A DNA stretch of 64,000 nt, taken from the NCBI GenBank assembly GCA_002269645.1, contig NIVC01000312.1:248001-312000 (forward strand). The letters run 5' to 3'. How positions within the stretch are numbered: position 1 is the stretch's first letter; the number at the start of each line of letters is the position of its first letter. Origin of the DNA: Macrostomum lignano. Its lineage: Eukaryota. The position numbers were made by a program, and so were the translations under genes. Under the pieces are notes generated by a model, which ran no database searches, was not told where the DNA came from, and worked only from the letters and a program-made list of their open reading frames with translations. Positions 1 to 64,000 of the stretch are shown one piece after another.

Positions 1-591
1 TAATCAGACGTAATTAGACTTAATTAGGCTATTAGTTCAAGGAGCTTAGATCGACTTGCCGTCAATTGGTGATTCGCGACGGAAATTCGTCAGGAAAGTC
101 AGACAGAGAGGACCTGCATGGAACTCCACCCCGAAACCATTTCCTGTATTCAAGAGGACGACTTAAAAATCTTTGTCTTTTAATTGCATTAGCTGAAAAA
201 CTGCAGTCGCCAGTTTGCAAGCACTCTTAGCCGGGAAAAATCGAGTCAGGCCCTCAAGTTTCTTGTTCAAACAGGACAAAACTAAGTCCTATTCAAAAGG
301 CTTTTCTCACACGCATCTTCTCCCACCTCAAGTACCTCTTCTATTTCATTTCCTTTCTCCCATATCTGGCTAATTCCCTTCTTACTTCGGGAAAACTTAA
401 GTGCCAATAAGAACGACTGTCCGTCAATCTTCGAATTGCATTTTGTAGAACCAGGAAATGAATGCTATCTGAAAGGAGTACATTTAGAAATTCTTTATGT
501 AATCCACTTTGTCTGTGCGCCTCGTCTATTCCCCCAGTGTTAAATGAGCATTGATAATCAGTACGAGTAGCGTAACTCTGCTACCATAGAC

Positions 592-2578
592 CACAGATAC
601 TAAATACCATAGATGGTTCACTCAGCACTATCTTTATGTGTCAGTTTGACTTGCTACTCTCTGTCCAGTGGCATAAGCGCATATTTGCTCTATTTTTTGT
701 TTTTTTTAGGAAATGATGGGCTATAGCTCGGTCCGTGTCACACACGCACAACTTTGCAGCTTTCAATTCTTTTATCTATGGCCAAGCTTGGCAGTGAATC
801 GAAATTCTCAGGCGTAAAACACTCGGTCAAAATCTGCTCCCTACCCAAAAAACGTAGTCTTGGCCATAGAAAGCCAAAGAAATCGATTGACTTCGTTTTT
901 AGCTAGCAGTCAAATGCTACGAGGGAGTTTAAATGAAAGGCAGGACGGACGGAGAAAGGAAAGATTTTATACTTCGCACTTTGAGGCTTACCAGCAAACA
1001 GAGCAAGACTGACACAACACCAGCAACATTTTGTGCGATCACCAGACTGGCATGGAATTCAGCTTAAAGTGCTGCTGTGGCAGCCATACAGCGCAATCTC
1101 TAACGGACGAAGGATCGTGGCTGTGCGAATGCGAATCGATGGCGGCAGGTGCTGGAAATCGACTTGGACATCGTCGATATAAGCATCGGAGCCATTCACA
1201 AGATGGGATTGCGAGTGTGCAGTGTGCATTTTACTGACAATGAGTACAGCCGTCCTTCTTTGCGATATGAAGATACAACACGTTTGCGGTGGAATGCCGT
1301 TCCAGACAGGGAGCTGCTCTACCCTGGCTCATTCCTCATTTAGTTGTTCGCAGTGACGAAGAAGCTGACAACGTGAGCTGCAGCCATTCATGTTTCAATA
1401 CCACTGATGATGAGCCGCCACAGGCCGGAAAGCAGCAAGCGATGTGAACGGCCAACAGCTCAGCTAAGGTCATGCCGAACAACGAAGCAATAACAGCATC
1501 GCTCAGCTGCGCAGCACAACGGTTTTAACGACCGACCAGAACTCAGCTCCTTCGTCGGTGCCCTGCGGTCCGTGGCTGCCAGTGGCCTGACTCGACATCC
1601 CGCAACTGCGAAGACGACAACTGCGATGCTGCTATCACAGCAGCCTGCGCCACCACCGGTGCCGGAGACTGTGTAACTACCAAAGTGGGTCTACCGAACT
1701 CAAGCAGTGTTGCACGCCAGGCACCATTGCAGCAGCTGCTTCACGAAAAGCTGGACTCCTTGCAGAATACCAGTGCAGCAATGCCTCGCTGGAAGCTGCT
1801 GAGTACGTTGGCGGGTATGTGCTAAAGCGAAGCCGAGTTCTTCACTGTCAGCTGTGCAACTCTTTGCTTACAACATCCGCACCTGCGGGGGTTCACATCC
1901 AGCACAAGACCTACTCGCATGCATCCCGCGGGTTTGCTGCGCCCTCGCCGGTGGCGCTTGTTGCATTTTTGAAGATGGAAGCCGAGTTCGCAGCCCTGAC
2001 ACCCAACTTCATAATCCAACCGTGTGGCAGCTCGGTTTGTGGACCACCTTCGGACATAATTAATAGCACTACCTGTCTGCGAGCTGCATCACACGCGGGT
2101 GCTCAGTCAAGTTCTTAGAACTTTGCTCACCTACCATAGGTGCCGTCAGAAAATGAAGAATATGGGTGCAGTGGCTCAGAAAATTAAAGACTGCGCAAAA
2201 TTAGCAAGCTAAACTGACTTTGTCTCACTAGTAGTATAACTCAAGAACTTTATATTCTTTTTGCTGCGTTACATGGATGCAAATATAATTTCATTGTATT
2301 ATAAATTTTCCCCACTTTTTTTCCTTTTTCTCACTTGCAATGCAAAAAATATTGCTTGAATGTTTGCCAAAAGAATAAAAATAGAATCACTAAGTATACC
2401 AGAAGCAATAAAAGTTTGACTTATGATTGCGTAGACAACGTCAGTTATTTGTAATTTCGTCTAATTATTCACAGCTAGATGAATAAATAACTATTGAATT
2501 TTACGATCATACTACCGAACAGAGAGTAGTTTTGCTAAATATACTCAAGTGAACCATATATGGTATTTAGTATCTGTG
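592..2578 (+). mobile_element. Internally deleted P-family (THAP9-like) DNA transposon, 1987 bp
   Basis: 31-bp TIRs CACAGATACTAAATACCATAGATGGTTCACT (592-622) and inverse (2548-2578), 1 mismatch. Perfect 8-bp TSD CCATAGAC (584-591, 2579-2586). Internal coding remnants broken by stops and frameshifts: THAP motifs (RVCSVHF...RLRWNAVP, ~1210-1310), HNGFNDRPELSSFVGALRS..NCEDD (~1520-1620), and C-terminal EYVGGYVLKR..CQLC..GFAAPS (~1800-1950). Confidence 0.9.
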
Positions 2579-3100
2579 CCATAGACAAACCAACGAGATG
2601 GATAGACATGGATAGCGGAGATAACCCATTATAGTTAGCCTAGGCGTGTTGAAACGGGGTGAAACGCACAGGATCCCGCCCGCTGCCATAATCTATGGCC
2701 AACTCCTCAATAAGTAATAAAAATCGTATGCATATAAGTATCTAGTTAATGTTTCTACAACTTGTGATATTTTTAAAGTAAAGCTTAGTGCTGCTGCTTA
2801 ATAATTCTTAGTATCAGTCACTATTTTTTTCAATTTGCAAAATAAGGAGTTTTGGCCATAGACATTTTTTGGATTTCATTATTTCTTTCTTTGTCTTGTG
2901 TGCTGGTGTGCTAATGTGGGGCTCCGCCCCCACACCCCCGCAAGGGGGCTCTGCGCCCTCTTGACCCCGCTTTTTCTGACTTTGCCATAGACATTTTCAG
3001 CGGGCCGTGAAACCGACTGAATGCATTGAAGTAAATGGGATTTTACCATAGACAGTCTCAGCGGCCCGTGAAACGCGGTTTCACGCCCGCTAACTATCAC

Positions 3101-3207
3101 ACTAATATGGATGGGCTGCAGAGGGCAGAAACGAGCTAACACTCCTCGGCGCTACGCGCCTCGGCGTTACAGCTCATTTCTGCCCTCTGCAGCCCATCAA
3201 TATTGGT
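3101..3207. repeat. Long hairpin / inverted repeat (~37-bp arms) in a cluster of CCATAGAC-containing repeats
   Basis: AATATGGATGGGCTGCAGAGGGCAGAAACGAGCT pairs with AGCTCATTTCTGCCCTCTGCAGCCCATCAATATT with 2 mismatches, around a ~33-nt loop. Confidence 0.8.
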
Positions 3208-4159
3208 ATATTATCTCCGCCGGAGTCGCACATGCCGTGGATTAAATTGAACTTTGGAGTTTTTATTTCATTGCTTCATAAGTGCTGCCATTTGACTTAG
3301 ACCATAGGCTTTGTTACATAGTCACGCTGTCTATGGTAAGAGAACGGCCTGTTCTCCACTTCAGTTCTGGGCTACGGTGACAAGTCTACCGTAGCCCATT
3401 TATTAAAAAGTTAATGTAGCTGTTAACGTAAGCATGTGCATTTTTAAAGTGCAGCCGCTTTCCTTTCCCTGGGAAAGAGGGAAAGACATGCGCTGCGATT
3501 GCAGCCCTGGTGCATCAATGAGATGATGCTGTAATATATATATTTTCAGCTTTTTGCAATATTCACTGATATGATCTGAATCCTCTGACTGCTGTCCTCT
3601 GACTGCTGACTCCTCTGACCTCAAACCAGGGGTCACGGCGCGAGTCAGTTGCGTTTACCCCTGAGCTGCTTAAACCACATTAATCTTACCTTGAATTTGA
3701 AATCACGGACGGGATCCACACCACTGAGAGGCTATGTTACACACTGACATTCAAGGTGCTTTAAAATTAATTCATCATAACTATAATATTTCAGATCCCT
3801 GGCAATCACTCGACCTCTGTCGGCTTTGAAAAGTTCTCGACCAAGCCGAGCGCCAAAGATTGGCTTGCTTGTCATCTGGGTGCTGGCAGGTGAGATATGA
3901 AGAAATGTCAAACTGATCATAAACTGCAGATTTGCCAAGCTAAAAGTGACCCTGGGATTTCAGTTTATCTACGGCACAGCTTCGTATTTGATGCAACTTT
4001 TATATAATCGTAGGTATGGAAATTATCAGATGAAGAATATTTTATCAGTTCAAAGTTTTCTACTTTGCTACTTCTAGGACAAGGGTCGGCCACATGCGGC
4101 CGGCAAAGATTCTTTATCCAGCCCTCGGGTCCTTTGAAACTTCTCTGCTCTCCTCTCCT

Positions 4160-5130
4160 CTCGCTTCTCTATGGTCGATCTCTCCTCTCTCTAGCTCCTC
4201 GCTTCTCTATGGTCGATCTCTCCTCTCTCTAGCTCCTCGCTTCTCTATGGTCGATCTCTCCTCTCTCTAGCTCCTCGCTTCTCTATGGTCGATCTCTCCT
4301 CTCTCTAGCTCCTCGCTTCTCTATGGTCGATCTCTCCTCTCTCTAGCTCCTCGCTTCTCTATGGTCGATCTCTCCTCTCTCTAGCTCCTCGCTTCTCTAT
4401 GGTCGATCTCTCCTCTCTCTAGCTCCTCGCTTCTCTATGGTCGATCTCTCCTCTCTCTAGCTCCTCGCTTCTCTATGGTCGATCTCTCCTCTCTCTAGCT
4501 CCTCGCTTCTCTATGGTCGATCTCTCCTCTCTCTAGCTCCTCGCTTCTCTATGGTCGATCTCTCCTCTCTCTAGCTCCTCGCTTCTCTATGGTCGATCTC
4601 TCCTCTCTCTAGCTCCTCGCTTCTCTATGGTCGATCTCTCCTCTCTCTAGCTCCTCGCTTCTCTATGGTCGATCTCTCCTCTCTCTAGCTCCTCGCTTCT
4701 CTATGGTCGATCTCTCCTCTCTCTAGCTCCTCGCTTCTCTATGGTCGATCTCTCCTCTCTCTAGCTCCTCGCTTCTCTATGGTCGATCTCTCCTCTCTCT
4801 AGCTCCTCGCTTCTCTATGGTCGATCTCTCCTCTCTCTAGCTCCTCGCTTCTCTATGGTCGATCTCTCCTCTCTCTAGCTCATCGCTTCTCCATACTCTA
4901 CTCTCTCCTCTCTCTAGCTCCTCGCTTCTCCATACTCTACTCTCTCCTCTCTCTAGCTCCTCGCCTCTCCATACTCTACTCTCTCCTCTTTCCTCTCCTC
5001 TTTGCTATCTCTTCTCGCCTCTCTTCTCCTCTCTCTCCTTTATCTTATCTCTTCTCTCTTCTATATCCTCTCTCTCATCTATGGTCGATCTCTCCTCTCT
5101 CCTAGCTTCTCGCTTCTCCATCCTCTACTC
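4160..5130. repeat. 38-bp minisatellite (~19 near-perfect units) decaying into a CT-rich tract
   Basis: Unit GCTTCTCTATGGTCGATCTCTCCTCTCTCTAGCTCCTC. Preceded at ~4079-4130 by a hAT/Charlie-like end (CAAGGGTCGGCCACATGCGGCCGGC). Confidence 0.95.
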
Positions 5131-5306
5131 CTCTATAAATGTTCGTCCTTACAGGCTCCAAGCTTATCTAAAAAACTGAGTGTACAGCGTCCTTCAGCTT
5201 CATACTTTGTTCATGCACCAAGTTTTTGAATACTTGTATATAGTACTCAGTCATTGGCTTGCTACAAAGAACTCAATATAAATGTCCCATATTCTCACCT
5301 GCGCAG

Positions 5307-6752
5307 CTCTACTCTCAATTCCTTGGACTCTGGGAGCGCACATTGTGGAGAAACGAATGCCTGTGGCAATGTCTCAACTACCGGCTGGCAACTGGAGCGA
5401 CTCGCCTGTCGTCAACATCACCGGTTGCGTGTCAATCCGCAGCTGCTTCCCGTTCCCAGACGCTTGGGGCGCCGGCTACCAGACCGGCATGCTGATCGGC
5501 AAGCTGCTGACCTACTACCTGATCCCCGGGCTGCTCATCGCCCTGTTCTACGGCAAGATGGCCGGTTATTTAATCCGCAGCGCCGGCAACAGAACCGACG
5601 GAACGGCCGCAGCGAACGCGGCCGCGGCTGCTACCACTAGCGCCACTGCGGCACTGGAAGGTCGCAGGAAACTGGCCAAGCTGTCGCTGTGCCTGGCGCT
5701 GGTGTTCTTCGTAGCCTGGGGCCCCGACTACCTGGTGATGCTGCACTTCTTCTTCTGGGCAGATCGGGTTAGCGCGCAGTTTCTTCGGTTCAAAATGGTG
5801 GCCAAGGTGAGTATAGTTTGGTTCGCGAGATGACAAAAGGTTGAAGATGTTTCAGGAGACTCAATTAACGAAATGAAGAGCGGCCGTGTCCATTACGAGT
5901 ATCAAAGCTTTGTTTTGGTTTTTTGGTTCAATCAGCCTAATAGAGTTTTAGAAAGGATTTTCGACGATTGCGCACTCTGCCACGATCGAGTAGGGTATTC
6001 GGCAGTAAAACTGCCGCTCTGACACGGACGTGTACACTGTACAACATTACCACGTCAGTCGACTCACTGCGATGTAACCTGACGTCAATTATAGACGCCC
6101 TTTTAAAGGGCGAAAAGGTTATGGTTAAAAGTCAACATAATGCAAAATAAAAATAATCGTCTACCTCCATCGACTTTGAGGACGTCCGAAGCACTTCACT
6201 TTCCGAACTGCGTGTAATATAGCATCAGCATTCCCTTACGTTGCCACTCGCTTTGAACTGCTTTGAGATGATGCAAACTTACTAACCACAACTAATTAAG
6301 CTGAACTTGTTGCATCACTAAGAGTAAATGCGTTTGACGAAGTTCATACAGAGTTTGTCTAATTAGAGGTTAACTTCGGCTCGTACAGGCACTCTAACTG
6401 AAAATTGTAAAGTTAGTTCAAATACATGTAATCTGAACTACTAGCAGTAGCTAATGAAATAAAAAATGAAAACTAATTGCAGTTGCTGCCCTCGGCCTAT
6501 TCCGCCAGCAATCCAGTCACCCTGTGCATTATCAGCCGACGCTTTCGGCGCCACCTAATCAGCGCCCTGACGTGCGCGCGCTTCGGCGACGCCTCGGAAT
6601 CGGAGACGGCCGATGGGCTTCGCCAGCAGCTGCTGCGGCATCGGCTGCAGGAGCAGCAACAGCGACTGCTGCTGATGCAGCGGGCGAGAGAGCGTCAGAG
6701 GTCGTTAGGCGCGGCAATCGCCGCAGCTGCGGAAGACCAGACATTGGTCTAA
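5307..6752 (+). CDS. Class A neuropeptide GPCR (CCHamide/bombesin-receptor-like), last two coding exons 5307-5806 and 6483-6752; 5' exons not identified
   Basis: TM4 ALLSIP, TM5 YYLIPGLLIALFYGKMA, TM6 RRKLAKLSLCLALVFFVAWGP, TM7 SNPVTLCIISRRFRRH. Donor AAG|GTGAGT at 5806 and acceptor TTGCAG| at 6482 are phase 0-compatible. Confidence 0.85.
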
Positions 6753-7282
6753 ATCTTGATGGAAGAAAATTCTGCATAACGTTACGTAACTAAGCGGCTA
6801 GAACATTGTGAAACTTTGTCAGTTTTAAAAGCGCCGTTTAGTTGGATCGTCAGTGTGTACTCATAAGTTATGTATAAACGAATTACAAATACTGTAAATT
6901 AATAGGGTATGTAAACTACAGGATCACAAATTTTGTAAACTTTAGTGTGTACACCTGTACAGAAAATCCGACGTTGACCCAAAGTCTGTCGACGTCGCTG
7001 TATATTTCGTAATTGGTACTTCTGACGTATACAGTACGAGACGGCCCCGTTATCAGTCGGTGTAATGTTACAATACGGTCATATAAATTGCCATCGTAGT
7101 CCATCGCGACGTCATGGTCACATACACGTACATGTCAAGGACGCTGCAGTACAACAGGACGTACTCGTATACTCAAGGATCGTGTAATTTTTGGAGGCCG
7201 ATTTCCAGAAAGAAATACACTGCGAAGATACAAAAACTTCATTTTTCATCACAAAATCTATTATTGCATTTTATCTGGGCAG

Positions 7283-8394
7283 TTAAACCAGTGCGACGAA
7301 GTCAAGGCAGTTGGCACGAGAGGCGCAGGTTCGAGCCAATTTGCAGCTCGATCGAAAGCATCCCCGGCGATTAAAGTGCAAGCAGATCTCTTCCCCATCT
7401 GGCGTCCTGAGGCTCTTGGGGTCTATTGATTTTTGAAAACGCTGCTGCCGTGGCTGGGGCAAAGGCTTGCTGACTCCATGGTTTGCCGGAGTTCCAGTTC
7501 TGATTACGTGCTTATAGCAACGAGTTGGAAAGACTCCTTGCCCCATCGCATGCCAGTTTCAGCTTGCCTAGTGCGGTAGTCTTCGTCAAAACGGTTCACC
7601 TGCGCAAGGCCGAAGCCCGCGTCAAACAGCTCGCCAATCTGTATTGAGTAGCGTAGGTAATTTATCAGATCAGTCGTGTCGGCAGTTCCATTTCTACTAG
7701 TCACCTGCAGGGCACCAGCCTGATCATCTGCATCATCAAGCTGCAATTGCCTACCAGATACTGCACTGCTGTGATGCTATCTGGATTAGGTTTTCTGCTC
7801 TTGTATGTGATTCGGCCACCAGAACCATTAGCCAGCACCTCTTCCTGCTCAAAGCCGTCGAGGAAATCACGAATCAGGAGAGCCTTACGCCTACCAGAAC
7901 ACTCCATCCGTTCATTGGCCCTGTTCTGTGACAACAATCTATCAAGCAGCTCAATTGCTGCATTATCTTCCTGGTCTAATCCAGCATCATCACACTCATC
8001 AGGAAAGGGGCCAGCAGGCTTGGCACACTCACCGCGATTCATAGGGCGCGTGGATGGACACTCGCGCTGCAGATCTCCGATCTCCCTCTTGAGTTGAGCG
8101 GCTTCCTTGCGTAGCTGCTACAGTCTGATCTACTTCTCCGCTTTCGCGATGTCCTCGTCCAGGCCCGCCGCCGACTCCCGAGTCGCTTTCGTACTGATGT
8201 TGTCGTCTGCTTCGGCTTCTTGCTCAGATTGCTCCATGTTCTGCAACAGCGAATCTGTCCACGACTGGTCTGGGGCTGTGAGCAAGGCGCTGATTAGGTC
8301 GGCTTTTTGCCCCGACTGCTTATACGTTAGAGTGGGCACACAAGGCCTGCAGAGCCACCTTGCTCAGGTGTATGAGTTTCTCGCGGTCAGCCAT
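7283..8394 (-). mobile_element. Degenerate gag-like ORF1 of a DIRS/Ngaro-type retrotransposon (frameshifted)
   Basis: N-terminal SAP-like segment (LSKVALQALC...GQKADLISALL), then LIRDFL..EQEEVL, ITAVQYLVGN, VNRFDEDYRTRQAETGMRWG and a C-terminal CCCH-like finger (EICLHFNRRGCFRSSC). Pieces lie in several frames. No RT or recombinase follows. Confidence 0.65.
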
Positions 8395-8479
8395 TGCAAA
8401 AAAATCTATACGCGATTGGCGGTCCAGCGACAGCCCGTTTTGCATTAAAATACCACCAAAACGGGGGGGGCACGTGACC

Positions 8480-9075
8480 TAAGCCCTAGTACGACTCGGC
8501 GCGGATGATGTGGGCTGGAGTCGCCGACGGCGCAACAGTTCTCGCTTGGACGGACCATGCCGGCGCGGTGATACAAATTAAAGCCGCGTTGGTCCCTCGC
8601 TCGTAGCCGATCTTGAGGGCGGCGCGCAGCAGGCCAGCGTGCGCCGCGTCAACTTGTTGCTCGAGCGACTCCGTCAGTGTCCATGTCTCAGCGTTGTACA
8701 GCAGGACGGTCTCGATCACCGCCTGGAACAACGCCGCCCTCTGGCCGTCAGGTAAGGCCTAGGACTGGAGGACTGCCCTCACAGAACGAAAGGCAGCCCA
8801 GGCAAGCCCGCGGCGACGCCGCAAATCCTCGCGGACGCCGGGAACCAGACCGCTGAGTTAGACGAACTGCTGACAACGCGGATCGAGCTCTGTCGCCAGT
8901 CCATCAGCAACAGCAACTAGCTTGTCCAGTTGTCGCTGGGCGCCCTCGACAGTTGAGGACAGCAGGGCGAGATCGTCGGCATAGCCAAGCTCGCTGAGCT
9001 GCCTCTCCGGTTGACGTCGACCCACGCGTCGCCGCAAAAAAGCCGTCGTCGTTGGTAGAAGAGCGGTCCGTAGCA
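8480..9075 (-). mobile_element. 5'-truncated non-LTR retrotransposon RT fragment (RTE-like)
   Basis: LGYADDLALLS RT motif, REDLRRRRGLAWAAF, LFQAVIETVLLYNAETWTLT; in-frame stops present. Confidence 0.85.
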
Positions 9076-10209
9076 CCCAGTCAGAAACTAGAAACATAAT
9101 ATGCATTAAAATGAAACTATGCCTAAATAGCTTAAGAGTACCTGAATGCAACACTTTATTACAAATATACTTGATTTAAGAAGGAACAAAATAAAATGTA
9201 AAGCAAATGGCACATGTGATTATTATTTATGCAAGTTCATGGGCTTATGAAATAAAGCGAAAATGAAACTTCCACTACACAGCGGTATAGAATAACAGAG
9301 TAACATGCTGTGCATGGTAACCTAAATGAATGGTAAACTTTACTGTCCCGATCAAAATGAAAAACTGTAGATTTTTCCTATCTCCGCAATGTATTTTTCC
9401 AGGAAACTGGCCTCGAAAAAATAAAACGATCGTAGAGTTTTACGTCCTACTACTACTAAATACAGTGGTACTTGGTACATGCAGTACGCTGGCCTTTTTG
9501 AATCCCCAGACTTCCGAATTAACAAATTGAGCCAAGTGCTCAGATCCATTCTGTCAGAATTTTATTCGCAAGTTGATTTGCACTGTAGATTAAGTACCAG
9601 TTGCGCTGTTAAGGTTTGTTGAATATTGGGTAATATTCAAATTTAAAATATCGAAAATCACTTGAACAATTCGGGCGGAGAAAATCCAATCAATGTCTGA
9701 TTGTTGTAATTACGCTCGTAAATTATACAACACGATAAAGTTGTTCGGACGTTGTTTAAATCTAACTGTAGTTAGCCATAATCAATAAAGTATATACAAT
9801 AGCAGCGAAAGCTAGATTTCAAGTATATTTACAAATGCACAAGTGGATGAAAATCGACGTTTACTTGGCGCACTAATATAAAGCCATAAGATACTGGAAT
9901 ATAAATTTTACTTTTCACAGCTTAAAACGTTAAAATACGCGGACATAGACTGCAGAATACAACAGAATACAACAGTAGAATACAACTTTCATTTTTCATT
10001 TGAACAAAGAATTGAACAAAGAACAAAGGACAAAGAATCAAAGTAACGACAGAACCGCAAGCGGGTGTGACATGGAAGCTTAAGGACAGAAGCACATTAA
10101 AAACGGTAGGAAAAAACAGCAAAATGCACTTTAATATGCTCAAGTAATGTCCACTACCGTCAAATTCTGCCTGAGGCGGTAGCTACTTATTCATCACAAA
10201 AAATCACAT

Positions 10210-11563
10210 TTAAATTTTCCCGGCGCCCCAGCTCTGCGCGTGAAATTGCAACACAAAAGCAACGCTTCGGTGGCGCACTCGACAGGCCGACAATTCGGCG
10301 TCAGTCATCCGGTTAAGATCGCGACAGGGGCCGGCCTCGCCACCTAGACCGGCGTCCCAAGAGAATGGATTAAATTGGTCCGCTGGAAATAGACACACCT
10401 GGCCGTGTTCAGCATCCGTATCGCTGGCTTTTCCATAGCGCTCTAGCGCGTACATGAGCAGCTGCGGCCCGGTGGTCAGGTCGACCGTCTCCTGGACGGT
10501 GACACCAACCAGACGGGCCCGCTCAGCCATCGCCTCCAGCACCGTTAGCCAGAACGGGTGACCCCGACGACGGGCGAACATCAGCGAGTTCTCTACGTAG
10601 GGCCGTCGGCCTGGACGGCCGCTCCGTCGCATACTGATGAGTAGGACGCCGCAGTTGCTGAGCGACTGATAATCGGCGATGCTCTTGTTGATTCGGCTAG
10701 CAGCCTGGCGTGTGTGCGAGTAGTTGAATGGCTAGAAATGAAACCGGATTTTGTGCGATCCACTTCAACCAGTGGCGTACGGAGGAATTTTTTATTAGAG
10801 AAGGGCAGGCCTTGTCTCTTTGGAGGGCGCCCCTGTCTCTTGGAGGGCGTCACTGTCTCTTGGAGGGCGCCCCTGTCTTTTGGTGGGCGCCCCTGTCTCT
10901 CGGTAGGCGTCCCTGCCTCTTGGTGGGCGCCCTGTCTCTTGGTAGGCGTCCCTGCCTCTTGGTGGGCGCCCCTGTCTCTTAGTTGGCGCCCGTCTCTTGG
11001 TGGACAACCAAGAAAAATTATATGGTGACAAATTACTTCTGTGTACAAGACGTACATAGCGCCGGGCGAATTGTAAATCGTGTCAATGTACTTTTAGATC
11101 CACACACCTGGCTAAACAGGACATGCTCGAATGGCTGCAGGCACTCGTTGTCCAGGTCAGTGTATAGACCGCCGTAGTGGTACAGGTAAAGGTAGCGCAC
11201 AGAGTCAGCTCTTTGAATGCTCTGAGTGTAACGCAGATAGTGATCAAGGAAGTCTGGCGCCTTGTCGCGTACAAGCAGCAGGTTGTCCTCATCTGACCAG
11301 AACCAATGGTGCCAGGCTGGGAAGCAGGACAACCAGCTAGCGCGCCAGGCCGCAAATCTGTTAGGGATTTGGTCGGCATTGCGCCACGACTGGTGAACAA
11401 TGTGGGCGACTGGCCCAGCAGTTGGGGGAATGAAATCAGCTAGTTGCTGCGGCTGGAGTAGCGGCTTTCTTTGATGTTGGGACTGCACCAACAGCAGGAA
11501 TATCAGGGTGAAAGCAACCATACCTGCCACTAGTAGACTGAAGAGCTGGTGGCGACATGGCAT
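10210..11563 (-). CDS. Glycosyltransferase family 32 (DXD), SUR1/CSH1/OCH1-like type II membrane protein; exons 11563-11108 and 10704-10210
   Basis: N-terminal TM, HIVHQSW..IP, QRADSVRYLYLYHYGGLYTDLD (DXD), ENSLMF..GHPFW, TTGP, FHAQSW. Donor CAG|GTGTGT and acceptor CCAG| are phase 0; an in-frame alternative acceptor lies 27 nt upstream. Confidence 0.9.
10810..11000. repeat. 20-bp GGCGCCCCTGTCTCTTGGTG minisatellite in the GT32 intron
   Basis: Same unit as the 29455-30490 array; preceded by CAGTGGCGTACGGAGG at ~10770. Confidence 0.9.
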
Positions 11564-14500
11564 TATTGGCAAAGTTGAAATTGTGATCTTTAAATTAGAC
11601 TTTATGCATTATGTATAGATATATTCAAGCTTTTTAGTACCTTAACTTAAATGCCAGGTCTTTTTATTTATTATGGAAGTACCTGCAAAATGTATACAAT
11701 GTATAAATTAACTTTTAAAAGGAATTTGAATGCTTTAAAATTTTGTATCATAATGTCATTGTGACAAGTAGATGGCAGGCATATAAATATAATGGTATTA
11801 TTTATATTTACTAAATATCATTCTAGTTTTTTTAGAAATGACTTAAGACAAATAAAAATATACCTTTAAAAAAACTATTTAAAAGTACTTTTCATATGTC
11901 CTAGACCTAAGGGTTCTCTGGTTGCTAAACTTATTACACTAAATTCCACTAATAAGCTATACTAGTTTTGTTTGCATTCTGTTTCTAAATAGTTCTTTAG
12001 AACAATAGATTATTACATTTGTTGGTCCTAATGTCTATAACCTATAGGTCTATGATATCCATTGCTATTTTATATATGATCTATCTAGCATAAGATCATG
12101 GCACTAGAGATTCTTCTATAGTTGAAATTCATAATTGATTTTGAGTTTTGTATATTCCTAATTGCTTTCTCAAATAGGCCCATTGGCCTAGCTTTCTTAA
12201 CTAGTAGGCCATACTGTTTGTAATTCTAATAGAAGCAGTTAAAATAACTATGTTATGATATGAAGTTGAATAATGCTTGAATATTTTTATTATATAGAGA
12301 TAACAAAGGTAAGCCTAGGACCTAGTTTTAACTACATACAAATTATTTAGCTGCTCTAACTTCTCAGTTGCGACAGTTGGGACTCAGAAAGCCATTATTA
12401 ATTTAGTTTAGACTTAAAAAGCCATTGATTTTACTATCTAGCTCTTATTCTATCTATATTGTTAAATAATAACCCTACAAATTAAAGCTTAAAGTAACAA
12501 TATATAGAGCTTATAGAGCTTATAACTTATTTATAGAATAAGTGCTACTTATATTAATAGAATAAAATTCATAGAATTAAAAGGCAAAAATTGGATTATT
12601 TATTTTGAAGGCCTATTTTAATTTAAATATTCAAAGTTTTGAAAAAAAAAATCTATTTTTTTGCAAAGTTAGTTAAACTAAATTTAATTCTAATTATAAG
12701 ATAAACAATAGGCCTAACTTGAGACAATAACTGATCAGGGCATAATATTAGATTTAGAGTGAACATCGGGCCTATTATATTACCTATTTGCTACTTTCAA
12801 GCCATAAAGCTACTTTCAAGAATTTATAGAACTGGACTACTGAAAAAGGAAAAAACACAAATACCCAATACAATACTGACTATTAGAATTAGAAGAGGCT
12901 GAGGCAGAGGCTAACAGCGACCATTCAGATCATACATATTGTTAGCACTTAAAATGAAAAAATCGGACTGACTTTATCAGTTAAATTCGTGCCGAAATAA
13001 TGCCGAGTCTATTACTCATTCAATAGCTAGCTTGAAAAACTATTGGTTAATTATTCTGTCTTTTTAGCAGCTTTGAGTGACAATACTTGGGCTAAAAATT
13101 AATAATCAATAGAACTGTGATGTAAACAAACTCCCACGCAAATTTATTTCCCACCGTTTTAAACCAAGGACTACAAGCATTACAAATTGGCACAAATTTA
13201 ATCTTGCCTCGCCTCATTGGTTTTATGAACCAATTTAATGGTCTCTGTGACGTTGCTAGTTTAAGTGGTCCCGCAAAAGGGCCGTTGGACTATAGTTTCC
13301 CTTGCAATTTCTCATATTAATTTCTCCAATTTTAACTTATAGTAGCGTGCAAATAATCTGTATCAACTGCTAATTCACTGTGTATTTGGTAGGCCTTGCG
13401 CTCGTCTGTAAATTTTGGCACGATCGATAATTTCAAGTTCTCTCGCCAGCCAATGAAAACTCTCCGTGTTTACGCTACCCCCTTTTGCGCTCTTTATTAA
13501 CCCCCCGTCTGGCGGCGGGCTGGTTTTTCACCCCCCTTTCGTGCTGCCGTCCCTTCGCGGCCTTGTTTTCCTTCTCTCTGTCTGGCTGTCTCGAGCCTCC
13601 TTATTTCTCGCCACGGCCCCTCCGTCTGGGCCAGCCTACTCACACGCTTACTTGACTGTCTCACGCCACGGCTGACGCCAATCTCGCCACTGCTACTCAC
13701 TGCCTCCACTGTGTTCATTGCCATTGCTCCTCACGTTACGTCGCCGTTGCATCATTCGTCTGCCACTTGACTTCACATTCAATTTATCTTCAAAAAACCA
13801 TTGTTGCAGCCGCCAGTGCCCAGAAAGCTATAGTTTGTTTATTGACAGTAATAACCAAGCCTAATATTGATACTACCAATAAAACCAACTACGGCAGTTC
13901 CTGCCTTTATCGCCAAGTGCTCCGCTACAAAATCCGCTTTACAAGAGTTGACTTCAACTTATTTTGGGACTAAAACGGCCCTTTTAAGGGTCTTAGCCAT
14001 AGCTAGCCGCTACGCCAACATCGTGACAGTCTCTTTTATCATTCTTTAACATTTAACACATTTTGTCATTACGCTAAGAATGATAAAATAAGATTCATAA
14101 AACCAATGAGTCCAGCATTCTTTTGATTTTTAGGCACACAACATTTGTACGATTGTACACATAAAATTAGCACAGAATACTAATTTCCTCAACGAAAAGT
14201 TTTATGAATTGAGCTATGGGAAAGGCAGTAAATAGAAAATATGAACATAAGGGTCTGCCTCCTATCAGAAGCAATAAAAACTTCTGTGTTGAAAGAATGA
14301 AAACCTCCTATATATCTCCGCAAAGTTTTTTTCAGTAAAACCTAGGCCTCCCAATTTTTTTCTAACTAACGTAGTACGTTTCTCGTCCTTCTAATTGAAG
14401 TAGTTATTGATTTAAACCCGTACTCAATAATTCCTAATTATTGATAAGTATACTAAATGAGTAATACTAGCACTTCGACTATAAACTATTCGACTGTGAA

Positions 14501-15253
14501 CCTCCGAAAACGTTTAGTTCAAAGCTGAACTTCGAGGTTCATTCTGAGTCTTAAAGCTCACCTGAAATCCCTACGCATTTTATCCCCTATAGTATGGATC
14601 GACCTGAATGCATGGGATGTCTCGGCGTTTATAGTCGACTGGTTAGACAAGTTATCCCATAACAGCAGTTGGTTTGGTCAGCAGGCCTGCGCTGATTTCG
14701 ACTCAATTTCATTTCTTTTGCTCACATAAAATTTTCAGCCTGACTAATGCAACCCAGTTATTTTTAGATACACACATGTATGGCTCCTGCACTTAGCTAC
14801 GCTCATAGGTGTCCAACATGGAATGCGATATTGCTCTCAGACAGACTCCGATCAGACCACTCTAAAACAATATCTACTCGTACATGTACATTGCTTAACG
14901 TCGACAGGTAGCGGCCTAAAAATTCAGGTTTTTATTTTTAGTAAGAAGTCAGCAAGAAATAAATGGAGAAATTTTTCGGACAGCAATTCGGACCTTGTTC
15001 CGTGGTTGCCATTATATTTTTTTACATTGCCTGCACGTGAATGAGATCTTTGATAAGAAATTAATGTGCTTTGAAGTAGGAAACAGCAATAAAAATATTA
15101 CACATGTACATGTCCGGTACATGTCCAAGAACTTACGTTCAATCTTACCAGTTATAACTCAAAAAATGTTTATTCTCGATCATAAGGCAGACGATATACA
15201 TATTGCAGGAAACAAAATCAATATACTTAGTCCCAATTGCAAAGAGAACTCAC

Positions 15254-15562
15254 CGATACAGGAGTAGTTGACGAACAAGAACTTGAAGTTCATGACGCAC
15301 GGATCACCAAAGACGGCATTCGTTGCCAACACGTCGCACGACTCCTTCTGCTGGCAGGCTGCCCGAACCAGCTGAAGCGACCATGCGCTCCAGCAATCAG
15401 TGGTCGTGTCAGTTTCGAGGGTGCAGTGGGGTGCCGAGAATTCTTCCGACTTTCCATACAAGGCGAAGTGAACATCGATGGTTGCTAGGAGACCCTGCGG
15501 CTGGCTACAGTTCAGTACAGCGACTTCTGACTCGCACACGAGCACAGAGTGAACGGATGGAG
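15254..15562 (-). CDS. SUEL (galactose/rhamnose-binding) lectin-domain exon, phase 1-1; parent gene not resolved
   Basis: VCESEVAVLNC..FALYGK..CQQKESCDVLATNAVFGDPC..FLFVNYSC. Acceptor TTTTTTCTCAG| and donor G|GTGAGT. Confidence 0.85.
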
Positions 15563-15629
15563 CTGAGAAAAAAGATGCATTTTAATGGATAGATTTATTT
15601 ATTCAATAGTATGTCAATGCTAACCTTTC

Positions 15630-15960
15630 TTTGCTTACCGATCTCCTCTCTCCTCTCCTCTCTCCTCTCCTCTCTCTTCTCCTCTCCTCTCTCCTCTCCT
15701 CTCTCTTCTCCTCTCCTCTCTCCTCTCCTCTCTCTTCTCCTCTCCTCTCTCCTCTCTACTCTCTCCTCTCTCCTCTCTCGTCTCTCCTCTCCTCTCTCCT
15801 CTCCTCCTCTCCTCCTCCGCTTCTCCCCCTTCTTATCTCTGCTCTCTCCTATGTTTTCCCTGTCTCCCCTCTCTCTTTCTCTCATCTTCCTCTTCTCTTT
15901 ACTCAGCCCTCATGTCTCTCATATCTCATCTCGCATCTCTTTATTTGATCTCTCCTATCC
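15630..15960. repeat. CT-rich low-complexity tract
   Basis: (CTCTC)n / (CT)n mixture. Confidence 0.95.
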
Positions 15961-16514
15961 CTACAGTCATGAAACACCACTTCAGTAGCAACTGCTGAAC
16001 ATACCGCTGCAAAACACCACAAAGTGGCTAACAAAGATCGAACTCGTTAAAAGCACAATCGCAGAATTTGAAGAAAATCTCATTGTGAAATATTAAATCA
16101 GCGGGCTTCAATCTTGAATTACGTATGAAAAAGGTGGGGATTTGAACATTTGGGGAAATTTTCCCAGTTGCTAAATACATATGTATGAGACATACGCGCC
16201 TATAAGAACAAATGAATGTGCACGTTTTGAAGCAATAGAATTTTAATGACAATGGCTTCTGAGAGTGAGAACGCTAAATTGCTTCGATTTTTAGCAGCAA
16301 AGCAGAAAAATTTTATGCGTTGAAAGAGTTGACAAAATTCTGCTATTAATAGTGCCAAAAGCCCATTGCGTTTGAAAACAATGAGCTGAAAGCATTTCGC
16401 TGTCACCTAGGAGTAACCAGAAAAATTTTCAAGTAAATCGCTTTCAGCGCCTATTGTTTGAGCAATGCACCATATCTCTCTACCCAACACTCCTCAGTCC
16501 GATTCAACACCTTT

Positions 16515-17370
16515 CCGATCCCACACCCCTCTCAATCCCGATCCCACACTCCTCAATCCCGATCCCATTCCTCTCAATCCCGATCCCACACTCCTCAATC
16601 CCGATCCCACACCCTCAATCCCGATCCCACACTCCTCAATCCCGATCCCACACCCTCAATCCCGATCCCACACTCCTCAATCCCGATCCCACACTCCTCA
16701 ATCCCGATCCCACACTCCTCAATCCCGATCCCACACCCTCAATCCCGATCCCACACTCCTCAATCCCGATCCCACACCCTCAATCCCGATCCCACACTCC
16801 TCAATCCCGATCCCACACTCCTCAATCCTGATCCCACACTCCTCAATCCCGATCCCACACTCCTCAATCCCGATCCCACACCCCTCAATCCCGATCCCAC
16901 ACTCCTCAATCCCGATCCCACAACCCTCAATCCCGATCCCACACTCCTCAATCCCGATCCCACACCCCTCAATCCCGATCCCACACTCCACACTCCTCAA
17001 TCCCGATCCCACACTCCTCAATCCCGATCCCACACCCCTCAATCCCGATCCCACACCCCTTAATCCCGATCCCACACCCCTCAATCCCGATCCCACACTC
17101 CTCAATCCCGATCCCACACTCCTCAATCCCGATCCCACACTCCTCAATCCCGATCCCACACTCCTCAATCCCGATCCCACACCCTCAATCCCGATCCCAC
17201 ACTCCTCAATCCCGATCCCACACTCCTCAATCCCGATCCCACACTCCTCAATCCCGATCCCACACTCCTCAATCCCGATCCCAGACTCCTCAATCCCGAT
17301 CCCACACCCTCGATCAATCCTGATCCCACATATCACTAAATCCCGATCCCACACCTCTCAATCCCGATGT
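16515..17370. repeat. 21-bp minisatellite with 20-bp variants
   Basis: Unit CCTCAATCCCGATCCCACACT. Confidence 0.95.
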
Positions 17371-17774
17371 CAAATATTAGTGAATTTTAAACATTGAAAA
17401 CTCGTAAAAATAGCTATTCTTTAATAGTCTGAGTACTCGAGTAGCCATGGCAACAATCAGTTTTAAATGACGCGATTCGTCACTTGCTGGTCAGTGGAAA
17501 CTACAGTCTCATCAGTGATCACGATGTGGTCGCTGAGTATGAAGAATTCGTTTCCTTTGCTTCCACCACCGCTGCCGCCAGCGCTGTTTTCGGCGTAGAT
17601 TTCGTCGTTTTCAATGCCAGCAAGCCCGCTAAGGACTCGACCTCGGCCTGGTGATGACATGGTTTAGAGAGTTTTCCGGGTATAAATTATCGCCTACTGA
17701 AAGTAGTTAAAAATTTTTTTAAGCGATTGTATTACAGTGTTGCAGCGCCCTTAGTTAAAAAAATGTAGTGTGTC

Positions 17775-18315
17775 GTGTCCGGCGCCCCGTGTCTAATATG
17801 TCTCGCGCCGTGTCTAATATGTCTGGCGCCCCGTGTCTAATATGTCTGGCGCCCCGTGTCTAATATGTCTCGCGCCGTGTCTAATATGTCTGGCGCCCCG
17901 TGTCTAATATGTCTGGCGCCCCGTGTCTAATATGTCTGGCACCCCATGTTTAATATGTCTGGCGCCCCGTTCCTAATATGTCTGGCGCCCCGTGTCTAAT
18001 CTGTCTAGCGCCGTGTCTAATATGTCTGGCGCCCCGTGTCTAATATGTCTGGCACCCCATGTTTAATATGTCTGGCGCCCCGTGTCTAATATGTCTGGCG
18101 TCAAGTGTCTAATATGTCTGGCACCCCATGTTTAATATGTCTGGCGCCCCGTGTCTAATATGTCTGGCGCCCCGTGTCTAATCTTTCTAGCGCCGTGTCT
18201 AATATGTCTGGCACCCCATGTTTAATATGTCTGGCGCCCCGTGTCTAATATGTCTGGCGCCCCGTGTCTAATCTGTCTAGCGCCGTGTCTAATATGTCTG
18301 GCGCCCCGTGTCTAG
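17775..18315. repeat. 23-bp minisatellite
   Basis: Unit GGCGCCCCGTGTCTAATATGTCT. Confidence 0.95.
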
Positions 18316-18376
18316 ACGTCTAGCGTATTTATCCCCCGTGTAGTATACGTGCAACTTCTAGACTGTACTTTCTTTT

Positions 18377-18800
18377 TCATTCTGGGCGCGACCTGCATTC
18401 GTTGATGTCTGGTGACCCAAGGCTGAACAGATTCAAACACATACCGCCGATTCCACTGCCGCTGCTGGCGAATGGAAACACCTCGGCCGACTTTCTTAGA
18501 AACAGCCTAGGCAACAGGTCCAAGTCCGGATCCCTAACCAGCGCCCCCAGCCAATCAACGAAGGCGTCCTGTATCGGGCAGCGGCCGGAGGACTCGCCCT
18601 CAAGCCAGGCTGAGTAGCGGGCCAGCGACTGCGGCAGGGCGAGGCGCACGTAGCCCAACAAGCGCAGGTCCTGTGCCTTGTCTCGAATCCTGGCTGCCAG
18701 TGGCCGGCAAACCGTGACGATGTCGCGCAGCGTAAAAGCGCCGGATTGGCTGCCGCTGCTGAATTTTGGCACCAATTTGAAATGGAGATAGTAGCCGGAT
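18377..18800 (-). CDS. Probable coding exon of unknown product
   Basis: Open frame with GC3-rich codons (FTLRDIVTVCRPLAARIR...YSAWLEG..CPIQDAFVDWLG) ending in DINEC. Domain identity and splice sites uncertain. Confidence 0.35.
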
Positions 18801-19044
18801 ACACGGCGTTTGAGTTTTGAGAAACAGTTCTTCGATTGTAGAGACATTTATGGACTGAGAAATGACCCGAGTTCCTTGTTAAGTAGCCTACAAACCGATA
18901 ATATAAAACTTTGAAAATCAAATTGATTCCAGTAGAGGCATAAAGTGATTTTAAGCTTGTTAGTCGGTGACAAAAAGCTTTAGTTTATGGTATAAACCCA
19001 CGCCAGGAATAAGCCAAGAATTTAGGAGGACGAGAATTTGAGGG

Positions 19045-19335
19045 TATGGACTGGAGACTGTAGATTGGAGAGTGCAGATTGGAGAGTGCAGATTGGAGGG
19101 TGTAGACTGGATGGTGTAGACTGGAGGGTGTAGACTGGAGGGTGTAGATTGGACGGTGTAGATTGGAGAGTAAAGACTAGAGTTTAGATTGGAGGGTATA
19201 CAGTAGGGGGTGTAGATTGGAGGGTGTAGATTGGAGGGTGTAGATTTGAGGGTGTAGGTTGGAGAGTGTAGATTAGAGGGTGTAGACTAAAGGGTGTAGA
19301 TTGGAGGGTATAGACAGTAGGGGGTGGACTGGAGG
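19045..19335. repeat. 14-bp minisatellite
   Basis: Unit GATTGGAGGGTGTA. Confidence 0.9.
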
Positions 19336-19673
19336 GATAGCCACAGAATTAGTATATGCCCCCACTGCCTGCATTACAGAAGCGCTTGCGTGACAGAATT
19401 CTGCATTCAGCCCATTCCAGCAACCATTGCTTGACACCCGAGCTCTGGGTGTGGCTCTCGAATTTCAGGATGTAAAAAGACGATTTCCTCATCATCCCTG
19501 CTGGCCTTTTCTGCCTCCTCTCACACACTGATTAGGATGAATCACTGAAAAGGGGTGTGGCCCGCGACCTCATAAAACCCCACAACAGGGGTAATATAAG
19601 GGCAGGGAAAAGGTAGAAAAAGGTGCTTCAGTGAGTGCGTCTTTTTCCAACAAAACAGTCGGAATCGGAAGGT

Positions 19674-24630
<4,957 letters not shown>

Positions 24631-25069
24631 TGCAAACCATTCACTGGACAAGGTGAACAGACTCATGCACTTCTGATAAATCGTTTTCAAGCGAAGACTT
24701 CATTTAAAAGTTCAGTCTATTGCACCTTTAAGCTCCTGGACACGTCATCACGTCATAGCGTAATTTACGAATTTACAATTCGGTTTCGCTGTCGGTTTTG
24801 AACTTTTTCGTTGTATTAGCTCACCCAAATTAAGTAATTTGGTTATCTACTTTGAACATAAAAATTGATTGATGCAGTTGTTCTCGCTGTACTTGTGTCT
24901 TGTCAATAGTTACTGCAGATTGACCGATATAATATGTAGTTTGTAGTGTAGTTTAACAACAATTTGCTTGAGCCATTAAATTGAAAGATTCTACCAACAT
25001 GCAAGTAAGAGAGATACTTTTTAAAGTAGATTTTTTTAGTTTTTTTACAATATATAATATAGTAATAAC

Positions 25070-25355
25070 AATTCATTACGACTGGCCTAATGTACAGACG
25101 TGCAACCGACAGCTCAGCCGCAGCTATTGCTCGGCGCATCTGAAGGCTGCGTACGGCTGTTCAGTCCAAGGACTGGGGGGTCGCCACACACCCTCAATTA
25201 CCCCAGCTAATGCTGGCACCCATTTTACAGCTGGTTAAACTGAAGCAATGCAGAGTAAACTGTCTTGCTCAAGGACACAAATTGTTCCGGGTGGGTCGAG
25301 AATCGAACCCCCAACTTTTCAATCGCGAATCCGACGCTCTATCCCCATAGGCTAC
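25070..25355 (-). mobile_element. tRNA-derived CORE-type SINE
   Basis: Minus strand: tRNA head with A-box-like TAGCCTATGGGATAGAGCG and B box GGTTCGATTC, then CORE-like TGTGTCCTTGAGCAAGACA...CAGCTGTAAAATGGG. Confidence 0.75.
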
Positions 25356-25699
25356 AACCCCTTGTGTTAGTTTTTCAAATTTCTTTTAAGCTTTGTCCCA
25401 TATCAGTGGTTATATGCGTGCATTAACGATGTTACTGTGCTCTGACTATAATTGATAGAGGTGGCTACTAAGAAAATAGAGTTTTGGTTGCTAGCTGTTA
25501 AAGTAAGCAGATCTGCTATAGTCATTGAAGAATATCAACTAATAGAATAATCATTGACCTGTGTGAGTCCGATTGTGCTTAAAATCATCAAGAGTAAACC
25601 TACAGAGTCATAACCGGAACTGAATCAGGTCGCAGTTTGATGATAGCAAAATCCAGTGAGCTTTCGTGCAAGCTGTCACTGAACAGGAACTACAGGAGC

Positions 25700-28600
25700 T
25701 CAGAGCTCTTCCACCTTTTCAACCGCAGTCGTCTCGGTGCTGCCGATGTAGGAGTTCATCACGGATTGCACTGTCCCATCAGATTTAAGAGCAAACAACG
25801 CCCTGAAAATGTAGAACAGAAGCTCAAGAAGTTCGCACAGGGTGAGTATTGAAACGCCACACCAGAGGCCCAGAATGCCTGCAATTGAAGTTAAAAAATC
25901 GCTGAGAGTTAAATGCAAGACATTCTAACACGGTACTATAATCTGAACATCATTTCAATTGAGTACCTCCAAAGTCAGCCACTAAGTTCTTTGTGGGGTA
26001 GGCTTCCTCTTCAGAGATCTCCTGAATTTTGGCGCTCCACGCTTTGACTGTCAGCCAGGCGAGACGATTTTGAAGCGCCTCGAGTTCTGCGTCAAAGTTG
26101 AGCCTATCACTGGCTGTTTTATTGTCTGACGAAGACTCGGAGTAGCTCTGCACTTTCAGCAATACCTGATAGATATTAGCGAGGCCTCTCATACCGCTGA
26201 TGCTGGTTCTGTAGCCAAAGTTCGAGGCCAGCTGTTTTATTAGCTCAATTGATTGGGTATTTTTTAAATTGGGCCACGAATAAGTGACGAATCTGGTACT
26301 GTAGTCATCTGTGCGGCACGGCGGCTGGCAAATCTGGCTGCCTTCGAACTGGTAACGCTGTATCTCTGACACCTGTTCGTTGTAGCAGGTCTCAACAACT
26401 CGAGAGAAATTGCTAATGTCCTTGATGTCGAAACAGTTTTTGTACTTCGTGACTAAAGCCACTGGAATAGGTTGAAACGATGGTAAACACTTACAGTAGT
26501 CGATAAACTTTTGCACAATGTAGGTGTTGATGCAGTCCTCTCGATCAGAGACAAACTGCCTCTCGGAATCTTTCAAATCACTAAAATGGCAAATTAAGTA
26601 CCTATTCATCCTTCATTTCTAATAAAGACTCGAATGAAATGCAGCTTCACTTACATTGTCCCTCCTTTTAATTCAGTCATCTCACGTAGCTTTGTCAGCT
26701 TTTCAGCCCAATCTGATGAGGCAATTACCGCCTTAGCTGCTCTCTCAATTCTGCAATCATAAAAAATTTTTGATTACAAAAATCGAATACATAGATACAC
26801 ACGAGATCTACATGTTTGAGACTAGTTCACACAGCTCACTTTCCGCCATCATTTGATGAAGATAGATCCCAGGAAGGCAGTCGGTAACTATCCAGTTTTT
26901 CGGTCTCCTGACAAGGACTGGATTTAGTGGAGAGTCTTGAGTACTTCTCAAACCTAAGCTGCACGTCCATGCGTTGAGCAGCCGCTATCGCGATACTCCT
27001 GGACGCCCAGGGAAATTTCTTCTCCGGCACAATGATCGCCTGCGGTTTCAGAAACGGCAGAATGAACTCTTTGGCAAAAAGTTTGTAGAAGCATCGTTGA
27101 AAGAATTCCTTACATTTAGCGCCATATTGCTGTCATCAGAGGATGACATCACGCTGTCGTGAACAACTTGGTTGAGTTTTTCCATGCCAAATGGAAGCCG
27201 ACCCTTGGAATCTGTCGAGTCGGTGAAGTACATGATTGACAGCTCACTATTCGCCAGCTGTGTACTTGTCATATTGGCGGTAAACTTTCGCTTTAGAAAC
27301 TGGTGGCACATGCCAAGCTGGGGGTGCTCAAAATTCACAAAGTGCTCATTGGTGCACTTCTGGCCGGCGAAGCTGCAGCTGGCAAGTGCGATGCTGAGAT
27401 CGCTGCCAAATTGACGAGCGAGCAGATGCCTGCCCACAGAGTCTCTGATGGCGCCTGGGACGCTGCGAAATTTCGAATCTGCGACAATGTTTTAAATTAA
27501 GTCTGAAATTAATTGTTTTAATCTCGGATTAATATAATATTAAACATTCAAAACTCACAGCACAACGCCAAGTTACACGGCTCGAAGGCCATTTCGAAAA
27601 GAGTATGTTGAGAAATTTCTACGCGGTCAATGAAGCGAAGAGCGCGTTCCGGCAAGCAGGCGGGGACCTCAGACTCGAATGCTTTTTGACGCCTGAAATG
27701 AAATTGATTTATCGCTTTTAGCCTTCTGTTGGAATAGTAAAACAGATAAGATGCAGGATCCTCTGGCTCACTCGAAGTGGCTGTAGTTTTCATTCGCTAT
27801 GTCCATCACTACGCTCACTGAGCGGCAGTAGTTGTCCGTATTCGTCTTGGCTACGTCTGGCGTTTCAATTTGCATTTTCAGTAGCCTCCCAACTCCTTAA
27901 ATGTGAGTATTTTTGCAATCCATTTACCATATTGATTGGTTATTGTTTTAGTTAGGCCGTATGAATAAAGTGAGCTTTAGTTCCCAAATCCTAACTTAGC
28001 ATGACAAAAGCAACGCGCCATCGCGTTTCATTTCTGCCCCACTTCAATGCTCCTATGTCTATGGCCAAAAAGAGCTGTATGAAATGGAAGTATATAAAGG
28101 AAAAGACAGTAACCTCAACAGGTGGCAGGAGGGAAGACATTGCAGATCTCGGATCAAAAATGTTGTTGAACAGGAGTGTCGCAAACTCAACGTCAACGAG
28201 CTCCGTGGTCTTCATGACATTGAGATGTCAGCGCGAACGGAAGTGTAGACTAAGTAAAACGGAACAGGATAGTGTTCAATGCATTTGAGCGCACATATAA
28301 GGCAATGCTGACTGCGTTGTTAATATTGAACTTTTTTGTATTTGCTATTGTGTGTAACTGTTGGTCCGTTCGACGATGCGTGGATTGTCTATAAATACAC
28401 TGGCTTGTTGTAGACAGTTGTCTATGGTGAAAAGTCTGGCTTGTTGTAGACAGTTGTCTATGGTAAAAACTCTGGCTTGTTGTAGACAGTTGTCTATGGT
28501 AAAAAGCCCGGCAGCAAAGGATTGAAGAGGGTGGAAATATACGAATCCAAACTTGCAATCGATGGTCAGATTCTCGTTAAAGACAGAGAGCCAGCTTAAC

Positions 28601-31600
28601 TCAATAAAGCGACTTTGCACGCATACAGTGAACCTTCAGTTGACGGCAGCAGCATACCAGGGAATTAGCAACAGAATTCGGTGCTCAGTCATCATTTATG
28701 ACATCAATTCATAAACTATATCTCAATTCCGCTCAGAGTCTGAGAAGTTTGAAAACTCAGAGAAGTAATTGATCCCTTTATTCATACGGCCTATTTCATT
28801 TTACACTATGTAATTAATTCTTCTGCATCATATTTCGCACCGCGGCTTCTCATGCTCTGCTCTTGAATGCTGAACAGACGGCCCCAGGCAACGCAGTCCC
28901 TTCCAGGAAGCGTGTCGTTCTGCCAACCGGTGTACATCGACATTCGCTGCCGTTCCGCCGACTCGGAGCTGGAGCTCACGATACAGTCGTAGTTTTTGGA
29001 TATGGCTATAATTATAAAAACAGAAACGGGCTGCAAGGATTAGTACAGCAAACATTAGAGAAGGTAAAATATTTGCTAGAAATTGGCATCCGCCACGTTT
29101 ACACACTGAAACTACTAGCCTGAGCACTCAACCGATTAAATTTCCTGCCAACCAGTTTCGCTCAGTTGGTCAATAAGCGAATGCAAGCCTAAGTTTATTT
29201 GATCAACACGATCGCTCTTAGTAACTATGGCAATAGCAACGGTAGCCCCGATTGATATATGGTCAATTTAACAGCCGAAACATGGATCAAATTTAACGGT
29301 TATCAGCGTATTTGATCGTGAAAGCTCCAAATAGAAACCAAATATTCCAAATTCTTTACTCTGGGTGTTCTTATTTTTCTAACTGTGGTGTTTCAAAGGA
29401 ATTTTTTGGGAATTGAAGGGGCCGCAGCCCTTTCGTGTGGTGGTTGGCGACCCTGTCTGTCTCTTGGTGGGCGCCCCTGTCTCTTGGTGGGCGCCCCTGT
29501 CTCTTGGTGGGCGCCCCTGTCTCTTGGTGGGCGCCCCTGTCTCTTGGTGGGCGCCCCTGTCTGCCTCTTGGTGGGTGCCCCTGTCTCTTGGTGGGCGCCC
29601 CTGTCTGTCGGTTAGCGCCCCTGTCTGCCTCTTGGTGGGCGCCCCTGTCTCTTGGTGGGCGCCCCTGTCTCTTGGTTAGCGCCCCTGTCTCTTAGTGGAT
29701 GCCCCTGTCTCTTAGTAGGCGCCCCTATCTCTTGGTGGGCGCCCCTGTCTCTTGGTTAGCGCCCCTGTCTGTCTCTTGGTGGGCGCCCCTATCTCTTGGT
29801 GGGCGCCCCTGTCTCTTGGTTAGCGCCCCTGTCTGCCTCTTTGTGGGCGCCCCTGTCTCTTGGTGGGTGCCCCTGTCTCTTGGTGGACGCCCCTATCTCT
29901 TGGTGGGCGCCCCTGTCTCTTGGTTAGCGCCCCTGTCTATCGCTTGGTGGGCGCCCCTATCTCTTGGTGGGCGCCCCTGTCTCTTGGTTAGCGCCCCTGT
30001 CTGTCTCTTGGTGGGCGCCCCTATCTCTTGGTGGGCGCCCCTGTCTCTTGGTTAGCGCCCCTGTCTGTCTCTTGGTGGGCGCCCCTATCTCTTGGTGGGC
30101 GCCCCTGTCTCTTGGTTAGCGCCCCTGTCTGCCTCTTTGTGGGCGCCCCTGTCTCTTGGTGGGTGCCCCTGTTTCTTGGTGGGCGCCCCTGTCTCTTGGT
30201 TAGCGCCCCTGTCTCTTGGTTAGCGCCCCTGTCTGCCTCTTTGTGGGCGCCCCTGTCTCTTGGTGGGTGCCCCTGTCTCTTGGTGGGCGCCCCTATCTCT
30301 TGGTGGGCGCCCCTGTCTCTTGGTTAGCGCCCCTGTCTATCTCTTGGTGGGCGCCCCTATCTCTTGGTGGGCGCCCCTGTCTCTTGGTGGGCGCCCCTGT
30401 CTCTTGGTGGGCGCCCCTGTCTCTTGGTGGGCGCCCCTGTCTCTTGGTTAGCGCCCCTGTCTCTTAGTGGATGCCCTGTCTCTTAGTGGGCACCCCTACC
30501 CCGGTGGATGCCCGTTCAAGTCTTGTCAAAAGTTGAGCTCCTGTCATACTTTTGGGCTTCTTTACCACTTTCGTTTAGATTTTGGAGAAGCCCCACTGCT
30601 TTAGGGCGCGCCCCGATGGCCACCCTGCAAACGCCAATGTTGATTTTTTCCTGTATATTGAATGGGTCTACGACAACTGCCTTCCATTCCTCCCCCTAAA
30701 ATACGATGCTTAACAATAAAATAAACCAAGAAATTTTATTACTGCTCCGTAAATTTCAGTCACGGTAAACGCCTTAAATCGTGCGTTTTAGAAGTCATAA
30801 ATTCATATTGCACAATTTACACTGTTTATAGCTAGGTGTGGTAATTAATAGAGTATCCAGGCTTACCATTTTTTTTCAGAAAATGTTCTGTAAAATATGT
30901 CTTTTAGAAGCTAGTCATTATTGTTTTTATCTGGGATGCTCTGTGTGAAACCTGAGCAGGCCTAAGATTTGCACTTCGCTATATTGAACTATTCATGTCG
31001 GCAAAAATACAAAAAATTATTGAATATACCTGGTACAAGAACAAAATTTATATATTCAGGTGTTGATTAACTTCACTACTTATGTTTGAGCGGTAGCGAA
31101 TAATGATTCTCGATATCAGTATTTGTTAAATATCATCGCTGTAGCATTTCTGGCAGTCTAATTTGAACAGGTGCAACCTTATCGATTTAAGGCGTTCTCA
31201 AACTCACGACAGTAAGGTATGTCGCACAATGCAGCATTTAGCCTGCCGCTCTCATCGTCCGTAAAAAAGCAATAAGGCCCGTCTGAAAATGCCGCTAAGT
31301 TGCTGAAGTTTCCGATGTGCATAGGCTGGCTGTCTGGAATCAAATTAAAGATTTGAGCGTGAGCAATTTCTTTATTAGATTAGTAATTTACTGTGAAATT
31401 GGACTTGCCGACATCCCGGATCTGCAGGATGACGGCAATGCTACTGTCTGAACCGCAAGTCTGTAGGCGGCTGTTGGCGCACGGTGATGTACAGTTTGTT
31501 CGGCTGCTGTTGTCAACGCCGTCCAATCGTCCGCACAGACAGTCGCCACCGGTTACGAGAGCCGCATAAGGGAAATTGTAGCGATCGCAGCACTCGGCGC

Positions 31601-33162
31601 AGGTCTCATGCGCTTCGATGCCGTTTCTGTAGCAGGTGAAGTTGAATGCAGCCGCGGTCGCTGCATCAGTCACGGGGAAGCAACCGATCTGTTGAAGCTT
31701 AGGACCTAAAGCGAGTAGGAAAAAGTTGTTCAGAAAGCACCCGGATATTAACAGTATTAACAGTACGAATATACCAAACCATTTTTAGAAAATTCTTCGT
31801 GCTTTAACAATTACTTGCTTGCTAGCTAACTTTTTGTTGGGCAGCCTCTCTAACAAGAATCAAGTCGCCAGCCCTCCGGACCGTTAAGGCATTCAACAGC
31901 TCAGCAAGAAGATCGGATTTTGCATCAGAGCAGCCTTGGCAAGCCTCTAAATTTCATCAGAACGTCGACCAAATGTGTTTGTATCAGCTCTGACTTCGCA
32001 GGTCACTGGATTTCACCCAGGCGGCGCTTCTGGGAGGTAACACCTGGTGACCATGAACAACTCATTGGGAATTTCTCTGATGTCTCTGATCAAGCCTCGA
32101 CAATGGACAAACCTCTACTGGTAGGTATCCTCAGTTAGTCTCTTAAACATTCAGCCATCACCCAGACGCCATCGACACTTTCAACCGGGGGGCTGGATTC
32201 CCCCTATGATAGTTCTACTGTTAATTAACCTAAAAGATTTTGTTGAATTACTCACGAGTTGCTTTGTGTAGAAACGTCGATAGAGGTAAACCAGGAGGAG
32301 AGCGGCATCGAGTCTCATTGTCCGAGAAGTTAAGAGACAGCAGGCTCGCAGCCAGGCTGGCCTCGCCTCTGCTCTGCAGCATCCGAGCTGCATCGTTCCA
32401 TCTCATACACGGCGTCCTAGTGATGTAGGGCTTTAAACTCGGGACAGCTGTGTAGTTAAAGTACCTTGTGTCGTTGAAGTCCAGCCGAACTGTTGAGTAC
32501 CCGTATACCACAGCCGAGCTGACGTTGCCTGTGTAATCATTGCCAGTGAGACTGGTTCGGCAATCCAAATCTTGGCCTACGGTTTTCAATGGAATTTTCT
32601 AAAAGTTAGTCGTACTGACAACAATAATAGTTTATAATAAGCAACTTTTATTAATTATGTTAAACTTGCCGTTAAGAGGCACCTGTAACGACTTCATCAG
32701 CGATTCCTCGGTGCTTTGAATGACATCTAGAAATGCTTTGGTCGGCTCGTTCAGTACAGAATCAGTTTTTTTGGATAGATCAAAACTGTAGAATTCGATT
32801 TTTTCGCTTGTGTTCTTCTTAGTAAGATGCTCCATGTTCTCAATATTGAAGGTTGTCAACTTTTCTACCATGCGACTGGCCGTGATGGCCCGCGTGGGAC
32901 AGATGTACACATCCGGGAACTGGAACTTCAACGAGGACATGCTCATGCTGGTCATCACTGGGGCCTGAAGGAACCTTTCAAACAAAGTGGACAGGTGGTA
33001 GGCAAACCCGCTGTAGGTGCCTAGCAGGAATAGGACCCAGATGAGCCTGCCAAGTTGGCTGGACTGCTCAGAGAATCTGCCAAGTCCGTGAGCAGTTGTG
33101 TAGCCACAGAAACTGCTCACTGGTGCGCTCAGCTTCCGTGATGAGGAGTTGTAGCTACTCAT
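25700..33162 (-). CDS. DEG/ENaC channel subunit (1027 aa) with kringle-WSC-kringle insertion; exons 33162-32683, 32598-32256, 31705-31409, 31333-31208, 29005-28841, 27856-27772, 27692-27559, 27478-27114, 27039-26840, 26750-26655, 26580-25967, 25878-25700
   Basis: N-terminal TTAHG motif, TM1, FPDVYIC, SCSFAGQKC..HPQLGMCHQF, Cys-rich thumb (DCINT, CKCLP, CQPPC), pre-TM2/TM2 VADFGGILGLWCGVSILTLCE. All 11 introns are phase-compatible (one needs a GC donor). Exons sum to 3084 nt, in frame to the stop. Confidence 0.88.
28401..28508. repeat. 36-bp repeat x3 containing GTCTATGG, in an ENaC intron
   Basis: Unit TGGCTTGTTGTAGACAGTTGTCTATGGT(G/A)AAAA(G/A)(T/C)C. Confidence 0.85.
29455..30490. repeat. 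20-bp GGCGCCCCTGTCTCTTGGTG minisatellite in ENaC intron 4, inside a degenerate MITE-like shell (~29383-30639)
   Basis: Unit as at 10810. The right end reads CATTGGCGTTTGCAGGG on the minus strand; its match to the left end is weak (11/17) and no TSD is seen. Confidence 0.9.
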
Positions 33163-34158
33163 GGCTAGTGGTGTGTTTTTTGGTTGGGCCTGACGGTGTA
33201 AAAAATGTTTAAGCTGCAGCCGTTTAAGCTCAGCTAAAAGAATAGCTGAGAATATTTGGGTCAGTATCGAGAGAATTTAAGTCAAAGCACTTTTTCGTCC
33301 GTTTTCTGCTGAAATAGACTGCGTGGAATAGAATAGCTTGTTCACAAACGGCTGAGCCAATACAATTCATGTGTGCTCAGAAACGGACTGTTTCCTGTAC
33401 CTGCACCCTCGTAAAGTCCTCAACTAGTTCTGTCTACCGTGTACGCTGAAATTAATTTGGATGAAGAGATTGACAGAATACATGTCTACATTTGCCAAAC
33501 ATATTACTTTGTCAGTAGAAACTTCAGTGCCTGTACATGAACAACTGAAGTACACTCTATTTCTTAGAAATGAACTGGAGGCCGGTAAGGAGAGTCTATT
33601 TTGCCGTATCGCCAGTGCATTTAGTATGCTCTCGAGAGAACGCATAGCTATAAATGAGGTTCGTCGTATTATTTTTTGTGCCTTTACAATTCACATAAAT
33701 ATACTCGTACAGAACATCGCGATGGCAATTCCGGAAACTTTGCGCATTCTCAGAAACATCGATAATGATCGTTATTTACGCAATTTGGTCTTTAAAAAAG
33801 ATTCCGTTTGCAATGATTTACATCGCATCATCCAATAAACTATATACAGTGCTTATTTATTATGTCATAAGTCACACTGCACCTGACTTATAAAGGTCAG
33901 TATTTGTACCTATATTTTTTCTGATAGGAAAATATACACAAAAACAATCCGAAATATACAGAGTGCAATGCTGAATGCCAAAATTCTGTAGCTACGCTTT
34001 AAACTTCCAGCAACTGAAAACTCCGTCCAGGAGACCTTCATCGAGAATATGGAGAGTCAACTTCACATCTAACGCCGATTTGATCAGATATCAGGATAAA
34101 AAAGAAAAATTTTAGTACCTTGTATACATGTAAGTCTGGTTTAATAAGCGCTATAAAT

Positions 34159-34300
34159 TTCATAAATGCGAAACTTCACAACCGCGAAACTTCATAACCG
34201 CAAAACTTCAACTTCACAACCGCTAAAAAGACTTCGGTTGTTTAAGTTTCGCGTTTATGAAAGCAAGTGCTTTTAGCGGTCGTGAAATTTCGCTTTTGTG
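34159..34300. repeat. Cluster of short direct and inverted repeats (GCGAAACTTCACAACC), MITE-like remnant
   Basis: TTCATAAATGCGAAACTTCACAACCG pairs with CGGTTGTTTAAGTTTCGCGTTTATGAA. Confidence 0.6.
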
Positions 34301-35376
34301 AAACCCACCCCATGAATTCATCACAATTCCATCTTGACACCAAGGCTCAAGAAGGAGTTGCTGAGATTCCACGGTTAAGAGGGGTTACCGATATTTTAGG
34401 CTATAGATTTTTTCTATCATGTCGACTGGTAATTCTCGATACAAGGTGCTAATACTAGTTATTTTGCTAAATTTATCATAAAATTTCGTTCATGATTAAA
34501 ACCCTGTTGTCTGCAGATATTTGATTCTAAGATTAGATTCTAAGCAAAAAATCTGGTGTACAATGTTGTGAATTAAACTAGAATCAAGGTCTGTGCGTTA
34601 CCTGATAGACTGGTGGCCTGGACAAACTTGGAACCGTTCTGATAGGGGTTATTGCTCAGATTTTACTGTCAGCGCCAGTCAGAAGCTGAGCGTCAGTCAC
34701 TCAATAGCAGCCACGGTGCTTCCGGTTGCCCTATCTGTTTACGCAAGCAATCTCATAAGATAATTGAATTAGGCGGAGTGGAATAAGTCTATTTTGTATA
34801 GACATCATTAAAGAGGAGTAAACAGTGTTCTCTGTTTTTATGCCATAACAATAATCGGGTGAAGCGGAGACTTTTAATAATTAATATAAATAAGTACTCT
34901 GCTACTAAAAGCAATTTTATATGCCACCCAACCCCACCAGGATCAGTTAGTGGGAGCCATATACCCCACGAAATCATTTACTGGTAGCCATATACCCGAC
35001 CAGGTCATTCAGTGGTAGTCTTACGACCCACCAAAGTACTTCAGTTGTAATTCTATGAATACTTCGTATTACTTTGAAATAATCCGTGTGGACATTTCAA
35101 CAGACTGCAATGAAAAATCATTGTTCTTATGGCTTGGGAGATGCAAACACACTGTATGATTTCCACGTGAGTGAGGCATTCAATTGAAACCTGCAACAAT
35201 AGACTGAAAAGGCAGTGTGTACATACTCGTACTCGTGCATGGGCTTCAATAAGCCTCGTAAATATTTTCCCAATTCTCTATTGTTGTTGCTGCTGCCACT
35301 AGACTGGGAAAAAAATGATCAACACAAAAAGCTACGGCACCATTGGGAAGATGTGCCGGTCATGTGAGCCGCTTAG

Positions 35377-35380
<4 letters not shown>

Positions 35381-35465
<85 letters not shown>

Positions 35466-35484
35466 CGAGAGAGAGAGAGAGAGA
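35381..35484. repeat. (GA)n microsatellite
   Basis: Direct reading. Confidence 0.97.
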
Positions 35485-35960
35485 GCTGGAGAGTATAATC
35501 AAAGAAAAAAAATGGTTGAAAAGCGCGGTTTTGTCGGCAGGGTAAAAACAATGGGACATGTAGTTTCTGAGCTCTCATCTAGGTGCCCAGAAGAGGACGC
35601 TGGGAAAAAGGCGGCTGCATGAGGTGGGATGTAGAGACTCCCAGATGGAGAGAGTTTGGAGAAATTGGAGAGGGGAAGAGAAATGGGCTGGGAATAAAAT
35701 ATGAAAATGCAGAGAGAATTGATGGTTAATGCTGGGTTTGGCAAACGGACGAACAATGAGAAAGTGGTGGAGATTTATGATAGGTTCAGAGAAATAAAAA
35801 GGTGAATAGCCACATCACACAGGCGTTCCTATTGGTTCTGATCTAAGAAGCATAAGAAAATCCACACAGCTCTAACGGTATAAATTATTGCTACGTTTTA
35901 TATTAGTGACCAGGTGTTGCAAAGGTTAGAGTTCCAGGAGCAATTCAATTGCTGATAACA

Positions 35961-36291
35961 ATGACTCTAATTACCCGGCTTCTTTTTCTTAGCTGCTCGC
36001 TGTCTGTCTCCATGGCAGCCCTGACAATTGTATGCGAAAATGATACAATGACGGCCGACTGCGCAACCCAGGTGATATCCATTTCCATTGCAACATTCGG
36101 CAAGTCGAGCATGTTCTCCGCCTCGTGTCCGAACCAGTCGCCGACTGAGTGCAACAGCGGCACCGCCTACGGGCTGATCAGCGACGCCTGCGAGGGCCAG
36201 AACAGCTGCTCGATGGCCGCGAGTAAAGCGCTGTTTGGCGATCCGTGTCCCGGATACGAGAGCTACATGGTGCTGTACTACAGCTGTAAAG
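35961..36291 (+). CDS. Secreted SUEL lectin, first exon (signal peptide + SUEL domain); downstream exon(s) not identified
   Basis: MTLITRLLFLSCSLSVSMA signal; VCENDTMTADC..ATFGK..CEGQNSCSMAASKALFGDPCPG..YMVLYYSC; donor G|GTGAGG (phase 1). Confidence 0.85.
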
Positions 36292-36374
36292 GTGAGGCGT
36301 TGAGGTTTCAACAGTACAACAGATCGATTTTCAAACGGGTGCCATTTTTTATTCGGTCCTTTTTCTTCATGGTT

Positions 36375-37590
36375 GGACAGTCAGTTCCTCAGTTTGACTG
36401 GCACGAAATGAAAGTCCTTCATCATAGTTGCATGGACTGTCAGTTCCTCAGTTTAACTGGCACGGAATGAAAGTCCTTCATCATAGTTGCATGGACTGTC
36501 AGTTCTTCAGTTTAACTGGCACGGAATGAAAGTCCTTCATCATAGTTGCATGGACTGTCAGTTCCTCAGTTTGACTGGCACGAAATGAAAGTCCTTCATC
36601 ATAGTTGCATGGACTGTCAGTTCCTCAGTTTGACTGGCACGAAATGAAAGTCCTTCATCATAGTTGCATGGACTGTCAGTTCTTCAGTTTAACTGGCACG
36701 GAATGAAAGTCCTTCATCATAGTTGCATGGACTGTCAGTTCTTCAGTTTAACTGGCACGGAATGAAAGTCCTTCATCATAGTTGCATGGACTGTCAGTTC
36801 CTCAGTTTAACTGGCACGGAATGAAAGTCCTTCATCATAGTTGCATGGACTGTCAGTTCTTCAGTTTAACTGGCACGGAATGAAAGTCCTTCATCATAGT
36901 TGCATGGACTGTCAGTTCTTCAGTTTAACTGGCACGGAATGAAAGTCCTTCATCATAGTTGCATGGACTGTCAGTTCTTCAGTTTAACTGGCACGGAATG
37001 AAAGTCCTTCATCACAGTGGGACTGTCAGTTCCTCAGTTTAACTGGCACGGAATGAAAGTCCTTCATCATAGTTGCATGGACTGTCAGTTCCTCAGTTTA
37101 ACTGGCACGGAATGAAAGTCCTTCATCATAGTTGCATGGACTGTCAGTTCCTCAGTTTAACTGGCACGGAATGAAATTCCTTCATCATAGTTGCATGGAC
37201 TGTCAGTTCCTCAGTTTAACTGGCACGGAATAAAAGTCCTTCATCATAGTTGCATGGACTGTCAGTTCTTCAGTTTAACTGGCACGGAATGAAAGTCCTT
37301 CATCATAGTTGCATGGACTGTCAGTTCCTCAGTTTAACTGGCACGGAATGAAATTCCTTCATCATAGTTGCATGGACTGTCAGTTCCTCAGTTTAACTGG
37401 CACGGAATGAAAGTCCTTCATCATAGTTGCATGGACTGTCAGTTCCTCAGTTTAACTGGCACGGAATGAAATTCCTTCATCACAGTGGGACTGTCAGTTC
37501 CTCAGTTTGACTGGCACGGAATGAAATTCCTTCATCACAGTGGGACTGTCAGTTCCTCAGTTTGACTGGCACGGAATGAAAGTCCTTCAT
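36375..37590. repeat. 59-bp minisatellite (~21 units)
   Basis: Unit GGACTGTCAGTTCCTCAGTTTAACTGGCACGGAATGAAAGTCCTTCATCATAGTTGCAT. Confidence 0.95.
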
Positions 37591-38966
37591 CACAATTAGA
37601 GTTAAGCTTTATATTATGAATCCGTAAAGTGCAAGTTTGCTGCAAAGGTATGTACAAAGGTAAGTCATAAAGTCTGCTTAGTCTATTTAAAATTAAGCAC
37701 TGACTATCAAAACTCACTACAGACAGACAAATTCCTCTGCTGAAATCTGTCAAAGTACATTGTATGCATAATGAATTTTACCTGTTAGCAATCCTAGCAC
37801 GTAATCTTTTAATTACGCTACTGAATTTTTAAGTCTTTCCAAGACACATTTATTTTTACCTGACATGTTGAAAAATTCGAAGTAACTCAACGATGCTGAA
37901 GTCAGTAATTCTTTTATTTAAACAAATACACGATCACGATCGTTGCTGTGAAAGCAATCGACACGTTGGATAGTAGAACACTCGATCTATTATGGTTTAA
38001 ATTTTGAACAGCACCGTAAAATTACCTGTTCACCCGTGTAACTTTTCGAAGTTGACACAAAAGATTCCACGATTCCACTATATATCTGTTTGGTGATTGG
38101 TCCTATACTTAGAATATGTTTTACAATTAAAAATTTTAACAGTTTAACAGTGCACAGTAAGAAAAAAGACACTCAATTATCGGCACAAACTCGGTCTAGG
38201 CCTACGAAGGATCAGTAAAAGTCCTTACAAAACTTATCTATCTAGCGGCGCCATTGTAACATTTTTTGTGTCGACTAGCAAACAATTGCTGACATGACAG
38301 CTGCAGTGTGGAAATAACCGCGTGCATGATCATGTTTTTTGAGTCGAAATTTTTTGATAAGACTGAGTCAGAGCCATTACTGGAAAACTTGTAAAGTTTT
38401 ACCAAAGATAAGGGTAACGACGCCACCAAGGCAATCAAATACTCGTACATGTATAGCTCATTTTGCTTTTTTAGGCGGGCTCTATTGATATATGCATTGT
38501 CGCTAGTAGCTCCGTACATCAAAGGTTGCTCATGATAGTATTTGAATTTCATTCCTTATATGTATTTGATGCTAGTAAGTTAGCCAACTAAATCACTGCG
38601 TTGCCGAATTAAAAGTGAACAGTGAATTTACGAGCTGTATTGTCGCAAGTTGATTGGTTTCAATTAACTACCTGTACATTTTATTGCCCTCTCGATAAAC
38701 CATTTACCTGCGAAAGATTTTTTTCTGCGTACATAATATAGTGAGCACTGGACCCTGGACTGGCCTTCTCTGCTCGGTCTTATCTCCCCCTTCACAGTCT
38801 GTCTCCAACCTAACCCCAGTTAGTCTCTCCAGCCGCGTGCAGATCAGTAACAAGTGCAGACTTCATAGCTAGATTTTTTCTATCTACTATAAACCCGCAA
38901 GCTAAGAGAAGTCATAAACTTTTCAGAGGAGGCTCGTATAGTTAGAGTTTTGTTTTACCAGCAAAA

Positions 38967-40196
38967 ATGGAGGGCACAATGTTTTTCACACTTCGTCAGG
39001 CCAATTGCACGCCGGAGTTTCGTCGGGCAGCCTACAATCCCTCGGACACTGTCCGGGTGACCATCTACAGCTTGACAGTGTTGCAGGCCGCCATTCTACC
39101 CGTTGGGGCTGCCCTCAACATTGCCTGTTTTGCTACCCTGCTGCGCTATCCACTTGGCGCCGAGGTGAACGGGCACTTTGTGAGTTTCAGCGTCTGCGAT
39201 ACAGCGTTTCTCCTGTTTAATCTGCTCGACACCATCAGCCATTGTGTCGAGAACTCAACACCGTTGACTGACGGTCCGGAACCCTTCAACTACATTGCCT
39301 ATGTCCATCCGATTGCGTGGACACTGCGCAGTGTGGTGTACACTGCTCACAGTTGGCAGACGGTGCTGCTTAGCGGCCTCAAATGGCTACGCATCTGCCG
39401 GCCGCTGTCGGCCCTGCCAGAGTCCAGAATTCGCCACCTCATCGGGCTTGTTTGGCTGTACAGTCTGGTCACCAGCATTCCACCGATTCTGCTGTTCCAA
39501 GCATTTGTCACGGTTCTGTATGCCAACTGCCATGACCAGGGCTTCCGGGTCGCCGGCAGCGGTTATCACCGACTCTACAGCATCGACAACAGTGGAGACG
39601 TTGGTGGCGGCATCATACCGCCCGCCATTCCACCGTCATTTGTCGCCGTGAACGCGTCCTTGCTGCCGGCGCTTATCTGCCTGATCTGCAGTCTGGGCAT
39701 CGTGTGGCGCCTGCGACACCCAGTCCTGCATCATCTACCGCGTCGCCGGCATCTCCGTCGGCAAGAAAACAACTTCCTGGATCCTGGCGCAGCTCGGCTA
39801 GGCCGCGAAGCCACTCGCGCAGTGCTCATGTCGGCTAACAGTTTCCTGCTCTTCCAAATCCCGATGGTTATCTGGACATTGGTGGACACCTGGTACTGGA
39901 AGCTGCTGCAGCCGGCGGTCTTCTCAATGCTCGTTGTAGTCAGCAACACAATCAGCCAAGCATTCTTTGCGGTGGACCTGTCGGTGTGTCTTCACAGCAA
40001 TCACCAGTTTTCTAGCAACCTTCGAAGATACCTGCAGCCGTTTTGCCAGTGCAGAAAGCACTTCAAGCAGCAAAAACAGCAGCAGAAGCCGTGCAACAAG
40101 CAGTTTGAGCTTCGACGACTTCGAGGCTTTTCGGACTGCAATGGCGTGGAAGAGCAGGCCGGGACCTTCTCTATCTGCAGCTCAACTCTGATCTGA
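38967..40196 (+). CDS. Intronless divergent class A GPCR (peptide-receptor-like), 409 aa
   Basis: Seven hydrophobic segments; TM1 GAALNI, TM2 SVCDT, TM3 end LKWLRICRPL, TM5 LLPALIC, TM6 FLLFQIP. Confidence 0.85.
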   Translation: MEGTMFFTLRQANCTPEFRRAAYNPSDTVRVTIYSLTVLQAAILPVGAALNIACFATLLRYPLGAEVNGHFVSFSVCDTAFLLFNLLDTISHCVENSTPLTDGPEPFNYIAYVHPIAWTLRSVVYTAHSWQTVLLSGLKWLRICRPLSALPESRIRHLIGLVWLYSLVTSIPPILLFQAFVTVLYANCHDQGFRVAGSGYHRLYSIDNSGDVGGGIIPPAIPPSFVAVNASLLPALICLICSLGIVWRLRHPVLHHLPRRRHLRRQENNFLDPGAARLGREATRAVLMSANSFLLFQIPMVIWTLVDTWYWKLLQPAVFSMLVVVSNTISQAFFAVDLSVCLHSNHQFSSNLRRYLQPFCQCRKHFKQQKQQQKPCNKQFELRRLRGFSDCNGVEEQAGTFSICSSTLI

Positions 40197-41159
40197 AATC
40201 TGAGCCTTAGCTACCGGCCTGAAAGATTTCGCAAGTTCTAGGAAATGTTACTGACTTTCTTTGACTGTAAGACAAGATATCAAAGATGAAATATTAGCAA
40301 TTCTAGTCCTACCAAACCCAAACCAATGCACCATCATATTTCTGTGCCATTTGAAGTTTTTGTTATAGCCCATGTTTTCTAACTTGAGCAAGGCGTATTG
40401 AAACACTGAAAGGTAAATCTGCACATATTGTAAGATTGTAGTTTGTCCAGCAAGTTGCAACTATACTTATTATCTAGGGTTTTTGCAAAAATTGAATCCA
40501 TATTATTTGTTGCAGAATAATGCAGCTCTTTATTGTACTCTTAAACAAAAATACACATTCTTAACGTGATAGTTTTCAAAATCTTATGACGTTTTTCCTA
40601 CTTCAAATCAAAAAGAGTCACTCTTTAAAACTTGCTATCTTTACGATACGAAGCTATAGAGTAAAATCGTGTAGCACATTTAACGTCTCGAAAACTGTCG
40701 AGTAATATATGAGCACAAAGCATTTGCTGCACTAAACCCGTAAATCAATCTGCCGTCACTTTGTCACCGACTAAGCGATCTTCTCCTCCAATTAGGAAGG
40801 CAACAACTACTTGTGGGTTATAACCTTATACAGTCGCTATTGTTAATTTCTGAAGAAAATCTATGATTTAAAAGCAAAGAGCATCCCGCCCTAAAATGAT
40901 CTAGCTAGCTCCCCTATGAGTTTTGGCTCTAAAGCATCGGAGCAACCCCACTGAGACACAGAATTTCAGCAATTCCCCCCCCCCCTTACAAGCCCCGCCT
41001 TCTCAGCAGTTCTCTACGTGAGTCTTCACATCTCACCGATTTCCCGCGTGAACCCTTGACATCTCGGCATTTCCACCAAGAGGCACAACATTTCAGCAAT
41101 TTCCCATGAGCATTGAGCCACAGAATTTCTGCGATTCCCCTCATAAACCTTGACATCTC

Positions 41160-41390
41160 AGCAGGGGCGTCGCCATGGATTTTATGGTGGGGGGGACAAA
41201 GCCAAGAATTCAAAGTGTACATGTACATGACAAAATTTTGGCACTCATTTTGGCGCCGCAGGCACTCATTTCAGTGCCACAGGCACTCATTTTAGCGCCG
41301 CAGGCACTCATTTTAGCGCCGAAGGCACTCATTTTGGCGCCGCAGCAACTCATTTTGGCGCTGAAGGCGGTACATTTTGGCGCCCTGAAG
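41160..41390. repeat. MITE-like end (CAGGGGCGTCGCCATGG) followed by a 21-bp repeat
   Basis: Unit GGCACTCATTTTGGCGCCGCA, about 6 copies. Confidence 0.7.
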
Positions 41391-42435
41391 AAAAATTATT
41401 GATTACCACAACGACTCACAAGGTGGAGTGGGCATTGAAATTATATAGTTTTGGTAGGTATTGTAAGTAGACATTCAAGTAGGTATTCATGGTCTTCAAT
41501 TTTCAGTACACTACTGATGTTTGCGAGTAGTATGAATTGCGTTTTTAGCGAAAAATTTTCCAAAATTCACGAAAATCTGCTGGTAACAAATGTCTACCAT
41601 TTTCGAATAACTGAAAGTCGTTTATTTTCTATCAGATCATTCTAGACCAGACTCTTACAGAAAGCATTATTATATTCCCTATATAGGCCACTTTGTATTG
41701 CGGCAATAGGGAAAGCGCGATTGCTTTTTTTGTCACTTGTGCGAAAAAACCCGACATGGGTTGCTTCAATTTTGATTTCAGAAGCTTAGGGACAAAGACG
41801 CTATTTTTTGAGCTTTCGATATATCTTCTTATGAATTAAATAAAAAGCTACTCAATTAAACTAAGACTGATGAATGCACTGAAGAGACTACTGACGAAAT
41901 TGAGTTCAGTAGTTGATTTCCCCGTTGTCGTGAGTTGCAAATTTTTCAAGTTGGCTTCTAATGGCCAAAAATGGACAATGAGTGACCCATCGTGTGTATA
42001 TGCTCTTTGTCTCATGGTTACACCAGAGAATGTTGAATATACTTAATATTCTCTGGATTAAATATGCCGTTTAATTCATCATAGTCTATGGTTAAAATGT
42101 CCGAGGCGCTGCATTAATAGTTTAGGGGTGAGCACTAAAGAACTATAGAATCTGAACTAGCAATATTCATTACAGAACTGACAGTTCTGTGATCTTCACC
42201 CAAGGATGAAAAAATCATCCATCTATTCTTTCATCCATGTCTTCACCACGTTGAGAAGTCAACAAAAGAGACGAATGAAAGTTTTTTCGAATAAACAATC
42301 CAAATAACAACAACAAAATACATTGTCAGTCAGTCAGCAGACGTCACAGACGTACAAGCGCTTCCAGCTCTGTAATATTTTATTTGGTAATCTTCTATGC
42401 CTGCCTTTCTGTTTTTTAAAAATGTCTGGTTTGAT

Positions 42436-43298
42436 TCATTCGATAGTAAAATTCAGAAATGGATCCAAGCATTCGCAGCCTCCGTGATATGAAAATGATT
42501 CCGAATGGTCATACAGAGCCATGTCGCGGATTCTGGCACGGTTCGTAGCATCCTTGCCATCGCTTGGCTCCCTAGGCCCCAGAGTCGGCCGCTGCTGGTG
42601 TCCAGAATCGGCAGCGGCCAGCCGCAGTCCGCCCACGCCCAGCTGCCGTTGGCCAGAATTGAAGCACCAACCAAGATCTGATGGCTGCTGTCAGTCAGAC
42701 CAGTTGACGTCCTCACATCCTGGAGCTCCTCAACGCTGCTCAGGTCGGCGAGCTTCGTCAGCGGCATGGCGGACCCGTCCGAGGTGGTCAGGAAGCTCCG
42801 GCAGCTGTCGGCCTGAGCGCTCCATCCGGTCACCTGCCCGTTCCCAGCAGCCTTGTACAGCGAGCCCTTGAAGCGGCTGTCGCTGACGCCGGGCACCCAG
42901 CGATAGTCGGCGGGACAGAGCCGGCCCGGCTCGAGACCCTCCGACCGCTTGACGAAGACTCGAAGCCTCCTGCTGCTGCAGCCGCTGCTCGCCATCGAGC
43001 TGGGATCGAGCAGCAGTCGCGAGCTGCAGGCGTCGAAGGCGAACAGCAGGCAGAGCTGCCGGTCCGAGGAGGCCACCGCAGCCTCCATGGCGAAGGCTCT
43101 GCATCTCGGAGCCGCTCCACAGCGAAGCGCACAGGCCGCGATGTCAAGGTCGAGCAGCTGGTAGTGAGCTGGGGACACGCAGTTAGAGGTGAGGATCGGG
43201 TGGAAGGCGACTCGCTGCCTGCAGCAGGCGGCAGGGCGGCTCAGCAGCAGCAGCGGCAGCAGTAGTACGAGTATATGAAATGTACGCAAAGAGTGCAT
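42436..43298 (-). pseudogene. PAN/apple + C-type lectin-like secreted protein, copy 1, with a 1-bp deletion near 42570 (pseudogene or sequence error)
   Basis: Near-identical to 44687-45559 over the PAN and first CTL half. CTCTGGGGCCTAGGGAGC vs CTCTGGGACCCTAGCGAGC in copy 2. The homologous C-terminus continues in another frame to 42436. Confidence 0.75.
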
Positions 43299-44686
43299 TT
43301 CTCTTGCTTTGGATTCAAAACATGTTTAATTGCATGTGTGTCGAAAATTGAAGACGGATTATCTTCTTTTTTATGGTTTAAAAAGTGAGTGCTGCGTGAG
43401 TTGTTGATTGACAGCGACAGCTTTCTAAAATTTCCGCCTTTCTCTGCGCCAGTGGGTGTAGTTTTATCGCTCGGAATGGTTAAAGGCTCTGGAATGGAGA
43501 CCGAAATTCTTGTCACGTAGGTGACAGATCCCCACTATTCTGGAATGATTGAAATTCGTTTTTTACTTTCGGATCATTCCAGACGAACCTGCTGCCGGAA
43601 GCATCATTGTCTACAAGCGTATGGGTGCTTTTAGTAGCGTCTGAAGGTCTGATTGACGTTTAAATGATCTTTTCCTTCGCTAATGGCATCGTTTACTGGG
43701 AATGCAGTCAGCTTGAAGTCGTGGGAATGCATTTTCCAACTTTTTACAAGGCTGCCTTTGTCTAATGTCACTCAGTCTGTCTGCAGTTATTCGTGTTCTG
43801 TTGAGATTTGGGGATGAAAAAGCGACCGTAAAACCTATTCTTGCCACAGCTAGCATCATAGTCATCTTAAACTATGTTTTAAGATATCCCCTGTCCCTAA
43901 TATCTGGGTCTGAGGTTAAAAACAGTATAAACATAAAACGTCAAGTTAGAAATATGAACTAATTAAAAATAGTTGCAACTGGGCAGTTTTGATGCCACCT
44001 TAAGACCGAGGAAATCTTTCCAATCTGCTAATAGCCATCCCAAAATCAAACCTCGTTCGTGCAGAAAAACCTACTGACATCAACTCATCGTTAAAAGTTA
44101 CCAGTTTTAAGATATGAGCTGGGCCTGAAGGTGCTCTGTCACGATGCAAAACTCATGAGCAAAATGTTTGGGATTTCCGAGTTGAACTACTCATAGGGCC
44201 TATTCTACGAGTATTAAGATGAGAAGTGACTTCTGAATTTATGAGTCCTTACTGGTGGAATAGAAAACTTTCTGATTTTTGGAACTATCATGATAAAAAA
44301 TTAAAAAGTATATGATGCTCTCTGGACTGATTGAAAATCATTGAATTCTTTCCGACTACAATAAATTTTAAAATGCAATTGTTTGAACTGGCTAAAGGAA
44401 ACAAAACACAAAGCACGCGAATTTGCAATGCAGAATCGAAGAGTATAGCTTCCGTTTTATTTAAAGTTTGTCAGCTCGTGCGAACCACTGAGTGAAATCT
44501 AAGTTTCAAGTAGTCAAAAAATTAACCAATACATCGGTAAATGGTTGCGTCACTCATGTTCAGGATGTAGTTCAAATTCTAGAGTTTTCGAGTTCAATTT
44601 GTCTATAAAACATACAGTTCAGCGTGGTATCTTCTTGCACGATTTATCCTATCCGTTTCCTTGAGGTCTCGGGATTTTGGTTTAAT

Positions 44687-45559
44687 TCAGCCAATCGTAA
44701 AATTTAGAAACGGATCCAGGCATTCGCAGGCTGCATGATAGAGAGTTGAACCCCGATTGTCATACAGAGCCATGTCGCGGATTCTGGCGCGCAATCCAGC
44801 ATCATTGCCACTGTTCGGCTCGCTAGGGTCCCAGAGTCCGCTGCTGCCGGTGTCCAGAATCGGCAGCGGCCAGCCGCAGTCCGCCCACGCCCAGCTGCCG
44901 TTGGCCAGAATCGAGGCGCCAACCCAGATTTGCTGACTGTCAGTCAAGCCAGTTGACGCCCTCACATCCTGGAGCTCCTCAACGCTGCTCAGGTCGGCGA
45001 GCTTCGTCAGCGGCATGGCGGACCCGTCCGAGGTGCTCAGGAAGCTCCGGCAGCTGTCGGCCTGAGCGCTCCATCCGGTCACCTGCCCGTTCCCAGCTGC
45101 CTTGTACAGCGAGCCCTTGAAGCGGCTGCCGCTGACGCCGGGCACCCAGCGATAGTCGGCGGGACAGAGCCGGCCCGGCTCGAGACCCTCCGACCGCTTG
45201 ACGAAGACTCGAAGCCTCCTGCTGCTGCAGCCGCTGCTCGCCATCGAGCTGGGATCGAGCAGCAGTCGCGAGCTGCAGGCGTCGAAGGCGAACAGCAGGC
45301 AGAGCTGCCGGTCCGAGGAGGCCACCGCAGCCTCCATGGCGAAGGCTCTGCATCTCGGAGCCGCTCCACAGCGAAGCGCACAGGCCGCGATGTCAAGGTC
45401 GAGCAGCTGGTAGTGAGCTGGGGACACGCAGTTAGAGGTGAGGATCGGGTGGAAGGCGACTCGCTGCCTGCAGCAGGCGGCGGGGCGGCTCAGCAGCAGC
45501 AGCGGCAGCAGCAAAGAAACAAACTGGGAACTATGGTGTCTCATGAGAGGTGCATGCAA
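44687..45559 (-). CDS. Secreted PAN/apple + C-type lectin-like protein, copy 2 (intact, 290 aa, intronless)
   Basis: Signal peptide LLLPLLLLSRPAAC; PAN CALRC..CRAF..CLL; CTL W..QADSC..LADLSSVEE..IWVG..WAW..WDPSEPN..C. Confidence 0.85.
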   Translation of the reverse strand: MHAPLMRHHSSQFVSLLLPLLLLSRPAACCRQRVAFHPILTSNCVSPAHYQLLDLDIAACALRCGAAPRCRAFAMEAAVASSDRQLCLLFAFDACSSRLLLDPSSMASSGCSSRRLRVFVKRSEGLEPGRLCPADYRWVPGVSGSRFKGSLYKAAGNGQVTGWSAQADSCRSFLSTSDGSAMPLTKLADLSSVEELQDVRASTGLTDSQQIWVGASILANGSWAWADCGWPLPILDTGSSGLWDPSEPNSGNDAGLRARIRDMALYDNRGSTLYHAACECLDPFLNFTIG

Positions 45560-46119
45560 ATCCCGGGGCTAAAGCGATAGCGATGCATTGTAGGAAAAAT
45601 ACAACTCTTTATGTTGTAGTGACACGAGTTGAGCCTTTTTAGGTAGCTCTTCAGGAGAATTTCGATGGTTCTCGAGGTGTTTGCACAGCATTATTTTTCC
45701 TGTAATTGCTGCGAAACTATTTTTAGAGCTTAGTGAGTCTTTTGAGAGACTTACCATCTGTTAGAGCGTCGTCACAAATTCGCTTTTGAATGCCTATACA
45801 TGTTTAATAAGTTGCTATTAAGCATTTGTGATTAAAAATTAACATACATGAACATGTAGCTACCTAGCTGTAGTTTGACTGACACATGAACTGCGAGTAG
45901 CAAATTTGAAAATCCAATTTGTTCCAACCTAATAGAACTGTACAGGTGAGTGCTTTCTCAATGCAATGGATTTTTTCGCATTTTCTTCACAGCTACACAA
46001 AACTTGGAGTGGGGTTCTAGAGAATTAAAGAAAGCCCTGAATCAGATCAGACTTGCCCAAACAACAGATTCTATGCGCGCAATAGATGGGCCTCTCCCCT
46101 TTTTGTATAAAGCCACTTT

Positions 46120-47085
46120 GCCGCTGTCTATGGTTGGACTTGGACTGCCTGCAGCCTTCGCCACTGTCTATGGTTGGACTCGGTCTGCCTGCAGTCTTTG
46201 CTTCTGTCTATGGTTGGACTCGGTCTGCCTGCAGTCTTCGCTTCTGTCTATGGTTGGACTCGATCTGCCTGCAGTCTTCGCCACTGTCTATGGTTGGACT
46301 CGGTCTGCCTGCAGTCTTCGCTTCTGTCTATGGTTGGACTCGATCTGCCTGCAGTCTTCGCCACTGTCTATGGTTGGACTCGGTCTGCCTGCAGTCTTCG
46401 CCACTGTCTATGGTTGGACTCGGTCTGCCTGCAGTCTTCGCCACTGTCTATGGTTGGACTCGGTCTGCCTGCAGTCTTCGCCACTGTCTATGGTTGGACT
46501 CGGTCTGCCTGCAGTCTTCGCTTCTGTCTATGGTTGGACTCGATCTGCCTGCAGTCTTCGCCACTGTCTATGGTTGGACTCGGTCTGCCTGCAGTCTTCG
46601 CCACTGTCTATGGTTGGACTCGGTCTGCCTGCAGTCTTCGCCACTGTCTATGGTTGGACTCGGTCTGCCTGCAGTCTTCGCTTCTGTCTATGGTTGGACT
46701 CGGTCTGCCTGCAGTCTTCGCCACTGTCTATGGTTGGACTCGGTCTGCCTGCAGTCTTTGCTTCTGTCTATGGTTGGACTCGGTCTGCCTGCAGTCTTTG
46801 CTTCTGTCTATGGTTGGACTCGGTCTGCCTGCAGTCTTTGCTTCTGTCTATGGTTGGACTCGGTCTGCCTGCAGTCTTCGCCACTGTCTATGGTTGGACT
46901 CGGTCTGCCTGCAGTCTTTGCTTCTGTCTATGGTTGGACTCGGTCTGCCTGCAGTCTTTGCTTCTGTCTATGGTTGGACTCGGTCTGCCTGCAGTCTTTG
47001 CTTCTGTCTATGGTTGGACTCGGTCTGCCTGCAGTCTTTGCTTCTGTCTATGGTTGGACTCGGTCTGCCTGCAGTCTTCGCCAGT
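46120..47085. repeat. 40-bp minisatellite (~24 units), each containing GTCTATGG
   Basis: Unit CTGTCTATGGTTGGACTCGGTCTGCCTGCAGTCTTCGCCA with variants. Confidence 0.95.
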
Positions 47086-47112
47086 GTCTACGGGTGCGAA
47101 TGGCATTACAAC

Positions 47113-47408
47113 CATGGATGAATAATATAACTGGATCGCCAGAAGCTCGATTTTTTTGGTCCTAGCCATAGACAAGCACCAGCATCACAGAAAGCTCAGA
47201 ATGCCGTACTTTCACACATAGACAAATAGCCGCTGCAGAAGCTGCAAACCTTTATTTATAAGTATTCTATTTTATGTCCACTCACATGCTCGCAATATAT
47301 GCAGGGTGAAAGTACGGCATTCTGAGCTTCTTGTGATACTGGTGCTTGTCTATGGCTAGGACCAAAAAAATCGAGCTTCTGGCGATCCAGTTATATTATT
47401 CATCCATG
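47113..47408. mobile_element. 296-bp MITE with 103-bp TIRs and 8-bp TSD
   Basis: Arms 47113-47215 and 47306-47408 (CATGGATG...CATCCATG) with a few mismatches. TSD ATTACAAC at 47105-47112 and 47409-47416. Confidence 0.92.
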
Positions 47409-48046
47409 ATTACAACCTCCCCAAGGCCAATATTCGTGCACACAAGTCGCAAATAAATGTGACTAGAATCCAACCATTGGTCGTGGTGAGTGATTAGACT
47501 GCTAAGCTGCTTTTGCTAAAAATTTAAGGGCTGCGGTTACCAAGGTTCCTTTGATTGTTTTCTACGATATTAATTGAGTTCTATGTGTAGAGTAACTATC
47601 GTGATGTTCTAGAAAGTTACATATAGAATTTCTACTCGTAAAAAAATTTCTTTTTTAGAATCTTCATAGACGAAAAATCCTAATTACGAGCGTATATTGC
47701 AATGGAAGTCAATAAAATTGAAATAACTTTGCTTTTGGTTTTGTTTTAGTGTAAGACTTACTTTAGGAATTATTAGAAAACGTTGTCTTACCAACCGTAC
47801 ACGGTAACCCAAAGTTATTATTCATGATTAGTTTTACCCTTTGTTCAGACACTCAAATTAACACATGCCCTCCTTTCTCATTGAATCCAAAAGCAGCATT
47901 TCAGATTACTGATTTCATTTCGATTTGTCTATTGATTTATCAATATATTATTAAATAATAATGTAATGTCAATCAATTTGCGTTAATTTAAAAAAATTCC
48001 TGAAATTGCAGTCTTAAATGTTTATCGTTGTGTAGCTAAGCTAAAC

Positions 48047-48445
48047 AAAGGGGTGTCAACTTAAGCGCTAGAATGGAGCGCAAAGCAAGGCTCCAGACCA
48101 AACCGACTGGAATCGATAACCATGACGGTGGCAGCTGTTTAAATGATTCAAAACCTGGATGCGCCCGTTTGTACTTTGCCATCGAGTTCTTGATAACAAC
48201 GTCTAATCGGCTGGGCTCGCTGAAGCCGGCTAACTGCAGCCGCTGATACAGTTGGTGCCTCTCGTTAACACATTTGTCCTGCTTAATGGCAGCAAAGCCG
48301 AACTCAACCACATAGCGGAACATAGTGGCACAGCGGATGTCTCGGCGATTCTAGTCACCTGGTCCGACCAGTTATCGATACAGGTCGGTTTGGTCAGGAG
48401 CCCCGCCTTGGGCTCCACTCCAGCGCTTAAGTTGACACCCCCTTT
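48047..48445. repeat. Imperfect ~74-bp inverted repeat, possible old MITE or inverted retroelement junction
   Basis: 48047-48120 vs reverse complement of 48371-48445 (AAAGGGGTGTCAACTTAAGCGCT...GACCAAACCGAC...ATCGATAAC). No TSD found. Confidence 0.75.
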
Positions 48446-48507
48446 CGGCTTGTAATTTCCCTTCACATGCCGCAGTTACTAAAAAGTCGTGATGACGCCA
48501 CCAACTG

Positions 48508-51500
48508 TCATGAAATTCTCCTCCCCATCAGCAGTGGAGTTCGCTCCGTGTCCCTCTTCGTCCACACCTTCACCAGCACCCAGTCTCCCTCGCCTGGGCT
48601 AGCAACTTTCCTAGCAACCGACGAGAGGTTGTTCATCTCGCAGTTCACGTTGCAACCGCTGCTTGAAGCTTTCGGTTCTGAATTCAACATTGTCGCCTGA
48701 CTGTTGCTTTCACTGATATCCTGATCTCGGAGATTGCCGGCTTCGAGTAGAAGTTTTTCTAGCACGTTCTCTTGCGTGATGATGCCTCGAACTCCGTTCG
48801 GTGATGTCGGGTCGCTGTCAAGGACAACGGCCATTTGACCTGGCGAAATGGGAAAATTGGTGGCCTGCTTTTCATGACGAGTGAATGTTCTTAATTTTGC
48901 TTCACTCAGGGACAACTACAAAAGTTTTACTTCTAGTTGTCCCTGGCTTCACTATGTCTGAAGAATAGCTGATTGGGTCAAAGGTGATTGGGTTGAAATA
49001 GTAATTTTCAAGTATGCAAGAGGAGCTCAGTAAGCTGACATAGGAATTATCTGATAAGGGAACGCTCTGGTTCACTCTGGTTCACTCCGGTTCACTCTGG
49101 TTCACTCTGGTTCACTCTGGTTCACTCTGGTTCACTCTGGTTCACTCTGGTTCACTCTGGTTCACTCTGGTTCACTCTGGTTCACTCTGGTTCACTCTGG
49201 TTCACTCTGGTTCACTCTGGTTCACTCTGGTTCACTCTGGTTCACTCTGGTTCACTCTGGTTCACTCTGGTTCACTCTGGTTCACTCTGGTTCACTCTGG
49301 TTCACTCTGGTTCACTCTGGTTCACTCTGGTTCACTCTGGTTCACTCTGGTTCACTCTGGTTCACTCTGGTTCACTCTGGTTCACTCTGGTTCACTCTGG
49401 TTCACTCTGGTTCACTCTGGTTCACTCTGGTTCACTCTGGTTCACTCTGGTTCACTCTGGTTCACTCTGGTTCACTCTGGTTCACTCTGGTTCACTCTGG
49501 TTCACTCTGGTTCACTCTGGTTCACTCTGGTTCACTCTGGTTCACTCTGGTTCACTCTGGTTCACTCTGATTCACTCTGATTCACTGTGATTCACTCTGC
49601 TTCAATCCGGTTAACCAATAAATCAATAAATGCACTCAACTCTTTCCCTGTCGAAAAATTCTCAACAAATCGTATAGCTGAGCGCTGCTCTTCACGAACG
49701 GCATCTCCCGGAAGCACTTCCTGTTGGTCATGAGCTCCTGCACCGATGGGCTGGCGGGCGACTCAAACAGCAGCAGCATCTTCACCAGCAGGTGACCGCG
49801 AATGTCGCCGCGATTTTCGCCGTGATAAACTGGCACTCTAGAGTGAGCACTCTGCATGATCCGCTGTCGAGTGCTTGAGTCCAAGGTGAGCTGATCAGAC
49901 AGCATGAACACCTTCTCGATGGGGGTGCAGGCGTCTCCAGCTGTGACGCTGGTAAGTTCCAGAGCGCCCCGGATGATGGTTACCTTGGGGAGTTGGAGAA
50001 TTGGATGTTTAAAGCCATGCAGAATAAGAAGTCTCAGAAGTCGGACACTAAGACACTATCCATTTGAGCTCATATGCTAAAAACTCGTTTTCAAAGTCAT
50101 TGACGGACGCCAATTTTTGTGTCAAAATTAGTCGTGGCTTTCTTTCGAGATGACTTGTCTAGTGTTAGGGGGGAAGGAGGTCTAAGTTATAGCTTCTACA
50201 TCTAATCATTTGGATGTAGACTAGTAGGTGGGTATGCCTATGACGTTGCTACATAGCTACATGTAATCTAACTAAGCAGGTTACAAAGGGAGCAGGTTAC
50301 AAGTCAATCCCTGAATTACAAAATGCTTTGTGCACACGTGCCGGTCAACCAACAGATCGCGTGCTGCCAAATACAAACACGACGCATTGCTCACCTCGTC
50401 TTTTGTCAAAACCGACCGTCTGTGCTGCTCACTCGGTTTTTCACCGCTGCCCGCCGCGGTCAGCTCGCTAGAAACCACCATCGAGCTGGTTCGAGACAGA
50501 CGCGAGGGGCCATGGAAACTGACCAGAGATTTAAGCTCTTCGCGTTTGAACACGGTTTCGTGGTCGGTGCCCAGAATGCAGTCGAGCAGTTTGGCTATGG
50601 GAAACGCAACTGGGGACATCACGGCCATGCAGACGTACACTATGCTGAAGGGTGAGGCGGTTTTTGAGCAGGTTTTCTTTAGTGCATTGACTTAATATAC
50701 AGGAAATCTGAAAATGGTGAATCAATACATGACACGCATCGGTCACTTTATTTGTTACATTCCATATCACATTTCTTTCAGTTCTTAGTTCTTCCTGGCA
50801 CACTCCTCTCCTCTGTAACACTTTTTTTCCTTGTAACACTCTTCTCCCCGTCACACTCCTCTCCCTGTAACAATCTTCTCCCTGTCACACTCCTCTCACT
50901 GTAACAATCTTCTCCCTGTCACACTCCTCTCACTGTAACAATCTTCTCCCTGTCACACTCCTCTCACTGTAACAATCTTCTCCCTGTCACACTCCTCTCA
51001 CTGTAACAATCTTCTCCCTGTCACACTCCTCTCACTGTAACAATCTTCTCCCTGTCACACTCCTCTCACTGTAACAATCTTCTCCCTGTCACACTCCTCT
51101 CACTGTAACAATCTTCTCCCTGTCACACTCCTCTCACTGTAACAAATCTCCCTGTCACACTCCTCTCACTGTAACAATCTTCTCCCTGTCACACTCCTCT
51201 CACTGTAACAATCTTCTCCCTGTCACACTCCTCTCCCTGTAACACTCCTCTCCCTGTAACACTCCTCTCCCTGTAAGACTCTTCTCCCTGTAAGACTCTT
51301 CTCCCTGTCACACTCCTCTCCCTGTCACACTCCTCTCCCTGTAACACTCCTCTCCCTGTAAGACTCTTCTCCCTGTCACACTCCTCTCCCTGTCACACTC
51401 CTCTCCCTGTAACACTCCTCTCCCTGTAACACTCCTCTCCCTGTAAGACTCTTCTCCCTGTAACACTCCTCTCCCTGTAACACTCCTCTCCCTGTAAGAC

Positions 51501-54448
51501 TCTTCTCCCTGTAACACTCCTCTCCCTGTAAGACTCTTCTCCCTGTCACACTCCTCTCCCTGTCACACTACTCTCCTTGTAACACTCCTCTCCCTGTAAC
51601 ACTCCTCTCCCTGTAACACTCCTCTCCCTGTAACACTCCTCTCCCTGTAACACTCCTCTCCCTGTAAGACTCTTCTCCCTGTAAGACTCTTCTCCCTGTC
51701 ACACTCCTCTCCCTGTCACACTCCTCTCCCTGTAACACTCCTCTCCCTGTAAGACTCTTCTCCCTGTCACACTCCTCTCCCTGTAACACTCCTCTCCCTG
51801 TAACACTCCTCTCCCTGTAACACTCCTCTCCTTGTAACATTCTTCTCCCTGTAACACTCTTCTCCCTGTAACACACCTCTCCCTGTAACACTCCTCTCCC
51901 TGTAAGACTCTTCTCCCTGTAAGACTCTTCTCCCTGTAAGACTCTTCTCCCTGTAACACTACTCTCCTTGTAACACTCTTCTCCCTGTCACACTACTCTC
52001 CTTGTAACACTCTTCTCCCTGTCACACTCCTCTCCCTGTCACACTCCTCTCCCTGTCACACTCCTCTCCCTGTAACACTCCTCTCCCTGTAAGACTCTTC
52101 TCCCTGTCACACTCCTCTCCCTGTCACACTCCTCTCCCTGTAACACTCCTCTCCCTGTAACACTCCTCTCCCTGTAACACTCCTCTCCCTGTAACACTCC
52201 TCTCCCTGTAACACTCCTCTCCCTGTAAGACTCTTCTCCCTGTAAGACTCTTCTCCCTGTCACACTCCTCTCCCTGTCACACTCCTCTCCCTGTCACACT
52301 CCTCTCCCTGTAACACTCCTCTCCCTGTAAGACTCTTCTCCCTGTCACACTCCTCTCCCTGTAACACTCCTCTCCCTGTAACACTCCTCTCCCTGTAACA
52401 CTCCTCTCCTTGTAACATTCTTCTCCCTGTAACACTCTTCTCCCTGTAACACACCTCTCCCTGTAACACTCCTCTCCCTGTAAGACTCTTCTCCCTGTAA
52501 GACTCTTCTCCCTGTAAGACTCTTCTCCCTGTAACACTACTCTCCTTGTAACACTCTTCTCCCTGTAACACTACTCTCCTTGTAACACTCTTCTCCCTGT
52601 CACACTACTCTCCTTGTAACACTCTTCTCCCTGTCACACTACTCTCCTTGTAACACTCTTCTCCCTGTCACACTACTCTCCTTGTAACACTCTTCTCCCT
52701 GTCACACTACTCTCCTTGTAACACTCTTCTCCCTGTCACACTACTCTCCTTGTAACACTCTTCTCCCTGTCACACTACTCTCCTTGTAACACTCTTCTCC
52801 CTGTCACACTACTCTCCTTGTAACACTCTTCTCCCTGTCACACTACTCTCCTTGTAACACTCTTCTCCCTGTCACACTACTCTCCTTGTAACACTCTTCT
52901 CCCTGTCACACTACTCTCCTTGTAACACTCCTCTCCCTGCCAAACCCCTCTTCTTGTAACACTTCTCTCTCATGTCAACCTTCCCTACCTACCAGTCACC
53001 AGTCAGAGAGTGTCAAAGGCAATCATGGAAAATTTCAACTCACGGAGAGCAATAGTACCCGATCATTAATCCATATCTGGTGCATAGAGCTTGTGGAATG
53101 ACTCTGAAAAAGTCGACAAAGTTTTTTATTTTATACTTTTACAATATATAACTACTGGCAGTAGCAAGAATAAAAAGCGAAACTCACTCTCCAAAAAACA
53201 GCACAGCCGTGACGGAGACAAGGACAGCAGTCACTGGATCGGAAACCCGATCTAAAAATAATGGCATGGCCTCGACGCAAGCCGCGTTGCCTAACAACAG
53301 AGTCACCAGCAGCCAGTGATGCCGCTTGATGATGGGGAACAGACGCTGCGCAAACCGTTTCGTCTCGCCTGTGCCAGAATCGCAAAGAACTTTTAAGCTG
53401 AGCAGGTCGAGACTCAACAGGCCTATGGTTAGGCCGCTCATTAGGCCTGTATTTGGGTTTTCGGTTTCAGGTAAGAGAGTTGCAAAAAGCGCAGAGGTTT
53501 GGCGATTAACAGTAGGAGCACTGCATTTAAGGGATCGTCCGTCCTGGTAGTTGAACCGTTAAATTACTTAAAAGACTTAAGACTCTCGAGACTCAAGCGA
53601 CCTCTGTTTTAATGCATTGCAATTAAGAGAGTTGTAGAAAATATAATTAGAAGTCAGTATATAACCTATAGGTATCTGATTAACAATTGCTTAAAGTCCG
53701 ACAGATGCTCAACGACTGGTAACGTCATTACACACAGATAAGTCGGAAAAATTCTTGAAAAGAGAAAAAAACTATAAATCAGATAGGGCAGGTTGTCAAA
53801 GACAGGTAAGGGCAGATCGTCAAGGATAGGTATAAGAACATGTCGCCAAAGACAGGTAAGAACATGTCGCCAAAGACAGGTAAGAACATGTCGCCAAAGA
53901 CAGGTAAGAACATGTCGCCAAAGACAGGTAAGAACATGTCGCCAAAGACAGGTAAGAACATGTCGCCAAAGACAGGTAAGAACATGTCGCCAAAGACAGG
54001 TAAGAACATGTCGCCAAAGATAGGTAAGAAAATGTAGCCAAAGACAGGTAAGGACATGTCGCCAAAGACAGGTAAGGACATGTCGCCAAAGACAGGTAAG
54101 GACATGTCGTCCAAGACAGGTAAGGCAGGTCGTCAAAGATAGATAAGGACAGATCGCTAAAGACAGGTAAGGACAGATCGCTAAAGACAGGTAAGGACAG
54201 ATCGCTAAAGACAGGTAAGGACAGATCGCTAAAGACAGGTAAGGACAGATCGCTAAAGATAGATAAGGATAGATCGGCAACTTACCAGCTCCAAGTACTA
54301 GCAGAGCATAAATGCACAGGTAAATCCAGAACAATGCATCCTCTGGTTTAGCCTTGTGATCGGCAAGGTGATACTGGGTGCCGTTGCACAGCAGGTCATC
54401 CTCAGATACAATCAAACAGTTGATGAAGTCCGACATACTCTTGCTCAT
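48508..54448 (-). CDS. DUF21 + CBS-pair Mg2+/metal transporter (CNNM/CorB family), ~468 aa; exons 54448-54286, 53446-53188, 53103-53044, 50644-50395, 49983-49641, 48839-48508
   Basis: GLMSGLTIGLLSLD, HHWLLVTLLLGN, FGEVIPQALC..GL, PVAFPIAKLLD, FKREELKSLV, GALEL..TPIEKVFML, HSRVPVY, GKSQMAVV, GIIT. Phases 1,2,2,0,1 are compatible. The start codon is ambiguous (54463, 54448 or 54436). Confidence 0.9.
49070..49600. repeat. 10-bp tandem repeat in a CNNM intron
   Basis: (GGTTCACTCT)n, about 53 nearly perfect units. Confidence 0.97.
50790..52960. repeat. 17-bp minisatellite with 34-bp dimeric ends in a CNNM intron
   Basis: Unit TCCCTGTAACACTCCTC with variants. Confidence 0.95.
53800..54275. repeat. 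24-bp minisatellite in CNNM intron 1
   Basis: Unit GACAGGTAAGAACATGTCGCCAAA. Confidence 0.95.
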
Positions 54449-55249
54449 TGCTTCGCTTTGCATGTGTACAATACAGGTTAACCAACAAATCGATGGCCTC
54501 TATAGCAATTGTATCAGCAGTCTATAAATGTCTCGAGAACCAGATCAGGGTCAGAAATATCTTGTTATAAAATAACAAATAGGCGACCGTTAATTTATAC
54601 AGAAAACTTACTTCTCAGATTACGAGGAACATTATAGCTTCCCTGTAGAACATAGAGATATACTCTGCCACCAGTGAACTGGACATCTTACACAGGGTGA
54701 TAGTCTTGACTCATATTTTATCAACACAACAAGTGATCGATAGGTTAACTCTTTATACTCAATTATTGTCTCTGTAATCTACACAGTTACAGGTCATTTT
54801 AGCTACCTGGTTTATACATACGAGTACAACTTTTCAGATTCTTATCGCGACCATATATATCAGGCTTGCCAAATCAGGTGTTTCTTAGATATTATGTGTA
54901 ACGAGCATTTATACTCCACACAGATTACTACGCTATAATATAGAACCGTATAGGGGTATCGCGGTGCGTGTTTACATAGGACAATGCCGTAAACAACTGC
55001 ATATATGCACGCGGTTCACGTGTGACGGCAGTTTCATAAAGCCTAGAGATCGGTTTAATCTGGCTTAAGTTGCAGAAGAAGAATTAAAAATAAAAGAATC
55101 GCAATGTCAGTCTAAAAGAAGAGTCCTGTAAAACATAAAAAGTGTCATGTCAGACATAAAAGAAATGTCATGTAAACAAGGAAGAAGCGTCATGTAAAAC
55201 ATAAATAAAGCGTCACGTTAAGCTCTGCTGCAACTTTTGGGGAGAATTT

Positions 55250-55900
55250 TAAGATGGCAAAGCTTATGGGATTATGGGGGTAATTAGTGAGATGTCAAGG
55301 CTTACGGGGGAAATCGCTAGCTGGGATTTCAAGGCTTCACGGGCTAAATTGCTGAGATTTCAGGCTTTGGGGGAATTTATTAAATGTCATGGCTATGGTC
55401 AAAAGCTGGGAGGATGATTGCTATCGGGAGGATGCTTGCTACATGGATGAATGAATAGAACAATGTCAGTTACTTGCGCTTGTGCATCGAAAGAAAGGGG
55501 CGAAGGCCGAAAATTGTCTATGGCAATCATCAACCAATGAAAAGGCACGGGGGGAACCGGATGCAAAAGAGTCAAAAACGAAAATAGCCAGAGCCAGAAT
55601 AGCAATCCATTCTATTCATTCATCCATGGCTTGCTATCGGGGGGATGCTTGCTATCCGGGGGGATGCTTGCTATCCAGGGGATGCTAGGTATCTAGGGTT
55701 GCTTAATTGCTATATTGGGGTTGCTTGATCTGGGGAAACTGCTGAGATGTCAATACTTACTGAGGAATTGCTGAGATGTAAAGGCTTTGGGTAGAATTTT
55801 TGAGATGCCAAGGCTTATAGGGGAATTGCTGAGATATCAAGGCTTGGGGGGAATTGCTGATCAGATGTCAAGGCTTGGGGGGAATTGCTAAAGATATAAA
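55250..55900. repeat. Dispersed degenerate repeats related to 40950-41160 and to the 60636-63480 array (reverse complements)
   Basis: GGGGAATTGCTGAGATGTCAAGGCTT and GGGGATGCTTGCTATC units. Confidence 0.7.
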
Positions 55901-57281
55901 GGCCGAGGTTATAGAAGCTGCGTCGCGTATAAGATTGCTAGTTGCAATCTAAATTGTTTATGCGTACTTTGCTATGTTTCTTATGTTCTTACGCTCGTAT
56001 GTTCACTGAAGCATGCTGAACTTGCAATTTAAAGTGGATCAGCATATGTATGTTTGTCAATATACAGTTTGAGTTTTATTTACAAGCGTACGTGTAAAAG
56101 CACCTTTGCACTTTGTTCTTCATGCTATCAGCATATCTGATAGCATTTGTTAGCTCTGAATCAGTTTAATTAAGGAATACTGCAGTACATGTAATTGCAG
56201 TTAGTGCAAAGAATTGGCAGATCTTGATATTGGATAATTTTTATCGTTTGATCAGCCCTGCATCTCTGTCCTGCAGGTCCTCGATCTAGCTGTGGCCCGA
56301 CCGCGGCCTGCATGCCCAATAATGCGATCCATGTCATGCAGTCCCGAACCGCGCGTCCCTTGCTACGTACGTGTACTACGTCATGACATGTAGTTTGAGT
56401 ACCATAAAGCGACGGCGACGAAGATAATCATCTCCGGATACATTGTATAGCTGCATGCATGTAATCTTTCAACTCGAGTTTTCCGTTCTTGTCTCTCTCG
56501 CAGTCTTTCTCTTATAGCTACATAGGACCAAGAGCTGCTCGTCACATCTATCATGCTACCCTGGGGCTGACCATCTGACAGAAGTAAAAGGCCATTTTAA
56601 GTGACTAATTTTCTATATGGTTTCCATAATATATGGAAAGCTCAATTATAATTATAGCGCTCACGTTATGAAAACGTCAGTGTAGTGGGCAGTGTAAAAG
56701 GGCAGTGTAAAAGAACACATTTTCTAACGAAGTCGATAGACGTCAGCTGGTAACGTCGTCCGACGTCGGATTGATGTAAGGTGTTGTGCATGTACTTTTG
56801 TATATTATATAGTCCTATTTATACTTGTAGTACCACAGCAAAGTTTCAAAACATTGCTGTGTCGCGCTGTATCAACGAAAAAGATAAAGAAAGCAGAGGC
56901 TTGCTATGAACGCAATTTCAATTTACACTGGCGAGCCCTTTGCAATCACAGGGTTTTATTTCATAATTTAATGACTAATATTGCCTTTTATGCATTTCTA
57001 TTTACCTATCATAGAAATACTTAGGTCGAAGTTAATTTAAGTACTATATTTTTACCCAAATTAAAATATTTTTTTGCAGTAGCTTTTATTTTGTTAAATA
57101 AAACAGCTTCTGACAAAGCCTAATTTGTTAATCTATACTATTACTCAGGTCGTACGAACATTCAAAGATTCAAAGAAATCGTTTAAAAATACCAAAAACG
57201 CAATAAATAAAACTTGTAACACATTTATATTTTTTATTTCTACAATACTAGTACTGCTGTTTGTTTCGTAAGAGCTCTATA

Positions 57282-57550
57282 ATGTTTTCCAAACAGGCAA
57301 ACTACAGCAAACTTAAGACAAATTTGCGATTGGTAATTAATCGCCTAAAGTTATTGGAGAAGAAAAAAACGGAGCTTGCATTGAAGGCTAGAAAAGAAAT
57401 TTCGGATTACATCCAGGCTGGTAAGGATGATCGAGCACGAATCCGAGTCGAACATATCGTTCGTGAAGACTATCTTGTCGAGGCCATGGAAATTATTGAG
57501 ATGTACTGCGACCTACTACTTGCACGTTTTGGACTAATCAGCAGTCAAAA
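57282..57550 (+). CDS. IST1: IST1 homolog (ESCRT-III-associated), first coding exon; later exons not found in the window
   Basis: NLRLVINRLKLLEKKKTELALKARKEISDYIQAGKDDRARIRVEHIVREDYLVEAMEIIEMYCDLLLARFGLI; donor AA|GTAAGC. Confidence 0.96.
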
Positions 57551-58359
57551 GTAAGCTACCTGTCTAGATACTTGTAACAAGTATGCTAGTCTAATAATTG
57601 AACTCTATTGAGCCATCTTAGACATTATGAATCAATCGCCCCCCATAGTCTAGATCATGTTGAGTGCACGCTGGAATGCTCTGAACCAATGCATGCCAGT
57701 GCCAACTAGATGCATGCCAGTGCCAAGCAAATGTAGGCCTATGCCAAACTAGGCCCTAATATATATAGAAAAAACATGCAACGTTTTACATTAAAAAAAT
57801 GAACTTCAAAAAACAAAGTCTTAAAAACTTTTATAGCATGCAAATATACAATATTTTTTGGCATATTCATGTCTTTTCATGAACTTTTATCTTAGCAAAA
57901 CATGCCCTACTATCAAGCCAGGCCATATTTTATGCCAGCTATTCCATGCTACAGCATGCCAACATGCCACTTTTGGCATGCAGTACCCAAATATATGCCA
58001 ATGCATGCCACAATTTTTAGGCCAAACCAAATATATGCCAGAATTTTCCAGTGTGATATATGCCTTCTGGAGTATCAAACCTACTCTAGCTAAAAATATT
58101 GAAATGTATATATAGTCTACAAGCTATTCAAACTTGTGGATTTTGAACCCGGGGAACTCTAATCCCTAAATAATTAAATAACTCTATTTAAATAGAGTTA
58201 AACATAAAATAGAGTACATTCGTGTAAAATTAGTATTTAAAGCAAACTTTAATTGTTAATCTTTAATCTTAATCTTTAATCTTTAATTGTGCTACACAGA
58301 ATTTCAGGCAAATTCATGGCCTCTGCCTCTCCTTGTGTCCCTTAAAAGTTGGATCCTTA

Positions 58360-58820
58360 GAAACTTCTATCTCTACCTTCTCTTCTGTTTTCTCTCTTCT
58401 ATCTGGTCTGTGGTCTCTTCTCTCTCTCTTCTATCCCCTCTTCTCTCTGTTCCCTCTTATTCTTTTCTTTTCTCTCCTCTCTTCTCTCGTCTCTGCTCTC
58501 TTATCTCTCCCTTTCTCCTATTTTATCTCTTCCCATTTCTCTGCTTTCTATTCTATCTTCTCTCTGCTCTCTACTCTCTCTTTTCTCTGCTCTCTACTCT
58601 ATCTTATCTACTTTATTTCTCCCTCTCTCCTCTCCCCTCTTTTATCTCTCTCTTATCCTTTCTCTCTCCCCTCCTCTCCTTTCTTACTCCAATATTATCT
58701 GCTCACTCCTTATCCTTACCCCATTGTCTCTCTTCTTGTCTTCTATCTTTTCTCTTATCCTTCTCTTGCTTCTCCTCTCTTCTTATAGTCTATTCCTTCT
58801 CCTTTTCACTCTCATCTCAT
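58360..58820. repeat. CT-rich low-complexity tract (IST1 intron)
   Basis: Direct reading. Confidence 0.9.
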
Positions 58821-59489
58821 CAGCCATAAGCTTGATTCTTTATCTGGCATTTGAGGGTAAAGTCTGTCAATCCCCGCTTCGAAAGTGTTTGTGGCCTGTG
58901 GGACGTAGTGCTCTCATGGTTGTTATGCTTTAATCACATCATATTTCTGGCCAATTAGCAGCCCTGAGAGGAATTTGTGTATCTCCCTCCAGCCCAGCTC
59001 CACACTACCACCACAGTCTGTAGCAGTCTAACAACCAAGGAAATACATATTTCTTAGGAGCCATTTAAATTTTAAAGTACCTTATGCAAATCTTAATGTT
59101 AAAATTTTCATTGTATAACTAATTTAGTAGGATTGCATTGATTATTCAGTTATTCATTAATTTTTTGCTATTTTTATAAACCATCCCACATTGCATTGAT
59201 TTGCGATCCACTGTTAAACTGCTGCAGACTTGTCTATACAGGTACAGAGGACACTGGTTTGAATCTCTTGCTAAACTGTCATGGCTAAACGTAGCCTCTC
59301 CACGTGTGGGGTGCGGAGAAGGCTATTAAAAAGTTATTCCAAAACACTGTACATACATTCGCTATGTACATTGAGCCCTATTGCCTGACCCTTCGTCTGG
59401 GCTGGAGGGAATGAGTGAGTAAGTGGAACAAACAACAGAAAAAGCAGACAAACTTCACATGCTTACAGTTTCTGTCCTGATTGAGATAC

Positions 59490-60045
59490 AGAGTTGAGAC
59501 TTTACATGTAGGCAGAGAATGAGTCAATAAAGAATTGTGTCAAATTTGAAATCAATCGCTTGATGTGGAGCAAAACTATAGCAGCCAAAAGTTAGGCATT
59601 TTAAAACCTATTCACACCCTTTGCCCAGATCAGGAAAGAGAAGCAGATGGGTGGAGGTTGGGGTGGCTTCCTTGCTGAAAAAAACAGCCCAACTTTAAAA
59701 GTGCACAGCGCCTTTTAGGATTAACTTTAAAACTTGAAATTTTACACAATTGTGTCAAAATAGTCGAAGATTGATTGTGTCAAATTTAAAGAGGATCGGT
59801 AGAAGTAGAGCGGCGCTATGGGGGATTTAGTAAAAAATGTGCATTTTGAGCAGTTTTTTGCACTTTTAGGTAGGAAGACTCAAATTTAGGAAATTTTAAG
59901 GTAGCCTATGACACTTTCCGTAGTGAATTTAGGGTGGGTGCAAAATTTAATGGGATTTGGTTGAGCAGTTTGGGAGACTATAGCAAAGTAATTTGTACAC
60001 AGACACACACGTACAGAGTTTTGATTTTTATATGTAGAGATAGTA
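59490..60045 (+). mobile_element. Possible Helentron-associated non-autonomous element (DINE/HINE-like)
   Basis: Internal repeats of TTGTGTCAAATTT and a 3' end GGTTGAGCAGTTTGGGAG...ACAGACACACAC...TTTTATATGTAGAGAT, recalled as typical of that class; boundaries uncertain. Confidence 0.35.
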
Positions 60046-60635
60046 GGCTAGGAATAGGCCCTGGCCTATAAGTTCAAAGGTAATTTTTTAATAATCTTTT
60101 AGGCCTATGTTTATACATTAAATTATTTCTTTAAAATTTGTATTTTCTATCCAGTTTAATGATATATACTATAACAGATTCAATTCAATGAAAAGATGGA
60201 TAAGTTTTAATTGATAGATTGTTAACTATCAACTAGGCCCTAGTGAAATTGATAAATAGATAGTCCTAAATTTAAAAATAAAATACTATATGCCTATTCC
60301 TAAATCTTAGGGCTACAATTTTTAGTATATAGGATATATGCCACACTCTGGATCATATAGTATATGCCCAAAAATTTGGGCATCTATTGGCCTTGCATAC
60401 CAAAGGTAGGCATGTACAGTTGGCATACATCACTGCTCTTAAGAAAAGTATGCGTGCACACCTGGCATGCACTTTATAGAATCATAGTATAGTTACTAGC
60501 AATCTTCGCCCCCCATTGGGGGACATCTGTATAGAATCTCTGTTCTCTACAAGTAATAAGAAAATAGCCAAATAAAGCTTTCACAAAGAAAACAGACAAA
60601 CTACTCAAATGAAGTGCAATGCAAAAAGAAATCAT

Positions 60636-63480
60636 CCCAAGACAGCAAGCATCCCCCAGATAGCAAGCATCCCCCAGATTGCAAGCATCCCCCAGATAGC
60701 AAGCATCACCCAAATAGCAAGCATCCCCAGATAGCAAGCATCCCCCAGATAGCAAGCATTACCCAAATAGCAAGCATCCCCAAATAGCAAGCATCCCCCA
60801 GATAGCAAGCATCACCCAAATAGCAAGCATCCCCAGATAGCAAGCATCTCCCAGATAGCAAGCATCTCCCAGATAGCAAGCATCCCCCAGAGAGCAAGCA
60901 TCACCCAAATAGCAAGCATCCCCAGATAGCAAGCATCCCCCAGATAGCAAGCATCCCCCAATGGCAAGCATCCCCCAGATAGCAAGCATTACCTAAATAG
61001 CAAGCATCCCCCGGATAGCAAGCATCCCTAGATAGCAAGCATCACCCAAATAGCAAGCATCCCCAGATAGCAAGCATTACCCAAATAGCAAGCATTACCC
61101 AAATAGCAAGCATCCCCAGATAGCAAGCATTACCTAAATAGCAAGCATCCCCTGGATAGCAAGCATTACCTAAATAGTAAGCATCCTCCGGATAGCAAGC
61201 ATCCCCAGATAGCAAGCATCACCCAAATAGCAAGCATCCCCAGATAGCAAGCATCCCCCAGATAGCAAGCATTACCCAAATAGCAAGCATCCCCAAATGG
61301 TAGGCATCCCCCAGATAGCAAGCATTACCCAAATAGCAAGCATCCCCAGATAGCAAGCATCTCCCAGATAGCAAGCATCCCCCAGATAGCAAGCATCCCC
61401 CAGAGAGCAAGCATCACCCAAATAGCAAGCATCCCCAGATAGCAAGCATCCCCCAGATAGCAAGCATCCCCCAATGGCAAGCATCCCCCAGATAGCAAGC
61501 ATTACCTAAATAGCAAGCATCCCCCGGATAGCAAGCATCCCCAGATAGCAAGCATCACCCAAATAGCAAGCATCCCCAGATAGCAAGCATCCCCTAGATA
61601 GCAAGCATTACCCAAATAGCAAGCATCCCCAAATGGCAGGCATCCCCCAGATAGCAAGCATTACCCAAATAGCAAGCATCCCCAGATAGCAAGCATCTCC
61701 CAGATAGCAAGCATCCCCCAGATAGCAAGCATCCCCAAGAGAGCAAGCATCACCCAAATAGCAAGCATCCCCAGATAGCAAGCATCCCCCAGATAGCAAG
61801 CATCCCCCAATGGCAAGCATCCCCCAGATAGCAAGCATTACCTAAATAGCAAGCATCCCCCGGATAGCAAGCATCCCCAGATAGCAAGCATCACCCAAAT
61901 AGCAAGCATCCCCAAATGGCAGGCATCCCCCAGATAGCAAGCATTACCCAAATAGCAAGCATCCCCAGATAGCAAGCATCTCCCAGATAGCAAGCATCCC
62001 CCAGATAGCAAGCATCCCCCAGAGAGCAAGCATCACCCAAATAGCAAGCATCCCCAGATAGCAAGCATCCCCCAGATAGCAAGCATCCCCCAATGGCAAG
62101 CATCCCCCAGATAGCAAGCATTACCTAAATAGCAAGCATCCCCCGGATAGCAAGCATCCCCAGATAGCAAGCATCACCCAAATAGCAAGCATCCCCAGAT
62201 AGCAAGCATCCCCCAGATAGCAAGCATTACCCAAATAGCAAGCATCCCCAAATGGCAGGCATCCCCCAGATAGCAAGCATTACCCAAATAGCAAGCATCC
62301 CCAGATAGCAAGCATCTCCCAGATAGCAAGCATCCCCCAGATAGCAAGCATCCCCAAGAGAGCAAGCATCACCCAAATAGCAAGCATCCCCAGATAGCAA
62401 GCATCCCCCAGATAGCAAGCATCCCCCAATGGCAAGCATCCCCCAGATAGCAAGCATTACCTAAATAGCAAGCATCCCCCGGATAGCAAGCATCCCCAGA
62501 TAGCAAGCATCACCCAAATAGCAAGCATCCCCAGATAGCAAGCATCCCCCAGATAGCAAGCATTACCCAAATAGCAAGCATCCCCAGATAGCAAGCATCC
62601 CCCAGATAGCAAGCATCCCCCAGATAGCAAGCATCCCCCAGAGAGCAAGCATCACCTAAATAGCAAGCATCCCCAGATAGCAAGCATCCCCCAGAGAGCA
62701 AGCATCACCCAAATAGCAAGCACATACATGCACAACTGCTGGCCGAGCTGGCCGATCCGGCCACCGTAAATCGTGACTGACCAGGGGTAAGTCGCAAAAT
62801 TGAGTCGACCAAAAACAGAAAAACACAAGAACCAAGAAAGAAAGGCAACAGGAAAGCGAAAAAAAGAGCGGTTCAAGGAAACATGGTAAAGCAAAAGAAA
62901 AAAAGTCGCATAAGAAGCAAACTAAGTCGCAAAACTAAGTCGCATTTTTGGTCAAAACTAAGTCGCATGGCCAGCGTAATTTCAGAGGTTGCGCATGTAT
63001 GAGCAAGCATCCCCAGATAGCAAGCATCCCCCAGATAGCAAGCATCCCCCGATGGCAAGCATCCCCAGATAGCAAGCATCACCCAAATAGCAAGCATCCC
63101 CAGATAGCAAGCATCCCCTAGATAGCAAGCATTACCCAAATAGCAAGCATCCCCAAATGGCAGGCATCCCCCAGATAGCAAGCATTACCCAAATAGCAAG
63201 CATCCCCAGATAGCAAGCATCCCCCAGATAGCAAGCATCCCCCAGATAGCAAGCATCCCCCAGAGAGCAAGCATCACCTAAATAGCAAGCATCCCTAGAT
63301 AGCAAGCATCCCCCAGAGAGCAAGCATCACCCAAATAGCAAGCATCCCCAGATAGCAAGCATCCCCCAGATAGCAAGCATCCCCCGATGGCAAGCATCCC
63401 CCAGATAGCAAGCATCCCCAAGATACAAGCTAGCAAGCATCCCCCAGATAGATAGCATCCCCAAATAGCTAGCATCCACC
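60636..63480. repeat. 18-19-bp minisatellite with higher-order structure
   Basis: Unit GATAGCAAGCATCCCC(C)CA; equivalent variant strings recur at 61219, 61838 and 62457 (619-bp period). Confidence 0.95.
62723..63001. mobile_element. 279-bp MITE inserted in the minisatellite, 14-bp TIRs, 8-bp TSD
   Basis: CATACATGCACAAC ... GTTGCGCATGTATG (1 mismatch). TSD AGCAAGCA at 62715-62722 and 63002-63009; removing the element restores the array unit. Internal AAGTCGCA repeats. Confidence 0.85.
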
Positions 63481-63569
63481 AGACAATAAGTAGCTAGTGC
63501 GACAATTTCCTTAGCATTATAGTGGCTCCTTTAAAATTTGCTCACTTTTACGTTTGAAATTGTGTATCT

Positions 63570-64000
63570 TTTATGTTTGACATGGTGGCTCTTATATGTT
63601 TGACATGGTGGCTCTTTAATGTTCTACATGGTGGCTCTTTAATGTTAGACATGGAGTCACATATATGCTTTACATGGTGGTTCTTTTTTTTTCTTTGACA
63701 TGGTGGCTCTTTAATGTTCGATATGGTGGCTCTTTAATGTTCCACATGGTGGCTGTTCTATGTTTGACATGGTGGCTCATTTATGTTTGACATGGTGGCT
63801 CTTTAATGTTCCACATGGTAACTTTTTAATGTTTGACATGTAGGCTCTTTAATGTTTGACATGGTGGCTCTTTAATGTTCCACATGGTGGCCCGTTATTG
63901 TTCGACATGGTGGCTCTCTTTAATGTTGGACATGGAGTCATATATGCTTGACATGGTGGCTCTTCTATGTTTGACATGGTGGCTATTTTATGTTTGAAGT
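63570..64000. repeat. ~23-bp degenerate minisatellite, runs off the window end
   Basis: Unit ~ACATGGTGGCTCTTTAATGTTTG. Confidence 0.9.

What the first reader, a model, noticed from the sequence alone, without database searches (positions are those of the whole stretch)
25700..33162. DEG/ENaC channel carrying a kringle-WSC-kringle module in its extracellular finger region
Seen: a complete, frame-consistent 12-exon DEG/ENaC gene (HG motif, TM1, palm, thumb, GVS selectivity filter). About 380 aa are inserted between FPDVYIC and the SCSF..C motif: kringle 1 (DC..GNDYTG..PCMRW..CRSP / GPYCF..CDIPYC), a WSC domain (IGCF..CAECC..DCLCG..CTSPC..TCG) and kringle 2 (DC..YTG..T..GRDCVAW / NYCRS / PACL..EPCNLALC). 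Established: the finger is the variable gating and ligand-sensing part of ENaC/ASIC/FaNaC; kringles bind proteins or lysine; WSC domains bind glycans; kringle + WSC occur together in Kremen receptors. Inference: this could be an ion channel with a built-in receptor module, gated by a glycan, a protein ligand or a matrix tether. I know of no characterised channel with this architecture.
Basis: partly seen in the sequence, partly recalled or inferred. Interest (0 to 1): 0.92.

Follow-up and report, generated by a model that had tools for sequence, protein, structure and literature searches.

The report
Flatworm DEG/ENaC channel with kringle-WSC finger
This is a real, intact sodium-channel (DEG/ENaC) gene of the flatworm Macrostomum lignano whose outer "finger" region carries about 390 extra residues built from two kringle-like domains, one of them split by a WSC domain; the design is conserved in a flatworm gene family that nobody has studied, and it could couple binding of an outside molecule to channel opening.

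Summary
Confirmed: a 12-exon, GT-AG, frame-consistent DEG/ENaC gene lies on the minus strand at 33162-25700. I revised three junctions, giving 1040 aa. Pfam ASC scores 134.9 bits, and the HG motif, TM1, TM2 and a GVS filter are present.

The window is Macrostomum lignano. UniProt A0A1I8HSZ3 matches exons 6-12 at 492/493 residues but lacks exons 1-5.

The module is real, but its order is not kringle-WSC-kringle. It is kringle-1 N-half, WSC, kringle-1 C-half, then kringle 2, so the WSC is nested in the CRxP...GPYC loop of kringle 1.
- WSC passes Pfam's cut-off when scanned alone.
- Both kringles fail Pfam's cut-off but match a canonical kringle profile (hhalign 97%, E about 1e-11; controls 3% or less).

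Paralogues at 35-52% identity have the same exon plan. Their models come from an RNA-seq-guided annotation.

An exhaustive profile search found the full module only in M. lignano channels. Amphioxus and acorn-worm channels carry other modules at the same finger site. I found no literature on this architecture.

Function is inferred: a binding module that regulates gating. I rate it a new variant of a known kind, interest about 0.6.

The parts
32683..33162 (-). Exon 1 (aa 1-160): start codon, short cytosolic N-terminus with the HG motif (TTAHGLGR), TM1 (about aa 40-61), beta1 'FPDVYIC', and the first part of the finger.
   Evidence: The N-terminus is the same length as in paralogue P0001. It aligns to FaNaC 73-160 and ENaC-alpha 54-150. 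The 32683/32598 junction is the best-signalled of several in-frame GT-AG pairs; the paralogue has its intron about 5 codons further on, in phase 1.
32256..32598 (-). Exon 2 (aa 161-274): linker plus the kringle-1 N-half, C173...YTG...(29-aa extra loop)...PC224MRW...RC258RSPPGLPLSTF.
   Evidence: GLPLSxF after CRSP is conserved in all paralogues, so it is coding sequence. The phase-1 donor position is shared with L001 and L002. In hhalign, K1 with the WSC excised matches the kringle profile at 97.2%.
31405..31705 (-). Exon 3 (aa 275-374): WSC domain with 10 Cys (C283-C358), nested in kringle 1.
   Evidence: Pfam WSC scores 33.9 and 29.4 bits against a cut-off of 27.8. The Kremen1 WSC matches at 29.9 bits. 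The donor AA|GTCCAA is weak but sits at the same position and phase as in L001. An alternative pair, 31392 (GTAAAT) with 31325, would add 3 aa.
31208..31329 (-). Exon 4 (aa 375-415): kringle-1 C-half, GPYC395FF...LC410DIPYC415. At 122 nt it is the same length as in the paralogue.
   Evidence: hhalign of K1C alone gives 96.0%, E 4.8e-9. It aligns to the C-terminal ends of the ROR2, Kremen1, plasminogen and HGF kringles.
29457..30497 (.). Minisatellite of about 50 copies of a 20-bp unit inside intron 4 (a 2.2-kb intron). It is a likely reason why older gene models of this locus lack exons 1-5.
   Evidence: The link to the truncated models P0011-13 is my inference.
28841..29005 (-). Exon 5 (aa 416-470): kringle-2 first part, DC423...MYTGWQNDTLPGRDC453VAW. 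At 165 nt and phase 1-1 it is identical to L001.
   Evidence: The profile matches prothrombin, tPA and ROR1 kringle N-parts.
27772..27895 (-). Exon 6 (aa 471-511): kringle-2 middle, ...LLKMQIETPD...NYC494RS, plus the start of an extended loop.
   Evidence: I moved the acceptor to 27895 so that the conserved 'IQTPD' motif is included. UniProt model P0011 starts at the Met inside this exon and confirms the exon 6/7, 7/8 and 8/9 junctions.
27559..27692 (-). Exon 7 (aa 512-556): kringle-2 end, ...VPAC524...EPC551NLALC556. At 134 nt it is identical to L001.
   Evidence: hhalign of K2 against the kringle profile gives 97.4%, E 1.6e-11.
27114..27478 (-). Exon 8 (aa 557-678): last finger helix and beta-ball, ASC591SFAGQKC598...GMC614HQF.
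   Evidence: The Pfam ASC match resumes at about profile position 147 (P0001). It aligns to ENaC-gamma 256-297. At 365 nt it is the same length as in L002.
26840..27039 (-). Exon 9 (aa 679-744): palm strands. At 200 nt it is the same length as in L001 and L002.
26655..26750 (-). Exon 10 (aa 745-776): a 96-nt symmetric exon (phase 2-2). It is omitted in some older models (P0011, P0013) and so may be a cassette exon.
25967..26580 (-). Exon 11 (aa 777-981): Cys-rich thumb, knuckle, and palm up to LVADFGG.
   Evidence: Pfam ASC best stretch 780-991 aligns to profile 296-455. It aligns to FaNaC 417-584.
25700..25878 (-). Exon 12 (aa 982-1040 plus the stop at 25702-25700): TM2 with the GVS filter (ILGLWCGVSILTLCELLELL) and a short C-terminus.
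   Evidence: The hydropathy peak is at 976-1012. The exon is identical to P0011.

Best explanation
What it is (shown, about 0.9-0.95): a single intact gene of Macrostomum lignano encoding a two-TM DEG/ENaC-family channel subunit of 1040 aa.

A disulfide-rich, heavily glycosylated module of about 390 aa is inserted in the alpha1-alpha3 part of the finger, the top outer corner of each subunit. The module is a kringle-like domain with a WSC domain nested in its CRxP...GPYC loop, followed by a second kringle-like domain whose equivalent loop is lengthened.

The nesting most likely arose by exon shuffling. In the most divergent paralogue the kringle-1 N-half, the WSC and the kringle-1 C-half are three separate phase 1-1 exons. 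A symmetric WSC exon dropped into the phase-1 intron that splits the kringle explains that layout.

How it most likely works (inferred, about 0.4): the channel assembles as a trimer like other family members. The three modules then form a crown of binding domains on the part of the ectodomain that sets the gating modality in FaNaC, ASIC and ENaC. Binding of an extracellular macromolecule (a glycan, glycoprotein or protein) by the WSC/kringle surfaces would shift the finger against the thumb and palm, and so change the open probability of a Na+-selective, probably amiloride-sensitive pore. That would make the family a diversified set of sensory or ligand-modulated channels.

Lysine binding of the plasminogen type and furin-type proteolytic activation are unlikely.
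For: Gene and channel core:
- ASC 134.9 bits; HG motif, TM1, GVS filter and thumb present; the closest solved relatives are FaNaC, ASIC, ENaC and PPK26.

Species and existing annotation:
- 492/493 identity to M. lignano A0A1I8HSZ3 over exons 6-12.

One transcript:
- Phases forbid skipping the module.
- Paralogue genes L001 and L002 have the same exon plan, with exon lengths of 165, 134, 200, 96 and 365 nt shared.
- Their models come from an RNA-seq-guided transcriptome annotation (PMC5730564).

WSC:
-.

Kringles:
- 27 of 27 and 63 of 63 PDB hits of the two profiles are kringle proteins, and the kringle-1 alignment runs across the excised WSC.
- hhalign gives 97.2% and 97.4%, E 2.9e-11 and 1.6e-11, with all six Cys aligned for kringle 1 and five of six for kringle 2. 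Reversed and shuffled controls give 3.1% or less.

Conservation:
- The module is conserved about as well as the core (47% against 52% identity to P0001), with all Cys invariant.

Insertion site:
- The module lies between Pfam ASC profile positions 129 and 147, which corresponds to FaNaC 161-195.
- That region is the FaNaC finger alpha1-alpha3 segment needed for FMRFamide recognition and gating (10.1101/2023.02.01.526556).

Diversification:
- At least eight paralogue lineages at 35-52% identity exist.

Proteolysis:
- No conserved R-x-K/R-R sites.
Against: - No transcript of this locus was examined. The only public protein models of the locus are 5'-truncated and disagree around exons 9-10.
- The kringles fail Pfam's cut-off. 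The kringle-1 N-half alone is weak (hhalign 15%).
- The AlphaFold model was unusable (pLDDT 49), so neither the folds nor the geometry of the nested insertion have been seen.
- Nothing here shows a ligand, a current or an expression site.
- Three other M. lignano DEG/ENaCs gave no peptide response in oocytes (PMC9234716). These channels can be hard to activate heterologously.
Confidence: 0.45

Rival explanations
1. Mechanical tether. The WSC/kringle crown anchors the channel to the extracellular matrix, mucus or glycocalyx. Force on the tether pulls the finger and opens the pore, giving a mechanosensory degenerin with a built-in tether instead of separate matrix partners.
For: Established knowledge, not tested here: fungal Wsc1-type proteins and polycystin-1 carry WSC domains in mechanosensing contexts, and C. 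elegans MEC-4 channels are proposed to need extracellular links. Here, the module sits at the outermost corner of the ectodomain, is rigid and disulfide-rich (22 Cys), and consists of adhesion-type domains.
Against: Eight or more diverged paralogue lineages look more like a diversified receptor repertoire than one touch channel. No matrix partner or expression site is known. Nothing in the sequence separates a tether from a ligand site.
Confidence: 0.22
2. Structural or accessory role only. The module serves folding, trafficking, subunit selection or clustering, or shields the ectodomain, and does not take part in gating.
For: The finger tolerates unrelated modules at the same site in other phyla: F5/8C plus kringle in amphioxus, and four LDLa repeats in Ptychodera. 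That suggests a permissive surface site. The lysine-binding residues of the kringles are not conserved (alignment).
Against: The finger is the gating-modality region in every characterised subfamily (FaNaC data; ASIC and ENaC from established knowledge). The module is conserved as strongly as the core over deep paralogy.
Confidence: 0.18
3. ENaC-GRIP-like autoinhibitory insert. The module keeps the channel shut until a protease removes or clips it.
For: ENaC alpha and gamma carry a regulatory finger insertion, the GRIP domain (established knowledge; PMC13488063 appeared in the search list but was not read). Kringles occur in protease systems.
Against: No conserved furin-type sites occur in any paralogue; there is a single RPRR, in P0003 only. 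The module is a compact disulfide-locked unit rather than an excisable tract, and it is unrelated to GRIP.
Confidence: 0.07
4. Gene-model artefact, or optional exons. The kringle and WSC exons would belong to another transcript or be mostly skipped, or the locus would be a decaying duplicate in this recently duplicated genome.
For: Public models of this locus start in exon 6 (P0011-13). Some paralogue models lack the kringle-1 C-half (P0006, P0003). The exon 3 donor is weak. Exons 4+3, 5 and 10 are in-frame units.
Against: Exon 1 cannot join exon 8 in frame. Exon 2 is required and has no start or stop of its own. All 12 exons are open, with every family-invariant residue kept. The full-length paralogue ORFs come from an RNA-based annotation. 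The truncated models begin just after two repeat-filled introns.
Confidence: 0.06

Closest known systems
FMRFamide-gated Na+ channels (FaNaC; PDB 7yvb, 8on7)
   Same: They are the closest solved structures by sequence (E 1.3e-14). They share the two-TM DEG/ENaC core. In FaNaC the finger alpha1-alpha3 region is needed for ligand recognition and gating, and that is exactly where the module sits.
   Different: FaNaC has about 35 residues where this protein has about 465. FaNaC has no kringle or WSC. Peptide gating of this family is untested. Other M. lignano DEG/ENaCs near the FaNaC clade did not respond to peptides (PMC9234716).
Kremen1/2 (kringle-WSC-CUB Dickkopf co-receptors; PDB 5fww, 5fws)
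   Same: They are the best PDB hit of the module profile (E 2.9e-9), and both the WSC and kringle pieces match. They are the only solved proteins that combine the two domain types.
   Different: Kremen has the domains in series (kringle, then WSC, then CUB) on a single-pass receptor. Here the WSC is nested inside a kringle loop, a second kringle follows, there is no CUB, and the host protein is an ion channel.
GRIP domain of ENaC alpha/gamma subunits
   Same: It is a lineage-specific regulatory insertion in the finger of a DEG/ENaC subunit. ENaC-gamma 256-297 aligns just after the module.
   Different: GRIP is an unrelated beta-strand insert with furin-excised inhibitory tracts (established knowledge). 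No conserved furin sites occur here.
Predicted amphioxus and hemichordate DEG/ENaCs with accessory domains (Branchiostoma LOC144905634 and relatives; a Ptychodera flava 'beta-2-like' protein)
   Same: Extra extracellular modules are inserted immediately before Pfam ASC profile position 129, the same finger site. The amphioxus proteins include a kringle.
   Different: Their kringle is canonical (73 bits) and is combined with F5/8 type C domains. Ptychodera has four LDLa repeats. None has a WSC or a nested arrangement, and all are uncharacterised predictions. The acquisitions are probably independent.
C. elegans degenerins MEC-4/MEC-10
   Same: They are DEG/ENaC channels with enlarged Cys-rich extracellular regions and a proposed link to extracellular matrix (established knowledge). 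The pre-TM2 motif 'LVADFGG' is similar.
   Different: The nematode extensions are not kringle or WSC domains, and matrix contact is made through separate proteins.

Membership tests
DEG/ENaC (Pfam ASC, PF00858) | A profile match above the curated cut-off that spans the N-terminal and C-terminal halves of the family model. | tested here: met
   134.9 bits against a cut-off of 23.6, in 3 stretches. Paralogues score 67-147 bits.
DEG/ENaC (Pfam ASC, PF00858) | Two transmembrane segments flanking a large ectodomain, a pre-TM1 His-Gly motif, and a G/S-x-S filter in TM2. | tested here: met
   The sequence shows TTAHGLGR, TM1 at aa 40-61 (aligned to FaNaC and ENaC TM1), and a TM2 hydropathy peak containing G-V-S.
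DEG/ENaC (Pfam ASC, PF00858) | Trimeric, amiloride-sensitive, Na+-selective channel activity. | not testable with these tools
   This needs expression and electrophysiology.
Kringle (PF00051) | A Pfam profile match above the gathering score. | tested here: not met
   Kringle 2 scores 22.5 bits in my first model and gives no hit in the revised model (cut-off 34.3). Kringle 1 with the WSC excised gives no hit. Paralogues score 14.8-17.9 bits.
Kringle (PF00051) | Six cysteines collinear with the 1-6, 2-4, 3-5 kringle framework, plus the Y-x-G, C-x-x-W, (N)YCR and GPxC motifs. | tested here: met
   hhalign against 27 canonical kringles gives 97.2% for K1 minus WSC (76 columns, template 1-79) and 97.4% for K2 (73 columns). 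Controls give 3.1% or less. All PDB hits of both profiles are kringle proteins. The K1 N-half alone is weak (15%).
Kringle (PF00051) | The triple-loop kringle fold. | tested here: inconclusive
   AlphaFold2 with a 5-sequence alignment gave mean pLDDT 49. The Foldseek hits were meaningless.
WSC (PF01822) | A Pfam profile match above the gathering score over the full domain. | tested here: met
   33.9 and 29.4 bits (cut-off 27.8) over profile positions 2-81 of 82. The score is borderline, 27.5, within the whole protein. Paralogues reach up to 41.1 bits, and 5 of 6 match. The Kremen1 WSC matches at 29.9 bits.
WSC (PF01822) | Carbohydrate binding. | not testable with these tools
   This needs glycan arrays or binding assays.
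Kremen receptors | A serial kringle-WSC-CUB ectodomain on a single-pass membrane protein. | tested here: not met
   No CUB domain was found. The WSC is nested, not serial. The host is a two-TM channel.
FaNaC subfamily | Gating by FMRFamide-type peptides, with the conserved aromatic finger residues. | not tested
   FaNaC is only the nearest solved relative by sequence. The finger stretch that holds those residues is replaced by the module.
ENaC GRIP-type proteolytic regulation | Furin or other protease sites flanking an inhibitory tract in the finger. | tested here: not met
   No R-x-K/R-R site occurs in the window protein or in 5 of 6 paralogues.

The most novel reading that the evidence does not exclude
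These proteins could be the first DEG/ENaC channels with a built-in receptor domain. In this reading a macromolecule, either a specific glycan or glycoprotein or a matrix tether, gates the pore directly through a kringle(WSC)-kringle crown on the finger. The same finger site (Pfam ASC position about 129) would be a general hot spot where different animal lineages have captured adhesion or receptor modules by exon shuffling to invent new gating modalities: kringle/WSC in flatworms, discoidin/kringle in amphioxus, LDLa in acorn worms.
Probability: 0.25. Interest if true: 0.85.

Novelty: new variant of a known kind. Interest (0 to 1): 0.6.

Why it matters
How the variable finger of DEG/ENaC channels turns very different stimuli into gating is an open question. 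The known stimuli include protons, peptides, proteases and force.

This family is a natural case in which recognisable binding domains are fused into that site. That makes the question directly testable:
- The module can be deleted, swapped or expressed alone.
- M. lignano allows RNAi, in situ hybridisation and transgenesis.

The WSC domain nested in a kringle loop is also an unusual domain-in-domain arrangement, and its exon-shuffling history can still be read from the exon phases.

Practically, the public annotation of this locus is truncated and should be corrected.

Tried and rejected
I folded the same module from paralogue P0001 instead, with a 5-sequence alignment. The result was mean pLDDT 49, with the WSC region near 30, and the Foldseek search on it gave only noise.
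- A Pfam scan of kringle 1 with the WSC removed gave no hit. Kringle identity therefore rests on profile-PDB and profile-profile comparisons with controls.
- My first exon model (1030 aa) was replaced after comparison with paralogue genes.
  - The good-looking donor at 31392 (GTAAAT) was dropped in favour of the conserved-position donor at 31405. This junction remains ambiguous by 3 aa.
  - The exon 1/2 junction has other in-frame GT-AG pairs with weaker signals.
- A second DEG/ENaC copy in the window: none found.
- The three M. lignano DEG/ENaCs tested by Dandamudi et al. are different genes.
- Literature searches for ASC plus kringle or WSC, and for the paralogue gene identifiers, found nothing.
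- The word-indexed protein search is leaky. It missed the 100%-identical P0011, so the absence of a full-length model of this locus in the database is not proven.
- I looked for nested kringle/WSC proteins outside the channel family among the best 150 profile hits and found none. The 8 I scanned with Pfam (beyond channel paralogue P0021) carry WSC or kringle repeats, never both, and none of the non-M. lignano hits has a channel core.

Full report
**1. Gene model**

Translating the minus strand of 25400-33400 gave a chain of open segments. These join through GT-AG junctions into a frame-consistent 12-exon gene, from the ATG at 33162 to the stop at 25702-25700.

My first model had 1030 aa. Comparison with homologues changed three junctions:
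- The paralogue alignment showed a conserved 'IQTPD' block that lies upstream of my first exon 6 acceptor.
- The exon map of the paralogue gene in L001 showed that the WSC exon ends in phase 2 and that the next exon is 122 nt long.

The revised model has these exons: 33162-32683, 32598-32256, 31705-31405, 31329-31208, 29005-28841, 27895-27772, 27692-27559, 27478-27114, 27039-26840, 26750-26655, 26580-25967 and 25878-25700. It encodes 1040 aa.

Two uncertainties remain. Neither touches a domain.
- The exon 3/4 junction has a weak donor at the conserved position. A better-looking donor 13 nt downstream would add 3 aa.
- The exon 1/2 junction is the best-signalled of several in-frame pairs.

**2. 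Organism and existing annotation**

The best database relatives are all from Macrostomum lignano.

UniProt A0A1I8HSZ3 (P0011, 493 aa, 'Amiloride-sensitive sodium channel') is identical to the window protein at 492 of 493 positions. It runs from the Met inside exon 6 to the stop, but omits aa 708-777. The window is therefore M. lignano.

The public models of this locus, and of two 95-99% homeologues (P0012, P0013), lack exons 1-5. Those exons encode the N-terminus, TM1, kringle 1 and the WSC. The truncation point lies just after two long introns filled with minisatellites. That probably explains it, though this is my inference.

**3. Channel core**

- Pfam ASC scores 134.9 bits against a cut-off of 23.6.
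- The sequence shows the pre-TM1 HG motif, TM1, 'FPDVYIC', the beta-ball motif 'ASCSFAGQKC...GMCHQF', a Cys-rich thumb, 'LVADFGG', and TM2 with a G-V-S filter.
- The closest solved structures are FaNaC (E 1.3e-14), then ASIC, PPK26 and ENaC.

I found nothing that suggests a dead pore.

**4. The insert**

About 390 residues (aa 161-556, exons 2-7) carry 22 cysteines and 11 N-glycosylation sequons.

The order along the mRNA is not kringle, WSC, kringle. It is:
- Exon 2: C...YTG...C.RW...RCRSP (kringle-1 N-half).
- Exon 3: the WSC.
- Exon 4: GPYCFF...C.IPYC (kringle-1 C-half).
- Exons 5-7: the second kringle.

The residues after CRSP ('PGLPLSxF') are conserved in every paralogue, so that stretch is coding sequence rather than intron.

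*WSC.* It is supported directly:
- 33.9 and 29.4 bits alone against a cut-off of 27.8, and 27.5 in the whole protein.
- Up to 41 bits in paralogues.
- A 29.9-bit match to the Kremen1 WSC in the PDB.

*Kringles.* Both fail Pfam's cut-off, at 22.5 bits or less against 34.3. I therefore tested them in two other ways.

(a) I built a profile of kringle 1 with the WSC cut out in silico, and a profile of kringle 2, and searched both against all PDB sequences.
- They hit only kringle proteins: 27 of 27 and 63 of 63 hits at E up to 10, with best E values of 0.011 and 0.002.
- The kringle-1 alignment runs straight across the excision point: 'esrCRsPpgllseGPyCff..CdvPyC' against ROR2 'haYCRNPGG-QMEGPWCF..CDVPSC'.

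(b) I ran hhalign against an alignment of 27 canonical kringles taken from plasminogen, HGF and invertebrate multi-kringle proteins.
- Kringle 1 minus WSC: 97.2%, E 2.9e-11, 76 columns covering the whole template, with all six Cys aligned.
- Kringle 2: 97.4%, E 1.6e-11.
- Controls: reversed profiles 0.1%; twenty column shuffles at most 3.1%; WSC against kringle 0%.
- The kringle-1 C-half alone gives 96%. The N-half alone gives only 15%.

So kringle 2 and the C-half of kringle 1 are secure. The N-half is supported mainly by its collinear contribution to the joint alignment and by its cysteines.

In these alignments, the positions of the plasminogen-type lysine-binding residues (the acidic pair after CRNP and the tryptophans) are not conserved. 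Lysine binding is therefore unlikely. This is an inference plus established knowledge.

The attempted structure test failed.

**5. One transcript, and a conserved family**

- Exon 1 ends in phase 0 and exon 8 starts in phase 1. The module cannot simply be skipped, because exon 2 is needed to restore the frame.
- Paralogue genes at two other loci have the same plan: L001 (P0001, 52% identity) and L002 (P0008, 35% identity). Several exon lengths are identical (165, 134, 200, 96 and 365 nt).
- Those NCBI models come from the Mlig_3_7 annotation. That annotation is a genome-guided transcriptome assembly with TransDecoder ORFs, not an ab initio prediction (PMC5730564). For the paralogues, the whole architecture is therefore backed by RNA.
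- All module cysteines are invariant, and the module is about as conserved as the core.

**6. Origin of the nesting**

In L002 the kringle-1 N-half, the WSC and the kringle-1 C-half are three separate phase 1-1 exons. A symmetric WSC exon dropped into the phase-1 intron that splits the kringle gives exactly this result. This is classical exon shuffling (inference).

In the window gene and in L001 the 3' boundary of the WSC exon has slid to phase 2.

**7. Position in the channel**

- The Pfam ASC match stops at about profile position 129 before the module and resumes at about 147 after it.
- Against FaNaC, residues 20-106 of P0001 align to 73-160 and residues 572-600 align to 196-224. About 465 residues therefore replace FaNaC 161-195.
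- In Aplysia FaNaC that stretch is the alpha1-alpha3 part of the finger. It holds W167, F188 and Y189, which are needed for FMRFamide recognition and gating (10.1101/2023.02.01.526556).

**8. Distribution and novelty**

I ran an exhaustive HMMER search of 1.84 billion representative proteins with the module profile. Full-length module hits came only from M. lignano (P0002, 4, 7, 8, 10, 15, 17, 21, 33).

The other best hits I checked are multi-WSC or multi-kringle proteins from other organisms, and none of the non-M. lignano hits has a channel core.

UniProt already labels family members 'WSC domain-containing protein', and one of them 'Kringle domain-containing protein'.

Other DEG/ENaC predictions carry different modules at the same site:
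- Branchiostoma proteins have F5/8 type C domains plus a canonical kringle (73 bits) ending just before ASC position 129.
- A Ptychodera protein has four LDLa repeats at the same place.

I found no paper on any of these. The three M. lignano DEG/ENaCs that have been tested electrophysiologically are other genes.

**9. Mechanism**

Shown: a channel subunit with an extracellular, conserved binding-type module on the finger.

Inferred: the module binds a macromolecule and thereby regulates gating.

I favour a ligand or matrix-sensing role with a diversified repertoire (about 0.4). The alternatives, in order, are:
- a pure mechanical tether (about 0.2);
- a non-gating structural role (about 0.2);
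- GRIP-like proteolytic control (under 0.1, because no conserved furin sites exist);
- a gene-model artefact (about 0.05).

**10. Verdict**

This is a new variant of a known kind. The family is uncharacterised, lineage-specific and conserved, and it is already present in databases as automatic predictions.

- The proteins are not new to the databases.
- The kringles are divergent.
- All functional claims are inference.

Noticed in passing
window 29457-30497 and 10813-11003: The same 20-bp minisatellite unit (TGTCTCTTGGTGGGCGCCCC) forms an array of about 50 copies inside intron 4 of the channel gene and a 9.6-copy array 18 kb away. The whole window is packed with minisatellites (38 TRF rows).
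   Followed up: partly
window 28400-28506: A 36-bp unit is repeated 3 times inside intron 5 of the channel gene.
   Followed up: no
window 27895 to 25700 (exons 6-12): The public protein models of this locus (UniProt A0A1I8HSZ3) and of its 95-99% homeologues start at an internal Met in exon 6. They also disagree on exons 9-10. The annotation is 5'-truncated and needs correcting. Exon 10 (96 nt, phase 2-2) may be a cassette exon.
   Followed up: partly
window 35949-36470 (+): An ORF with a SUEL-type galactose/rhamnose-binding lectin domain (57 bits) lies about 2.8 kb upstream of the channel gene, on the other strand.
   Followed up: no
window 38967-40196 (+) and 5282-5833 (+): Two ORFs give weak rhodopsin-family GPCR (7tm_1) matches of 24.5 and 27.2 bits, both below the 30.5 cut-off. 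They may be divergent flatworm GPCR genes.
   Followed up: no
window 11033-11572 (-): An ORF matches the glycosyltransferase DXD sugar-binding region (Gly_transf_sug, 53.7 bits).
   Followed up: no
P0009, P0170-P0172 (Branchiostoma), P0177 (Ptychodera flava): Predicted DEG/ENaC proteins of amphioxus carry F5/8 type C domains plus a canonical kringle. An acorn-worm protein carries four LDLa repeats. In each case the extra domains end just before Pfam ASC profile position 129. This looks like a recurrent insertion hot spot in the finger.
   Followed up: partly
L002 6673-8562 (paralogue P0008 gene): In the most divergent paralogue, the kringle-1 N-half, the WSC and the kringle-1 C-half are three consecutive symmetric phase 1-1 exons of 297, 312 and 123 nt. 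This is a readable trace of exon shuffling into an intra-kringle intron.
   Followed up: yes
L001 27-614 and 1733-2119: The paralogue locus has a zf-U1 gene and a ribosomal protein L22e gene upstream. These differ from the neighbours in the window, so the paralogues are dispersed rather than tandem.
   Followed up: no

What the first reader, a model, noticed from the sequence alone, without database searches (positions are those of the whole stretch)
31208..32598. WSC domain nested inside a kringle on a skippable phase 1-1 exon that needs a GC-AG intron
Seen: the first three kringle cysteines are on exon 32598-32256 and the last three on exon 31333-31208. The 297-nt WSC exon (31705-31409) lies between them, in the loop after CRSP. 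It is symmetric, so skipping it keeps the frame and restores a contiguous kringle. The only in-frame donor is G|GCAAGT at 31408 (75-nt GC-AG intron); the nearby GT donor at 31391 leads to a stop. Inference: domain-in-domain insertion by exon shuffling, and possibly an alternative-splicing switch between two sensor isoforms.
Basis: partly seen in the sequence, partly recalled or inferred. Interest (0 to 1): 0.75.

Follow-up and report, generated by a model that had tools for sequence, protein, structure and literature searches.

The report
WSC domain nested in channel kringle
A flatworm (Macrostomum lignano) sodium-channel gene of the DEG/ENaC family carries, in its outer loop, a kringle domain that is split in two by a complete WSC domain encoded on its own exon; the layout is real and conserved in a species-restricted gene family, the odd GC splice donor is very probably genuine, but nothing supports the idea that the WSC exon is switched in and out.

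Summary
Exon A (32598-32256, minus strand) carries kringle Cys1-3, exon B (31705-31409, 297 nt, phase 1-1) is a WSC domain, and exon C (31333-31208) carries Cys4-6.

Profile-profile comparison of the unedited family alignment matches kringle positions 1-60 before the WSC and 62-84 after it (Prob 90% and 92%). With the inserts cut out, the window protein and six paralogs each hit Pfam Kringle almost end to end, just under the curated cut-off.

The host gene is a 12-exon, about 1040-aa DEG/ENaC channel of Macrostomum lignano. The cassette (split kringle, WSC, second kringle) sits in the finger region. All relatives with this layout, from several divergent paralog groups, come from this one species.

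In four paralog loci the WSC-exon donor sits at the same phase-1 position and is G|GT. Here it is G|GCAAGT, with a flanking context stronger than 39 of 43 family donors. A second candidate GC donor lies at the exon 1/A junction.

No gene model lacks the WSC and no RNA data could be reached, so the alternative-splicing idea is untested and unsupported. Structure prediction confirmed the WSC fold but could not show that the halves form one kringle.

The parts
32670..33162 (-). Exon 1: start codon, HG motif (FCGYTTAHGLGRF), TM1 and the first part of the ASC ectodomain. It ends at 32670 if the GC donor ACG|GCAAGT is used, or at 32683 if the weak GT donor CAG|GTGCCT is used.
   Evidence: Pfam ASC profile positions 1-123, E=3e-18. 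Donor alternatives are shown. The paralog junction phase is shown.
32256..32598 (-). Exon A: N-terminal half of kringle K1 (Cys1, Cys2, Cys3). It includes a variable glycosylated loop of about 30 aa between Cys1 and Cys2. The alternative start is 32576, phase 1, when paired with the GC donor of exon 1.
   Evidence: Translation. hhalign family columns 7-91 match kringle positions 1-60, Prob 90.2%, E=1.5e-6. HMM pieces 1-16 and 21-61 are collinear.
31706..32255 (-). Intron A/B, 550 nt, GT-AG, phase 1.
   Evidence: Same position and phase in four paralog loci.
31409..31705 (-). Exon B: complete WSC domain, 297 nt, phase 1-1. It has 10 cysteines, 9 of them invariant across the paralogs aligned.
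   Evidence: Pfam WSC E=3.1e-8, 34.2 bits against cut-off 27.8. Invariant Cys. The model of paralog P0005 matches Wsc1 (7pz2, TM 0.72) and Kremen1.
31334..31408 (-). Intron B/C, 75 nt, GC-AG (G|GCAAGT ... TTCCAG|A), phase 1.
   Evidence: Sequence. Paralog donors at the same position are G|GTAGGT, G|GTAAGT, G|GTGAGG and G|GTGCGA. Flanking-context score is 6.38, at or above 39 of 43 family donors.
31208..31333 (-). Exon C: C-terminal half of kringle K1 (Cys4, Cys5, Cys6; GPYCFF...LCDIPYC), 126 nt, phase 1-1.
   Evidence: hhalign family columns 215-238 match kringle positions 62-84, Prob 92.0%, E=6.4e-7. HMM piece 47-85 has i-E 9e-6.
27559..29005 (-). Second, contiguous but expanded kringle-like domain K2, on three exons: K2a 29005-28841, K2b 27895-27772, K2c 27692-27559.
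   Evidence: My own kringle HMM positions 9-85 match aa 439-524, i-E 1.4e-6. Pfam Kringle gives E=0.59 for the window and about 1e-3 for paralog P0001. Exon mapping.
25700..27478 (-). Rest of the DEG/ENaC channel: exons 27478-27114, 27039-26840, 26750-26655, 26580-25967 and 25878-25700. This includes TM2 with the GVS filter motif and the stop codon.
   Evidence: Pfam ASC E=1e-41, profile positions 148-455. 100% identity to UniProt model P0002 over several exons. Full model.
32577..32669 (-). Candidate second GC-AG intron, 93 nt (ACG|GCAAGT ... CCGTAG|GC), at the conserved phase-1 exon 1/A junction.
   Evidence: The competing GT donor scores below all 43 family donors.

Best explanation
The region is part of one 12-exon gene for a DEG/ENaC (amiloride-sensitive-type) channel subunit of Macrostomum lignano, about 1037-1040 aa long.

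Its extracellular finger region carries a cysteine-rich cassette of about 400 aa, lying between ASC profile positions ~123 and ~148. The cassette is a divergent kringle (K1) interrupted in its Cys3-Cys4 loop by a complete WSC domain, followed by a second kringle-like domain (K2).

The WSC is a constitutive, long-established part of this cassette. It sits on its own phase 1-1 exon, flanked by phase-1 introns. This is what insertion of a shuffled module into a pre-existing intron would leave.

In this gene copy the WSC-exon donor has GC instead of GT, a T-to-C change at +2 relative to its paralogs. It is most likely spliced normally as a U2-type GC-AG intron. The exon 1/A junction probably uses a GC donor as well.

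Inferred, not shown:
- The two K1 halves pair through the canonical 1-6, 2-4 and 3-5 disulfides, with the WSC projecting from the loop.
- The K1/WSC/K2 head acts as a glycan-, matrix- or protein-binding module that modulates or tethers channel gating through the finger domain.
For: Gene and species:
- Pfam ASC E=1e-41. Exon 1 covers ASC profile 1-123.
- 100% identity to the M. lignano UniProt model P0002.
- Full open 12-exon model.

Split kringle:
- hhalign of the unedited family alignment against a 51-kringle profile gives two complementary hits: kringle 1-60 (Prob 90.2%) and 62-84 (Prob 92.0%).
- Unfiltered hmmsearch gives collinear pieces around the WSC in the window protein and in 6 paralogs.
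- Excised K1 sequences hit Pfam Kringle over positions 5-79 of 79 (4-79 for P0011), E=7e-8 for the window and 4e-8 to 2e-4 for six paralogs.
- An exhaustive phmmer search with paralog P0005 retrieves genuine multi-kringle proteins at E 1e-15 to 1e-9.
- All six K1 cysteines are invariant in the seven sequences aligned. The kringle disulfide pattern links every N-half cysteine to a C-half cysteine (Kremen1 structure, PMC5014086).

WSC:
- Pfam E=3e-8.
- The AF2 model of the P0005 segment has pLDDT 81.5. Foldseek matches Wsc1 7pz2 at TM 0.72 and Kremen1 at E 3e-5.
- The WSC sheet order b1-b5-b3-b4-b2 puts its first and last strands side by side, which is compatible with insertion in a loop.

Conservation:
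- The same exon structure and phases occur in four paralog loci at 32-52% identity.
- Every paralog model aligned contains the WSC region.

GC donor:
- The homologous donors are G|GT in all four paralogs.
- Its flanking context is at or above 39 of 43 family donors. This fits the known rule that GC donors otherwise adhere closely to consensus (PMC2490688).
- GGCAAGT occurs only 4 times on this strand of the window, and two of those sit exactly on conserved donor positions of this gene.
Against: - No transcript evidence of any kind was available, so use of the GC donor is inferred.
- Native K1 is below Pfam's kringle cut-off. Even the excised version scores 33.0 bits against 34.3.
- phmmer against PDB sequences found nothing.
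- Foldseek returned no stand-alone kringle chain.
- The second AF2 run used an alignment to which I had added kringle and WSC fragments, so it is not independent of the hypothesis.
- The Cys2-Cys3 segment is predicted helical, which I regard as unusual for a kringle.
- The public model at this locus (P0002) lacks the upstream exons. That would also fit a copy whose 5' part is not expressed.
- The proposed function is pure inference.
Confidence: 0.72

Rival explanations
1. One reading: the WSC exon is a regulated cassette exon. The weak GC donor allows inclusion or skipping, giving two channel isoforms with and without WSC.
For: - Exon B is phase 1-1 and skipping it keeps the frame.
- GC donors are enriched in alternatively spliced genes, and a GC donor controls regulated splicing in C. 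elegans let-2 (PMC2490688).
- Some paralog gene models differ in which 1-1 exon they include: P0001 and P0007 lack exon C.
Against: - None of the paralog models aligned lacks the WSC region.
- The WSC cysteines and the flanking linkers (LPLxxF) are invariant across 32-52% identical paralogs.
- Paralogs with ordinary GT donors have the same layout.
- Skipping would leave a 38-residue Cys3-Cys4 loop rather than a normal kringle.
- All four cassette exons are symmetric for historical reasons, so symmetry carries no specific signal.
Confidence: 0.12
2. The GC at +2 is a disabling mutation. This copy either uses the weaker route (GT donor at 31391 with the internal acceptor at 31325) or is a decaying redundant copy in a recently duplicated genome.
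For: - The in-frame alternative route exists.
- Near-identical copies exist: P0003 and P0004 are 93-99% identical.
- The public model P0002 omits all upstream exons.
- No protein containing this copy's exons A-C is present in the databases searched.
Against: - All 12 exons are open and every family-invariant cysteine is retained.
- Both GC donors keep a perfect AAGT.
- The alternative GT donor scores at or above only 6 of 43 family donors.
- The GC route preserves the paralog length and the motif IRDxDSxP.
Confidence: 0.13
3. K1N and K1C are leftovers of two different kringles that flanked a WSC (a KR-WSC-KR array with reciprocal deletions). Under this reading they are not one domain with an insertion.
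For: - Tandem kringles are common, and a second kringle follows directly.
- Foldseek did not recover a whole-kringle match.
Against: - The halves are exactly complementary, kringle positions 1-60 and 62-84.
- Together they supply exactly one copy of each of the six cysteines, all invariant.
- In the 1-6, 2-4, 3-5 pattern, each half alone would be left with three unpaired cysteines.
Confidence: 0.03

Closest known systems
Kremen1/Kremen2 ectodomain (Kringle-WSC-CUB)
   Same: It is the characterised animal protein I know of that combines a kringle with a WSC domain, and there the two pack tightly and jointly form a ligand (Dkk) binding face (PMC5014086). Kremen1 is among the best structural matches of the modelled segment.
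   Different: - In Kremen the WSC follows the complete kringle. Here it lies inside the Cys3-Cys4 loop.
- There is no CUB domain here (Pfam).
- The host is a two-TM ion channel, not a type I receptor.
- Neither the 99 sequence hits of the exhaustive search nor the subset I scanned with Pfam included a protein combining kringle and WSC outside this family.
DEG/ENaC channels with lineage-specific finger-region insertions (nematode degenerin extracellular regulatory and cysteine-rich domains, ENaC GRIP domain)
   Same: - Same channel family: Pfam ASC, HG motif, TM2 GxS motif.
- The insertion lies in the variable finger region between ASC profile positions ~123 and ~148.
- That the finger hosts the regulatory inserts of other family members is my own knowledge.
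   Different: The inserted module is made of recognisable mobile domains (kringle, WSC) and is about 400 aa long. I found no paper describing a DEG/ENaC with WSC or kringle domains.
Domain-in-domain insertions created by exon shuffling of phase 1-1 modules (Patthy's class 1-1 modules; split PH domains as examples of nested domains)
   Same: A complete module on a symmetric phase 1-1 exon sits inside another domain at an intron position, and the parent domain's halves are retained.
   Different: To my knowledge a kringle as the recipient domain has not been described. This comparison rests on my own knowledge and was not tested against a database.
U2-type GC-AG introns
   Same: - The donor is GC at +1/+2 with otherwise strong consensus (GCAAGT), and the acceptor is AG.
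- It arose by a GT-to-GC change relative to its paralogs.
- Both features are typical of the class (PMC2490688).
   Different: There are probably two such introns in one gene. Their usage is not verified by RNA.

Membership tests
Kringle domain (Pfam PF00051) | Six cysteines in the conserved order and motif contexts (C..G..Y.G, C.W, CR.P, P.C, C.IP.C) | tested here: met
   All six are present and invariant in 7 family sequences. hhalign matches kringle 1-60 and 62-84 at Prob 90-92%.
Kringle domain (Pfam PF00051) | Score above Pfam's curated gathering cut-off (34.3 bits) | tested here: not met
   The native sequence gives no hit at E<=10. With inserts excised the scores are 33.0 bits (window) and 21.9-33.8 bits (paralogs), aligned over positions 5-79 of 79 (4-79 for P0011).
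Kringle domain (Pfam PF00051) | Single compact triple-loop fold with 1-6, 2-4, 3-5 disulfides | tested here: inconclusive
   The AF2 model of the P0005 segment is confident (pLDDT 81.5). The disulfide pattern is taken from PMC5014086.
Kringle domain (Pfam PF00051) | Lysine-binding site residues (Asp55/Asp57 in CRNPDGD, Trp62, Trp72); a feature of lysine-binding kringles only | tested here: not met
   The window has CRSPPGL, GPYC and LNAALC at these positions (alignment). The identity of the site residues is my own knowledge.
WSC domain (Pfam PF01822) | Pfam score above cut-off and the eight conserved cysteines | tested here: met
   Exon B alone scores 34.2 bits against 27.8, E=3.1e-8. In the 867-aa draft protein it scores 27.8. 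Cysteines matching the Kremen1 C122...C198 pattern are present, with 9 Cys invariant in the family.
WSC domain (Pfam PF01822) | PAN-like beta-sheet plus helix fold | tested here: met
   This was tested for paralog P0005, not the window protein. Foldseek matches Wsc1 7pz2 at TM(target) 0.72, E=1.9e-5, and Kremen1 5fwu at E=3.3e-5.
DEG/ENaC channel (Pfam PF00858 ASC) | ASC profile match, two TM segments, N-terminal HG motif, TM2 G-x-S motif | tested here: met
   E=1e-41. Exon 1 covers profile 1-123. FCGYTTAHG and GLWCGVSILTLCELLE are visible in the translation.
Kremen family | Kringle then WSC then CUB in tandem, on a type I membrane protein | tested here: not met
   The WSC is nested rather than tandem. 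There is no CUB hit. The host is a two-TM channel.
GC-AG (U2-type) intron | GC at +1/+2 with strong remaining donor consensus, AG acceptor, position homologous to a GT donor in relatives | tested here: met
GC-AG (U2-type) intron | Spliced at that site in RNA | not testable with these tools
   No transcript or read data could be reached. No protein spanning the junction of this copy is in the databases searched.
Cassette (alternatively skipped) exon | Both inclusion and skipping isoforms observed | not testable with these tools
   Only the frame-preserving symmetry is shown. None of the paralog models aligned lacks the WSC region.

The most novel reading that the evidence does not exclude
Macrostomum has evolved a private class of DEG/ENaC channels whose gate is coupled to a Kremen-like kringle/WSC head. 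This would be a glycan-, matrix- or ligand-sensing module plugged into the finger domain. GC donors at module boundaries would allow regulated inclusion of modules, giving channel isoforms with different sensing heads.
Probability: 0.1. Interest if true: 0.75.

Novelty: new variant of a known kind. Interest (0 to 1): 0.5.

Why it matters
It gives a clean example of exon shuffling that places one mobile domain inside another without destroying the recipient. All the historical traces are still visible: symmetric phase-1 exons, complementary halves, and paralogs with the same junctions.

It also shows that DEG/ENaC channels can acquire large adhesion or receptor-type modules in the finger region. 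The finger is the part that tunes gating in ASICs, ENaC and degenerins. That makes a directly testable hypothesis: a channel gated or tethered through a kringle/WSC head, in a transgenic, RNAi-amenable laboratory flatworm.

On the practical side, the public protein model at this locus is truncated. GT-only gene predictors will mis-model this gene because of one, and probably two, GC-AG introns.

Tried and rejected
Searches and tests that gave nothing:
- Pfam on native A+B+C and A+C gave no kringle hit.
- phmmer of A+C+K2 against PDB sequences gave nothing at E<=10.
- The first AF2 run, with a 6-sequence family alignment, gave pLDDT 55.8 and meaningless Foldseek matches.

Steps blocked by the tools:
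Paralog P0005 had to stand in for the window protein.
- The loci of P0001, P0003, P0004, P0006 and P0007 are not on record. I therefore could not check the near-identical copies for GT versus GC, nor the subfamily whose models skip exon C.

Alignment attempts:
- Adding whole kringle units, or N and C halves, to the MAFFT alignment misplaced them into the WSC columns.
- Only short N-terminal fragments and C-terminal halves aligned correctly.

Literature:
- Searches found nothing for M. lignano GC-AG or non-canonical splicing, or for DEG/ENaC with WSC or kringle.

Corrected along the way:
- My first gene models lacked K2 and then lacked the 96-nt exon at 26750-26655. Both were fixed.

Rejected explanations:
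- A Kremen homolog, because the domain order is wrong and there is no CUB.
- An exon belonging to another gene, because the position and phase are conserved in four paralogs.


Full report
**What is in the sequence**

- Exon A is 32598-32256, 343 nt, with donor CTC|GTGAGT.
- Exon B is 31705-31409, 297 nt, with acceptor TTTAG|G and donor TCG|GCAAGT.
- Exon C is 31333-31208, 126 nt, with acceptor TTCCAG|A and donor GTC|GTGAGT.

Joined A+B+C they read through without a stop, and so does A+C. Exon B alone hits Pfam WSC at E=3.1e-8, 34.2 bits against a cut-off of 27.8.

Exon A carries three cysteines in the contexts DC..G..Y.G, PCMRW and RCRSPPG. Exon C carries three more in GPYCFF, LCDIP and YC. 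The B/C intron is 75 nt and is GC-AG. The GT at 31391 joined to the 31333 acceptor gives a stop.

**The gene around it**

The exons belong to a DEG/ENaC channel gene.
- Exon 1 starts with ATG at 33162. It has the HG motif and TM1 and matches ASC profile positions 1-123.
- The exons from 27478 down to 25700 match ASC positions 148-455, E=1e-41.
- These downstream exons are 100% identical to a UniProt model from Macrostomum lignano (P0002, A0A1I8HSZ3). The window is therefore from that flatworm.

Guided by paralogs, I assembled a 12-exon open model of 1037-1040 aa. After exon C come three exons (29005-28841, 27895-27772, 27692-27559) that encode a second kringle-like domain, K2.

The whole cassette (K1 N-half, WSC, K1 C-half, K2) lies between ASC profile positions ~123 and ~148. 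This is the variable finger region. The public model P0002 starts inside K2 and misses everything upstream.

**Is it a kringle?**

Native K1 is not detected by Pfam or by phmmer against PDB sequences. Four other tests agree that it is kringle-derived.
1. I removed the 31-aa variable loop and the WSC with its linkers. The window K1 then hits Pfam Kringle over positions 5-79 of 79 at E=7.4e-8, 33.0 bits against a cut-off of 34.3. The same excision in six paralogs gives E=4e-8 to 2e-4 over essentially the same span.
2. An exhaustive phmmer search with the cassette of paralog P0005 retrieves multi-kringle proteins of the ostracod Darwinula stevensoni at E 1e-15 to 1e-9. The best stretches span K1C and K2N. 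These proteins are bona fide kringle proteins (Pfam 1e-61 to 1e-90).
3. I built an HMM from 51 kringle units of those hits and ran it without filters on the unedited window protein. It gives collinear pieces: HMM 1-16 at aa 173-188, HMM 21-61 at aa 222-262, then the WSC, then HMM 47-85 at aa 374-415 (i-E 9e-6), then K2 (i-E 1.4e-6). The same pattern appears in six paralogs.
4. hhalign of the unedited 7-sequence family alignment against the kringle profile gives two complementary local matches. Family columns 7-91 match kringle 1-60 (Prob 90.2%, E=1.5e-6). Columns 215-238 match kringle 62-84 (Prob 92.0%, E=6.4e-7).

The WSC therefore sits at kringle position 60/62, right after CR.PxG.

**Do the halves form one domain?**

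All six K1 cysteines are invariant in the seven sequences aligned. In kringles the bonds are 1-6, 2-4 and 3-5, as in Kremen1 C32-C114, C55-C95 and C84-C109 (PMC5014086). Every N-half cysteine therefore needs a C-half partner. That is a strong argument for one fold, but it is indirect.

The WSC sheet order b1-b5-b3-b4-b2 puts its first and last strands side by side, as an inserted domain requires.

- With six family sequences the model was poor, pLDDT 55.8.
- With 146 rows, including WSC homologs and kringle N- and C-fragments, it reached pLDDT 81.5 and pTM 0.68. Only the variable loop was disordered.
- Foldseek then matched yeast Wsc1 (7pz2, TM 0.72) and Kremen1 (173-213 aligned columns, E about 3e-5). 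It returned no isolated kringle chain.

The WSC fold is confirmed. The 'one kringle' fold is neither shown nor refuted. That alignment contained kringle fragments that I had chosen, so the model is not independent evidence.

**A conserved family feature**

Searches found at least eight divergent M. lignano paralog groups (32-54% identity) with the same order: TM1, K1N, WSC, K1C, K2, ASC. Every family member whose source I looked up is from M. lignano. The non-family hits I scanned with Pfam are WSC-only or kringle-only.

Four paralog loci from assembly GCA_002269645.1 (L001-L004) show the same exons with the same phases. Nine WSC cysteines and the linker motif LPLxxF are invariant.

Every paralog model aligned contains the WSC region. 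Two models (P0001, P0007) lack exon C and one (P0006) shortens it. Those would leave unpaired cysteines, so they look like prediction errors, but I could not fetch their loci.

**The GC donor**

At the nucleotide homologous to 31409|31408 the four paralogs read ACG|GTAGGT, CCG|GTAAGT, CGG|GTGAGG and CAG|GTGCGA, all phase 1. The window reads TCG|GCAAGT.

I built a weight matrix from the 43 GT donors of the paralog genes and scored candidates while ignoring +1/+2.
- The GC donor scores 6.38, at or above 39 of 43 family donors.
- The nearby GT donor ACA|GTAAAT scores 1.20, at or above only 6 of 43.

This fits the published rule that GC donors make up less than 1% of donors, arise from GT-to-GC changes, and otherwise hold closely to consensus (PMC2490688).

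The GC route also gives ...IRDVDSQP..., which matches the paralogs IRDNGSRP and IRDTDSKP in length.

The GC donor is the best choice but not the only one.

**A second GC donor**

In all four paralogs the exon 1/A junction is phase 1 and lies 5-6 codons before Cys1. At that position the window has ACG|GCAAGT (exon 1 ending at 32670). This pairs with acceptor CCGTAG|GC (exon A starting at 32576) to give ...SLQVPLN|GQDLDC.

Its context score is 6.18, at or above 37 of 43 family donors. The GT donor I first used (CAG|GTGCCT, 32683|32682, paired with the acceptor at 32598) scores -2.56, below all 43.

GGCAAGT occurs only four times on this strand of the 64-kb window. Two of the four are these conserved donor positions.

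With the GC model, exons A, B, C and K2a are all phase 1-1. The cassette is also bounded by phase-1 junctions on both sides. This is the signature of module insertion into a phase-1 intron.

**Alternative splicing**

Nothing I could reach tests it. The points in favour are the symmetric exon and the general link between GC donors and regulated splicing.

The points against are these.
- The WSC is universally present and strongly conserved.
- Paralogs with plain GT donors have the same layout.
- A skipped product would have a 38-residue Cys3-Cys4 loop.
- All cassette exons are symmetric, so symmetry is not a specific signal.

I put this reading at about 0.12.

**Function (inference only)**

The cassette is extracellular, disulfide-rich and glycosylated (NxT/S sites in the variable loop). 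It is attached to the finger, which to my knowledge tunes gating in this channel family.

The kringle lacks the lysine-binding residues: CRSPPGL instead of CRNPDGD, and no Trp72 equivalent. That these are the site residues is my own knowledge.

WSC domains bind carbohydrates or act in wall and matrix sensing. In Kremen1 the kringle-WSC pair forms one ligand-binding face.

The most likely role is a binding or tethering head that modulates the channel.

**Verdict**

- The domain-in-domain and GC-AG parts of the interpretation are supported.
- The splicing-switch part is unsupported.
- The architecture appears undescribed in the literature I could search. It is, however, present unannotated in public M. 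lignano proteomes.
- I rate it as a new variant of known kinds, of moderate interest.

Noticed in passing
window 32577-32670 (-): A second candidate GC-AG intron lies in the same gene. The donor ACG|GCAAGT sits at the conserved phase-1 exon 1/A junction and pairs with acceptor CCGTAG|GC. The competing GT donor CAG|GTGCCT scores below all 43 family donors.
   Followed up: yes
window 25700-33162 (-): The public protein model for this locus (UniProt A0A1I8HSZ3, P0002) starts inside the second kringle. It lacks exon 1, both kringle-1 halves, the WSC and K2a. No database protein searched contains this copy's upstream exons.
   Followed up: partly
window 26655-26750 (-): A 96-nt phase 2-2 exon (KIERAAKAVIASSDWAEKLTKLREMTELKGGT) matches an exon of paralog P0005. 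It is partly present in the model of near-identical copy P0003 but absent from P0002 and P0004. This is either a prediction inconsistency or a real optional exon.
   Followed up: partly
window 25700-33162 (-), exon phases: With the GC model, exons A, B, C and K2a are all phase 1-1. The whole kringle/WSC/kringle cassette is bounded by phase-1 junctions. This suggests the cassette entered a phase-1 intron of an ancestral channel gene.
   Followed up: partly
paralog proteins P0001, P0006, P0007 (no loci available): Gene models of one subfamily skip or shorten the exon C equivalent, which would leave three unpaired kringle cysteines. The cause could be further non-canonical splice sites there, or prediction errors.
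   Followed up: no
window 27559-29005 (-): The second kringle K2 is contiguous, but its Cys3-Cys4 and Cys4-Cys5 loops are expanded. This is the same region that hosts the WSC in K1.
   Followed up: no
window 29457-30497: A tandem array of about 50 copies of a 20-nt unit (CTGTCTCTTGGTGGGCGCCC) lies inside the 2.2-kb intron between exon C and K2a. A smaller 36-nt repeat lies at 28385-28506.
   Followed up: no
window 35949-36470 (+): An ORF contains a SUEL-type galactose/rhamnose-binding lectin domain (Pfam PF02140, E=2.6e-15). It is probably part of a neighbouring gene.
   Followed up: no
window 38967-40196 (+): A 409-aa single-exon ORF has weak rhodopsin-type 7TM receptor similarity (PF00001, E=2.3e-5, below the cut-off).
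   Followed up: no
window ~35340-35560: An AG/CT dinucleotide microsatellite is visible as long RERERE and SLSLSL ORFs in the ORF list.
   Followed up: no
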